From assembly GCA_020137815.1 (NCBI GenBank), contig CM035357.1:4650001-4714000 (forward strand): a DNA stretch of 64,000 bases. Reading direction: 5' to 3'. The position numbers and the translations under genes were made by a program. The notes beneath the pieces were generated by a model that saw nothing but the letters and a program-made list of their open reading frames with translations, did not search any database and had not been told where the DNA came from. The stretch is from Hormiphora californensis (Eukaryota; Animalia; Ctenophora). How positions within the stretch are numbered: the first letter of the stretch is position 1; each line of letters begins with the position of its first letter. Shown piece by piece: positions 1 through 64,000 of the stretch.

Positions 1-1797
1 GAGGAGGATGGGGTCCCATTCTATTGGGCTAGATGGATGGAACGATCCATAGGAGACTACGGATACATGAGGTTCGTTTTGCAGCGCCAATTTGACATTT
101 AGCTGTTGGGGAAAGACTAACAGATAAGTTCCATTCTATTTTCATTCAATAATGTGTTTCCGATTGCAGATTCCGAAGGGGTAATAACGCGTGTGGCCTG
201 GACAACTATTTGGAGGTGGTTGAGTCCGGACCCAAAGAAATGCCTGGCCCTCCGACGGTATGTTGAAGTCAAAAACTCCTCTGTGCTCACATCTAAAATG
301 ACGTGACAATCGCAATTTGTAATGTAAAGCGATTCTAAACTTATTTCCCTATTAGGTTAACCCCGAGTCACTTTGTCCCCTTGATATGCCCGTGTATTGT
401 CCGAAAACCAAGACTTGTCGGACAGAGGAACAAGAGTGCCTAGATATTCAGAAAGACTATCTGTCTGTTGCTAAAAAGGCTGAACTCCCGGAAAAATGCA
501 AGGACAAGAGACCGTAAGTTAATAACAGTAAAAAGAGTGGTGAATTTTGCCACTTTTCTGGATAAAGACCCATTTTTCAAAGCTCGCGTGACCGTCTAAC
601 ACACCAAACTATGTCTTGTCTAGGTGGTGCAAGAGAGTGACAAAGCGACATTGTGCAAAGTCAACCTACCAAAAGTACTGCCCAGGATCATGTAAGATGT
701 GTGATGCGAACGGAAACCCCAACTGTAAAGACAGAGATATATCTTCTTTAAACATTACTTTCACCAGGCGTGATAATGAAAAAGTGGTACGTAGCTGAAA
801 CATCCTTTGTTGTTGTGTAACAAGTACTACAGCCCCTGCCTCAACCCCAATACTATCCCCAATCCACAGGCTCTGAGTTTTACTTAATCCCTCCAAAACC
901 CTGAGTCTAACTTTACTCCCGAACCCTGAGTCGAAACCCTAAACTTCCCAAATTCCTCTCCCTGCTTTCACCTTTTCATCCTCATAAATTGTCTCTTTAC
1001 ACCTGATTTCCCTGCAGGAATATACAGACTGCACCCAGCTAAAAGAGGCACAATACTGCATCAGCACGGCAGTACAAATGGCGTGTGAGGTGTCCTGTAA
1101 CGTTAACCCTGTGGACTGTGGCCGAAATACCTCAGCAGTCATCCTGGATAAGCTGGGTGGAAGCACCAAGACCCGGGGACGATGTTACCTTCCCGTCATT
1201 GAAAATGGAAGGGCAACAAACGAGCTAGCGGAAGATGGGACTATTGAGGCGGGTACAAAGCTGAACATAGAATGCGATGAAGGCTTTGAACTGGCGGGTG
1301 AAGAGAACGTGTGCATGATCCAAAACGTGTACATACCTGACAGCAGAAGGAGGCAGTGGTGTAAGCCCATTTCGGAGGCCCGGACCGGCTTTGGGGCGGA
1401 CTACCGGGGCAGCCAGTCCACAACCATGCCTGGGAACAATTGTGCAAATTGGGCGGAACTCGCTGAGAATGGAGCCATTTCAAATGATGCGGAGGCACGA
1501 TTAGCGATTGCCAACGGGAACCACAACTTCTGTAGAAATAACAACAATGACGCCGGACCGTGGTGTTTTCTGTCCGGATCTACCGTCCTGAACAAGGAGT
1601 ACTGTTTCCCATACAACGCGTGTGATGCACAGTGCGGAGAGGGCAAGGTGAGGAGGAACAGGTCTGGACAGTGCGGCAATCTCGTGGAAACTGGCAGGGC
1701 CACATGTGAGCTGTTTAATTTCTCTCATCTGAAGAAGTACCAGTGGATGTGGAATGCGTGTCCCGTAACTTGCTGTGAGAAAGCCGGGTGTGCCTAG
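1..1797 (+). CDS. 5'-truncated multi-exon gene: C-terminal end of a papain-like (C1A) domain, small Cys module, ShK, ShK, CCP/sushi, kringle, ShK. Exons ~1-71, 170-257, 356-513, 624-786, 1018-1797
   Basis: GT-AG splicing is phase-consistent and gives EEDGVPFYWARWMERSIGDYGYMR-FRRGNNACGL (C1A end), CKDKRPWCKRVTKRHCAKSTYQKYCPGSCKMC (ShK), CYLPVIENG...CDEGFELAG (sushi), DYRG...NFCRN...PWCF (kringle) and WMWNACPVTCC (ShK). Confidence 0.85.
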
Positions 1798-2149
1798 TGC
1801 TTACGGTGTATAGAAACTGTGGCAATAGCTTTAGAGACTGAAAGTTGTTAGGTGATGAAATATGAATGAAGTTTTTTTGGAAAGATTTTATTCTATTGTA
1901 GTTTACAGGATTAGTAAATCGAAAAGGCGAGTTTTTATTGTCTTCAACAAAAAATAAACCTTTCACAAATTCAATGGAATCAAAAAATATAGAAGTAAGA
2001 AGTGTATGTGCAAACTCTAAAATCAGATAAAGATTCTCGAATGAACCAAAATAGTAAACACGAGATAGATCGTACTATTAGCTACTCCTCAAGAACACTC
2101 CAAAAACATTAAAAAGTGTCGAATCTTTCCCGGATGCAAATGGAACGTG

Positions 2150-2255
2150 ATTATAGACTATCTCTTTAGCAGACTGTCTTTTTAGGAGACTGTCTTTTTA
2201 GGAGACTGTATCTTTAGGAGATTGTCACCTTAGCATGCTGTCTCTTTAGCAGACT
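2150..2255. repeat. Degenerate 16-bp tandem repeat (AGACTGTCTTTTTAGG) overlapping the stop codon of the SH3 gene
   Basis: About 6 visible units; the last includes ttagcagac, the reverse complement of gtc tgc taa. Confidence 0.75.
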
Positions 2256-4687
2256 CGGATGTAGTTGGCGGGAAATATCCCAACTTTGCCGTTCAATCGT
2301 CCTTCCCACCAGTCAAAAGTCATCTCAGTCTTTGTGATAATCTCGATCCTATCTTTCTCCTGGATAGTAAGATAATTTATAATGGTGCAAAGACAGAAAA
2401 GGGGGTCATGTCTACCTTAGAAAAGTTTCCAACTCAAAGGCAGTTGGAACCTGGTTAGGGTGCAATTGCAAATAATGCAATCTTACACAGCAAATACCCA
2501 GATACTTTTTGTAAGTTAAGGTATCTTACCTTGAACGTTAAATCACAAGACATGGCTCCCTCATAACTCCAAAGCGCCTCTCCCCACATTTTCCCGTCTC
2601 CCCGGGGTGCCGGACTAGATCCTGGCGGAGCTGACGGCCTTTTCGGGGCAACCGCTGAGGGAACATTGAATATATTACTCAGTGAAGTTATTGGGTCTGT
2701 TTTCACCCAACTTGAAACTTGAAACTAACAGAACTCGTTATTTAGGTCACGTGACTGGTTATCAGCCAATCAGGGACCAGTATTTCCTGATTCGGTCGGT
2801 TCCTGATAATAGTGCTGTCTTAGTCCTGCGGACCCACCTTAGAAACATATATTCATTTGTAAGCCTATTGTTTACTAGGTTCACTAGATTACAATACCTT
2901 ACCTATACCCGTCCTACGGTCAGGGGTGAATAATGACAGATAGACGATAGAATGAACTGCACCTTTTTTAGGGATGGGAGGAGCAGTTCGTTTCGGGCCG
3001 GACCTTGATTTTTTACCAGGCGGTTTCTTTGAGAGAAACTTTCCTGAAAAGGTGTGTGATTAAACCAAGATGGACACTCGATCTAATGAGCAACAAAGAT
3101 GAACAAGATAACAAAATTCTAGCGAACGACCTACTGAGTTGAAGGCGTGGTGATTTTAGGATATTCTGCATAGCAATCGAATTATAAATTCTACAACCGG
3201 AGAGCAAAGTGAAGCTGTATTTAATAATCAGTCGAGACAGAGTGGGAGAGAGAGTGAGTGGGAGAGAGAGAGAGCAAGAGTGTGTCTGGTTAACTTACCA
3301 ACTCCAAGAGGCATAATTTTCTGCGTAGTTATTCCGTATAAATCTAGTGGGAAGGTTCTTCACAGCGACATTAGCTAATAAATATAACATGGTTTAATTA
3401 ATAACTATCAGGTCCGTTGATTAAACGACATAATTTGACAATAAATAATTGATGAGGAGAATATTATATCTTATTTGCCCGCTTTTTAAAGAATATATCC
3501 GGTTCCTGATGGCTGATACGATAAGTCTTCCCCCTTTCACAGACTAAGGACTTAGTGAATACTACGAATTTAAAGTTTAAACAAGACTTCTTAAATGAAC
3601 AGGAGTCTGGAGGGTTCAGTGTGACAGCGATAATAATAATAATAATAATATCGAACATTTATATCACCAGACAAACAATTTTTTCCCCGCCCGGGCCGAA
3701 GGCCTTCAACCGGATGCCTTTTGCAAAAAGGCATAGGGGTTTAGAAATCTAAACGGATATAGTGACTATGTGTAGCAAGTCAGCTCTCTTGTCCCGTTTC
3801 AGGTTGCGAGGGGCAACATGTAGCAACTAGAGCCGCGCACACAACAACAACCTGCTCCTTCATAAACCACTTCATTGACACGTTTTCAGGAATTGTGTGC
3901 CGCGCAATTCCGCAATGTGGCGCGCAATTTAGTGCTACTAAAACACAAGGATTTGTTCTATACTGTTTGCTTGATTTATATATGATCCGAAATGTCTGTC
4001 CCGCCTTCGTGTTAGAAATGAAAGGTTGGCGGGGAAACATAGCATTATGAAACATAATGCATTTATTCTTGTTGGGTATATGATGGGTGCCGAAAGGCGA
4101 AGGTGTGTGGGTCCCAAAATTTTAGTGGTAGTACCAGGCTCTCTGCTAAGAAACCGGCGAAAAATACATACTTTGATCGTCGGACCCTTTAGCTTTAACA
4201 GTACTAACTCTGCTAATGTGTAACCCTTTGGGTGGATGTCACATGAGCCTCTTAGACCGATCACGTGACTATCCCCAATCAGGGCGATGTCTAGGTGCTA
4301 CTCGAGATGGTTTACCATGGATCCAATTATCTCCAGGAAACCACCTCGAGTCAGTTACCCGAAGCCGGCTTACTGCAGGTCACGTGTCCATTACCCCCGT
4401 ACTATACAACACTACATGAAACATGTAAACCATTCTTTTCCTCTCTATTTCTCTATCTCTCTATCTCTCTGTTTTTAAACTTATCTCTATCGTGGTAACC
4501 ACTACCTTTAGCAAACACTACATACACCAATAATAGCCAACTGAAGACCAAACGTTAAACAGCTCAGCAGATGGATCTCTCTCTCTCTCTCGGTCCACTA
4601 CACGCACCACTCCCACATGGGGCCGTAAGGTCCCATGCGAGAGCAGGGTTAAATCCCCCGGGTCCGGATCCTGTTGGACCTGAGGGC
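2246..4687 (-). CDS. Multi-exon gene with a Pro-rich region and C-terminal SH3 domain; 5' end unresolved. Firm exons 2530-2696 and 2246-2359; probable exons ~2903-3043, ~3299-3343, ~4172-4225, ~4317-4372, ~4608-4687
   Basis: Spliced sequence GEALWSYEGAMSCDLTFK-EKDRIEIITKTEMTFDWWEGRLNGKVGIFPANYIRVC* has the SH3 motifs ALxxY, DLxF, WW and GxFPxNY. Upstream exons are inferred only from splice sites and phase. Confidence 0.7.
2730..2805. mobile_element. Short MITE fragment (family termini CAGGAACCGACCGA / TCGGTCGGTTCCTG); other copies at ~5482-5558 and 29992-30091
   Basis: The sequence cagaactcgttatttaggtcacgtgactgg..tcagccaatcaggga..gtatttcctgattcggt is near-identical at three loci. The left end at 29992 is the reverse complement of the right end at 2805. 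Confidence 0.75.
3679..4073 (+). mobile_element. Helentron-associated (HINE/DINE-1-like) non-autonomous element, copy 1
   Basis: Subterminal inverted repeats TTTCCCCGCC/GGCGGGGAAA, 3' hairpin GCATTATG-aaa-CATAATGC, T-rich flanks; homologous to 20518-20958 and 53337-53897. Confidence 0.75.
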
Positions 4688-5192
4688 CTGCGGAGTAAAG
4701 GTAGCTAGAACAATGTACATAGGGGTAAGTTGAACAATGTACATATGGGTTAAAGTAAGAAAAAATATATAAAGGGGAAGTAAAGCTCTCTCTCTCTCCC
4801 TCTCCCTCTCCCCCTCTCTCTCTCGCTCTCTCTCTCTCCCTCTCTCTAGGTCCAGAGTTAGAAGTTATCGGTCGTTTGAAGATTTTTCTCGCACACGTTA
4901 ACTGCGAGCTGGAGGATTACACACCCTGCTCAGTGCTCGCGATTTAACTGACCCCTTTTCACGTGTTTCTCTTCATTTGAATAACGTGCGTGTCAATTTT
5001 CGAAGAATGAAAATGTGTGTAAACACACAATTCTGACAACAACATAGAGGGGAACACTGTGTGTATTGGCCCTAATCTTGCTCTCTCTCTCTCTCTTACT
5101 AAAATATGTTAGGAACCGTTCCGAACAGTCGCCAATTAGTCTACACACGTCGTGCACAGTTTGGGCCCCAAACTTGGGGCCCCAAACTTTGG

Positions 5193-6889
5193 GCAGTTGG
5201 AACCTGGTTAGGGTGCAATTGCAAATAATGCAATCTTACACAGCAAATACCCAGATACTTTTTGTAAGTTAAGGTATATTACCTTGAACGTTAAATCACA
5301 AGACATGGCTCCCTCATAACTCCAAAGCGCCTCTCCCCACATTTTCCCGTCTCCCCGGGGTGCCGGACTGGATCCGGGCGGAGCTGACGGCCTCTTCGGG
5401 GCAACCGCTGAGGGAACATTGAATATATTACTCAGTGAAGTTATTGGGTCTGTTTTCACCCAACTTGAAACTTGAAACTAACAGAACTCGTTATTTAGGT
5501 CACGTGACTGGTTATCAGCCAATCAGGGACCAGTATTTCCTGATTCGGTTGGTTCCTGATAATAGTGCTGTCTTAGTCCTGCGGACCCACCTTAGAAACA
5601 TATTATATTCATTTGTAAGCCTATTTTTTACTAGGTTCACTAGATTACAATACCTTACTTATTAGCTAATGTCGCTGTGAAGAACCTTCCCACTAGATTT
5701 ATACGGAATAACTACGCAGAAAATTATGCCTCTTGGAGTTGGTAAGCTGACTTGCTACTCATTTATTCTTGTTGGGTATATGATGGGTGCCGAAAGGCGA
5801 AGGTGTGTGGGTCCCAAAATTTTAGTGGTAGTACCAGGCTCTCTGCTAAGAAACCGGCGAAAAATACATACTTTGATCGTCGGACCCTTTAGCTTTAACA
5901 GTACTAACTCTGCTAATGTGTAACCCTTTGGGTGGATGTCACATGAGCCTCTTAGACCGATCACGTGACTATCCCCAATCAGGGCGATGTCTAGGTGCTA
6001 CTCGAGATGGTTTACCATGGATCCAATTATCTCCAGGAAACCACCTCGAGTCAGTTACCCGAAGCCGGCTTACTGCAGGTCACGTGTCCATTACCCCCGT
6101 ACTATACAACACTACATGAAACATGTAAACCATTCTTTTCCTCTCTATTTCTCTATCTCTCTATCTCTCTGTTTTTAAACTTATCTCTATCGTGGTAACC
6201 ACTACCTTTAGCAAACACTACATACACCAATAATAGCCAACTGAAGACCAAACGTTAAACAGCTCAGCAGATGCATCTCTCTCTCTCTCTCTCGGTCCAC
6301 TACACGCACCACTCCCACATGGGGCCGTAAGGTCCCATGCGAGAGCAGGGTTAAATCCCCCGGGTCCGGATCCTGTTGGACCTGAGGGCCTGCGGAGTAA
6401 AGGTAGCTAGAACAATGTACATAGGGGTAAGTTGAACAATGTACATATGGGTTAAAGTAAGAAAAAAGATATAAAGGGGAAGTAAAGCTCTCTCTCTCTC
6501 CCTCTCCCCCTCTCTCTCTCGCTCTCTCTCTCTCCCTCTCTCTAGGTCCAGAGTTAGAAGTTATCGGTCGTTTGAAGATTTTTCTCGCACACGTTAACTG
6601 CGAGCTGGAGGATTACACACCCTGCTCAGTGCTCGCGATTTAACTGACCCCTTTTCACGTGTTTCTCTTCATTTGAATAACGTGCGTGTCAATTTTCGAA
6701 GAATGAAAATGTGTGTAAACACACAATTCTGACAACAACATAGAGGGGAACACTGTGTGTATTGGCCCTAATCTTGCTCTCTCTCTCTCTCTTACTAAAA
6801 TATGTTAGGAACCGTTCCGAACAGTCGCCAATTAGTCTACACACGTCGTGCACAGTTTGGGCCCCAAACTTGGGGCCCCAAACTTTGGG
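5193..6889. repeat. Complex local duplication: 5193-5658 copies 2440-2902, 5659-5746 is an inverted copy of 3293-3380, and 5761-6889 copies 4061-5192
   Basis: The blocks are near-identical by direct comparison, and duplicate ORFs appear in the ORF track. Confidence 0.92.
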
Positions 6890-6964
6890 GACGTCTGATG
6901 ACTATTTACCAGTACTCCTAGCGTGTTTCACCTTGTGCAATGTGTTGTCTGTCTTATTACAGAG

Positions 6965-7163
6965 CAACTTACAAAAAAGTTCGGGTATTTATATGTGTTT
7001 GGGGTATACTAACCCGCGCGCCACCGCCACACGTATTTTGATTGGGTTGTTAGCACTCATGCCGCGCGAGTAAGTTAACCCTTGCGTGGCTCTCACACGT
7101 ATTTTGATACAAACATACCCGAGTACTTATGGTTAACTAACCCGAGTACTTTTTTGTAAGTTG
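6965..7163. mobile_element. MITE-like inverted-repeat element
   Basis: caacttacaaaaaagt..cgggt at the left end pairs with acccgagtacttttttgtaagttg at the right end. Confidence 0.6.
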
Positions 7164-7198
7164 GTCCCTTAGTGTGTAAATGCTATCAGGGCTTATAA

Positions 7199-7395
7199 AC
7201 TATGAACGTTTGTTAGCTTGACGCGTTATAGGTTTAAATCACCTCCCCCTCACCCTCGGCTGGCGCCTCGGGATCGGCGTCGTGATTGAAACCAAGTTAA
7301 TCACCCTACCGGGCGATTAAACTCCAGTTGGCTATCCCCAGCTCGCGCTGGGAAAAGCCAACTTCATAACGCGTTAAGCTACAAACGTTCATAGT
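7199..7395. mobile_element. MITE with ~30-bp TIRs
   Basis: actatgaacgtttgttagcttgacgcgttat / ataacgcgttaagctacaaacgttcatagt. Confidence 0.75.
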
Positions 7396-7396
7396 A

Positions 7397-7538
7397 CAGT
7401 CGGACCCCGATTTAGTGGCACCCCGATTTAGGGACAGGATTTTCCCCCCCCCGATATACGAAAATTAACATTATTTGAACCCGATTTAGTGGACAAGAGC
7501 CTTTCCGCCGAGGGTGTCCCTAAATCGGGGTCCGACTG
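7397..7538. mobile_element. Tc1/mariner-pogo-type MITE (TIR CAGTCGGACCCCGATTTA, TA target duplication)
   Basis: ta|cagtcggaccccgattta ... taaatcggggtccgactg|ta; same family at 42717, 58668 and 61074. Confidence 0.85.
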
Positions 7539-7689
7539 TACATTATGTATATATGGCTCATAGAATCTATGAGCCATAGTTATAGGCTAACACACACCCC
7601 AAAATTTACAGTTTGGACGTCATGGATGGAGATAGGGCCACCGTGTACCTTTGTCCACGTGACCCCGTACCTCAACAGACATTCTGCAG

Positions 7690-7815
7690 CGCTAGGCTCT
7701 CTGCTAGGCTGACTGCTAGGCTGAATACTAGGCTGACTACTAGGCTGACTACTAGGCTGACTACTAGGCTCTCTGCTAGGCTGACTGCTAGGCTGACTAC
7801 TAGGCTGACTACTAG
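7690..7815. repeat. 12-bp minisatellite (GCTGACTACTAG)n
   Basis: About 10 visible tandem units. Confidence 0.9.
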
Positions 7816-8135
7816 ACCTCTCTATTTCTCTATCTCTCTGTTTCTAGACTTATCTCTATCGTGGTAACCACGCCAGCTAGGAAATGCCACGTAATAGTCA
7901 ACTGAAGACCAAGAGTAAAATAGCTCAGAATCTCTCTCTCTCTCTCTCTCCCTCTCTCTCACCCTCTCTCTCACCCTCTCTCTCACCATACATGTTATAC
8001 ATACATCACACCAATAACAGCCATTTCTATTGGCTATTGGCTAGCCAACTAATGACAAAAAGTAAAACAGCTCAGCAGGCAATTGTACAATATATATAGT
8101 CCCGCAATATTCACGGCCTATCACTTTTCATCAAT

Positions 8136-9372
8136 ATGGCGATGGTTAACTTGATCTGTTTGTTTGCTCTTGTGGCTATCGTATCTGGAGCTAACATTAT
8201 TTGCACGGACTATGGGAAGGGACTAGGTGGTGCCGGTGGTTACTACAGCATGCCCATTCCAAAGGAGTGTACTTCTGATGGGTGGTATCCTGACTACAGG
8301 ATTAAAGGAGGTGAGTAACTTTGTTAGTAAACTGGGTCTGAGTTTTTGATATGTATTCTCTCTGGGCAGTACAAATGAAACAGGCAGGTATCATAAACAG
8401 AACTATCCGATAACCCAACTGTCTACTAGATCGCCCTCTGTTTCAAATCGAGTTTAAATCTTTCCACTCAGTCTGTTTAAATCTATTTTACAGGAGGTGG
8501 AGGGTGTAAGCCTGGATGGCAGAAATATAAAGATAGGTGCTACAAATTCATGGGGGTGAGTCAAAAATACGGTCGCTGAAAAGATTTGCTAAACAATACA
8601 AAGAGGGACAGATCCCTCGATTTGCGATCAGCACTATCACGCCATTTTTACAAGTACATAATAATTGTTAATTTCAGAAAGGAAACTTCAAGAACAGTGA
8701 AAAAAAGTGCAATAATGAGGATGCCCATGTTTGGGTGCCTAGCACAATCGATGAAGCAACTTGGGTAACAAGAAGCTCTCCAATAAACAAAAAGGGATGG
8801 TATGTGAACTTTCATGTCATGTATATAATACCTTACTCTCGTTTTTTAAGAAACGCTTTAGTAAGAAACTTTTTTAAAAAAAAACTTTTAAAATGCAAAT
8901 TACACAATTTAGAAACGCCCCAACAAGATATGAAGCCCCTAACTGGTTTAGTTTCTTAATAAAAGAAAAAATTTCTTTGTTTTTGGATTTCTTTAAACTC
9001 TTGTGGTTTATTATAGGAGCCTACTCAACGAGAGAAAAGTAGGTAGTCAACTACGATTAGTGTTAATTATAATTAAAGTGTGTACAATTCCTTAATTTCA
9101 GGGCATGGACTGGTATCTTCTGCACCCGACGATTTGGAGCAAATCCTCGTCCTGTATACAAGGAGCACTACACTGTCACTGGTGAGGATCCCAGGACTTT
9201 TGAACCAAGACTTAGAGACCATGTAATGACAAATGGCAGTGGAATGAAGCCAGGAAACCACAACCACAAGTGTGTTCTGATCTTGACCGACCACGGAAAC
9301 AGGCCATTTGGTCCCTGGGAGTCGGATGATTGTAACGAGAACCAGGCACAATTCTGTGAAACTTACGCTTAG
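8136..9372 (+). CDS. Secreted C-type lectin-like domain protein; exons 8136-8310, 8494-8555, 8678-8799, 9102-9372
   Basis: Signal peptide MAMVNLICLFALVAIVSG, then CKPGWQKYKDRCYKF, C...AHV, WAWTG, KCV...WESDDC...FCETYA*. Splice phases are consistent, and a TATA-like tatatata lies at ~8091. Confidence 0.88.
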
Positions 9373-9505
9373 ATTGATAAGGACAGAAGAATGATGAAGT
9401 GAAGAGATATAAAACTTATTATTTTGGCTTTTCATTTTCTTTCTCTCCTGATGAAAAGTATATTCAATGTCGAAAAAGTGATAAAACCGCATTTTGCATG
9501 CAATT

Positions 9506-10522
9506 CTAAACACTGTTCATGTTGTCTGTTCTAAACACTGTTGTCTGTTCTGAACACTGTTGTCTGTTCTGAACACTGTTGTCTGTTCTGAACACTGTTG
9601 TCTGTTCTGAACACTGCTGTCTGTTCTGAACACTGTTGTCTGTTCTGAACACTGTTGTCTGTTCTGAACACTGTTGTCTGTTCTGAACACTGTTGTCTGT
9701 TCTGAACACTGTTGTCTGTTCTGAACACTGTTGTCTGTTCTGAACACTGTTGTCTGTTCTGAACACTGTTGTCTGTTCTGAACACTGTTGTCTGTTCTGA
9801 ACACTGTTGTCTGTCCTGTACACTGTTGTCTGTTCTGAACACTGTTGTCTGTTCTGAACACTGAACTGTCTGTTCTGAACACTGTTGTCTGTTCTGAACA
9901 CTGTTGTCTAACCTTAACACTGTTGTCTAATCTTAACACTGTTGTCTGTTCTGAACACTGTTGTCTGTTCTGAACACTGTTGTCTGTTCTACACACTGTT
10001 GTCTGTTCTGAACACTGTTGTCTGTTCTGAACTGTTACTATTATTATTATTATTATTATAATCTAAGAGAAGTGTTTGGTGCTAAGGGGGACTCTTATTC
10101 CGATGGTCGCAGTTTCATTGTCCCGAGGATTTTTCTTAAAAAAGACCACCGTCATGTCAATTCTGTTGTCTGTTCTGAACACTGTTGTCTGTTCTGAACA
10201 CTGTTGTCTGTTCTGAACACTGTTGTCTGTTCTGAACACTGTTGTCTGTTCTGAACACTGCTGTCTGTTCTGAACACTGTTGTCTGTTCTGAACACTGTT
10301 GTCTGTTCTGAACACTGTTGTCTGTTCTGAACACTGTTGTCTGTTCTGAACACTGCTGTCTGTTCTGAACACTGTTGTCTGTTCTGAACACTGTTGTCTG
10401 TTCTGAACACTGTTGTCTGTCTGAACACTGTTGTCTGTTCTGAACACTGTTGTCTGTTCTGAACACTGTTGTCTGTTCTGAACACTGTTGTCTGTTCTGA
10501 ACACTGTTGTCTGTTCTGAACT
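9506..10522. repeat. 19-bp minisatellite (AACACTGTTGTCTGTTCTG)n in two blocks (9506-10032, 10160-10522), each followed by the same ~120-bp (TAT)n-starting flank
   Basis: Direct inspection; 10030-10152 is repeated at 10520-10642. Confidence 0.95.
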
Positions 10523-10683
10523 GTTACTATTATTATTATTATTATTATAATCTAAGAGAAGTGTTTGGTGCTAAGGGGGACTCTTATTCCGATGGTCGCA
10601 GTTTCATTGTCCCGAGGATTTTTCTTAAAAAAGACCACCGTCAATTCTTCCAAATCTCTGAGGAGGTCATTTTTTGCACGCAG

Positions 10684-10920
10684 TTTATTTACAAGTTTAC
10701 AAGTTTACAAAATTAGATTCGGCATACAATGCATTATAAAGACAAATATACCACGTTCTCAGCATGATGCTTCTACGTACAATGATGTGAATGATGCAGT
10801 GACCAACATACACTACCCAGGGGGGAGCAGTGTAACCAATGAGTTGTCGTTGGGACTCCTGTAGCCCCGAACTGGAGGGTGATCAGGTATACCATCCAGG
10901 AACTTGCCGAGAGAAGTTGA
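10684..10920 (-). mobile_element. 3' fragment of a CR1/L2-like LINE
   Basis: A minus frame reads KFLDGIPDHPPVRGYRSPNDNSL, matching the ORF end of the LINE at 40876 (RFPDRPPVLGYPKQNNNSI), and ends in a (TTGTAAAC)n tail. Confidence 0.7.
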
Positions 10921-11095
10921 TAAGTGATAGGCGTATTTCTTCTATTGGTGTGTCCTCGGGGAGATAGTCGATGGGGACTTCTCTTAGGGTGATTTTTCCG
11001 AGTGCTTCATTGCTCACTCGGTCAAAAGAGTTTTGGATTGGGGCGAGTGCATTAGCTGCCTTCTGGTGACAAAGTTTGTTGGGGAAACCGATGAC

Positions 11096-11717
11096 GGTAA
11101 GTCGGAAGAACCTGTCCGTTCCTCTCATGAGTGTATCATGAGCGCTCATGAGACGTTTTTAGGTGTTTCAACGTCTCATGAGTGTGTCATGAGCGCTCAT
11201 GAGACCTTGCTCATGAGCGCTCATGAGACATATGTCTCATCCCATCTCTATTTCAATGTCTCATGAGCGCTCATGAGACGTTTTGACCTACATGTGCTCA
11301 TGAGTGTATCATGAGACATGTCTCATGAGACATATGTCTCATGAGGGTTATGGTTGGGTTTAGGGTTGGGCTAGGGTTAGGGCTTTCCTTTAGGTTTAGG
11401 GACCCGTAGAGGGTAGGGCTAGGTCCAAGCCTATGGGTCAACCCTAACCATATCCCTACGGGTCCCTAAACCTAAAGGATAACCCTAATCCTAGCCCAAC
11501 CGTAAACCCAACCCTAACCCTAACGCTAACGTCTCATGAGACATATGTCTCATGAGACATGTCTCATGATACACTCATGAGCACATGTAGGTCAAAACGT
11601 CTCATGAGACATTGAAACAGAGATGGGATGAGACATATGTCTCATGACACACTCATGAAACGTTGAAACACCTAAAAACGTCTCATAAGAGGAACGGACA
11701 GGTTCTTCCGACTTACC
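11096..11717. mobile_element. Foldback/palindromic MITE with internal CTCATGAG repeats and TTAGGG-like tracts
   Basis: TIRs ggtaagtcggaagaacctgtccgttcctct / agaggaacggacaggttcttccgacttacc; almost the whole element is self-complementary. Confidence 0.88.
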
Positions 11718-12926
11718 AAATCGCTTGCTTTCACGCTTCCCCCTGCCAGAAAGATTGAAAAACAGACGAAAAGAGCTTTTTTTCACGCCGGTTTTCGGCA
11801 AAATTCAAAAATCGCAACGCCGCGCAGTAAGAATTTTGTTTCAAAAATTCGCGCGCCGAAATGCCGCGCACTCACAGTAAAACTGCGCGTGGAAACCTGA
11901 TGCAACAAAATCGATTTTTAGACTTCCCCCTTCACCCCAACAAACTGAAACTTCACTAAATTGGGCATTAATTACGTATTATACAATTGAACGTTGTTAC
12001 TTAGCTAACTTCCAATTCTCACACGTCACGATCGAAGCAGAAACATATCACACCACTCGCACAGGAAGAAAAGAATATGGGCCACACACATGTACGGGCT
12101 TTTGCAGAGATCTCTCCTTTTCAGGATAAAATAAGGCACATTAAACAACACTGGTATCGTTCTACATGCAATGCTATTGACACAATATCATCTCTGGTAG
12201 TACTCTCTGTCATGTTTCTCTCCGCCTTAGAACACTTACACACGCGGACATAGTTCGATAATATCATTGTTTTGGTTCGGCAAAATAATTTCGGTCGGGT
12301 ACACACAATTTAAATACGTGGTGAGATTAAGAAAGGAATCCTAAAATTTATTGAAGCAAACATTGTCCCTCCCTCAAACAACTACACCTAGATATAAAAT
12401 TCTCCAGGATTTAAAGATAACAATGTGGGTGCACACGGAAAAAAGCAAAAAAGAGAAATATCACACAGGCTTCACACACTCACACACAAATGGGGGGACA
12501 AAAGGGAAAATAAGTTCTATATTTAATACCCGTGTATAAGTCTCTGCTTTTGTGACAAGCACGCGTACACACAATCACCGGAATGCCACAACTTGCTTGT
12601 TGTTACCACGGTAGCACTAGGGGCGGGTTACCATGGTAACTTATAGTCATGGTAACAACACATCATGTCATGATGGTACGAGACGTGTGCCGTCCATTTC
12701 GTGCAATACAAATAAATAAAAATTTAGTGAGGGAGAGAGGGAAAACAACAGAAGTAATAGAAAGCGAGAAAGAGAGGAAGTAAGTTGAGCGGGAGAGGAC
12801 ACACATACACATACAAGGGGCATCTTATAATAATAATGTAGATATTAAAACACTTTCACTCTCCCCCTTCCTTTATTTCTCTCTCTAACTCGCCATGATT
12901 CTTCGTTCTATCTATCTCATCCCTAT

Positions 12927-38972
<26,046 letters not shown>

Positions 38973-39559
38973 CTCAGCCTTACTAAATTGAAAGATGGGG
39001 TTAGGTAAACAAATTTACATATATATTGGAGTGATAACCATGTATGCGGTAGAGGGGGTTGGGGAATTATTATGAAAGAAATTCTATGGTCACGGATACT
39101 TTAAACTAAATAAAACCCGGCATGAGTAATAATGCCCTAATTTCCCGGAGTAAATTGAGAACATGTACATTGTACCAATCCGCCACACTAATCCCTAGAA
39201 ATAAAACCTAACCCCTCATAACTATTGGGTATGATATCCCCTCTTCTTCTCTCCCTCCTGCGCTGTCCTCTCTCACGTTTTCGCGCGCACATGCTACATC
39301 TAGGGAGACTGGAGAGAGGGTACACCGTGCCCAATCACAACTAGTTGTATATATTTTATAAGTTGAGAAAGATTCAGTAGAGTATAAACCTTCTAAAAGA
39401 TGAAGTTCTTATCTATGATCATGTTTGGCCTGGTTAGATTACTACTTGTTGCACTTTAGATCTTCAGGGATAAATGAAAGAGCAGAGCAGGTGATGGTAA
39501 TTAATCCATCTGTTTAAACGGGTAGGAGCAGAAAAGGTTAAGTCTAGACATAGTCTGAC

Positions 39560-40648
39560 ACCGTTGTGATTTGGGTGTTTAGGTGCCTATAAATAGCTTC
39601 AACCTACAACCACCAAACCACTCAACCGTTTCGTTCAATTAAAAAAGTATTTTTTGACTAACTCCTAGCCCTAACTAAACTCCTACCCTTATCTTTGCCC
39701 CTAAACTAATAAAACCGGAGTGCATTAAACAGAATTTAAGGTTTTACGCCACAGTTTTAGTTTTGCCCTACGCTGCAGCTGTCAAAAAATTACGCTCAGA
39801 GAACGGAAAACTTTGGCATATGCTTAATAAACCTCGCAGTTAGTTGAGTGCGGGATAAGACAGCGCTTTTCCACAAAAAAAGGCCGTCGTGAGCGACTGA
39901 AAACAACAAACTCACTCCTCTCACCGGGGTCTCGCGAGGGCCAGCGTTAAAATTTGGGTGTTTGGTGAGTGCTGACTAAACGGTTTTTAGGGTTAGGGCT
40001 AAAGTAGGGTTAGGGTTGGGGTTAGGCCTTGACATTTCCTACCAGAAAAACTTAGAATTAGCCAAAACGGTTGAGTGGTTTGGTAGTTAGAGCCGTTTTG
40101 GTGAATCAACTTTTTTGGAAGGGCGCAACTGTAAACAGGCCACCAAACACCCAGATCGTAACGACGCCCTCTCGCGGGACGCGGGCGACAAACCAAAAAG
40201 GTTCAGCGCGGCGGAGCTGAGAGACAAATTTTGAAAAACCTGATGAAATTTTTTTAGTGAGTGAGACCGCGCGTCTCGCTTTCTTGGCGGTGCTTAAACT
40301 AATAATTTAGCCGCAGCGTCAAAATCTCTAGAGTGTGCGGCGCATAAAAACATGAAAAAAGGCACGTTCAGACGCTTTTTTTAAAGTCCTTCTTTTCAGG
40401 CCAGCGTTAAAATCTGGGTGTTTCGTGAGTGCTGACAAACGGTTTTTTAGGGTTAGGGCTAAAGTAGGGTTAGGGTTAGGGTTGGGGTTTGGGTTGGGGT
40501 TAGGCCTTGACATTCCCTACCAGATAAACTTTGAATTAGCCAAAACGGTTGAGTGGTTCGGCGGTTAGAGCCGTTTTAGTGAATCAACTTTTTTGGCAGC
40601 GCGCACCTGTAAACAGGCCACCAAACACCCAGATCGTAACGGCGCCCT
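39560..40648. mobile_element. Degenerate inverted-repeat element (39560-40165) with a duplicated right arm (39939-40170 repeated at 40399-40648); GGGTTA tracts
   Basis: cgttgtgatttgggtgttt..aaaccactcaaccgttt pairs with aaacggttgagtggttt..aaacacccagatcgtaacg. Confidence 0.65.
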
Positions 40649-40708
40649 TCTTTTCAAGTTTCAGCTGTTCAGCTGTTTTTACCCCGTTTTACGCCGGTTC
40701 CTGATGAG

Positions 40709-41605
40709 ATAGTGAACCATAATAAAGTTTAAGAGCCTCCAAGAGCGCCCAAGAGCGCACCCCATCGAAGAGAGACCACACCTAACTCCTAAGAGCGCAC
40801 CACACCCAAAAGAGACCACATCCAAGAGCGTACTTCCCTTCAACGCCGCCGAGAACGTTACAGCATCATAATGATGTGGAAGATGAATGTTATGAACCCA
40901 ACAACATCGGCATCCGCTTCTATAACAACAACCGTCTCGGGAAAAAAGCGGACCCGACATGTCCCACAAACACACAGAAGTCAGTCGCGACGAAGTACCA
41001 CAACTCGTTTATCTGTAGAGCGACTCGACTATGGAACACACTACCCAGGGAAGTGAACTTAGCGGAAGACCTACCGTCGTTCAAGGTACTACTAGGGGAA
41101 TGGATGAAGAGATTTCCGGATCGCCCACCGGTTCTCGGATACCCAAAACAAAACAACAATTCAATCTTGGACTGGATACGGATCGTTTCCAGGGAGGGGG
41201 AGGCTCTGTGAGGAACTGACACCTGTGTAGTTTGTACACGAAGAAGATTACAAGATTACAAGATTACGAGATTACCACATCCAGAAGAGACCACATCCAA
41301 GAGTGCACCACCTCCAGAAGACACCACTCCAAGAGCGTACCACATCAAAGAGAGCTCTCCATCCAGAAGAGACACCACGCACAGAAGAGACCAGCGCGGC
41401 GTTGTATTTGCGTGTGTGATCTCTTCTGCGTGTGGTCCACTGTCCCCTGCGTGTGGTATCTTCTGGATGGGGAGCTCTCTTTGATATGGTGCGCTCTTGG
41501 GGTGGTGTCTTCTGGTGGTGGTACGCTCTCAGGTGTGGTCTCTCTTCGATGGGGTGTGCTCTTGGGCGCTCTTGGAGGCTCTTGAACTTTATTATGGTTC
41601 ACTAT
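40709..41605. mobile_element. Palindromic MITE (TIR ATAGTGAACCATAATAAAGTT) carrying a nested LINE fragment
   Basis: 40709-40800 is the reverse complement of 41515-41605. Confidence 0.85.
40836..41266 (+). mobile_element. 5'-truncated CR1/L2-like LINE (end of RT ORF plus 3' tail)
   Basis: NSFICRATRLWNTLPREV...FKVLL...PDRPPVLGY is a typical LINE ORF2 C-terminus; tail (AAGATTAC)3. Confidence 0.85.
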
Positions 41606-41763
41606 AGAGACTTCAGCCGGGGTTTATTCGAAAGTTCTTAAATTTCTTTTTTCAACGCATCCAGAATGAAGTCGCAATCTTATCAAGAATCAGCGACATC
41701 ACAGAAAAAACTTTGCGAAAACAGATATTTTTTCAGTTATTGAAAATCACATATTCCCTAGCA

Positions 41764-42663
41764 ATGAAACGTCTCACGTTAGCGGTGGTGTTTCTTCTGT
41801 TTTGTAGCGTCTACGCTACATGGAACACGACAACATCCCAGGCCCCTGATACGGTTAAAATTGACAGCAATGGAAATGCGACAGTTCGGTGTGCTCACAT
41901 GGATGAAACCCCATCCTTCCGAATAATTTACTATGATGGTTCTAACAATAAGGTCGAGGCAGAATATGATTATGTCAAAAAAGATTCCTTTGCAGTTCTG
42001 CTTTTATCAAACGAAGAAGTTAAAAGCCAAATAAACGATATGGGGAGAGATGGAGAAGCGGAGGTGATGAAAATGTCCTCTGTAAAAGGTGTCAATTCAT
42101 CATTGTTTATCTCTACACTCAAGTCTCCACTTGCGGGACGAGAGTATTACTGTGAGTTCACAGTTGGTAGCACTTCGGAGGAGGTGAAATTTGATGTGAT
42201 TGGAAACAACGAGGCACTTCCTACTAGTAGCTTCAAAGGAACACGTCAAGGGGATAACTTGGTGATTGGGAGTATTATTCAGGGTGATGGCGATTCTATT
42301 GTTCCAGAATTCACATTTCAGTTTGGTGAGGAGTGGGCAACTTATAAAGCCACAAATTACACCCTGTCAACAACTGAGTCGACCCTTCAGATCATTTTAC
42401 ATGTAACTGATGTGTATTACTTCGCAAATTCCGGTTGGTATGAACCTGATGCACTGAAAGTAACGTTGAAAGTAGCAGGAAGCACAACGCAATACACGTG
42501 GAATGCGATTGGAATGTTTGGGTATACAGGCCAGGAAAGTGATTTTCTGTTCGTGATTTTCATTTATATAGGTTTGTTCACTGGTGGGGGCCTGTGGCTT
42601 GTTGCCGCAGTAGCGATCGCAGCTGTCAGAGGTAAAATGTGTGCCTGTTGTAGGTCCAATTAA
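41764..42663 (+). CDS. Single-exon type-I membrane glycoprotein with a probable Ig-like ectodomain (paralog A)
   Basis: ATG at 41764 gives signal peptide MKRLTLAVVFLLFCSVYA; ATVRC...YYCEF; several NxT/S sites; C-terminal hydrophobic span; short tail RGKMCACCRSN. Confidence 0.8.
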   Translation: MKRLTLAVVFLLFCSVYATWNTTTSQAPDTVKIDSNGNATVRCAHMDETPSFRIIYYDGSNNKVEAEYDYVKKDSFAVLLLSNEEVKSQINDMGRDGEAEVMKMSSVKGVNSSLFISTLKSPLAGREYYCEFTVGSTSEEVKFDVIGNNEALPTSSFKGTRQGDNLVIGSIIQGDGDSIVPEFTFQFGEEWATYKATNYTLSTTESTLQIILHVTDVYYFANSGWYEPDALKVTLKVAGSTTQYTWNAIGMFGYTGQESDFLFVIFIYIGLFTGGGLWLVAAVAIAAVRGKMCACCRSN

Positions 42664-42716
42664 TTGACAATTTGAGTATGGAAATTGTAATACCTCTGTT
42701 CGGTTCGTGAGAGGTA

Positions 42717-42901
42717 CAGTCGGACCCCGAGTTAGTGGCATCCTCGGGGAAACAAAATCCTGCCACTAAATCGGGGTGCCACTAAATCGGGGTCAAATAA
42801 TGTTAATTTCCTATATCGGGGGAAAAATCCTGCCACTAAATCGGGGTGCAACTAAATCGGGGTGCCACTAAATCGGGGGCCACTAAATCGGGGTCCGACT
42901 G
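42717..42901. mobile_element. Tc1/pogo-type MITE (CAGTCGGACCCC family)
   Basis: TA-flanked TIRs with repeated ccactaaatcgggg subterminal motifs. Confidence 0.88.
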
Positions 42902-43343
42902 TACTAACCGTTTATATTAAACTCACTTTGGTCGTGATCGAAGAAGAAGAACCCTTAGTTATCATGTATGTTTTTAGTATCTCTCCCTATGATATGGTGT
43001 ACCCTCGGCCTTCCCATGGTATCATACCATAATGGTGTACCCCCTGATCTTGAGCTGGGAAATTAGGCTGTGAGCACACAAGAGTGAAATCGTGCTGGAA
43101 AGTGTGATTAACTCATGAGAAAGGAGAACACTGTTATCATAGCTGCTTGGTTTTGTGTTATACAGTAATAAATTCTTTTTATATGTTATACATATTGTGT
43201 TCCTTAGTTTTTAGAGTTTGTTACTTTCCATACAATATTTAATATCACTTATCGTTTTAGAGTTTAGAGTTTAGCGTTTTCATCACTGTCTACAACACTA
43301 TTACCATACAATTCCTAATTCCCTTATCCTTTTAACGCAGGAT

Positions 43344-44282
43344 ATGACAATTGACATGCAACTCATCCTATTCTCCTTCCTACTCACCTCCTGTACCTGC
43401 AGTAGTGTTTATTATCGTGAGCAGTGCAGAGCTCCACCTGTTGTGAAAGCTGATCCGACTACTGGCAATGTGACATTTAGGATTGGAGCGTATAACCGTC
43501 ATAACGGAGACATCCCCTCAGCGGTAGACCTGAACATCACATACATAGATGATAGTGACAATTCAACCAATATAATCGATAACGATCACACCGTGGTGGA
43601 GAGCTTTAGTTTGTTCCTTGCATCCAAGGAGGAGATGGAGAGCACAGCGGTGGGAATGGGGCGGAACCTGACTTTAGATCGCAAGGCAATGGGTTTAGGT
43701 ACTGTTACTAACCTTATCACTGCTACATTTAAACCTATATCAGGTGTTAGCGACTATGGCGTCTCCCTGAAAAACATTGACCCTGAAACCTATTACGACG
43801 ATGTGTGTACCCTCAAATTGAAGTTAGTCTCCTCCTCCTATCCAACGAGTCCTTTGTATTACATTTATAGTGAAACCAAATATATGGCTCATCATTTCCT
43901 GCAGACTAGCAAGGAAAATGTTGATCCAGCGGTGACTTGGGAGATAATAGAGGATGATTGGTTAACGATGAGCAGTATCTCGTATGTGTTTCGTAGCCCT
44001 CACAACATGATGGATGTTCTTGTTTGGGCCGAGGGCGTCTTCTCTCTGAAGTACTATAGAAATGTCCTCCGAGTGAAGGTCACGGTCGAGGATAAAGAAT
44101 CAGATTGGCTTGCATGGAAAGGAAACTTTGTTGGATATCAGTGGTTTGAGTATGAGTATAAGCATGTGGAACGATTTCTTTTTATTTTGTTAGGCCTTTT
44201 CCTCACGGCTGCCTTTTTGGGAATTTTCTTTATTGCAGCAATATCGGTAGCTTTTGTGAGGGGAAAGGTTTGCTGCAATTAA
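43344..44282 (+). CDS. Single-exon type-I membrane glycoprotein (paralog B)
   Basis: 312-aa ORF with signal peptide, TM span and tail RGKVCCN. Colinear with paralog A (SFSLFLASKEEMESTAVGMGR vs SFAVLLLSNEEVKSQINDMGR; FLFILLGLF vs FLFVIFIYIGLF). Confidence 0.82.
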   Translation: MTIDMQLILFSFLLTSCTCSSVYYREQCRAPPVVKADPTTGNVTFRIGAYNRHNGDIPSAVDLNITYIDDSDNSTNIIDNDHTVVESFSLFLASKEEMESTAVGMGRNLTLDRKAMGLGTVTNLITATFKPISGVSDYGVSLKNIDPETYYDDVCTLKLKLVSSSYPTSPLYYIYSETKYMAHHFLQTSKENVDPAVTWEIIEDDWLTMSSISYVFRSPHNMMDVLVWAEGVFSLKYYRNVLRVKVTVEDKESDWLAWKGNFVGYQWFEYEYKHVERFLFILLGLFLTAAFLGIFFIAAISVAFVRGKVCCN

Positions 44283-44691
44283 GAACTTTCATTATTACAT
44301 ATATATTTACTAAAGGACAATGATTTATAGAATTATATTGCTTTCTACAATTAAGAATTATAACTTCTGTTTTAGAAACTGTTTATAATCGAATCGAATC
44401 GAATCCAAAGATCGAAATATTTAGATTTATTGTATTGTTGCTATTGTAATTACAAGTACATAATATGTACTACCCAACTTATTTATCTCCATGGCATTTA
44501 GTATAACCCCGAGTTTTATTTTATGCTGTACCAAATCTATCTTGCCCATTTTATTTAATCCAATACCTCCCTAGCAATGATGCCAGAAGACAGCGAGGGA
44601 TTAGCACGGTCGTGGCCGCTTGAGAATTCTCAAAACACGGTAATTAATTTTTAGAAACTCGACTTCAACAGATATATATAGTATTATAAAA

Positions 44692-47600
44692 TTAGCATTC
44701 TCCACAAGACTTCCTACAGTGAATCTTCATCCAGTCGGGAGAGGATTGACAATCTCCTCTGTTGGCGAACGCCTGGCAGGAGTCTGAGTTGTCGCCACAC
44801 TCTGAGGGGAGAGTTTTGGTTAGATTTGTTTCATTGGCTTATTTTATAAAGGAGTATATAATATGTTTGATAAAGGAGTAAAGACTTTATAAAGGAGTTC
44901 AATGACTTACCACAGTAATGGCAAGATTTAGGGCACTTTGAGATGATATCAGCCCAAGGATAGACCATGTAGCAGTCTCCCTTAGCAGCCATAGCAGGAC
45001 AACCTGGGTCCGTATCCACGCATTTCTCGGGTTCTGTTAGGGGTTTTGGTTTCGTGAAAGAAAAACGGGGAAAAAGTTCATTGACATATCTGGAGTAAGT
45101 TTGGTAAGGTTTTTAAATTTTGTCTCACACAAACACACAAACACACCGGATATTTTGCACGTGGCAGCCATTGAAACCAAACATACTACCCTGTTCCTAA
45201 ACTGGGAACTCTGAAAGATATAACTACTTACCACAAACTCCACAAGATGCTCGGCAATGACTCAACATCCAATCAGGGTTAACTTCGCATTGGCCACCAG
45301 CGGCCCATACTGGACACCCACCGTGGTTATCTCCACAGCTGAAATATGGGGTGTTAGAATTGTGAAACACTGAGGCACGTTTTGCCCATATATGGTGTTG
45401 TGTGTGTCACGTGATCAGGTGGAACATGGCCCCATTTGTAACCTGCACTGGTGACAAGACTTGGGACAGTTCTCAAACATATCATCCCAAACCCCATTGT
45501 AGCAGTCTCCGTTCAGTGCCCACTCGAAACATCGATCCTTCTTATCCTTACACTCTATAGGAGAGATTGCAAATTATAATTAGCTTGCACCACCCTCTTT
45601 GATAAGAAACAATTCGCTCGCTACCGAGTCAATAGGTGTGATCTTAAATCGAACCCTAAAAATCGAAGCCTACGTACCAGGATCTGTTGTTGGCTTAGGT
45701 CCATCGGTAGGGTTAGGTCCATCGGTAGGGTTAGGTCCATCAGTAGGGTTAGGTCCATCAGTAGGTGTATCGGTAGGTCCATCAGTAGGCTTGGGTGTGG
45801 GATTGGGAGTAGGTCGGTTATCGTCACACATATCACAGGACTTCCTGCATTGCCACTGCATAAAGTTTGGGTTTGCCGTGCATTCACCCCAACCAGCCCA
45901 CTCTTCACACTTCTCATGGTTATCACCACACCCTGAGGGAAACAAGTTTTGGGGGTGGTCATTGGTGTCTTAATAGAATAGATTGAAGGGCTCTTAGAAT
46001 AGTTCCACTCTTATGCAGAATTCCGGTTTCTCGTCAGAGATTTCAACAAACTCACTTCATGGGGTTACATTGAATTTCCCATTTCACCCACCCCTAATTA
46101 AAACTCACTGCACTGGTTGCATGACCGGGCACATCCCGTCAACATGTAATCAGGGTTGTTCCAGCACTCTCCCCAGTCCTTCCACATTGCACAGCTAGGG
46201 TTGGTATCTCGGCAACCTAGGGGGAGTTGGTAATGGTATCTAGGGGGTGAGGAGTTTGGTGTTTCAGAAGTTACAGAGAATATGCGTTCTTCTACAATAA
46301 AATTTGTACAGCAGGAAGGAGAAAACCAAACTTCCTCCTTTGGAAAAATTTTACCTATCTGTCTGAGACCTTCTCAAAGGCAAAACGTTACCTAACGGAC
46401 CAAGGTATCAAATGTTCCAGAAGTTTAAACCATGAGTCTCTTTCTCTCCCAGGGGAGAGAAAGGGACTCGGCGCCAAAGTTAACACACCCGGCCCGGGTT
46501 GGTTTGGAGGTTTGCTGAGCGTACCCCATGGTTTAATTTAACAAACAAATAAATTGATATGGTTAGTGATTGTGTGGGGAGGGAATTAATTTTTCAACCC
46601 TTACCAGGATCGGGGGTAGGTATAAAGGTAGGAGGCTCACTGGTTGGCTCATCAGCACCTCGAATCAGGGGATAGGCAGGAAAATCAGAAACTCGGCACG
46701 TATTTAGACCCCTGAAAGGATTAGAATTTTGATTACAAGTCTGTTAACAATGATTTTCTCCTAGATGTGCAGACTTCACACCTTGAAATGGTCATGTATC
46801 CCTTATCTACCCACCCACCTTGAAATGGTCATGTATCCCTTATCTCCCCACTTGGCTCCCCAGCTGTTTTTGATCGTGAAGGTGTCAGAGGTGTATCCCA
46901 CAGCGGTGAGAGCATGGTTAGTGGGGTCGAACTCACAGGCACAGTCTTTCAGACCATCATAAACACCTATTGAGAATGGGAAGGGTTAGTTGTCTCGCAG
47001 TGCAGGACTATAATACCACACAAACCACGAGAGATATGACGGGTAATACATCACGGTGAATTATCATGAAAATCAGTTTTCTCATCACAGTACTGAACAT
47101 TTGGAGTTGAGCCTGGCCTATAATGGAAATATACAGATGTTCCTGTTTTACACTTACCAGATTGGTATTGGAAGGCTTTTCCCTGGAAAGGTCATGGCGA
47201 CAGCAGTTGGGGTGAGGGCGATGGCATTAGCAAGGTTGTCATCTCCCGCATCTACAAGCACAATCTTTTTGATGGTACTGTGGGAGGGGGGGGGGGTAAC
47301 GTTAGTTTATTATCCACTAACCAAACCTTTTGTTGTTTGAAAGCTCCCATATATGATGTTTCAATGGCTTTTTGGTACTAATTATCCGTTTACCAACTAC
47401 TAATTATCCCTCTACTATTTACTAATTGATAGTAGACAGTTGTACATCCCAGAGAGAATAATAAAAACTCTGACAAACTAATTAATGTAATTACCCGTCA
47501 ACAAGAGCGTTAGCAGCGCCACCACTGTTGCACTTGTTGCACACTCCATTATAGGAGTAGTCCGCACTGGATGAGAGGTGACCAGCTCTCCTAACATACT

Positions 47601-49065
47601 CCCAACAATCATCGTAGAATCCTCCATCACAACCATTGTAGTCCTGCAATTAAGGGGATAGAGATAGTTAGTATAGTCCTGATTGTAGTCCTGCAATAAG
47701 GGGTTAGAGATAGACAGAGTTAATACAATCCTTTGGATAGTCCTGATGGATAATGTGGCATGGAAACGAATTCTGATTCATAATTCATGATTATGTTATG
47801 TCGGGGTCGCACGACGTAAAAATGAGCGTGGAATACTTCCTTCAGTGTTAATAAATGCAATACTAGATATTATCTTAAACCAGAAAATCTTCATATACAA
47901 CTTACATCGTACATCTTTTCGTAAGTACAATCCAGCAGCTCCTGTTCTGAGAGATCGATGAGTTTTCCAGTTTTCACTTTGTAAGCTCCCTCCAAGGATC
48001 CAATGGCAGCAAAGGTATAAGCAAGATCCGCAGTCACCTGGGTGAAACATAACGTGATTACAAGGTTATCTTCTTTTTTGGAACTTTCTAAAGTTTTAAA
48101 CATTCAAAGAAAGTGTTTGAACTGTCGTGATTTGACAACTACTGTCTAATATTTGTTAAGTTTTAACCCTTCTTTGACCTTTTACATTTGCGGCAGCAGT
48201 GAAACAGGGCTCGAGCAATGCAATCTATTCATAGCCCAACTGTCGATAGCCCAGTTCAGCGCTTCAACTTACCCTGACTTTTCACATCGGTAACGGCTCC
48301 AGATTCCCTCCAATCGACAGATCCAGCAGAGGCAAGATAATCAGCTCGGGGACTCTCCCTAGGTCCCAGAGGGTCGGTCATGTTCTTCACGCCAAGGTAC
48401 CTCTTCTTCTCCTGCAAGAGGTCTTTGTGTTAGAGTGACTGTCACTCTTTATTTGGGTATCTCTCATTGCTTTCTCTAAAAGCAGAGATCACAATTACAC
48501 ACCCAATAAAGATTATAATTTGGACGGTGATTCTTTTTGGGACTGTTCAAACCCGTGCAACCTCTGAGAGAAAACCAACGTGTTTGTCTTTGTCTAATAC
48601 CCGGTTATAGCGTTACTATATCCAACCCTTCTTCTTACCTGGGGTGTCATGGTTGAGAATTGGTTGAGGGTACATTTGAAGGCCTCATTCTCATTACAAT
48701 CAATCACATCTTCCACACTGTCCCTGATATCGTGGAAAAACGGAGGGAGTTATATAATATGGATTAGGGCATAGAGAAATATCAGTAAATTATACTGTTT
48801 TAAGGCGCTAGAGAAGGGTTTGATTAGAATTATGATGATCATGTGACATTATGATGATCATGTGACATGATTGAAAGTGTGTAGTAGAAAACACTCACCT
48901 GAACATCCTCATCCTCAGTCGGATCTCTCCCACTCCATACTGGACTCCCTGCTCGGCAACATGTTGCTTGAATGCCGCAGCAAGAGCTCCAGGGCTCTCC
49001 AACACTCCCCTGAGGTTTACCGCTGTCGCAGTGGCGAGGAACACAAATAAAGACAACTTGAACAT
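44692..49065 (-). CDS. Cathepsin L-like C1A cysteine protease with propeptide, Pro/Thr linkers and six C-terminal ShK domains (14 exons); two apparent +1 frameshifts (~48020, ~47178)
   Basis: Signal peptide; NQFSTMT; SVDWR..VTDVKSQGDCGSC; LSEQELLDC; GCDGG; NHALTAVGY; IKNSWG..WGDKGY. ShK exons at ~46109-46216, 45677-45932, 45443-45554, 45232-45338, 44911-45034, 44692-44801. Confidence 0.9.
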
Positions 49066-49514
49066 TGTCACAATTACTCTTTGTAGACACTGTGTCAATG
49101 TGCCGTTAGATGCCGGTCTATATACTGCCCGAGCCAGCGAGTACTAATTCTTCCAGGAGCAGATGGCAGGAGAATAACGTCCCGTCAAACCTTATTAGCA
49201 CGGTTTGGCGTTATTTCACTAATTAGCACGGATTATTATCGCGGCGTGGTATCCTGCTAAACAAATCACGCCTCCTTTGTAAATCCCGCCTGTATATTGT
49301 TTGTACCGACGGTACCGAGTTGTTTAGCAGTGCTACCGTGTCACACGTGGGGTCGATACAAGAGTGTGAATGAAATCAGGGCGGGGAGAGAGGATAGTTA
49401 GTGGTCCCGGATTAGTGAGGGTGGGAGGAGGGATTTATAAAGAGCTGAGGGAAGAGATTTAGGAGGTCCAGAAATCACAAAGATCTTAGAGATAGCTTTG
49501 TCACACGCATACTT
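49066..49514. promoter_or_regulatory. Putative bidirectional promoter between the divergent cathepsin genes
   Basis: 450-bp head-to-head spacer with TATA-like elements at ~49119 (minus gene) and ~49436 (TATAAA, plus gene). Confidence 0.5.
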
Positions 49515-52500
49515 ATGATTCTCTTTGTTGCATTTGCAATCAGTGTTGCTTCGGCATTCGGTAAGATTTTGACTGACACACTAACATCTCCTACTTATGA
49601 ACTCCTATTAGTACATCTTGTTGGCGCTGATTTAACCGTTCACACAGTTGGTATATTGATTGAAATTAACCGTTCTCCTTTCCCTGCAGTTCCACAACAA
49701 AATGTCCTCTCTTCCCCGGGACTTCTCAACGCGGAGTTCGTGCGATTCCAGAAACTCCAGGGACGTTCTTACCGACCTGCTGAAATGAGGATGCGGTTCA
49801 GGTAAGAAGAATGTTTTATAAAGGAGCAATGGCGTGATTTATGAAGGAGTAGCCGAATATCAGTTGATTTTGGATACAGCTCAAAACATTTCTCTCTCAG
49901 AATATTCCGTGATAACCTTGCTAAAATTGTCCAGTGTAATGAGGATAACTTGGGATTTACCTGTGAGGAAAACATGGTACATTTGTTTGTCACTTTGTTC
50001 TTTAGTTTGTACTTTAGTCTGTCGGTGTGTGTATCATCCGGTAGATCTAGGTAGGAGTAAATGTAGTCTGTGTTGTGCTCTTTCTTCACTGTTCAATGTT
50101 CATTAGCCACTGTCGACATTTTATGTACCTTACACAATGATAGTACAACAGTGAGATTTTCAGTTTACTGATCCTTTTCTATTTTCAGTTTACTGATCTG
50201 TCTGATGACGAGAAACAAGCCTACACAGGTCTCTCCAACATAACCGACAATGGCCCCCTCGCCTCCCGGGCCCCTCTCCTCTCCAATGGGGTTGGAGCTC
50301 CAGACAGCAAGGACTGGAGGGATCTGGGGAAGGTGACTGGTGTGAAGGATCAGGGACAGTGGTAGGTGCCAGAATCAGATCTGTTTGTTTGTTTGTTGGT
50401 TTTTATGTTTGTTAGTAGGTTTGTTTTTCGGTATGTTTATTTGTAAGTATATATTTGGTTGTCTGTGTGTTTGTTTGTCTGTATGTTTGTATGTCGGTAG
50501 GTTTGTAATTTGTATGTCAATATGTTTGGTTGTCTGATTACTATTTCCCCGCAGCGGAAGTTGTTGGACTTTCTCCAGTATCGGAGCCATTGAGGGAGCT
50601 TACTCCATCGCCACTAGTAAGTTAACTCATATCATTATAGTTTTTCCTTGGTGATGACATCCCCTATTATGTTCGCAGGCTTCGTTTAGCCGCGCTGTGT
50701 GCGGCTAGTGTAGGGGTGGCTGCGTCACCAAAGTTTTCCCGCAACTTACGTCAGTGTGCAGTGTGTCCTATTCTAAACATCTCTTTTACCTCGTTGTTGT
50801 TAAAAAGAAATACAATAATCTCATTGTGTTTCACAGATGTACTGAAGACGTTCTCGGAGCAAGAGCTGCTGGATTGTACCTACGAGACCATGTACCCTGG
50901 ATATGATGGGTGTGGAGGTGAGTGAATTAGCAACTATATATATGAGTCAAGCTACCATGGTAACTGCATTCTAGCAATATCATGAGTCATGTTACCATGG
51001 TAACTGTATATCATTTAGTAGCTGATCCCTTGCCAGATAGCTGCATTCTAGCAATATCCAAGTCATGATACCATGGTAACTGCATTCTAGCAATATCATG
51101 AGTCATGCTACCATGGTAACTGATCCTTGCTCGACCCTCGATCTGATGTTGACATCCCATTTTGACAACACATCCGGCCTCCCCCACAATTATCATAACC
51201 CCGCCTCACCCCAAGGTGGTTGGTACTAACCCCGCCTCACCCCAAGGTGGTTGGTACTAACCCAGCCTCACCCCAAGGTGGTTGGTACTAATCCCGCCTC
51301 ACCCCAAGGTGGTTGGTACTACGACAGCTGGACTTATGTCAAGGAGGCAGGACGGCTTGCCCGAGAGGTGAACCACCCCTACAAGGGAGTGGACGAGGTG
51401 TGTAGCATGGGAAGTGTCCCCAATGATCTGGGAAAGGCCCGACTTACAACCTGGTTCCAGGCGGAGAACAATGATGATGCATTTGCTGCTGCCATCGCCA
51501 TCTCCCCAGTCTCTGTTGCTATGCTATCTAACGGTAATTGAATTGGTAACCATGGTTACACCTGTTACCTTTGTCAGTTATTATAGGTGTACCAACTTGC
51601 CAACCCTCTCTCTTTGTCTCTAACCAGCCCTCTATGACTGCCTCAAATAACATGCCGAATCCATTCTTTGGGTACATTTGTACATTGTACCGGGCACCCC
51701 CTCTTTCTCTCGCTTTCTCTCCTGTGCTGTTTTTCTTGCAAACTGTCACATGCATCTCTAGGGCTTCTTCCTTCCCCCTTCCCAGTGTACACTGTACAAT
51801 GTAACCAAACCCTCTCTCTCTATCCAGGTAAATTCTACAGCTACCAGACAGGTATCTACTCAGGGGAGGGTGACTGTCAGTGTAACTGGACGCCCAACCA
51901 TGCCCTCACCGCGGTTGCCTACGCCCCGGATGGTTTTGTGATCAAGAACTCCTGGGGGAGGTCGTGGGGAAACAGGGGTTACATCAAAATTGCACGGTGA
52001 GTGGGGAAACAGGGGTTACATCAAAATTGCACGGTGAGTGGGGAGACAGGGGTTACATCAAAATTGCACGGTGAGTTGGGAGACAGGGGTTACATCAAAA
52101 TTGCACGGTGAGTTGGGGAACAGGGGTTACATCAAAATTGCCCGGTGAGTTGGGAAACAGGGGTTACATCAAGATTGCACGGTGAGTTGGGGAGACAGGG
52201 GTGAGGGGTTACATCAAAATTGCACGGTGAGTTGGGAAACAGGGGTTACATCAAAATTGCACGGTGAGTTGGGAAACAGGGGTTACATCAGAATTTCCCG
52301 GTGAGTTGGGAAACAGGGGTTACATCAAGATTGCACGGTGAGTTTAGCTCTGGAGTTGATTATTTAGTAGTTTGGGTTTAGGTGGTTTGGGGTACCTATA
52401 CCTACACAATAAAATATCGTAATGAACTAACCCTAGAACCATCTTTACTTCTTACCTTTTTAACATTTCACTCTGCAGAGGTTTGAGGAGCACGGTGTGC

Positions 52501-53084
52501 CGAGCGGCTGATTTTGCCTACTACCCAGTGTTCAGTGCTGATGGAAGTGAGCCAACCCTCCCTCCTACTGATGCACCTGTTACCGATGAGGTGAGACCTC
52601 AACTACTCTAATAAATTCAAACTCTACTTAACCTCAGCCTCACTGATCCCCAATCTCTTGAATCTAATTCACAGATCTGTGGTAACCGTGGCTGTCTTCA
52701 TATTCCCACCTCACAATCTCCCTCTCCTCAGATTCCCACCTCACAATCTCCCTCCCCCCTGAGATTCCCACCTCACAATCTCCCTCTCCCCAGATTCCCA
52801 CCTCACAATCTCCCTCCCCTCAGATTCCCGCCTCACAATCTTCCTCTCCCCTGATTCCCACCTCACAATCTTCCTCTCCCCAGATTCCCACCTCACAATC
52901 TCCCTCTCCTCAGATTCCAACCTCACAATCTCCCTCCCCTCTCAGATTCCCACTTCACAATCTCCCTCTCACCCCTCACCTCACAATCTCCCTCTCTCCT
53001 CAGATTCCAACTGGAGACGGAGACTGCCCCAGTGGAACGACTCTCTGCCCCGATGGAACCTGCAAACACATCCACATGTGCTAG
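49515..53084 (+). CDS. Cathepsin L-like C1A protease with intact triad, Pro/Thr linker and small C-terminal Cys module. Exons approx. 49515-49560, 49690-49801, 49901-49976, 50189-50361, 50554-50615, 50837-50917, 51309-51533, 51828-51997, 52479-52590, 53004-53084
   Basis: NMFTDLSDDE; DWR..VKDQGQCGSCWTFS; FSEQELLDC; GCGGG; NHALTAVAY; IKNSWGRSWGNRGYIKIAR; ends CPSGTTLCPDGTCKHIHMC*. Confidence 0.92.
51196..51321 (+). repeat. ~31-bp x4 tandem repeat of a splice acceptor plus exon start
   Basis: aacccgcctcaccccaag|gtggttggtact repeated; the last copy is the functional junction. Confidence 0.9.
51965..52344 (+). repeat. 37-38-bp x10 tandem repeat of exon end plus splice donor
   Basis: gggaaacaggggttacatcaaaattgcacg|gtgagt repeated. 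Confidence 0.95.
52702..53010 (+). repeat. 30-bp x~10 tandem repeat of splice acceptor plus exon start
   Basis: cctcacaatctccctctcctcag|attcc repeated. Confidence 0.93.
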
Positions 53085-53336
53085 ATACTGGATACCATGG
53101 TGAGATGTTGCATTCAGTTGCCATGGTGAGATATTGCATTTAGTTGCCATGGTGACTCTACTACCAATGAGAGAGGAGATATAACGGAGGTGATCTATAT
53201 CTTATGATGAGCTGATAAGGAATCTCTCAGATAATTTTAACTGATTTTAAATGTGCTATATATTTTATAAAGAACTCGACTTCAACAGATACCTATTATA
53301 GATGCTTTGTTTTACTTTTATGGTTCACAAATCACA

Positions 53337-53897
53337 TTTTTTCCCTGCCCGGGTGGATGCCCGAAGGGCATCCACCCGGATGATCGTTTTAGCACGTGTG
53401 CTAAAAAGATCATAAAGGGTTTAGAAATCAGCAGATTGTGTAGTTAACTAAAAGTGTCCGTCCGTCCGTCCGTCACGGACAACGCTTGACAACGCTCCTT
53501 CATCAAATCAATTAATTGTTTTGATGAAATATGATGTCACGAGGCGCTTCTCCTGCAGGAAACTCGCGCGCACAGGACGTTTATGTTTCACTTCAAAGAA
53601 AGTCTATAACTTTGGCGCCGCGCCCTACGTCATTGTACTGTACAATGTTCACTTTTGAGTTGTGGCAATGGCATGAACTGCGACTTGAATACTACATGAT
53701 ATCACATAACCTTGAAACTGGAGTCTAATTAGTCAACCCATCAGCTTTACCGGCTCACATATCAGCATCCACTTAGAAGCAGGCGTGGCACAATCCAGAT
53801 CTCATGCCGGCTGTCAAACTTTGACTCAAAGTTTATATCCTTGAAGTTGGGCAGGGAAATACAGCATTATGGGTACATAATGCAAATAATTCTTGTT
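53337..53897 (+). mobile_element. HINE/Helentron-like element, copy 3, with (GTCC)n microsatellite
   Basis: SubTIRs TTTCCCTGCCC/GGGCAGGGAAA, 5' hairpin ccgggtggatgccc-gaa-gggcatccacccgg, gtccgtccgtccgtccgtc, and 3' hairpin gcattatg..cataatgc. Confidence 0.85.
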
Positions 53898-54114
53898 TAG
53901 TTCTTGAGCCCCCAGTTGTTGTCCCTACTTTACTTATAACCGGAGTTATGAGTAGTTTGGTCAATATTTCCACGACAGTGATCAAGGATGAAGCAAACAA
54001 TTTATCTAAAATCGAATCAAACTTTTGCTAAAATTTGGGTCCACTAGATTAAATCTTGAAAGTAGAGGTAAACAGTAAACACCCAGTCCTCCATTATTCA
54101 CCTAATCCAGTGTC

Positions 54115-55691
54115 TCAGTGGAAACTGGGTGGATCGTGAGCATAGGTCGCCCAGTCAGGAATTATTCCGCCTTCAAAATCAAAGGGTAGAAAGTAGTGCA
54201 TTTTGGTTGTCGGGAAAGCACCAACAGAGTCGGCAAGTGTGCACTGTAGAGGTTCCAACTCATCGAAATAGTCCATTATCTTCTCCTTCAGCTCCTCCAA
54301 TACATCAGGATGGGTCTTACCAATGTTGTTAGTCTCAAAGGGATCATCTGTGATATTGTAAAGTCGTGTGACATTCCAGTTAACGCAGTTTTCACCAAAT
54401 GTAAACCTCTCAGTTTGTATCACATGATCCTCCCTCAAGCATGGTTTGTAGCCCAAATAGTGCCTTGTAGTCACCCTTGATGTACGCTGCATTCTCTTTC
54501 ACTGGATTTATGTGAACAAGAATCTCATCTCGCAAGCAGGTGTCTTCGTCGCCGGTAAAAAGAAATGTCGATTGGTCAATGCTGTCCAGAGAGTCGATTT
54601 GTGATTTGCGAACCTTGGAAATCTCTGTAAAGGCCTCCCATCCTCCTGTCCATCGAATGAGGGTAGAGTACCAGTCAGTGACGTGAACATAGCAGGAAGT
54701 GGAACCTCGGGGTACCAGGATATCAGGGTTGGAGCTGTACAGAAATGCAGGAACTCTCACACCTCCCTCAAAAAGTTGGTTTTTCCATCCTCTCAGCGGG
54801 AGGCTGGAAGCAAAACGAGATTTTTCTGCGCCGTTGTCACTGGCCACAATCATTAGTGTGTTATTCCATATACCCGCCTCTTTATAGCTCTCAATCACCT
54901 CGCTAAGAGAATCCTGGGCAGCGTTCAGCATAGCCTGTCGAACACAACTCGCGTTCGCTTTATCAAGACAGTCCTCTTGGAAGTAGGCATCAGGAGCAAA
55001 GAAGGGATAGTGAACATTTTGCATGCTATACATCATAAAGAGAGGCTGGGAGGAGTTGTGGTCCTCAACTACACCCTTAACCCTGCTTGCAAAGAGATTT
55101 TCACTGTATGTTTGGGTTGAATTCGGTAAAATGGACCAGTTTATTTCATCACCATCCTCCTCGCAAAAGTACAAATCGTTATATTTCTTGCCGGGAACGT
55201 ATCTGTGTGACATATAGTCAATTTGGCCTTGGGTGTATCCGTACGCAGTGTCGAAGCCCCGAGTACACGGCATACAATCCCACCGAGCATAGCCAAGGTG
55301 CCATTTTCCCACCAAGTGTGTCGCGTAACCATTAGCACGAAGGACCTCCGGAAGTAAGATCTGATCTCTGTCCAGACACTCCTTGGTATAAGGTTGAAAA
55401 ACTTCGTCGTCAATTCCCAAGGCAATGGCATACCTGACCAGTGTACAGAGAGCCCCGTGCAGGGGTACACAAAAACTGGGAGTAGTATCTGTCCAGGATG
55501 AGACCCTCACTTGCAAGCTTATCAAACAGGGGTGTGGTGATATTCTTTTTAATTTCCGGGTAAGTGTAACCCATATCTCCGTATCCCATATCGTCAATCA
55601 ACACAAACAGGATGTTCGGTTTACCAACATCTGATCCCCGAACAGTTGGAGCTCCAAGAAAAAGGAGGAGGGAGAGAAGGACGGTGACCAT
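54115..55691 (-). CDS. Intronless secreted/lysosomal arylsulfatase (ARSB/I/J-like) split over three frames by two apparent +1 frameshifts (~55437, ~54415)
   Basis: Signal peptide, KPNILFVLIDDMGYGD, FGly motif CTPAR, GKWHLG, RGFD, SDNG, PLRGWK..EGGVRVPAF, HVTDW, LYNITDDPFE. Confidence 0.9.
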
Positions 55692-56122
55692 GATAAAGGG
55701 ATAGGTCGAAGATATAGTTTCTTCTCACGGAAAGCTGGTCAAGAATCAACGTAGTTCGCAAAAGTGACCTGGGTTGTCATGAAAGTTGAGCGTGGGCAGG
55801 GACTGGACTACAATCGCATAATTCATCATTACTAGATAGCGCCTAGCCGCATTATTTTAGAATTGAGACATGCAGCCCCACTTTTCCTCACTATATAGCT
55901 GCAAGCTCACTTGGTGTCCCGTTCACTAGCACTGATCTGATTACACTATCTTCCCACCCATAAACCAGCCGGGGTAGAAAGCAGGCTAAAGAACACGAAG
56001 TTTCACCACAGTACACATAGCTCCGGTTAGAAAAGGAGTAGGAAAAAATTTCACTTCAGTTTTCACCAAAATGTAAGTAAGGCTACTAAAATACGCATAA
56101 TCCCCTCAATTTTATAGCCTAA

Positions 56123-59100
56123 ATGGACTGTGTTGGAGTGCTAAGATCAGAATATGGGAAGGTAGCCTGTAAACACGAGGACCTCATCCAGGGGGCTGAT
56201 GCGATCGACAAACTATTGGACCCTGCCGTGGTAAGTTCTTGACAAACTATTGGATCCTGTCGTGGTAAGTTCTCGACAAACTATTGGGCCCTGCCGTGGT
56301 AAGTTCTTGACAAACTATTGGACCCTGCCGTGGTAAGTTCTTGACAAACTATTGGACCCTGCCGTGGTAAGTTCTCGACAAACTATTGGACCCTGCCGTG
56401 GTAAGTTCTTGACAAACTATTGGACCCTGCCGTGGTAAGTTCTTGACATACTATTGGACCCTGCCGTGGTAAGTTCTTGATTGTAGAAGCAGCCGTTCTC
56501 TCCCCGCCTTTTGAATAATATCCCTTTTTGTACCTTAATAACATTTCCCAACCGGAACAGTTCCTTCCCAACAATTATTCCACCCTCATGACCCCCCTCT
56601 GATTCACCCATAATGACCCACATTTCAGTCTGGACCGGACTATTTGAAACAAGTCAAGTTTGAGCTCTCCAGAATTTCCCAGTCACACAAGGATTGGCAT
56701 GGCTCTATTAGTCGCTTTGGAAAGGCAATCGACAAACAGATGACTGAAAATGTGGCGTTCTTTTCTAATACAAACAAGTTTAGGGACTCGCCACTTATCC
56801 AGCAGCTGATATGTGAGCACTTTCTTCGACAGGTTAGTTAGTGTTAGTTAGTGTTAGTTAGTGTTAGTTAGTGTTAGTTAGTGTTAGTTAGTGTTAGTTA
56901 GTGTTAGTTAGTGTTAGTTAGTGTTAGTAAGTGTTAGTTAGTGTTAGTTAGTGTTAGTCAGTGTTAGTCAGTGTTAGTTAGTGTTAGTTAGTGTTAGTTA
57001 GTGTTAGTTAGTGTTAGTTAGTGTTAGTTAGTGTTAGTTAGTGTTAGTTAGTGTTAGTTAGTGTTAGTTAGTGTTAGTTAGTGTTAGTTAGTGTTAGTTA
57101 GTGTTAGTTAGTGTTAGTTAGTGTTAGTTAGTGTTAGTTAGTGTTAGTTAGTGTTAGTTAGTGTTAGTTAGTGTTAGTTAGTGTTAGTTAGTGTTAGTTA
57201 GTGTTAGTCAGTGTTAGTTAGTGTTAGCTAGTGTTAGTTAGTGTTAGTTAGTGTTAGTTAGTGTTAGTTAGTGTTAGTTAGTGTTAGTTAGTGTTAGTTA
57301 GTGTTAGTTAGTGTTAGTTAGTGTTAGTTAGTGTTAGTTAGTGTTAGTTAGTGTTAGTTAGTGTTAGTTAGTGTTAGTTAGTGTTAGTTAGTGTTAGTTA
57401 GTGTTAGTTAGTGTTAGTTAGTGTTAGTTAGTGTTAGTTAGTGTTAGTTAGTGTTAGTTAGTGTTAGTTAGTGTTAGTTAGTGTTAGTTAGTGTTAGTTA
57501 GTGTTAGTTAGTGTTAGTTAGTGTTAGTTAGTGTTAGTTAGTGTTAGTTAGTGTTAGTTAGTGTTAGTTAGTGTAGTTAGTGTTAGTTAGTGTTAGTTAG
57601 TGTTAGTTAGTGTTAGTTAGTGTTAGTTAGTGTAGTTAGTCATATCTTGTGTGTAGTTAGTCATATCTTGTGTAGTTAGTCATATCTTGTGTAGTTAGTC
57701 ATATCTTGTGTGTAGTTAGTCATATCTTGTGTAGTTAGTCATATCTTGTGTGTAGTTAGTCATATCTTGTGTAGTTAGTCATATCTTGTGTAGTTAGTAA
57801 TATCTTGTACATAGTTAATCATAAATCAGTTCGTCTTGTTCCAACTTCAGCAACTCACTCCTCCAAACTCCTAGATCTCTGACCCCCTCTCTTCAGGGAG
57901 ACCTAGATCTGGTGTCACAATTTATTAGAGAGAGTGGATACCAGCTGGATGAAGCTAAGAGGCTCCCTTTTGTACAACTTCACGAGATCGTGACTGCTCT
58001 AAAAGCGGGAAACCTGGCCCCTGCAATGCAGTGGTGTGAAACCAACAGAATGGAACTTAAGAAGAGGTAGGAATTCAGGAGGAAAGGTCTGGAAGGCGGA
58101 GGTGGGAGTGGTTAAATTCAGGGAGATCTGAAATATATTTAAAAAACTATGATCAGTAGTTGGGATCTGGAAAAGTGATCATGATCAGTATCTACCACAA
58201 CAATTGCTGAAACATTTCTTTTCCAGGAGTAGTCTAATAGAATTCCTACTACACCGTCGACATTTTATCAGCCTGGTACAGAACAAGAAAACTACAGAGG
58301 CACTGAGATACGCTAAAATACTTGGTAAGTCTGGTAAACTCTTAGGACAGTTTTTCGCCAATATGGGATGGATTGGGGGAACTGATCCTAAACTTTTTAT
58401 TTCAGGCCAGTTCTCTGATACGCAGAAGAAACCCCTACAACAATTAATGGGAACACTCCTGTTTATTAATTCTGGTCTGGAAAATTCACCCTATGCCTAC
58501 CTAATTGGTAGGTACCCTTTTTTGTTCCAACATTATTGAGTTTGGTAGAAATATGATAACTCTTAGTCTCAAGCGATTTTTAGAGAAATCTATTCTTCCA
58601 ATTACTTTGTAATCAGCTCCAGAATCTTGATCCTGTCGAGCGCTTTACCAGAAATCCCTTCATAATACAGTCGGACCCCGATTTAACGGCCCCCGATTTA
58701 GCGGCACCCCGATTTAACGGCAGGATAAATTTCCCCCAAAATTTTTTGAAATTTTTTTTTGAAATTTTTTTTGAATTTTATTTTTGAAATTTTTTTGAAA
58801 AACCACGTCCAAATCGTGTTTGGAATCGGTGCATCTTATTGCATGTCTTGCCGGTAATTAGACGGTTCGAAACGAACAGATATGTGATCCCCATGAGGCC
58901 CATCGAATCGCAATTTAGACGCTTGTTAAACTGGCCTCATGGGGGATCACGTATCGGTTCGTTTCGAACCGTCTAATTAGCACAAGACTTGCGATAAGAG
59001 CACTGATTCGAAACACGATTCGACGTGGTTGATTACCTTTGAAAATTCATAATTTTTTTGCAAAATTTACCAGGGGGGGGGGGGGGGGGGGGTTTTGGGG

Positions 59101-59172
59101 CGTTAATTTGTTCCCAAACCCAGGAAGTTGTGGAAGTTGTTTGGGTTTGTTTTTTAAAGGGATCGTGTTAAA

Positions 59173-59263
<91 letters not shown>

Positions 59264-62200
59264 AAAAAGAGGTTTATGTTAGTGTTAGTTAGTGTTAGTT
59301 AGTGTTAGTTAGTGTTAGTTAGTGTTAGTTAGTGTTAGTTAGTGTTAGTTAGTGTTAGTTAGTGTTAGTTAGTGTTAGTAGTGTTAGTTAGTGTTAGTTA
59401 GTGTTAGTCAGTGTTAGTTAGTGTTAGTTAGTGTTAGTTAGTGTTAGTTAGTGTTAGTTAGTGTTAGTTAGTGTTAGTTAGTGTTAGTTAGTGTTAGTTA
59501 GTGTTAGTTAGTGTTAGTTAGTGTTAGTTAGTGTTAGTTAGTGTTAGTTAGTGTTAGTTAGTGTTAGTTAGTGTTAGTTAGTGTTAGTTAGTGTTAGTTA
59601 GTGTTAGTTAGTGTTAGTTAGTGTTAGTTAGTGTTAGTCAGTGTTAGTTAGTGTTAGTTAGTGTTAGTTAGTGTTAGTTAGTGTTAGTTAGTGTTAGTTA
59701 GTGTTAGTTAGTGTTAGTTAGTGTTAGTTAGTGTTAGTTAGTGTTAGTTAGTGTTAGTTAGTGTTAGTTAGTGTTAGTTAGTGTTAGTTAGTGTTAGTTA
59801 GTGTTAGTTAGTGTTAGTTAGTGTTAGTTAGTGTTAGTTAGTGTTAGTTAGTGTTAGTTAGTGTTAGTTAGTGTTAGTTAGTGTTAGTTAGTGTTAGTTA
59901 GTGTTAGTTAGTGTTAGTTAGTGTAGTTAGTGTTAGTTAGTGTTAGTTAGTGTTAGTTAGTGTTAGTTAGTGTTAGTTAGTGTAGTTAGTCATATCTTGT
60001 GTGTAGTTAGTCATATCTTGTGTAGTTAGTCATATCTTGTGTAGTTAGTCATATCTTGTGTGTAGTTAGTCATATCTTGTGTAGTTAGTCATATCTTGTG
60101 TGTAGTTAGTCATATCTTGTGTAGTTAGTCATATATTGTGTGTAGTTAGTCATATCGTGTGTGTAGTTAATCATAAATCAGTTCGTCTTGTTCAAACTTC
60201 AGCAATTCACTCCTCCAAACTCCTAGATCTCACTGACCCCCTCTCTTCAGGGAGACCTAGATCTGGTGTCACAATTTATTAGAGAGAGTGGTTACCAGCT
60301 GGATGAAGCTAAGAGGCTCCCTTTTGTACAACTTCACGAGATCGTGACTGCTCTCAAAGCAGGAAACCTGGCCCCTGCAATGCAGTGGTGTGAAACCAAC
60401 AGAATGGAACTTAAGAAGAGGTAGGAATTCAGGAGGAAAGGTCTGGAGAGCGGAGGTGGGAGTGGTTAAATTCAGGGAGATCTGAAATATATTTAAAAAA
60501 ACATGATCAGTATTTATAGAAGGGATGAGGGCCCTCGAGGGATCTGGAAAAGTGATCATGATCAGTAGCTACCACAATTGCTGAAACATTTCTTTTCCAG
60601 GGGTAGTCTAATAGAATTCCTACTACACCGTCGACATTTTATTAGCCTGGTACAGAACAAGAAAACTACAGAGGCACTGAGATACGCTAAAATACTTGGT
60701 AAGTCTGGTTCACACTGTATAAACTCTTAGGACAGTTTTTCGCCAATATGGCATGGATTGTGGGAACTGATCCTAAACTTTTTATTTCAGGCCAGTTCTC
60801 TGATACGCAGAAGAAACCCCTACAACAGTTAATGGGCACACTCCTGTTTATTAATTCTGGTCTGGAAAATTCACCCTATGCTTACCTAATTGGTAGGTAC
60901 CCTTTTTTGTTCCAACATTATCGAGTTTGGTAGAAATATGATAACTCTTAGTCTCAAGCGATTTTTAGAGAAATCTATTCTTCCAATTCCAATTTTTAAA
61001 TCTTGTATTACTTTGTAATCAGTTCCAGAATCTTGATCCTGTCGTGCGCTTTACCAGAAATCCCTTCATAATACAGTCGGACCCCGATTTAACGGCCCCC
61101 GATTTAGCGGCACCCCGATTTAACGGCAGGATAAATTTCCCCCAAAATTTTTTGAAATTTTTTTTTTGAAATTTTTTTTTGAATTTTATTTTTGAAATTT
61201 TTTTGAAAAACCACGTCCAAATCGTGTTTGAAATCGGTGCATCTTATTGCATGTCTTGCCGGTAATTAGACGGTTCGAAACGAACAGATATGTGATCCCC
61301 ATGAGGCCCATCGAATCGCAATTTAGACGCTTGTTAAACTGGCCTCATGGGGATCACGTATCGGTTCGTTTCGAACCGTCTAATTAGCGACAAGACGTGC
61401 GATAAGATGCACTGATTCGAAACACGATTCGGACGTGGTTGATATACCTTTGAAAAATTTTCATAATTTTTTTTGCAAAATTTTACAGAACTAGCGCACC
61501 CATTGGGTGCGCCTCAAGTAAGGGCTTTTTGATAACTCATAACCCACGCGGCTTCGCCGTGTGGTTCTTTTCGCCCCTTTCAACGCCAATAACACAGTTG
61601 CCATGGCAACTGAATTGGTAAATATGTGGACTGGCATGTTAAAAGTCATTCGAAAATATCAGCAAACTCCCACCGGAAGTTCCAAAAGTGTGAGCAACAG
61701 CTTTACAGCTTTGGGCACATAAAGTGTTTTATGAAGGAGCAGTCTGTCGCTTAGATACCGCCTAACGAACGACCACTTCGACGCGACATCTCCAAATTAT
61801 AATAGAGATGATTGTCAATGCCTTGATCGGTGCTCCCCATGAATTTTCAGAGAAAAATATATTTTGAAATTCAAATTGTTCCTCACCCCGCTTAAAGTGC
61901 CCCGATTCGGCATGGTATCACGTATCGGTTCGTCTAATTAGCAGCAAGACATGCGATAAGATGCACTGATTCGATAAACGATTCGGACGTGGTTGATATA
62001 GAAACCTTAGAAAATTTTTATAACTTATTTTTAAATTATCTTGAAATTACTTTCTTTTTCTAATCAGAAATGATCATGTAATCAATACATGGACATTGCA
62101 TTTAACACTTAGAGGTGTTTTAGTATAGCATTTTGGACAAAACTAGGGTTTTATGGGCCAAATATGCTCTACCCCGATTTAACGGACACCCCGATTTAAC

Positions 62201-63039
62201 GGACAAAACCCTTTCCCCCGAGGGTGCCGTTAAATCGGGGTCCGACTGTATAAGCAAAGATATTCTTCCAATTCTGTTAAAGATGAGTTTAGTAGTAATT
62301 CCTATTCTATTTTCTAATACATATCCCTTGCAGAGGAGGCATATTCGATGGAGATATGTGACATGTTGACAAAGGAGGCGTGCTCTCTCCTGGGTCTCTC
62401 GAAAGAGTCGCCCCTTGCTATAACAGTGGATGCAGGGTGCAAGGCCTTACCTGCCCTAAATGCTATCAAACAGGTATATTATATTTGTATCACTGTCTCT
62501 CTGTCTCCCTCAACTCCAAACCCAATTCCTTTTTTCCAACTCCATAAATTCCAGTAACACAGTGTCATGTTCACAGTGTCATGTTCACGGTGTCATGTTC
62601 ACACATTGTTCAGGTGATGGAGGTTAAACAGTTGTGGGAGCTGAAAGATGAACTTCCCTGCGAGGTGGAACTAGGTCCATCCTGCCAATTCCACACCCTC
62701 CTGGCATGCCCCATCCTCAGGTGAGATCCGAGATTCTGATTACTTCTACAATCCTAGTGACAATAAGTACATTCCTTTCCCCTAAACATATATATCCTCT
62801 CGATCCCAAACTCGCCCAGTAGAGACACTTGTCTAGTCATTAAAACTCCCAAATTGCCCTATAACATGTTTTCTATCACAGGGCCCAGTGTACGAAGACA
62901 AATCCCACCGATGAGGCTAGAATGTGGACATGTCATATCGAACGATGCCTTGAAACGATTGACAATGACCAGCAAAGTGAAGTGTCCATATTGTCCTCAA
63001 GAGACAAGCCCAACCAATGCCCGCGAGCTGCACTTTTGA
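56123..63039 (+). CDS. RMND5: RMND5/Gid2 E3 ligase subunit of the CTLH/GID complex. Exons 56123-56230, 56629-56832, 57897-58066, 58227-58324, 58406-58508 (these three duplicated at 60251-60894), 62334-62473, 62614-62720, 62882-63039; one apparent +1 frameshift at ~62905
   Basis: HKDWHGSISRFGKAIDK; LisH LICEHFLRQG; CTLH LAPAMQWC..NR; CSLLGLSKESPL..AGCKALP; ELPCEVELG..FH..ACPILR; NPPMRLECGHVIS..KCPYCP. Confidence 0.93.
56207..56480 (+). repeat. 39-bp x7 tandem repeat of RMND5 exon-1 end plus donor
   Basis: gacaaactattggaccctgccgtg|gtaagttctt repeated. Confidence 0.95.
56833..57815. repeat. (GTTAGTTAGT)n satellite grading into a 20-22-bp derivative (TGTAGTTAGTCATATCTTG); second copy at 59278-60170
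   Basis: Direct inspection; it begins exactly at the GT donor of RMND5 exon 2. Confidence 0.97.
61074..62248. mobile_element. 1.17-kb Tc1/pogo-type non-autonomous element (CAGTCGGACCCC TIR, TA TSD) with an internal palindrome; truncated duplicate at 58668-59072
   Basis: ta|cagtcggaccccgatttaacgg ... ccgttaaatcggggtccgactg|ta. Confidence 0.88.
61491..61808 (-). mobile_element. Small non-autonomous Helitron nested in the TIR element
   Basis: The minus strand reads A|TCTCTATTATAA...GCGCACCCAATGGGTGCG-CTAG|T: TC start, 3' hairpin, CTAG end, A/T insertion site. Confidence 0.7.
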
Positions 63040-64000
63040 GAAATATGGAACACTCTTTTTCTTGCATCTTTCACATGTTTAAACTTTTTCGAAGAAGAAT
63101 GGGTGTTTAGGCTGGGTATATGAGAGAGTGTTATTTCCCACTTGACAGTGAGACAGCTTGAGGGTGTTTGTATATTGTGTATTATGGTATTTCATATTCA
63201 GTTAACCATCTGAAACACCGTATATTCGATTCTAGTGTGAAGAATGCAGGTGAGACAGCTGTCGAAAGTTTTTATGAAATAAAATGCATGTGTGAGCTGC
63301 TGCACAACAAATGCATGATGCTGAGGACTTTTCAAAAAAAGCTGGACTGGCCAACTCAACTTTTTGTAACGCGCGAAAATCACCCATGATATGTTTGATG
63401 CGCAAAACGCGCGCGTGGGAAGTTTCATGCGCGTAACAACACAACACAGATGCAGGAGTGTAAGCCAGCTCCTTTCCGGGAGGGGGTGTTTCCGGGTTCG
63501 CTTAAACATAGGCCATTGCTCCAGCTCCCCCTGGCTGTCCTTATTAATACAGGAAACGGAGATCAATTCGATCAGACAATTCTTTTCCTTGTCCTTCCAT
63601 AAAAACTCGTGTTTTGAATTAGGTAAAACAAGAAAGAATTACAGAAGTATTATACAATCTACAACACATAGCATCCGCCATCCAGCCTGTTCATTAACAC
63701 AGTCAAAACATCACCAAACATCACAGTTTCTCAGAACTGATAGGAATATTTCAACAGTATCAAATTCATCCATACTAGCGGGTACTGCTGGCTAGCCGAG
63801 CAATATTGGTAGTCACTGTACCTCGCCTTTCAACGTTCGAGTTGTTCATTTAGGGTTAAGTGGAGGCGGTGGTTTGATTTTCTTATCTCTCTTTGCGTTA
63901 TAGTAATCCTGAAATATAGACATTTGTGAAAACATAGAACCAGAGAGTAGCTCGTAGCCCCCCCCCTTGAATTGTTCATACTGACAGTGTCAAACGACTC

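Follow-up and report, generated by a model that had tools for sequence, protein, structure and literature searches.

A papain-like gene without the catalytic Asn motif and with a ShK-sushi-kringle type tail in the ctenophore Hormiphora californensis

Introduction

What is the role of a papain-like protein in which the motif of the catalytic Asn has been replaced and the protease domain continues into ShK, sushi and kringle type modules? This question is raised by a gene at the start of a 64,000-nucleotide stretch of the genome of the ctenophore Hormiphora californensis (CM035357.1, positions 4,650,001 to 4,714,000; hereafter the window). A first-pass annotation of this sequence had proposed two readings, a secreted pseudo-protease with a lineage-specific architecture or a precursor of ShK peptides. 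Catalytically dead proteins of the C1A (papain) family are an established and common kind. In the papain numbering used here, we take Gln19 and Asn175 to be catalytic positions. Cys25 and His159 are named as C1A active-site residues in passages of a survey of the papain family (PMC10380794).

Results

Gene Structure and Transcripts

The first 1797 bases of the window comprise the last five exons of a gene on the plus strand, the upstream exons of which lie beyond the window start. The exons (1–71, 170–257, 356–513, 624–786 and 1018–1797) form a single reading frame, are separated by GT-AG introns and end with a stop codon at 1795–1797. Splicing of intron 72–169 was revealed in RNA contigs from two studies (X9 and X12), and that of introns 258–355 and 514–623 was confirmed by contigs X9 and X10, respectively. 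No RNA contig bridging the fourth intron (787–1017) was found in eight runs; its position is based on the reading frame and on the gene model of the orthologue from Pleurobrachia bachei described below.

The first exon encodes the C-terminal strands of the C1A domain, and the second, which has RNA-confirmed introns on both sides and is 94% identical to the orthologue, encodes the end of this domain and a Pro-rich linker. The third exon (RNA contigs X9 and X10) contains a four-Cys module at 374–439, a linker of 19 residues without KR or RR and the beginning of the first ShK-type module (ShK1, from position 497). The fourth exon contains the remaining part of ShK1 (up to 702) and the first part of a second such module (ShK2, from 724) with a 14-residue coding insert, as indicated by weak Pfam ShK matches, Cys spacing and RNA contigs X10 and X11. 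The rest of ShK2 (1018–1119), which follows the intron unbridged by RNA, was delimited by the orthologue alignment, the family profile and Cys spacing. The remainder of the fifth exon encodes a divergent sushi (CCP) module (1183–1362), a kringle module (1387–1623) and a C-terminal seven-Cys module (1633–1794; 1633–1797 with the stop codon), the latter defined by the family profile and covered by RNA. No transmembrane stretch is encoded by the window exons, in which the hydropathy of 19-residue segments peaks at 0.86; the exons contain four N-glycosylation sequons.

A possible hidden GT..AG intron of 43 nucleotides in the fourth exon (725–767) was rejected because its removal would break the frame and the stretch is retained unspliced in RNA contigs X10 and X11. 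This stretch supplies the insert of ShK2 and may be an exonised intron.

In other runs we found 38 distinct coding variants, 23 synonymous and 15 non-synonymous, over about 269 and 988 sites, respectively. The resulting pN/pS of about 0.18 (binomial p 2e-7) points to purifying selection, the figure being a rough one (contigs of low depth, no correction for transitions, one row missing from the variant table).

Replacement of the Asn Motif

The site of the Asn-bearing motif of ordinary C1A proteases is occupied in the first exon by FYWARWMERSIG (19–54). The first-pass annotation had described this motif as devoid of the catalytic Asn and had suggested a check of the reads over 1–71, which might restore NSWG. 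They did not: an independent DNA run (X5) showed no differences from the window over 1–650, and two RNA contigs (X9, positions 6–69; X12, positions 1–69) showed none in the first exon. The P. bachei orthologue is identical to the window in 25 of 25 residues. In the multiple alignment the window gene has a one-residue gap at Asn175, and no Asn could be placed at this position either in that register or in an alternative pairwise one. Thus, the Asn-less motif is borne out by DNA, by RNA and by an orthologue 91% identical in sequence. A degenerate pattern designed for it gave no matches in metagenome contigs.

The Orthologue from Pleurobrachia bachei

A search with the last exon revealed a protein of 642 residues (P0001), recorded as P. 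bachei in EukProt, with which the five window exons are collinear at 91–100% identity. The two short C1A exons of the window produced no match by themselves in Pfam or PDB. P0001 matches Pfam Peptidase_C1 (PF00112) with E 7.5e-10 (39.7 bits against a cut-off of 20.7), so that the C1A identity of the domain, proposed initially from the window exons, is established through the orthologue. The P0001 model, built with a 43-row alignment, has a pLDDT of 73.5; a single-sequence fold (pLDDT 37) was set aside. Residues 66–276 of the model correspond to papain-fold structures (Foldseek E 1.6e-8), and comparison with Der f 1 gave Z 19.7 and rmsd 2.5 over 191 aligned residues. It should be noted that the whole-model fold search is dominated by the papain domain and barely probes the ShK, four-Cys and last modules.

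In the catalytic columns of P0001, Cys25 is replaced by Ser and Gln19 by Ala, and in those of a second P. bachei model (P0002) by Ser and Thr, respectively; both states come from P. bachei gene models and belong to an exon beyond the window. The search for an upstream Peptidase_C1 domain and for its catalytic Cys, suggested by the first-pass annotation, was thus answered through P0001, where the domain is present and Cys25 is replaced. It should be mentioned that one block of the protease domain is letter-for-letter the same in P0001 and P0002 and the preceding block differs, both proteins being without Cys25; possible causes are alternative exons, recent duplication or an error in the models.

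A hydrophobic stretch begins in P0001 at Met51, and the mature C1A domain follows directly after it. No prodomain (I29) match was found in P0001, where the leader adjoins the mature domain. Judging by hydropathy only and with Met51 as the start, this leader is likely a signal peptide, and we infer that the first 50 residues of the model are spurious.

Residues 200–222 of P0001 match interspersed repeats in the window (62188–62250, E 1.8e-6, and others) as well as three repeat-derived open reading frames (P0031, P0050 and P0056), and the family matches to the P0001 query end just before them. Judged by these matches, the stretch is a repeat-derived false exon in the gene model. His159 is unreadable in P0001 because its position falls within this false exon, and the apparent Pro at His159 was rejected for the same reason. 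Copies of the interspersed repeat are located in the window at 7.4–7.5, 42.7–42.9, 58.7, 61.1 and 62.2 kb; it has been translated into public gene models and replaces a real exon in P0001.

Modules of the Tail

The tail has a length of about 360 residues, and its modules follow the protease domain in the order four-Cys module, ShK1, ShK2, sushi, kringle and seven-Cys module. The first-pass annotation had read it as ShK-ShK-sushi-kringle-ShK and had overlooked the four-Cys module, which is located straight after the protease domain and is present family-wide. The kringle stood directly, being the only tail module in the window above its Pfam cut-off (PF00051, E 1.6e-12, 48 bits against 34.3); in the alignment of the orthologue to plasminogen kringles the usual first Cys is Ala. 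The sushi module, which gave no Pfam match in the window protein by itself, was recovered through the family: Pfam Sushi (PF00084) was found at E<=0.05 in 16 of the 43 aligned family rows, its four Cys are invariant across the family, and a five-row profile (the window segment and four paralogues) retrieves complement-control proteins.

Identification of the ShK modules is weaker. ShK1 (497–702) has the canonical six-Cys spacing 6-7-8-3-2, with Pfam ShK (PF01549) E-values of 1.8 in the window and 0.035 in the orthologue; all ShK scores are below the cut-off of 20.9 bits, and matches at E<=0.05 were found in 7 of the 43 family rows. ShK2 (724–1119) is related to ShK1 with a profile probability of 96%, its last Cys being shifted in addition to the 14-residue insert. 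The proposed third ShK did not hold: the last module contains seven Cys with a spacing of 12-10-17-3-0-4, which is conserved in the family, gave no Pfam match as ShK and has hhalign probabilities of 6–7% to ShK1 and ShK2.

Intact and Changed Members of the Family

With the region of P0001 from the protease domain to ShK1 as the query, a full HMMER search retrieved 60 matches from 1.84 billion representatives. By local profiles, built in part from the same matched rows, any tail module is present in 18 of the 60 and both sushi and kringle in 10; independently, Pfam detected Peptidase_C1 together with Kringle in 9 of the 21 matches scanned. An alignment scan of metagenomes revealed 31 loci, among them nine full-length paralogue transcripts and no orthologues. 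Word-based protein searches, in which the sole match was P0001 (in one of them among the best 7997 candidates, which alone were scored), are uninformative on the range of the family. In the Atlas, which covers clusters of 50 or more, Peptidase_C1 clusters scored below 0.9 and none had the C1A-ShK-sushi-kringle architecture. The best PDB match of the family profile is cathepsin H (E 3e-27). Among the 21 clusters examined, all taxon-named members are ctenophores, P. bachei (2) and Bolinopsis microptera (the cluster of the intact P0015); we infer that the family is probably restricted to ctenophores.

The catalytic columns were compared in 28 family rows, leaving out L002, L005 and L008 (near-copies) and L009 (frameshifted); several rows are near-duplicates, so that row counts do not equal independent genes. 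The complete set of Gln, Cys, His and Asn is present in nine rows, the catalytic residues are changed in 17, and two have no readable column. Cys25 is absent from all 13 changed rows with a residue at this position (P0005 being poorly aligned), and Asn175 from all 12 that cover it. The QExxDC anchor is located at residues 156–181 in 9/9 intact rows, which implies a long prodomain-like N-terminus, and at residues 68–92, that is after a short one, in 7/7 changed rows with a usable N-terminus. A KR or RR dipeptide precedes the first ShK in 8/9 intact and 4/10 changed rows, and both Pleurobrachia proteins have none in the 19-residue linker before ShK1. The same tail is present on paralogues with an intact catalytic set, so that this architecture does not go hand in hand with the loss of activity.

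In one sub-branch (P0008, L006:29-2128 and L007:21-2036) Cys25 is replaced by Ser, His159 is kept, Asn175 is replaced by Asp, and Gln19 by Lys or Arg. An acidic insert before the His strand, which we take to resemble an EF-hand loop in this sub-branch, is present in P0008, L006 and L007 and also in P0017 and L009. Fusion of a C1A domain with ShK-like repeats alone exists outside the family: P0052 is a separate dead C1A-ShK fusion, in which Cys25 is replaced by Ala and His159 by Gln and the C-terminal repeats are ShK-like.

The window contains two more C1A genes, at 46.8–48.1 kb (minus strand) and 50.8–52.0 kb (plus strand), which keep the His and KNSWG motifs; no family-type tail was found near either of them. 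Open reading frames with a PKA RIIa dimerisation domain (38418–39014, E 1e-8) and with a sulfatase domain (54413–55597, E 2e-28) are located on the minus strand.

Phylogenetic Analysis

In the tree of the protease domain the family is separated from 12 other C1A rows (100/99). With all columns, two groups are resolved, one of the intact rows (100/99) and one of the changed rows (97/95); four short rows, including that of the window, had been dropped from this tree. After removal of 27 motif columns, the family and the intact group hold, the long Pleurobrachia pair takes a basal position, and only 7% of the bootstrap trees keep the changed rows together. Constraining them together was not rejected (p-AU 0.21). 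With the fall of the 97/95 grouping to 7%, one loss of catalysis can no longer be regarded as established; judging by these alignments, a single loss among the dead members is possible.

In an unrooted tree of the tail only, devoid of catalytic columns, intact and changed rows are likewise divided (99/99), and the window protein falls with the changed ones; seven short rows were dropped from this tree. The window and P. bachei proteins form a pair on a long branch in both the protease and the tail trees.

Discussion

We favor, with moderate confidence, the reading that the window gene encodes a non-catalytic protein that is probably secreted, would stay in a single chain and would act by binding or as a scaffold. 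Of the two initial proposals, the secreted pseudo-protease of lineage-specific architecture finds support in the changed Cys25 and Gln19 of the orthologue, in the likely signal peptide directly on the mature domain and in the ctenophore origin of all named members. It can be hypothesized that the tail was acquired by an ancestral C1A protease of ctenophores and that this gene was duplicated. The intact copies would have kept the prodomain-like N-terminus, and the dibasic sites present in eight of nine of them could release the tail. The copy represented by the window gene would have lost the catalytic set together with the prodomain, superfluous in a dead enzyme. With no dibasic site before the tail, its papain fold would remain attached to the tail, giving a multivalent binder that may act as one disulfide-rich chain in the extracellular space of the comb jelly.

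The protein might instead be a decoy or regulator of its intact paralogues, its dead domain titrating inhibitors of the cystatin type or competing for substrate and the common tail bringing it to the site of the active enzymes. This agrees with the occurrence of intact and dead members with the same tail in one family distinct from the 12 other C1A rows (100/99; 100/98) and with the papain fold kept in the model. However, Ser-Trp-Gly of the C1A Asn loop lines the primed side of the cleft, and in the window gene this loop, Ser-Trp-Gly included, is rewritten and one residue shorter; the long branch of the window and P. bachei pair also suggests a changed surface rather than mimicry, and we consider a decoy unlikely. 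An altered catalysis, with Ser25 as the nucleophile of an esterase-like or mineral-related activity, appears quite improbable from the residues in question. A Ser nucleophile has been proposed for silicateins, with the triad Ser-His-Asn, and Ser25 is indeed present in P0001 and P0002, as it is, with His159 and Asp175, in the sister sub-branch of P0008, L006 and L007. Nevertheless, the window gene has neither Asn nor Asp at position 175 in either register, Gln19 is Ala, and other dead members contain Ala or Thr at position 25 and Glu, Arg or Ala at position 159, so that the combination of Ser and His is not conserved.

The second of the initial proposals, a precursor of free ShK-type peptides that would serve in venom or defence and be carried by the dead protease, we regard as very improbable. 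ShK1 does have canonical Cys spacing, and passages of Babonis et al. (PMC6278862) report a ShK-marked cell type of Mnemiopsis and a ShK protein among tentacle candidates. However, the KR or RR before ShK1 that is found in 8/9 intact paralogues is absent in both Pleurobrachia proteins, the ShK scores are below the Pfam threshold, ShK2 carries an insert, and the last module is not supported as ShK. Moreover, the ShK protein in the tentacle list of that paper is of the ShK-sushi type, with no C1A among its 13 annotation rows (PMC6278862). Finally, that the locus is a decaying pseudogene or an assembly artefact is scarcely credible. The long branch, the one unconfirmed intron and the error in the orthologue model would fit it, but the motif is identical in two species and in three independent runs, three junctions are spliced and the frame is open. 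A pseudogene is further argued against by the pN/pS of 0.18.

The preferred reading, a non-catalytic binding or scaffold protein, has parallels among known dead C1A homologues, namely SPE31 (PDB 2b1m), SERA5 (PDB 3ch3), the tubulointerstitial nephritis antigen (suggested by the Atlas with a score of 0.81, which is under its trusted range) and the SMIPP-Cs of scabies mites, which share with it the papain fold and the replaced catalytic Cys. To our knowledge, none of them carries a C-terminal ShK-sushi-kringle tail. In addition, the Asn motif is destroyed in the comb jelly gene and the prodomain is absent from its orthologue. As described in PMC7815109, SMIPP-Cs are inactivated cysteine-protease paralogues that are multicopy, excreted and act by binding; they bind calcium and associate with polymerising fibrin. 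Cathepsin L/H-like C1A peptidases have the same fold and similar sequence, and all four residues (Gln, Cys, His and Asn) persist in the intact paralogues; unlike these enzymes, the window member has no Asn175, no Cys25, Gln19 or prodomain (by the orthologue) and has a tail of about 360 residues. A silicatein-like Ser-His-Asn set is matched by the Ser of the orthologue but not by the window gene, in which Asn is absent.

Active and dead members are likewise found among the proteins that combine kringles with a protease domain, namely plasminogen and its catalytically dead relatives HGF and MSP. The kringle of the comb jelly protein matches plasminogen and HGF chains, and its lysine-binding residues, at what we assume to be their positions, look degenerate. 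This likeness is an analogy and not whole-protein homology: the protease domain of the comb jelly protein is C1A rather than S1 and N-terminal, and there is a single kringle. Astacin-ShKT proteins likewise have a secreted protease domain followed by ShK modules, and kringle and sushi are among the accessory domains of astacins given in passages of a review (PMC9848320); unlike the comb jelly protein, they belong to another catalytic class and are active enzymes.

We found no description of the family in literature searches on ctenophore or Pleurobrachia cysteine protease, cathepsin, kringle, ShK and sushi, with domain-annotation supplements and subscription papers largely beyond their scope. 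The words ctenophore, kringle, ShK and sushi do not occur in the keyword passages and supplement of the papain-family survey (PMC10380794). The relevant parts of Babonis et al. (PMC6278862) contain ordinary C1A and ShK-sushi candidates, and the word kringle is absent from the supplement; the C1A-ShK-sushi-kringle family is not described in the pertinent passages of the astacin review (PMC9848320). Thus, the C1A-ShK-sushi-kringle architecture and the family of paired intact and dead members appear to be new.

A bolder and rather unlikely possibility is that ctenophores have a kringle-protease system on the papain fold, convergent with plasminogen and HGF, in which active C1A-ShK-sushi-kringle zymogens would coexist with dead paralogues serving as secreted ligands or matrix organisers, one sub-branch having Ser-His-Asp and an EF-hand-like loop.

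Apparently, the locus belongs to an undescribed family of secreted papain-like proteins, probably confined to ctenophores, whose tail is of a kind usual on serine proteases and receptors. Its members, which include an intact triad, Ser-His-Asp and a fully lost active site, would provide a natural series for the study of pseudo-enzyme evolution. The digestive, mucus and adhesive secretions of ctenophores are poorly understood, and the family offers concrete candidates for cell atlases of these animals.
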